Part shown: in pieces, positions 1 through 12,711 of the stretch | How positions within the stretch are numbered: the first letter of the stretch is position 1 | How the letters are laid out: every line of letters starts with the position of its first letter | Assembly (NCBI GenBank): GCA_028698185.1 | Contig: JAQVDW010000039.1 | Location: forward strand, 1 to 12,711 | Direction of reading: 5' to 3' | From: Erysipelotrichaceae bacterium | GTDB lineage: Bacteria > Bacillota_I > Bacilli_A > Erysipelotrichales > Coprobacillaceae | Length of the DNA: 12,711 bases | Translations under genes and position numbers: made by a program | The notes under the pieces: model-generated | Databases searched by the model: none | What the model was told of the DNA's origin: nothing | What the model saw: the letters and a program-made list of their open reading frames with translations, nothing else

Positions 1-49
1 CATCGTTGTTTAAAGCATCTATGTCATTCTTGATTTTATCTAATTCCAT
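1..49 (-). CDS. 5' end of an unidentified gene that runs out of the window (MELDKIKNDIDALNND...)
   Basis: Minus-strand ATG at 49..47, preceded by a GAGGTG SD (complement of 58-63) with an 8-nt spacer. The frame is open to the window edge. Only 16 codons are visible, so no family call is possible. Confidence 0.35.
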   Translation of the reverse strand, partial: MELDKIKNDIDALNND

Positions 50-167
50 GGTTATCCCACCTCTTTTTCATTATACACCTATTTTCATAGGAAAAGTCGA
101 TAAACATCGTTATGGGCTAACATAGCCAAAAATTTGCCGTCTATTGCATTTTGTTGCAAAAGTTTAA

Positions 168-194
168 GTTAATTTAACAATTCCATAGTATAAT
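168..194 (+). promoter_or_regulatory. Putative promoter region of the KAP operon: TATAAT -10 box (189-194) with palindrome GTTAATTTAAC (168-178) where a -35 would lie
   Basis: A perfect TATAAT lies about 70 nt upstream of the first ATG. There is no good TTGACA-like -35 at 16-18 nt. An 11-nt palindrome occupies that position, and a TCAACC/GGTTGA hairpin (211-229) sits in the presumed leader. Confidence 0.3.
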
Positions 195-264
195 ATCAGT
201 AGATATTTGATCAACCTTGTATGGGTTGAAGGTTTTCCATTAATCATAATATGAAGGAGTATCT

Positions 265-618
265 ATGGAACAGCAGCGTTACAAAGAATTATTGGAAATA
301 TTGAGTGATGCCTCGCGGAATGTGGCCGATCATATCGCAGCCAAAAATGAGCTGATGTTGTGGTATCAAGGGGTCCTTGAAAGCCATCCGGTCCTCAAAG
401 ATGACTTTGATCATGACAACCTCAAAGCCGTCCTGGAACAAAAGATGCAGGGGGCAAGGGTAATCGATATCGAGGGCGACATCATCGATGTCTCGCTGGA
501 ACGGTTGCTCGAGGATGCAATCGAATATTACAGCTCCCTTATGGCTTATCCCGAAGTGTATATCATGAACACTCCAATCGAACAGCTTTATCAGGATGTT
601 TATCTCTACGACAATTGA
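265..618 (+). CDS. Hypothetical acidic protein, 117 aa, no recognisable family
   Basis: ATG at 265 is preceded by an AAGGAG SD (254-259) with a 5-nt spacer. It is the first gene of a tightly spaced same-strand trio. The sequence is D/E-rich with helix-like heptad character. I recognise no motif. Confidence 0.6.
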   Translation: MEQQRYKELLEILSDASRNVADHIAAKNELMLWYQGVLESHPVLKDDFDHDNLKAVLEQKMQGARVIDIEGDIIDVSLERLLEDAIEYYSSLMAYPEVYIMNTPIEQLYQDVYLYDN

Positions 619-637
619 AAGATATGAGGTGAGACTT

Positions 638-817
638 ATGGATGATTATGAAGGTTTCGATCTCGACATCGATGAAAGCAGCGAAGATTTCAACGGTGAT
701 GATGATGATGATGACCGCGACTATGATGATGAAGTCAGCGATGAGTTTGGCGGTATGAACGACAGTTTCGACGAACTGCTTTATTATGAGTTCATCAGTG
801 ACATAATTGACAAATAA
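638..817 (+). CDS. Hyper-acidic small protein, 59 aa (27 D/E, 2 K/R; contains DDDDDD)
   Basis: I chose the internal ATG at 638 of track ORF 596-817 because a GAGGTG SD (626-631) lies 6 nt upstream. It starts 19 nt after the stop of the preceding gene and ends 16 nt before the KAP start. The low-complexity composition lowers coding certainty. Confidence 0.5.
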   Translation: MDDYEGFDLDIDESSEDFNGDDDDDDRDYDDEVSDEFGGMNDSFDELLYYEFISDIIDK

Positions 818-833
818 GAAACGGGGTGGATTT

Positions 834-2195
834 ATGGGTTCGAAAGAAAGGGACATCGGCCTGGACAATGAATTGGAAAACGACAATCTCCACCACCGGG
901 AATTCCTTGAGCATCTTACCGGGCTTGCGCTCAACCTGGCCAAAAACAGGCTGACTGGTTTCTCCAAGGTCTTCATCGACGCTCCCTGGGGTTATGGGAA
1001 AAGTTCGTTTCTCGCCCAGTTGGGTCATATTGTCAACGGCCGCTATCTTAACAACGAACCCGGGGTTGTTACAATCCTTAAAGGGCAGGATGAAAGGAAT
1101 GTCATCCACCGGATGTCGGCTTTTGGTTTCGACGCTTGTCAGCTCGACGTTTTGAACCTGCCTGAATACGAAATGGTCCTGGAAATCGTCGCGGGGGTTT
1201 CGAAGGAGCTGGGCTTTAGCGTGCATATTGACATGCTCGAGAAGACGGCCCAGGATCTAGGCCGGGTGATCACGCTGATCCAGGAAGGCCGATTCGTTCC
1301 CGAAGTGCTCAAAAGCCCGCTCCACAGCGTCAATCTCTACTCCGATGTGCTGACGGGTCGCAATATCAAATCAAGACTGAACCAGGTCATTGACGAGCTG
1401 GCGGCCTTGAACGAATGTCCTTTGTATGTGGTGATCATCGATGACATCGACCGGTGTGCGCCAGCCAAGGCAGTGCGCCTGTTGGATTTCTGCGACCTTT
1501 TCAAGGACAATCCCCACCTGCTGTTCGTGTTCGCGGGTGACCGGAGTGTCCTGGGGGCGAATATCAAGACCATTTTCGGTTCTGATTTTCCCGCCAACGA
1601 CTATCTCGACCGCCATTTTCAAGCCAGCTACAGGCTTCCAGAGCCGCCAATTGCGGGATATTGCGCCCATCTTTACGGGCTTAGGGGAAGCGCTGACCCG
1701 CTGGCCATTGCGGCGACCGTCGCGTTGGCAACCCGTCACCGCCTTGATTTGAAACAGACCCGGCACCTTGTCAATGATCTTGACATGCTCGATGCGTTCA
1801 TGCCCGATGGCCACCAGGCCGGGCCGGGATTCGTATTTGCCAAACATTTCCTGGCGGTTTGGGCCCTGACTCTCAAACACAAGAACGTTGATGAGCTCAA
1901 GACCATCATGTCGGGCCAAGGCGCCAAAAAGGATATCGAAGACATCCTGGGCAATCACAAAGAATACGCGTCATTGTTGAAATCCCGGTGCGGTTTGGCC
2001 GACAAATCGGTTGAAGATTTCAGCAAACTGGCGGATGGGTGGTACCGGGCGCTTATTGCCGGCCTGGCTGAAATGAAACTGTATCGGTCGCTTTTTGGCG
2101 AGGCAATCTTTGACGAAAAACAAGACGAGGTTGAACCGGTTCATTTTGCCGGATTTGACGGTTCGGTTTTTCTAAGAATCATGGCAACGAAATGA
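834..2195 (+). CDS. KAP-family P-loop NTPase (soluble variant, 453 aa)
   Basis: Walker A context FIDAPWGYGKSSFLAQL. Walker B context LYVVIIDDIDRCAPAKAVRLLD. Downstream sequence FVFAGDRSVL...DYLDRHFQASYRLP. All three match the KAP (PF07693-type) signature pattern as I remember it. The start is set at ATG 834 (GGGGTGGA SD at 823-830). The track start at 807 is a TTG that overlaps the upstream gene. Confidence 0.85.
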   Translation: MGSKERDIGLDNELENDNLHHREFLEHLTGLALNLAKNRLTGFSKVFIDAPWGYGKSSFLAQLGHIVNGRYLNNEPGVVTILKGQDERNVIHRMSAFGFDACQLDVLNLPEYEMVLEIVAGVSKELGFSVHIDMLEKTAQDLGRVITLIQEGRFVPEVLKSPLHSVNLYSDVLTGRNIKSRLNQVIDELAALNECPLYVVIIDDIDRCAPAKAVRLLDFCDLFKDNPHLLFVFAGDRSVLGANIKTIFGSDFPANDYLDRHFQASYRLPEPPIAGYCAHLYGLRGSADPLAIAATVALATRHRLDLKQTRHLVNDLDMLDAFMPDGHQAGPGFVFAKHFLAVWALTLKHKNVDELKTIMSGQGAKKDIEDILGNHKEYASLLKSRCGLADKSVEDFSKLADGWYRALIAGLAEMKLYRSLFGEAIFDEKQDEVEPVHFAGFDGSVFLRIMATK

Positions 2196-2196
2196 A

Positions 2197-2240
2197 AAAA
2201 GATCAGCTTCAAGGACTTGGGTACTTGAAGCTGATCTTTT
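2197..2240. terminator. Bidirectional rho-independent terminator between the KAP gene and the serpin
   Basis: AAGATCAGCTTCAAG (2199-2213) pairs perfectly with CTTGAAGCTGATCTT (2224-2238). An A-run lies on one side and a T-run on the other. The hairpin sits between two convergent stop codons. Confidence 0.75.
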
Positions 2241-2245
2241 CGTGT

Positions 2246-3499
2246 TCAAAGGCTGTTTACAGCCCCGATGAAAACAGGAACTTCCTGTTGGAAATCGTAA
2301 ATCATGTAGACAAACGGCCGGTCGAGAACGACTTTCTTCTCGTTGTCGATGGCGGCCGAATCAACAATTTCCACGATGGTCACGGCGCCGGCCTTGGTGC
2401 CGATCTCATTCAATTCGATCGCACAGTTGTGCAGGACCCGGTAGATAAACAGGGCCCCAGAAGCGGTAGTCGCCATTTTGGAAAAGTCGGCGATCTCGCT
2501 AAAGGCGTCCACCATGCCAAGGCTTGAAAGCAACCCGCTGAGTTCCTTTTTGTAGCCGTATTTGAATTTCGGGGTCGCGGTGGTCACCGGCAGCGCTTGG
2601 GGATTGGTGATAAGGTCATGGAGTTTCGCTCCGTCAAGTTCGCCAAGGAAAGTCGCGACGTCGGTCTTTGGCAGCAGGGCCACAAAACCGTAGCGTTCAT
2701 CCTTGTACTTCTTGACAAATCCTGTTAGCGATTCGTCTTCGAGGTAGAGGCTTTCATTGCCGTGGAGGAATTCGACTTCGCTTGTGGTGCCGTTGGCATT
2801 GGTGAAGTTGCCTTTGTAAACCATGTCGCTGGTATACTCGCTGGCCCACTGGCTTTCAAACAGGACCGTATTGATCAGATACATCACGGCCTCCAGTGGA
2901 ACCTTGTCAAGGGCTTTTTTGATCATGCCTTTGGTATGGTAGTCGATGTAGTTGTTGATGTCGTCAAGGGTGGACTGGTCAAACGGTGCCAGGTAGCCAT
3001 CGGCCCGGTAGTAGGAAGCGTTGGTCTTCAAAAATTCGGGGTTGATTGTGATCCGGTCCTGGTCGTCGCGGATCCAGATGGAATTGCTTATTTGCAGGAT
3101 CGTTTCATCGTCCAGGGAATCCAGGTAGTTTTTAAGGTCGTTGTTCAGCCGGGAAACCGGCATGTCGAGCAGCAGCTTTTCCATCTGGACGAGGGTATTG
3201 TTCGCCGCGCCGTTTTCGCACATGGCCAAGGCCAGGACGATCGACAGGGGACTGATCAGGATGTTTTCCTGGTCGGTATAAGTGTTTTTGAAAATGTCGG
3301 CGGAGAGGGTGGTGAAGCCCGGTCCGAAAGTCTCGCTGGTGGGATCCGTGGTCACGGTATCGGCTTCGACGCCCGCCATCAAGTCGGTGGCGCTTATGTT
3401 AAGGGTGGGGATGTTGTCCTTGGTGAAATAGTTGAACACAAACACAAAGACCATAATCGCACCAAGCAATCCGATGAATATTTTAGCTGTCGGTTTCAT
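2246..3499 (-). CDS. Serpin-family serine protease inhibitor with an N-terminal signal/anchor helix (417 aa)
   Basis: Serpin-like blocks are present: ENILISPLSIVLALAMCENGAANNTLVQM; the hinge and reactive-centre loop NEIGTKAGAVTIVEIVDSAA; and the C-terminal VLDRPFVYMIYD...PVFIGAVNSL. The N-terminus MKPTAKIFIGLLGAIMVFVFVFNYF is hydrophobic. A GAGGTG SD (complement of 3505-3510) lies 5 nt before the ATG. Confidence 0.9.
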   Translation of the reverse strand: MKPTAKIFIGLLGAIMVFVFVFNYFTKDNIPTLNISATDLMAGVEADTVTTDPTSETFGPGFTTLSADIFKNTYTDQENILISPLSIVLALAMCENGAANNTLVQMEKLLLDMPVSRLNNDLKNYLDSLDDETILQISNSIWIRDDQDRITINPEFLKTNASYYRADGYLAPFDQSTLDDINNYIDYHTKGMIKKALDKVPLEAVMYLINTVLFESQWASEYTSDMVYKGNFTNANGTTSEVEFLHGNESLYLEDESLTGFVKKYKDERYGFVALLPKTDVATFLGELDGAKLHDLITNPQALPVTTATPKFKYGYKKELSGLLSSLGMVDAFSEIADFSKMATTASGALFIYRVLHNCAIELNEIGTKAGAVTIVEIVDSAAIDNEKKVVLDRPFVYMIYDFQQEVPVFIGAVNSL

Positions 3500-3545
3500 T
3501 TTATCACCTCGTATTTCAAACAGCTTTTCCCATCTATCTGACTAG

Positions 3546-3554
3546 ATTATAACA
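3546..3554 (-). promoter_or_regulatory. Putative extended -10 (TGTTATAAT) for the serpin gene
   Basis: The reverse complement of 3546-3554 reads TGTTATAAT, about 45 nt upstream of the serpin ATG. I found no convincing -35. Confidence 0.35.
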
Positions 3555-3584
3555 CATAAGGTTTCCAATAGATATCAAAAGTTG

Positions 3585-3613
3585 TTTACTTGGCCGGCCA
3601 AAAATGTTAGAAT
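3585..3613 (+). promoter_or_regulatory. Putative sigma-70/SigA-type promoter for the COG2426 gene
   Basis: TTTACT (3585-3590), a 17-nt spacer, then extended -10 TGTTAGAAT (3605-3613). It lies about 30 nt upstream of the start codon. Confidence 0.4.
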
Positions 3614-3646
3614 TTCAGGGAATGTTATCGGAATATGAGGTGCAAT

Positions 3647-4147
3647 ATGAGTGGAATTTTTCAATGGTTTATAGCTACTTTTGGCGGCATTTTATCGAAG
3701 GAAATGATTGTTTTTATGGTGTCGATAACCCCGATTCTTGAATGCCGGGGTGGTCTGGTTGTCGCCTCTTATCTTGGGGTCGACCTGGTTACGGCCATGG
3801 CCATTTCGATTCTGGGCAATATCGCGGTGGTGCCGTTCATCCTGCTTTTCATCAAGAGGCTTTTTGGTTTCTTGAAGCGTTTCTCCCTTTTCAGGGGGCT
3901 GATTGAAAAGCTCGAGGCCCGGGCGCTCCACAAGAGCAAGGACCTCGACAAGGGCGAATTCATCGGGCTGTTTCTTTTCGTGGGAATCCCGCTGCCAGGG
4001 ACCGGGGCCTACACCGGAACGCTGATTGCTTCCCTGCTCGAGATGGATGTCAAGAAAGCTTCGATTGCCATCGTCTTAGGTGTGATCATGGCTTCGACCC
4101 TGATGGCGATATTCTCATATGGCCTGTTGAATTATTTGTTTTTCTGA
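3647..4147 (+). CDS. COG2426 / Sm_multidrug_ex-type small integral membrane protein ('putative small multidrug export protein' family)
   Basis: Four or more hydrophobic helices. Family-like motifs ITPILECRGGLVVA and GIPLPGTGAYTGTLIASLL. The start is taken at ATG 3647 after a GAGGTG SD (3637-3642); ATG 3635 is an alternative. Confidence 0.75.
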   Translation: MSGIFQWFIATFGGILSKEMIVFMVSITPILECRGGLVVASYLGVDLVTAMAISILGNIAVVPFILLFIKRLFGFLKRFSLFRGLIEKLEARALHKSKDLDKGEFIGLFLFVGIPLPGTGAYTGTLIASLLEMDVKKASIAIVLGVIMASTLMAIFSYGLLNYLFF

Positions 4148-4152
4148 TTGGT

Positions 4153-4180
4153 AAAAAAATGGCTGGTTTCGGCCATTTTT
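4153..4180 (+). terminator. Rho-independent terminator after the COG2426 gene
   Basis: AAAAAAATGGC ... GCCATTTTT hairpin with a trailing T-run, immediately after the stop at 4147. Confidence 0.5.
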
Positions 4181-4208
4181 GTCTATAATTGGATAAGGAG
4201 GAATCACT

Positions 4209-4703
4209 ATGAAATTTGTCAGAATCGCCTTTGGCGACAGCCAGGGCATCGTCAGGCTGTCGGCTTTGGCCTGCTCGATTGTCAAGGAATACTATGATGG
4301 GCTTTTGGGCGCTGCCCAGAACGATTACATGATCGAAAAGTTCCAATCGGTCCCGGCGATCACCGCCCAGCTGGAAAATGGGTATCAGTACTACATCATC
4401 GAACAGGACGGGATCCCGGTGGGCTTTGTGGGCTTCTATCCGACTGGAAAAGGGATGTATTTGAGCAAGTTTTACCTTGATGGCAGTGTCCGGGGACAGG
4501 GCCTGGGTAAAGCGGCCTTGGCTTTTATAATCGAGAAGACCAAAGCGGCGCAAATGCAACGCATCTATCTTAACGTAAACAAATACAACGAGTCGATCAA
4601 AGCCTATGAGAAGATGGGCTTTGTGCGCATCGGGGATGAGGTCAACGACATTGGCAATGGCTATGTCATGGATGACTATGTCTACGAATACGCCATCAAT
4701 TGA
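4209..4703 (+). CDS. GNAT-family N-acetyltransferase (164 aa)
   Basis: Acetyl-CoA binding motif A-like VRGQGLGKAALAFIIEK, then NESIKAYEKMGF near the C-terminus. AAGGAGG SD (4195-4201) with a 7-nt spacer. Confidence 0.85.
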   Translation: MKFVRIAFGDSQGIVRLSALACSIVKEYYDGLLGAAQNDYMIEKFQSVPAITAQLENGYQYYIIEQDGIPVGFVGFYPTGKGMYLSKFYLDGSVRGQGLGKAALAFIIEKTKAAQMQRIYLNVNKYNESIKAYEKMGFVRIGDEVNDIGNGYVMDDYVYEYAIN

Positions 4704-4711
4704 TGACCGTT

Positions 4712-4742
4712 GTCAAGAAAGAAAAAGTTCCGCTTTAAAACG
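4712..4742. terminator. Bidirectional terminator between GNAT and the XRE regulator
   Basis: AAAAAGTTCCG (4712-4722) pairs with CGGAACTTTTTT (4731-4742) across an 8-nt loop. It lies between convergent genes. Confidence 0.7.
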
Positions 4743-4772
4743 GAACTTTTTTGCTTGAATAATCATTTGTTT

Positions 4773-5477
4773 CTAGGTGACGCTAAACATGTTGTAAAGT
4801 TTCAAAAGCCGGATATCCTCTTTGGAGATCTTGAGCCGTAAAAGCAGCTGGGCATCTTCGACCAGCCGCTCTTTGGACAGCAGCATCTTGGTGGCCACAG
4901 GCATCATCGGCCGGGATGAAAAACCATTGAACAGCCCCCATTTGACCGGGGCGTCCAAAAACGGTGCGAGTACCTGGATGCTTGCCTTTTCCATGGGCGA
5001 ATCCTGGTTGGTCAAAAAGATATTGGTGATGGCATCGTAGTGTTCCATATGGCCGGAGTAGGTGTTTTCGCAGTTCTGGTAGGTGTCGAATTCGCTGATG
5101 TTCATGTACATGAGCACCTTGTAGCTGTTGGCGCCGTTGTCGTCGATGACGATAAACAGGCAGCGAATAAGGGTGTTGGCCCGGCCGTCATAAAAGTAGC
5201 CGTAGAAACGGCTGACGTTCTTGAAAAAAGCCGGCAGCGGATGATCTTTGGCGACTGGCGCCGGTTTGGGATAATAAAGCAGCTTGTCGATTGAGACATC
5301 CAGGGCGGCGGCGATGTCATAAAGCGTCTCCAGGTCGAGGGTGATCTCGCCATTTTCATATTTGGACATAGCCGATTTGCTTTTGTGGATGAGCTTAGCT
5401 AGCTGGGCTAGCGTCAGCTGGCGCAACTTGCGGTAAGCCCGGATATTGTGGCCCACTTCCTGTTTGATGTTCTCCAT
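4773..5477 (-). CDS. XRE-family helix-turn-helix transcriptional regulator with an uncharacterised ~165-aa C-terminal domain
   Basis: The N-terminus VGHNIRAYRKLRQLTLAQLAKLIHKSKSAMSKYENGEITLDLETLYDIAAALDVSIDKLL is a typical Cro/C1 (HTH_3) pattern. The start is set at the internal ATG 5477 (MENIKQE...) because a GGAGGG SD lies 6 nt upstream. The track start at 5543 has no SD. Confidence 0.8.
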   Translation of the reverse strand: MENIKQEVGHNIRAYRKLRQLTLAQLAKLIHKSKSAMSKYENGEITLDLETLYDIAAALDVSIDKLLYYPKPAPVAKDHPLPAFFKNVSRFYGYFYDGRANTLIRCLFIVIDDNGANSYKVLMYMNISEFDTYQNCENTYSGHMEHYDAITNIFLTNQDSPMEKASIQVLAPFLDAPVKWGLFNGFSSRPMMPVATKMLLSKERLVEDAQLLLRLKISKEDIRLLKLYNMFSVT

Positions 5478-5632
5478 TTGCTGCCCTCCCTGGGTTTCCT
5501 TAAAATCCACAAACGGTTGAATTTTTCCGATTGGGAATGTCACTTCATAAAATATAGCACATAACCACCCAAAAATCCACTATCAGGAAACAAATTTCAA
5601 TTATGGTTTCATCCAAGGAAACTTGGGGCGCT

Positions 5633-5661
5633 TTGTTTATATCCGCTGGTGCTGTTAAAAT
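5633..5661 (+). promoter_or_regulatory. Putative promoter for the PLP C-S lyase gene
   Basis: TTGTTT (5633-5638), a 17-nt spacer, then extended -10 TGTTAAAAT (5653-5661). Confidence 0.35.
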
Positions 5662-5703
5662 AGGGGCAGATCAAAAACAGCAAGTGAAGAAAAGGAGAAT
5701 GTT

Positions 5704-6903
5704 ATGTTTGGATTTGATGAAGTTATTGACAGAAGCAACACCAATGCGCTAAGCGTGGAAGGATATGGTGAATACCTTTTTGGTAAAAAGAGCTGCGGAC
5801 AACAATGCATTGATGACGGGCTGATCCGGATGTGGATCGCCGACATGGATTTTGCGACCCCGCATTTTGTGCTGGATGCGATAAAGGAGCGTCTGGATCG
5901 TAAAATCCTGGGGTACAGCATGATATTCGATCAGGACTACCATGAAGCTTTCAACAGCTGGCTCAAGAAACGCTGCGACTGGCAGGTCGAACCGGAGTAT
6001 CTGCAGCCTTCCCCCGGGATTGTTCCCGCCCTACACGATCTGGTGAGCCTGCTTACCAAAGAAGGCGACAAAATCCTGATCCTGACACCCTCATATGGCC
6101 CTTTTCAAAAGGCAGTCCAGGAATCAAACCGCAGGCTTGTCTGCAGTGACCTGATCGAGACGGATGGGAATTATACCATCAATTACGGACAAATCGAAAA
6201 GATCATCGAAGATCAAAGGGTGACTATGTTCATCTTCTGCCATCCCCACAATCCTACCGGTCGGCTCTGGAGCGAAGAAGAGCTTGTCGAGCTAGGAAAG
6301 ATGCTTGCCAGCAAGGATATCTGGATAATCAGCGACGAGATCCACTGCGACCTGCTGCGCAGCGGCAAAACCCACCTGCCCTTTAGTAAGGTCCTGCCCG
6401 GCTATTCGCGGATCATCACCTGCATGTCCCCCTCGAAAACATTCAACATGGCGGGAATGATGCTCGCGAACATAATCATCCCCGATCCCAAGGCCCGGGC
6501 CCTATGGCAAAAGAAAAACGGCGGGTTGGTAAATCCATTGGCGATCGCGGGGGTGAAGGCGGCCTACAGCCAGGGCGAGGATTACCTGGCCAGCCTGAAA
6601 AGCTATCTCGATGGCAATTTCGAGCTGCTTGACGCCTATTTGAAAGCCAATCTGCCTCAGGTTGGATTCACAATCCCGGAGGCAACCTATCTGGCGTGGC
6701 TTGATCTAAGCTTCTATCTTGATGGCACCAAGGGCGATATCGGACTGGAACTGGCCAACCAGGCGGGCATCCTGGTCGAAAGTGGCAGAATGTTTGTCCA
6801 AAACGGAGATAACCATATCCGGCTCAATCTCGCGGTGCCCCGGGAAGTCCTGGCGGCCGGATTGCAAAGACTGGGCAGTTATTTCAATAAAATTGCCAAA
6901 TAG
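5704..6903 (+). CDS. MalY/PatB-type PLP-dependent aminotransferase-fold C-S lyase (cystathionine beta-lyase-like), 399 aa
   Basis: N-terminal FDEVIDRSNTNALSVEGY. HPHNPTGRLW. The PLP-lysine block SPSKTFNMAGM. C-terminal IRLNLAVPREVL. These are characteristic of class I/II aminotransferases in the PatB/MalY subgroup. AAGGAG SD at 5692-5697. Confidence 0.9.
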   Translation: MFGFDEVIDRSNTNALSVEGYGEYLFGKKSCGQQCIDDGLIRMWIADMDFATPHFVLDAIKERLDRKILGYSMIFDQDYHEAFNSWLKKRCDWQVEPEYLQPSPGIVPALHDLVSLLTKEGDKILILTPSYGPFQKAVQESNRRLVCSDLIETDGNYTINYGQIEKIIEDQRVTMFIFCHPHNPTGRLWSEEELVELGKMLASKDIWIISDEIHCDLLRSGKTHLPFSKVLPGYSRIITCMSPSKTFNMAGMMLANIIIPDPKARALWQKKNGGLVNPLAIAGVKAAYSQGEDYLASLKSYLDGNFELLDAYLKANLPQVGFTIPEATYLAWLDLSFYLDGTKGDIGLELANQAGILVESGRMFVQNGDNHIRLNLAVPREVLAAGLQRLGSYFNKIAK

Positions 6904-6904
6904 C

Positions 6905-6932
6905 GAATCCGGGCAGGAAAGTCCGGATTTTT
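6905..6932 (+). terminator. Rho-independent terminator after the C-S lyase gene
   Basis: AATCCGG (6906-6912) pairs with CCGGATT (6923-6929), followed by TTTTT. Confidence 0.7.
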
Positions 6933-6949
6933 AAAATTTACGGGAATTG

Positions 6950-6981
6950 GTTATTGACATATGTTCAATATAATGTATACT
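6950..6981 (+). promoter_or_regulatory. Promoter P1 of the MBL-DUF5320-DUF134 operon with an embedded operator-like palindrome
   Basis: TTGACA (6954-6959), a 16-nt spacer, then TATACT (6976-6981). The 15-mer GTTATTGACATATGT (6950-6964) is identical to 9539-9553. The core ACATATGT (6957-6964) is self-complementary. Confidence 0.6.
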
Positions 6982-6992
6982 GAAGGTGTAAA

Positions 6993-7004
6993 GAACATAT
7001 GTTC
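6993..7004. promoter_or_regulatory. Second operator-like perfect palindrome GAACATATGTTC just downstream of P1
   Basis: A 12-bp perfect palindrome with the same ACATATGT core, 38 bp (core to core) downstream of the copy overlapping the -35. It sits around the expected transcription start and early leader. Confidence 0.45.
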
Positions 7005-7044
7005 AAAAAGAATTGTCGGCACTGCCGGGACGTGATGGAACAAA

Positions 7045-7236
7045 ATGGCAAACAACACAAGCGGGTCCAATCGGATTCATTTCAAATGTGCCAATTGCAA
7101 TGATATAATTGATATCGAGGTTGATCAAAAACGTCAACTGTATGCCAGGATCGCCAGGTCGATTGAAAAGTCTTATCAGCGAGGTTGTCGCCGGCGAGCT
7201 GATTTTAACGGGCTTTGCCCCAAATATCAAAAATGA
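7045..7236 (+). CDS. Possible small Cys-containing protein (63 aa; FKCANCND...GCRRRADFNGLCP), uncertain
   Basis: Its stop overlaps an ATG at 7233 as ATGA (a coupling-like arrangement), and it has four Cys including one CxxC. There is no SD before 7045. A second CxxC-containing short ORF (6999-7103) overlaps it in another frame. Confidence 0.3.
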   Translation: MANNTSGSNRIHFKCANCNDIIDIEVDQKRQLYARIARSIEKSYQRGCRRRADFNGLCPKYQK

Positions 7237-7250
7237 AAAGGATAAAGCTT

Positions 7251-8087
7251 ATGAGCGTAAAAATAACAACACTAATTGAAAACAATCCCGACCAAAAACA
7301 GGAATTTCTGGCTGAACATGGTTTGGCCTTGTACATTGAAGTTGATGGCTTGAGGATCCTTTTTGATACCGGGCAGTCCGGCAATTTTCTGGAAAATGCA
7401 ATCAGAATGAATATTGATTTGAACAAGCTCGATTACATTATCATTTCCCATGGTCACTATGACCATGCCAATGGCCTGATTGAACTGTTGGCCAAAATTA
7501 CCACGAAACCGACGCTGATAGTTGGCAGCGAGTTCTTCAGGAAAAAATACAAGTTGCTTGATGATGGCAAGTACCGTTACAATGGCATCAATTTTGATGA
7601 AAGCTTCATTTCCACGAAAGTTCCCGTCATCAAGGTTCATGGCGAATGTTATCGCCTAAGTGAAAATGTGACAATTTATCATCATTTCGATAGGACAAAC
7701 GATTTTGAAGTTCTTAACAGTAAATTTTATTATCAAGATGGGGATCAAAAAGTCAGCGATGATTTTGCCGACGAAATTGCCTTGGCGGTCAATTCGCCAG
7801 AGGGCCTGGTTGCCATTGTGGGATGTTCCCACGGCGGCGCGGTCAACATCTTGAAAACAGTCGCAGCGAAAAACCGGGTTCCATTGTACGGGGTGATTGG
7901 CGGGACGCATCTGGTTGAAGCCGATGCCCGGCGGATCAACCGGACGATAGCAGTTTTTAAAGAAATGAACTTGAAAATGGTGGCGGTCTCCCATTGCACC
8001 GGGGAACAGGGCCTGAAGGCGGTTCAAGACCAAATGCCAGAACAGTTTGTTTTCAACAATACTGCCAATGTGATTGAGTTGGATTAA
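7251..8087 (+). CDS. MBL-fold metallo-hydrolase, COG1237-like (278 aa)
   Basis: The metallo-beta-lactamase motif IISHGHYDHANGL is present, along with later GCSHGG and SHCTG blocks. The N-terminus MSVKITTLIENN is typical of the COG1237 group. The start is taken at ATG 7251 (an AAGGA-like SD lies 8 nt upstream). ATG 7233 and ATG 7215 are alternatives. Confidence 0.85.
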   Translation: MSVKITTLIENNPDQKQEFLAEHGLALYIEVDGLRILFDTGQSGNFLENAIRMNIDLNKLDYIIISHGHYDHANGLIELLAKITTKPTLIVGSEFFRKKYKLLDDGKYRYNGINFDESFISTKVPVIKVHGECYRLSENVTIYHHFDRTNDFEVLNSKFYYQDGDQKVSDDFADEIALAVNSPEGLVAIVGCSHGGAVNILKTVAAKNRVPLYGVIGGTHLVEADARRINRTIAVFKEMNLKMVAVSHCTGEQGLKAVQDQMPEQFVFNNTANVIELD

Positions 8088-8169
8088 AAATCCCAAACTG
8101 TTTATCGAAAATATTGTATGGGCGCCATTTTTGATGGAGCCAGGATGAAAAATGAAAAGGAGAATTAAA

Positions 8170-8475
8170 ATGCCAGCAAGAGATGGAAGCGGACCAATGT
8201 CTCAAGGTCCAAGAACAGGAAGACAAATGGGCAATTGTGCCCCTAATGACAATCAAGGAATGAACCGGCCAGGATCATACAATCAAAGAAGAGGTCAAGG
8301 CGGTTATTCTTGTTGCGGCTATCCGCGGCGTCAACGTTTTTTTAATCGGGGGTTTGCCAGTTCTCAAGGCAACGATTTTCAAAAAGAAGCGTTAGAACAA
8401 GAAGCGGCAGATTTGGAAAGTCGATTGAACGCAGTCAAAGCGCAGTTGAACCTTTTCGAGTCTGACGAAGACTAA
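8170..8475 (+). CDS. DUF5320-family protein (101 aa): disordered G/P/R/Q-rich N-terminus plus a C-terminal coiled coil
   Basis: N-terminal MPARDGSGPMSQGPRTGRQMGNC matches the DUF5320 signature (MPxxDGTGPxGxGPxTGRGxGxC) as I remember it. C-terminal EALEQEAADLESRLNAVKAQL has heptad character. The start is at ATG 8170, after an AAGGAG SD (8157-8162). Confidence 0.8.
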   Translation: MPARDGSGPMSQGPRTGRQMGNCAPNDNQGMNRPGSYNQRRGQGGYSCCGYPRRQRFFNRGFASSQGNDFQKEALEQEAADLESRLNAVKAQLNLFESDED

Positions 8476-8507
8476 AACAAAAGAGGGCGTTTTAGCCCCT
8501 TTTGTTT
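8475..8507 (+). terminator. Terminator-like hairpin between the DUF5320 and DUF134 genes (possible partial terminator or attenuator)
   Basis: AAACAAAAGAGGGC (8475-8488) pairs with GCCCCTTTTGTTT (8495-8507) with one bulge. The 3' arm is T-rich. Confidence 0.45.
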
Positions 8508-8518
8508 AACAAAATAAA

Positions 8519-9013
8519 ATGCCAAGACCTGTTAAATGGCGGAAAATAGCGAAATTACCCCAGTTTGACTATTTTCATCCCGGACAAAGACCGGATCAGG
8601 ATGTTGTTGAAAACTGTCTGAAAATTGAAGAATATGAGGCTTTGCGGCTCAAGGACTTTGAGGGTTATGACCAGGACGAGTGTGCCAGGTTGATGGAGGT
8701 GTCCCGGCCAACTTTTCAGCGGGTTTTGTTTAAAGCCAGGCATAAAGTCGCTGACGCTTTGATCAACGGCAAAGCTATCAGAATTGAAGGCGGGAACTAC
8801 ACTAAAAATATTTGTACGTTGGTTTGTCGTGACTGCGGCAAAGTCTGGCAAGAGGGAATTGAAAACTTGCAGTTGAAGAATCGGGATGGATACATGTGTG
8901 GTGACTGTGGGTCGCAGCATATTGCATGCTATAACAACTGCATGACCAAAGCCAACAATTCTTGCTTGATTAAAAATCATCAAAAAGGGCGGCGTCAGGG
9001 CCAAGGATTCTAA
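8519..9013 (+). CDS. DUF134 (UPF0251) family putative DNA-binding protein with a Cys-rich C-terminal extension (164 aa)
   Basis: MPRPVKWRKI...FHPG...LKIEEYEALRLKDFEGYDQDECARLMEVSRPTFQRVLFKARHKVADALINGKAIRIEGG matches the DUF134 pattern (a sigma-70 region-4-like HTH). The C-terminal tail carries CTLVCRDCG...CGDCG...C..NC. Confidence 0.85.
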   Translation: MPRPVKWRKIAKLPQFDYFHPGQRPDQDVVENCLKIEEYEALRLKDFEGYDQDECARLMEVSRPTFQRVLFKARHKVADALINGKAIRIEGGNYTKNICTLVCRDCGKVWQEGIENLQLKNRDGYMCGDCGSQHIACYNNCMTKANNSCLIKNHQKGRRQGQGF

Positions 9014-9023
9014 CTTTCAAATC

Positions 9024-9054
9024 AAAACCACCGGTTGGAAAAACCGGTGGTTTT
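9024..9054 (+). terminator. Rho-independent terminator ending the MBL-DUF5320-DUF134 operon
   Basis: AAAACCACCGGTT (9024-9036) pairs with AACCGGTGGTTTT (9042-9054); a GC-rich 9-bp core plus a T-run. Confidence 0.8.
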
Positions 9055-9538
9055 ATGCTTGTATTTCTTAATTGTTTCGCCCGAAGCTGTCTTAATAGGC
9101 TATTTTTTAACGGCTTTGATTAAGGCCATCCTAACTGAGAGGTTGTTTTTCCGCCGATGACTTATAAGCTCGAGAGGTTACTTCGTTTTTGTCTTTGGCG
9201 ATTTCGCCGACAGTTCCAATATCCTGATTCATATGCCAATGTTCGGCTCGCCTTGACCGGTCAAAATGTCCCGTCATAGCTATCCAAGGAACCGAAAATA
9301 TGGTCAATGCCACCAGGGGTCATCACATTTTCCGTTTTTACTGCCCTCGGTTTTGTGATGATGATTCCAAAGCGGATGGAAAAAACTCTAAAATGATGGC
9401 ATCGCCCTTAAAAACATATGCCGATTATGTTGTTGCTTTTGATTTGTGCCACAGCTGTTCATATCTTGGGTTGGGGGCTAATAGTCATGTGATTGGAACT
9501 TTTGCACCTTAAATACAAGCATGTGTGGCTGGCATATT

Positions 9539-9571
9539 GTTATTGACATATGTCCATTACGGGTATAAGAT
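9539..9571 (+). promoter_or_regulatory. Promoter P2 of the flavin reductase gene, carrying the same 15-nt block as P1
   Basis: GTTATTGACATATGT (9539-9553) is identical to 6950-6964. It includes TTGACA (9543-9548), with -10 candidates TATAAG (9564-9569) or TAAGAT (9566-9571). An AAGGTG element follows the -10 at the same relative position as in P1. Confidence 0.55.
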
Positions 9572-9604
9572 AAGGTGGAAAAGAATTTAAAGGAGAAAAA
9601 ACAA

Positions 9605-10096
9605 ATGGATAAAAAAGAAGCGTTGAAAAAAGGGGCCCTTCAGCCCGCACCAAAAGTATTGGTTACCTGTCGCAACAATAAAGGCGAAGATAATGCCCTT
9701 GCGGTTGGATATTGTGGAAACTGTTCCTATGCCCCTCCGATGGTAATGGTCGGCATCGTGCCTTCCCGTTATTCTTATGAAATGATCAAGGAGTCGGGTT
9801 GTTTTGTGGTCAACCTGGTTGATGAGTCGTATCGCGAAGAGTTTGAATACCTTGGCAAGGTTTCCAAGCGCGACTGTGACAAGTTAAAAGAAAAAAATAT
9901 CCGACTTGGTGAAGGCAAGGTGGTCAATGCTCCAATTCTAAGCGATTGCCCCGTCAACATTGAGTGCACGGTTGTCGATTCGATTATGACCGGATCCCAT
10001 GAAATGTTCATCGGCAAGGTGGAGTATGTCCACGGCAACGGGGATATCGTTGATGAAAATGGTTGCATTGATTTTTCTAAAATAAATTTTTTATAA
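9605..10096 (+). CDS. Flavin reductase-like (Flavin_Reduct / split-barrel FMN-binding) family protein (163 aa)
   Basis: PKVLVTCRN.KGEDNALAVGY...PPMVMVGIVPSRYSYEMIKESGCFVVNL...DKL...NAPILSDCPVNIECTVVD...GSHEMFIGKVEYVH is typical of the family. The start is at ATG 9605, after an AAAGGAG SD (9589-9595). The track's GTG at 9575 lies at the promoter and is rejected. Confidence 0.85.
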   Translation: MDKKEALKKGALQPAPKVLVTCRNNKGEDNALAVGYCGNCSYAPPMVMVGIVPSRYSYEMIKESGCFVVNLVDESYREEFEYLGKVSKRDCDKLKEKNIRLGEGKVVNAPILSDCPVNIECTVVDSIMTGSHEMFIGKVEYVHGNGDIVDENGCIDFSKINFL

Positions 10097-10238
10097 AGGG
10101 TCGATGAATGGATAACAGCCATTAATATTGAATTCGCAAAGTAAAATCAAACATGTCATAAGATTGTCAGTGGCAAGGTCGAAGATGACATCCTGCGGGG
10201 CGTCGATGGTTATCGAGTCGGGATTCTTGATGGTGATA

Positions 10239-10922
10239 TCATTTGACCTTCAATTCCCAAAATGTTTGAGACAACTCAAAAAGCGTCGGATTCCAAACCG
10301 GAATATTGCCTAAAATCATCAAATGCAAAATCAAGATGATGTCGGTCAATCTGTTGCCTGACAATCAGGATGATCCGGTATTATGGCGCGTCCGACTATG
10401 GCCAATGCGATCAAACAGTTTTACAGCGATGTTATCTTTGGTGAACTGAATATCAGGTGCCTTTGCTTGACAAGATTCCTCCTGATCCGGATGTGGCCAG
10501 AATAGTTTAGTGTCAACCTTATTGAAAAAGGGACTCTGCAACTTGTCCATGGTCCAGCCTCAAAAGAGACTACGGCAAATTAAATAAAACGCAAATACCA
10601 AATCAAAGACTCGAAGCATATCAAGCGCCGGGTCTTTGGTTGTGATTGTTAAAAAATCAAGGACCATTGATTGAAGTGTTTGAATGGCCGCATGTTTCAG
10701 GAACGTGCGAAATATGATTCGAAGTAATCTTAAACAGCAGATATTTGTTTTAGTTATTGGCGCCAATCCCCTATATATCGTTTTATCTTTTTCATTATCT
10801 TGTTTCCTGAAGATCTATGATTGTATCGCCAGTCTTGCTCGTAAAAATTGGTGGCACATCATTTTTTTAAACTCATCCTTTATCAAGTATCGAAAAAAAG
10901 ACGGAGAATATGCATGATCCAA
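10239..10922 (-). pseudogene. Possible decayed reading frame (228 codons in one minus-strand frame with three internal stops), product unknown
   Basis: Hand translation shows that track ORFs 10560-10766 and 10365-10550 and their flanks share one frame. That frame is interrupted only by TAG (10817-10815), TGA (10562-10560) and TGA (10367-10365). The composition is AT-rich, and I recognise no family. Confidence 0.2.
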
Positions 10923-11015
10923 TCAAGAACGCTTCACGTAACAGCGTAAATAGCAGTCAATACTAATTAATTTCTAAAAAAAAAGACCCATTAATCCGAC
11001 CTGATATCATTCATG

Positions 11016-11041
11016 GGTAGTGTCAATATTTTTGTGTAAAT
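11016..11041. repeat. IS terminal inverted repeat at the transposase 3' end: GGTAGTGTCAATATTTTTGTGTAAAT
   Basis: Matches the reverse complement of 12357-12382 at 21 of 26 positions. It is followed by an inner 13-mer GTAAAATTAGTTC (11044-11056) whose exact reverse complement occurs at 12304-12316. Confidence 0.75.
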
Positions 11042-11071
11042 TAGTAAAATTAGTTCTTCTGATGATCTTGA

Positions 11072-12271
11072 CTATTCGTCTTCCATCAGGAACCATCGCT
11101 CGTATGAGATTCCTTTGAATCCCTTGTGGGTATGGTTCATGAATTTTTGGTTATATTGCTCAAATTGCGAAACGATGTATTTTTCGGCTGCTTCCTCATT
11201 TGGAAATTGTTCCTTAGCTTTGATTTTTCGCTTGAGCTGCTTGTTGAAACCCTCAATCAGATTGGTTGTATAGATACTCTTGCGTACCGATTCAGGGAAC
11301 AAATAGAATGTGAATAGGTTCGAGTTCTATTCAAGTGATTTAGCAACTTTTAGGTATTTTTTACCCCACTTGCTTATGAATTCCTCAAGCTCTTCACTTG
11401 CTGCTTTTTCAGTTTCGCAATTGTAGACGCGTTTAAAATCCTGTGCAATCTCACTGCGGTCATTAACTCTTACTTTGGCTACAATGTTTCTTGAAACATG
11501 CACCAGGCAGCGTTGAATTTTGGCCATCGGAAAAGTGTCTTCAATGGCGTTCTCAACGCCGGTTAGTCCGTCAGTGCAAAACAAAGCAACTTCTTCCATG
11601 CCACGTGTTTTGAACTCTTCAAACAATTCCCGCCATGTTGTCGCAGATTCGGTTGGCGCAATTGAATATCCCAGTATCCCCTTTGTTCCCTCTAGAGTTA
11701 TGCCTATAGCGATATGAACTGCCTCTTTAGACACGGTATCCCGTCGCAAAGGAATGACAGTAGCATCGGTATAAACAACTGCGTATTGCTTGTTTAACGG
11801 TCGATTTTTAAAGGCTTCAACATGGGCAACTATTTCCTTGGTGATATTGGAAACAGTCTGTCTGGAGTATTTCTTGCCATAGATGGATTCAACAGTTTTG
11901 ACAATGTCACTGTTGGTCATCCCAGAATTAAATAGATCGATGACAGTGTTGGTGGTAGCCAAATCGTTTCGCTGATATTTGGGTACCAAAGGTGAATCAA
12001 AGTCACCTTGACGGTCACGGGGTATGCGCAGGTTCAACACTCCATATTTGGTATTGTAATCGCGGTTGTAATAGCCATTTCTTGAATTCGAATTCTCAGA
12101 TCGGTCGTATTTCTCGTAATCAAGAAAAACGGTAAGTTCGGACTTCAAAATATCGTTGATGGCATTCTCCAATTCGCTCCGGAATAGTTCTGAAACTACT
12201 TGCTCAAAGGCAGGGAGATTATTGTCATTTGATATTAGACTTCATAGTATTGGTGTTGTAAAATAGTTCAT
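11072..12271 (-). pseudogene. IS256-family (Mutator-type) DDE transposase, 399 codons, interrupted by two in-frame stop codons
   Basis: Track ORFs 11327-12172 and 11072-11302 are in the same frame as an upstream ATG at 12271 (GAGAGG SD). Family blocks are present: RNGYYNRDYNTKYGVLNLRIPRDRQGDF; VVYTDATVIPL (D); LFCTDGLTG (D); YTTNLIEGFNKQLKR (E). In-frame TGA at 12244-12242 (codon 10) and TAG at 11329-11327 (codon 315). Confidence 0.85.
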
Positions 12272-12356
12272 GGGTGTAATCCTCTCGTAAATTGTTTTTC
12301 GTCGAACTAATTTTACAAGGGTTACGCCCTTTTTTCTACTTAAAAGTTGAAATCCT

Positions 12357-12382
12357 ATTTACACAAAATATTTTACACTATC
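12357..12382. repeat. IS terminal inverted repeat at the transposase 5' end (reverse complement GATAGTGTAAAATATTTTGTGTAAAT)
   Basis: Pairs with 11016-11041. About 40 extra bp (12317-12356) separate it from the inner 13-mer, compared with 2 bp at the other end. Confidence 0.75.
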
Positions 12383-12414
12383 TATTAAACAGTGGGAGAA
12401 TATCTATATGTATG

Positions 12415-12462
12415 AAAAAAGAATCCGGGGACAATTTATTTATGTCTTCGGATTCCTTTTTT
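12415..12462. terminator. Bidirectional terminator-like hairpin just outside the IS
   Basis: A-run (12415-12420), then GAATCCG (12421-12427) pairing with CGGATTC (12449-12455), with additional inner pairs, then a T-run (12457-12462). Confidence 0.5.
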
Positions 12463-12552
12463 GAGTTCTTGAATTTCGTTGACCGTGAGAGACTCGTTTT
12501 ATTAAAGTTCCACTTCCGTTGTAAAATTGTGGTAAACCAATTTTAAAATAAC

Positions 12553-12576
12553 AAAAAACGGCCTAATATAGCCGTT
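12553..12576 (-). terminator. Terminator-like hairpin oriented for minus-strand transcription
   Basis: AACGGC (12557-12562) pairs with GCCGTT (12571-12576). On the minus strand it is followed by TTTTTTGT. Confidence 0.4.
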
Positions 12577-12646
12577 ATCTTTCATATGGTGCGATATGGT
12601 TAATCGTTGTCGAACTATTTTCAATTTTCTAATCGTAATTAGTTAT

Positions 12647-12674
12647 GTGTTGATTATAAAAATCAACACTTTTT
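12647..12674 (+). terminator. AT-rich terminator-like hairpin
   Basis: GTGTTGATT (12647-12655) pairs with AATCAACAC (12661-12669) across a 5-nt loop, followed by TTTTT. Confidence 0.35.
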
Positions 12675-12711
12675 GCGTTTAGATCATTGAAAATTGAATA
12701 GGTTATTGATT

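Follow-up and report, generated by a model that had tools for sequence, protein, structure and literature searches.

Single-gene KAP NTPases block phages, as reported for EF_KAP and metagenomic KAPs (PMC13552941) and for Reve (PMC13586616). In these validated proteins, the region following the P-loop is needed for defence and phage restriction depends on the Walker B motif (PMC13552941; PMC13586616). TM helices are reportedly missing from PifA of the F plasmid (PMC13001434). The PADLOC candidate PDC-S20, a single-gene soluble KAP NTPase of ~466 aa, occurs as a stand-alone gene in variable or defence contexts, and no mention of it was found in the searchable literature. KAP-type ATPases can also act in multi-gene defence operons, as illustrated by RADAR and QatABCD. 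The partners of the ATPases RdrA and QatA in these systems are enzymes, i.e. the RdrB deaminase and QatB/C/D, respectively. An analogy is further provided by the P-loop NTPase Tmn, which is said to have been described as a stand-alone anti-phage gene by Gao in 2020. The first-pass annotation of the DNA studied here had counted Tmn among the KAP NTPases, which has to be corrected: Tmn is now placed in the separate YobI family, has a P-loop domain with two TM helices inside it and works at the membrane (PMC13001434).

Here we address an operon located in a window of 12,711 nucleotides (the whole stretch of DNA that was analyzed), in which the gene for a KAP NTPase follows two genes encoding small acidic proteins. 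Besides the window, this trio was found in the loci L001-L004 and L023-L025, which stem from independent samples and carry the labels Erysipelotrichaceae and Coprobacillaceae. The best explanation, to which we assign a probability of roughly 0.4, is a KAP-based anti-phage operon, whose ORF1 and ORF2 products would act in trans on the NTPase as regulators or adaptors.

Operon anatomy and transcription signals

The operon consists of three ORFs on the plus strand, namely ORF1 (265-618; 117 aa), ORF2 (638-817; 59 aa) and the KAP gene (834-2195; 453 aa), which are separated by spacers of 19 nt (619-637) and 16 nt (818-833) and preceded by the SD-like sequences GAAGGAG, GAGGTGA and GGGGTGGA, respectively. 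The start of the third gene was assigned to ATG 834, which aligns with all homologues and their gene calls; the ORF listing puts this start at TTG 807. Downstream, a bidirectional intrinsic terminator (2197-2240) is common to the operon and to a convergent serpin gene on the minus strand (2246-3499). Its hairpin has 20-nt arms that are 95% complementary, lies between an A-run and a T-run, and folds with -27.6 kcal/mol (z = -6.55), a stability that none of 200 shuffled sequences reached. A simple terminator scan detected no strong terminator within the operon, merely weak sites of 5-8 pairs lying less than 2 above the shuffle mean. A weak promoter-like site with 9 of 12 matches is present inside ORF2 (759-787). 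Thus, coordinates and fold confirm the earlier description of three tightly spaced same-strand ORFs with SDs of their own and one strong hairpin at the end.

Upstream of ORF1, a block of 37 nt on the plus strand, AAAAGTTTAAGTTAATTTAACAATTCCATAGTATAAT (158-194), closes with a perfect TATAAT (189-194). In a comparison of five orthologous loci the block hardly varies, although the adjacent intergenic DNA has diverged. Its AT-rich part contains the palindrome GTTAATTTAAC (168-178). The block lacks a recognisable -35 element, and a consensus promoter scan made no call there for this reason. Within the window and in all fetched loci, the motif occurs at this promoter only. By inspection, the sequence CATAGTA resembles a sigma-G/F -10 element; the match to the -35 element is poor. 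The 5' leader holds a small stem-loop, UCAACC-N5-GGUUGA (211-229, plus strand), which folds in the window, L001 and L003; in L004 another hairpin takes its place, and in L002 just a weak one forms. With z-scores of -1.2 to -2.2 (-1.2 in the window) this hairpin is not distinctive, and a role as regulatory RNA was rejected since it is neither significant nor conserved. Rfam returned no match anywhere in the window. Both elements that had been taken as hints at regulation, the palindrome and the leader hairpin, exist.

The KAP NTPase and its relatives

The protein encoded by the third gene matches PF07693 with 52.6 bits (cut-off 20; E=5.5e-14; aa 46-270), and the KAP signatures ascribed to it were all found, i.e. 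DAPWGYGKSSF (aa 49-59), VVIIDDIDRC (aa 199-208) and DYLDRHFQASYRLP (aa 256-269). Walker A (aa 49-57, DAPWGYGKS; 978-1004, plus strand) and Walker B (aa 199-208; 1428-1457, plus strand) are both intact with respect to the GxxxxGK[ST] and hhhhDD/E patterns, and residues G55, K56 and S57 of the former and D203, D206 and C208 of the latter are invariant in the clade. No TM-like segment was detected: the highest Kyte-Doolittle mean over 19 residues is 1.28 (aa 329-347), the usual cut-off for a TM segment being 1.6, which agrees with the earlier claim that a long hydrophobic stretch is missing. The insert comprising residues 105-177 is predicted to be helical or disordered, and soluble. Further profile matches were obtained with phrog_8614, with PDC-S20 and with PifA and QatA. 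A Foldseek search returned RdrA of RADAR as the best PDB match (E=1e-5, probability 1.0).

Full-length homology connects the KAP to stand-alone soluble KAPs of 420-470 aa (hhalign 100%, residues 1-416). At E<1e-10 it has matches in over 1,100 cluster representatives of comparable length, and in 114 of 147 relatives of its size the 19-residue Kyte-Doolittle maximum stays below 1.6. TM helices associated with the NTPase domain are typical of PF07693 proteins but not universal among them. The membrane-less state is hence not unusual but normal for this KAP family, which weakens the first-pass interpretation on this point. The nearest relatives stand alone and have no adjacent small acidic genes; since they possess the whole architecture as stand-alone proteins, partner genes are not a requirement of the family. 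Relatives of the Thomasclavelia type are located at a prophage end next to holin/endolysin and tRNA genes, a copy in a Fusobacterium phage adjoins ToxN/AbiQ, a copy in a Vibrio phage lies near an integrase and a methyltransferase, and true PDC-S20 proteins adjoin GmrSD, HsdS, AAA_21/DUF4435 and Thoeris genes. Indeed, all informative contexts of the relatives are phage- or defence-linked. At the level of the family, the suspected link to defence is supported by the prophage slots and defence islands of the relatives and by the match to PDC-S20, whereas the trio's own site, which has no defence neighbours, does not support it.

Within the KAP clade, conservation is distributed unevenly. With 41-75% identity the KAP gene is the least conserved gene of the neighbourhood, and its dN/dS is 0.21-0.35 versus 0.09-0.18 for the flanking genes. 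Divergence is concentrated in a fast-evolving C-terminal helical domain (aa ~300-453; 1731-2192, plus strand), in which only 11-13% of the columns are invariant: compared to L001, dN is ~0.19-0.33 in this domain and ~0.03-0.04 in the core, and dN/dS in sliding windows is 0.3-0.7 and ~0.1, respectively. AF2 models the domain confidently, with pLDDT values of mostly 80-93 that fall to 64-72 in three places. For the KAP, positive selection was rejected, as no window of 50 codons has a dN/dS above 0.7. A clade-specific segment between Walker A and Walker B (aa 155-179, VPEVLKSPLHSVNLYSDVLTGRNIK; 1296-1370, plus strand) behaves in the opposite way. It holds the longest invariant run of the protein (10 residues, the runner-up having 4), and 69% of the columns are invariant over aa 155-183 versus 25% in the KAP as a whole. 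The DNA of the segment carries synonymous changes, so the constraint acts on the protein. Consensus conservation in the outgroup family is low over the matching stretch, and AF2 assigns the segment low pLDDT values of 32-45. We consider it a candidate partner-docking site.

The acidic proteins and the linkage of the three genes

ORF1 (plus strand) encodes an acidic orphan protein with a pI of 4.3 and a net charge of -15, which is predicted to be mostly helical with a short beta-hairpin (AF2 pLDDT 70.8). Its orthologues are 82-93% identical, which makes it the most conserved gene of the neighbourhood, and its dN/dS of 0.06-0.07 is the lowest there, so that the rates of ORF1 and KAP are asymmetric. 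In one lineage, ORF1 is split by a frameshift. ORF2 (plus strand) encodes a hyper-acidic and probably disordered protein with 27 D/E and 2 K/R residues and a net charge of -25. Its frame and its short motifs DIDESSxxF, RD[YF]DDExSD[ED]F and YxEF are retained in five lineages at 49-88% identity, with a dN/dS of 0.09-0.21 where measurable. A (GAT)5GAC triplet tract (698-715, plus strand) encodes a poly-Asp run of variable length, which comprises 6 residues in the window, 8 in L024/L025 and 9 in L023, these strains being otherwise 99% identical. Judged by substitution patterns, both ORFs are genuine genes under purifying selection, which answers the earlier demand that the small ORFs be conserved.

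As stated before, neither protein can be assigned to a family: Pfam, NCBIfam, PADLOC and PHROGs yielded no match for ORF1 or ORF2, and ORF2 lacks a PDB match as well; beyond this clade, relatives were detected for neither protein. For ORF1, no family, fold or sequence match was found outside the clade in searches that covered a 5.8-billion-cluster protein database, JGI metagenome contigs, IMG/VR, GenBank phages and PLSDB plasmids. To see whether ORF1 or ORF2 is a split-off N-terminus of a longer KAP, all fetched proteins and loci were searched with phmmer and tblastn; no match rose above chance level. When compared to DNA mimics of the Ocr/ArdA/DMP type, whose acidic surface residues imitate the DNA backbone, composition alone fits, and no fold match was obtained.

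The trio is present in every clade member found, corresponding to about five species-level lineages of Erysipelotrichales, and gene order and spacers of 16-20 nt are the same in every locus carrying the KAP clade or ORF1. The three genes are therefore co-inherited. The expected co-occurrence holds in so far as every carrying genome has all three; as the instances are all drawn from one narrow lineage and one syntenic non-defence site, the linkage may reflect shared descent (vertical inheritance) only. Alternatively, the KAP may work alone like its relatives, a prophage-type KAP having landed downstream of an unrelated ORF1-ORF2 operon in the common ancestor and now sharing its promoter and terminator. 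The stand-alone state of all outgroup relatives with full-length homology, the evolution of ORF1, which is very unlike that of the KAP and fits different functional constraints, and the weak promoter-like site within ORF2 are consistent with such a history. However, all lineages retain the spacing of 16-19 nt and have no strong terminator between ORF2 and KAP even though synonymous divergence is saturated, ORF1 was never found without KAP among ~15 billion proteins, and the clade-specific invariant KAP segment would still need explaining. We regard this history as unlikely; if the small genes were indeed unrelated, the locus would be one more divergent, domesticated PDC-S20-like member in an uncultured lineage.

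The trio always occupies the same chromosomal site between the flavodoxin and serpin genes. The conserved neighbourhood contains no defence or mobile genes, presence/absence variation of the trio was not seen, and in each of the five lineages the KAP has the GC and GC3 of the adjacent genes, so that recent horizontal transfer of the KAP was rejected. Absence of such variation together with host-like composition is an atypical pattern for defence genes. The operon is confined to a few uncultured gut-type Firmicutes of one Erysipelotrichales lineage, in which it is chromosomally fixed. Contigs carrying an identical XRE protein often end at window position ~3514. A variable KAP/serpin region was dismissed as the cause, because an IS256-like insertion is located there in other strains, and these ends are consequently no evidence for absence of the module.

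The strictly vertical inheritance, with the site fixed in all recovered genomes, the host-like GC/GC3 and the flanks devoid of defence or mobile genes would also suit a non-immune operon, in which the KAP was domesticated for a cellular task, e.g. NTP-dependent assembly or regulation of a complex with both acidic proteins. The conserved promoter block and the rank of ORF1 as most conserved gene of the region, which suggests a conserved cellular target, point in the same direction. Yet, the evolutionary rate of the KAP is about double that of its neighbours, with the divergence concentrated in one domain, ORF1 is split in one lineage, the poly-Asp run of ORF2 changes in length from strain to strain, and the informative contexts of the relatives are without exception phage- or defence-linked. 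Such a domestication appears distinctly unlikely to us. A toxin-antitoxin-like addiction module, in which the KAP would be the toxin and at least one of the acidic proteins its antidote, is improbable: small acidic genes do precede a larger enzyme in one operon and the conserved promoter palindrome could mediate autoregulation, but ORF1 and ORF2 lack HTH, RHH or AbrB DNA-binding domains (Pfam, NCBIfam, PADLOC, PHROGs), ORF1 is far more conserved than the supposed toxin, which is the reverse of the usual pattern in such pairs, the locus is not mobile and stand-alone KAP relatives persist without an antidote.

Proposed function and comparison with known systems

According to the favored explanation as an anti-phage operon, the KAP gene would share its stock with the stand-alone 420-470-aa KAPs of prophages, where these lie by the lysis cassette or attachment site, and of proteobacterial defence islands. 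Its product would most likely be an ATP-driven anti-phage switch with a conserved P-loop core, and the C-terminal helical domain would probably set specificity through recognition of a phage product. ORF1 and ORF2, as co-transcribed and clade-specific acidic proteins, may at best guess act on the NTPase in trans, as its regulators or adaptors. The folded and extremely conserved ORF1 would dock on the invariant segment 155-179, while the disordered polyanion ORF2 could serve as charge or nucleic-acid mimic by which the NTPase, or its output, is kept inactive as long as no infection occurs. We infer the defence role in this lineage, the physical contact among the three proteins and the direction of regulation. 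A bolder version of this proposal, which we rate as doubtful, is a hitherto undescribed three-component immune module with a soluble KAP sensor that is controlled by, or signals through, a dedicated polyanionic pair: ORF1 would bind the invariant, otherwise disordered insert of the NTPase, and ORF2 would be a mimic whose poly-Asp length varies among strains. If true, no earlier case would be known in which a KAP-type defence ATPase has small acidic or mimic proteins as its built-in regulators or outputs. The locus could also reveal whether polyanionic, mimic-like proteins encoded by the host function in immune regulation.

PDC-S20 is the best PADLOC hit and resembles the window KAP in family, length, absence of TM helices, Walker A/B motifs and C-terminal helical region. 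However, the window clade matches the PDC-S20 model partially with 48-85 bits (the window KAP reaches 84.7 bits over two partial stretches, its clade mates 48-60 bits), whereas for true members the score is 560 bits and the match spans positions 1-463; the link runs via intermediates such as the Thomasclavelia prophage clade, which scores 150 bits and which hhalign aligns to the window clade at 100% over residues 1-416. In addition, the [FY]xNAWEND signature is replaced by FxFDAxxLD in the window clade, and the window KAP always follows ORF1-ORF2 and lies outside defence islands.

EF_KAP, the metagenomic KAPs, Reve and PifA have in common with the window KAP that a KAP P-loop domain is followed by a region without assigned domain. 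Unlike the window KAP, EF_KAP carries two TM helices and a C-terminal extension of 322 aa, and PifA is much larger (PADLOC profile of 720 positions; match E=6e-10). None of the validated single-gene KAPs has been described with small acidic partner genes. Among multi-gene systems, the KAP-like defence ATPase RdrA aligns structurally with low TM-scores (0.35-0.41), and QatA models match the window KAP at the Walker B region, the NCBIfam QatA score being 24 bits versus an equivalog cut-off of 600. The neighbouring genes gave no match to RdrB or to any other PADLOC model, nor do they include QatB, the QueC-like QatC or the TatD-like QatD; the genes that share the operon with the window KAP encode small acidic proteins instead. 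Tmn differs by its TM helices from the window KAP, which is a PF07693 protein. We regard the locus as a reasonable candidate for a variant of a familiar type of defence gene, not as a new type of system. KAP NTPases have only recently been shown to be anti-phage, and the linked acidic proteins together with the invariant segment provide a handle on their regulation.

Operon architecture and conserved promoter

The operon consists of three co-directional genes on the plus strand, as delineated in the first-pass annotation: ORF1 (265–618; 117 aa), ORF2 (638–817; 59 aa) and the gene of the KAP P-loop NTPase (834–2195; 453 aa), which are separated by spacers of 19 nt and 16 nt and are each preceded by an SD-like sequence. 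For the KAP gene the ORF list gives a TTG start at 807; homologues and their gene calls all align from ATG 834. The operon ends at a bidirectional hairpin (2197–2240; -27.6 kcal/mol, z = -6.55) with 20-bp arms and A- and T-runs on its flanks, which also serves the convergent serpin gene. A scan of the operon for internal terminators, of which the first-pass annotation reported none, gave weak sites only (5–8 pairs).

When the upstream regions of five orthologous loci were aligned, a 37-nt block (158–194; AAAAGTTTAAGTTAATTTAACAATTCCATAGTATAAT) stood out: it hardly varies, in contrast to the diverged intergenic DNA on both sides. At the 3' end of the block stands a perfect TATAAT; a -35 element could not be recognised, and the palindrome (168–178) noted previously lies within the block. 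The motif has no second occurrence in the window, nor does any fetched locus contain another copy, which suggests that the block is a candidate site of a dedicated regulator. A leader hairpin (211–229) had likewise been proposed; it is present in three of the five lineages and is not statistically distinctive. Rfam gave no match in the window. Positions 1–127 are unrelated to the near-identical sister strain L023, in which flavodoxin_4 and its terminator occupy this place; identity resumes exactly at 128, where the sister-strain contigs L024 and L025 also end, and an ORF on the minus strand has its start near position 50 (MELDKIKNDIDALNN...). The stretch probably reflects a further mobile-element insertion or else a rearrangement, located 30 nt upstream of the conserved block.

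Distribution and genomic surroundings

Searching 5.8 billion protein clusters with the KAP protein yielded only eight related clusters, seven of which (41–99% identity) represent the clade, i.e. the KAP orthologues accompanied by ORF1 and ORF2; ORF1 retrieved three clusters only. An exhaustive HMMER scan of 1.84 billion representatives detected 1,136 KAP relatives at E<1e-10, but only three at E<1e-30, all of them clade members, so that the clade is an isolated offshoot of the large family of 420–500-aa KAP proteins. The source records label the clade organisms as Erysipelotrichaceae MAG and Coprobacillaceae MAG. Co-occurrence of the small genes with the KAP clade held throughout: ORF1, ORF2 and KAP follow each other in the same order and with tight spacing in every recovered locus, both in other lineages (L001–L004) and in sister strains (L023–L025). 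The trio is always preceded by genes for an aldo-keto reductase, PPK2 and flavodoxin_4 and followed by those for a serpin, a small multidrug exporter, a GNAT protein, an XRE regulator and an aminotransferase. A location in a defence island or prophage, as initially considered, is not borne out, there being no defence gene among the flanking genes and no mobile gene in the conserved surroundings.

The serpin gene (2246–3499, minus strand; PF00079, 238 bits), which converges on the KAP gene, encodes a protein whose N-terminus has a hydrophobic segment (IFIGLLGAIMVFVFVFNYF), suggestive of a membrane-anchored or secreted product. In one orthologous locus (L004:10011-11269) it is degraded to several frame-shifted pieces and the trio is intact; the operon is thus not dependent on the serpin. 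Positions 11010–12388 are occupied by an insertion sequence of the IS256/Mutator family, whose terminal inverted repeats (11010–11041 and 12357–12388) are imperfect and 32 nt long; the transposase is divided between two ORFs (11072–11302 and 11327–12172) and is therefore probably frameshifted. Several sister-strain contigs end at the boundary of this element (~11013–11045). At position 3514, near the serpin start codon (3499), strains from two other samples diverge into GGTAGTGTCAAATAGG (L036:11965-11994; L043:2617-2643), which resembles the IS256 terminal repeat of the window (GGTAGTGTCAATATTT), and two more contigs end at the same base, indicating that part of the population carries an insertion sequence immediately upstream of the serpin gene. 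Finally, two copies of a partly palindromic 21-nt motif (GTTATTGACATATGTTCAATA) lie upstream of a metallo-beta-lactamase-fold (MBL) gene (6950–6970 and 6988–7008; gene at 7215/7251–8087) and a third upstream of a flavin reductase gene (9539–9559; gene at 9575–10096); the motif is a candidate shared operator. In orthologous locus L002, the MBL gene is immediately preceded by a Fur-family gene.

Uneven conservation of the small proteins and the NTPase

Evolutionary rates across the orthologous loci are strikingly uneven, ORF1 being slow and KAP fast. ORF1 retains 82–93% identity to the window at dN/dS 0.06–0.07 and its substitutions are overwhelmingly synonymous, so that it is a real protein under strong constraint. 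KAP has 41–75% identity at dN/dS 0.21–0.35; most flanking genes range between 60–95% and 0.09–0.18. ORF1 (pI 4.3, net charge -15) and ORF2 (27 acidic, 2 basic residues) match nothing in Pfam, NCBIfam, PADLOC or PHROGs and thus still lack an assignable family. In ORF2, the reading frame, the composition and three short motifs are retained. Its (GAT)n tract (698–715) encodes 6, 8 or 9 aspartates in strains ~99% identical elsewhere, a pattern compatible with tolerated in-frame replication slippage. In a Coprobacillaceae MAG chromosome (L003:7420-7772; equal to the L005 locus), a 1-nt deletion in a variable, low-confidence linker splits ORF1 into overlapping ORFs of 60 aa and 57 aa, both still 75–88% identical to the window protein; possible explanations are a frameshift of very recent origin, a functional split and an assembly error.

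The assignment of gene 3 to the KAP family was corroborated by Pfam (KAP_NTPase, 52.6 bits; cut-off 20) and by intact Walker A (APWGYGKS) and Walker B (VVIIDDIDRC) motifs, whose key residues do not vary within the clade. Divergence is focused in the C-terminal helical domain, with dN ~0.19–0.33 from ~aa 300 onwards versus ~0.03–0.04 in the core; no sliding window exceeded dN/dS 0.7. The best-conserved part is not a catalytic motif but residues 155–179 (VPEVLKSPLHSVNLYSDVLTGRNIK) between Walker A and Walker B, with an invariant run of 10 residues (next longest run in the protein: 4). Since the codons of this segment carry synonymous differences, constraint acts on the protein. The segment has AF2 pLDDT values of 32–45, i.e. 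low confidence, and the matching stretch of the outgroup of stand-alone soluble KAPs shows little consensus conservation. At residues ~93–101 (1110–1136), SAFxFDAxxLD replaces the outgroup's near-invariant [FY]xNAWEND, with loss of the tryptophan. The base composition of the KAP gene is that of its neighbours in every lineage, and the gene is a long-term resident of the genome.

No transmembrane segment was found, the top 19-residue Kyte-Doolittle window (1.28) being below the usual threshold. This had been regarded as unusual, but is normal in the family, where a TM-grade segment was absent from 114 of 147 sampled relatives. The most hydrophobic helix (aa ~329–350; 1818–1880; FVFAKHFLAVWALTL) has counterparts at similar positions in the relatives (about aa 320–365), and in 6 of the 147 these C-terminal-domain segments reach TM-like values (KD 2.0–2.4), so some family members may be membrane-associated through this domain.

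Interpretation and relation to known systems

The best reading of the KAP gene is that of a divergent member of the soluble KAP family that has become fixed in the chromosome; other members of this family behave like phage-defence genes. Three features are specific to the clade: two small acidic genes that obligatorily precede KAP, a conserved promoter and the invariant segment 155–179. In the most economical mechanistic proposal, the P-loop core would act as a switch and the variable C-terminal domain would confer specificity, while ORF1, docking on segment 155–179, and the disordered polyanion ORF2 would regulate or relay the switch. To the boldest reading, a polyanion-regulated three-component KAP immune module, we give a probability of roughly one in five. 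A cellular, non-immune role of the operon is a serious alternative, which fits its strict vertical inheritance and the absence of defence neighbours. Coupling of the small genes to KAP is suggested by co-inheritance in a single lineage, and that they are unrelated genes riding on a common promoter is likewise a serious alternative. A toxin-antitoxin-like arrangement also deserves serious consideration, but the rate pattern speaks against it. A concrete hypothesis that can be tested follows from the rate asymmetry and the invariant insert.

Profile-profile comparison showed the clade to be homologous to its nearest outgroup over almost the whole length (residues 1–416; probability 100%, E=7.7e-39). 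This outgroup includes a protein of Thomasclavelia spiroformis, a member of the same order, and its genes stand alone at the extreme end of prophages, adjoining holin and endolysin genes and in one locus (L027) also tRNA genes. Of the KAP relatives in annotated phages, one is the immediate neighbour of ToxN/AbiQ, and a second has an integrase and a methyltransferase in its vicinity. Bona fide members of the PADLOC candidate defence system PDC-S20, ~466-aa proteins mostly from Gammaproteobacteria and more distant from the clade than the outgroup, score 560 bits over their full length, whereas the window KAP matches partially only (84.7 bits). Genes around the PDC-S20 members encode, among others, GmrSD, a type I R-M specificity subunit, an AAA_21/DUF4435 protein and Thoeris ThsA/ThsB; no mention of PDC-S20 was found in the searchable literature. 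The PADLOC models of PifA and QatA also match the window KAP, and RdrA of RADAR is its best solved-structure match. PifA has been described as a KAP protein without TM helices, and Tmn, cited as a KAP protein in the first-pass annotation, is now classified under a separate family, YobI (PMC13001434). Reve has been reported as a single-gene KAP system from P4 hotspots (PMC13586616). No small acidic gene adjoins the KAP relatives of the outgroup, PDC-S20 or phages. Because the link of KAP proteins to defence is known and the coupling is of the single-lineage kind, the locus will not be very surprising to a specialist. PDC-S20 proteins stand alone, whereas the clade KAP is part of a three-gene operon, and it is these small, lineage-specific candidate partners that differ here from the known defence-associated KAP family.
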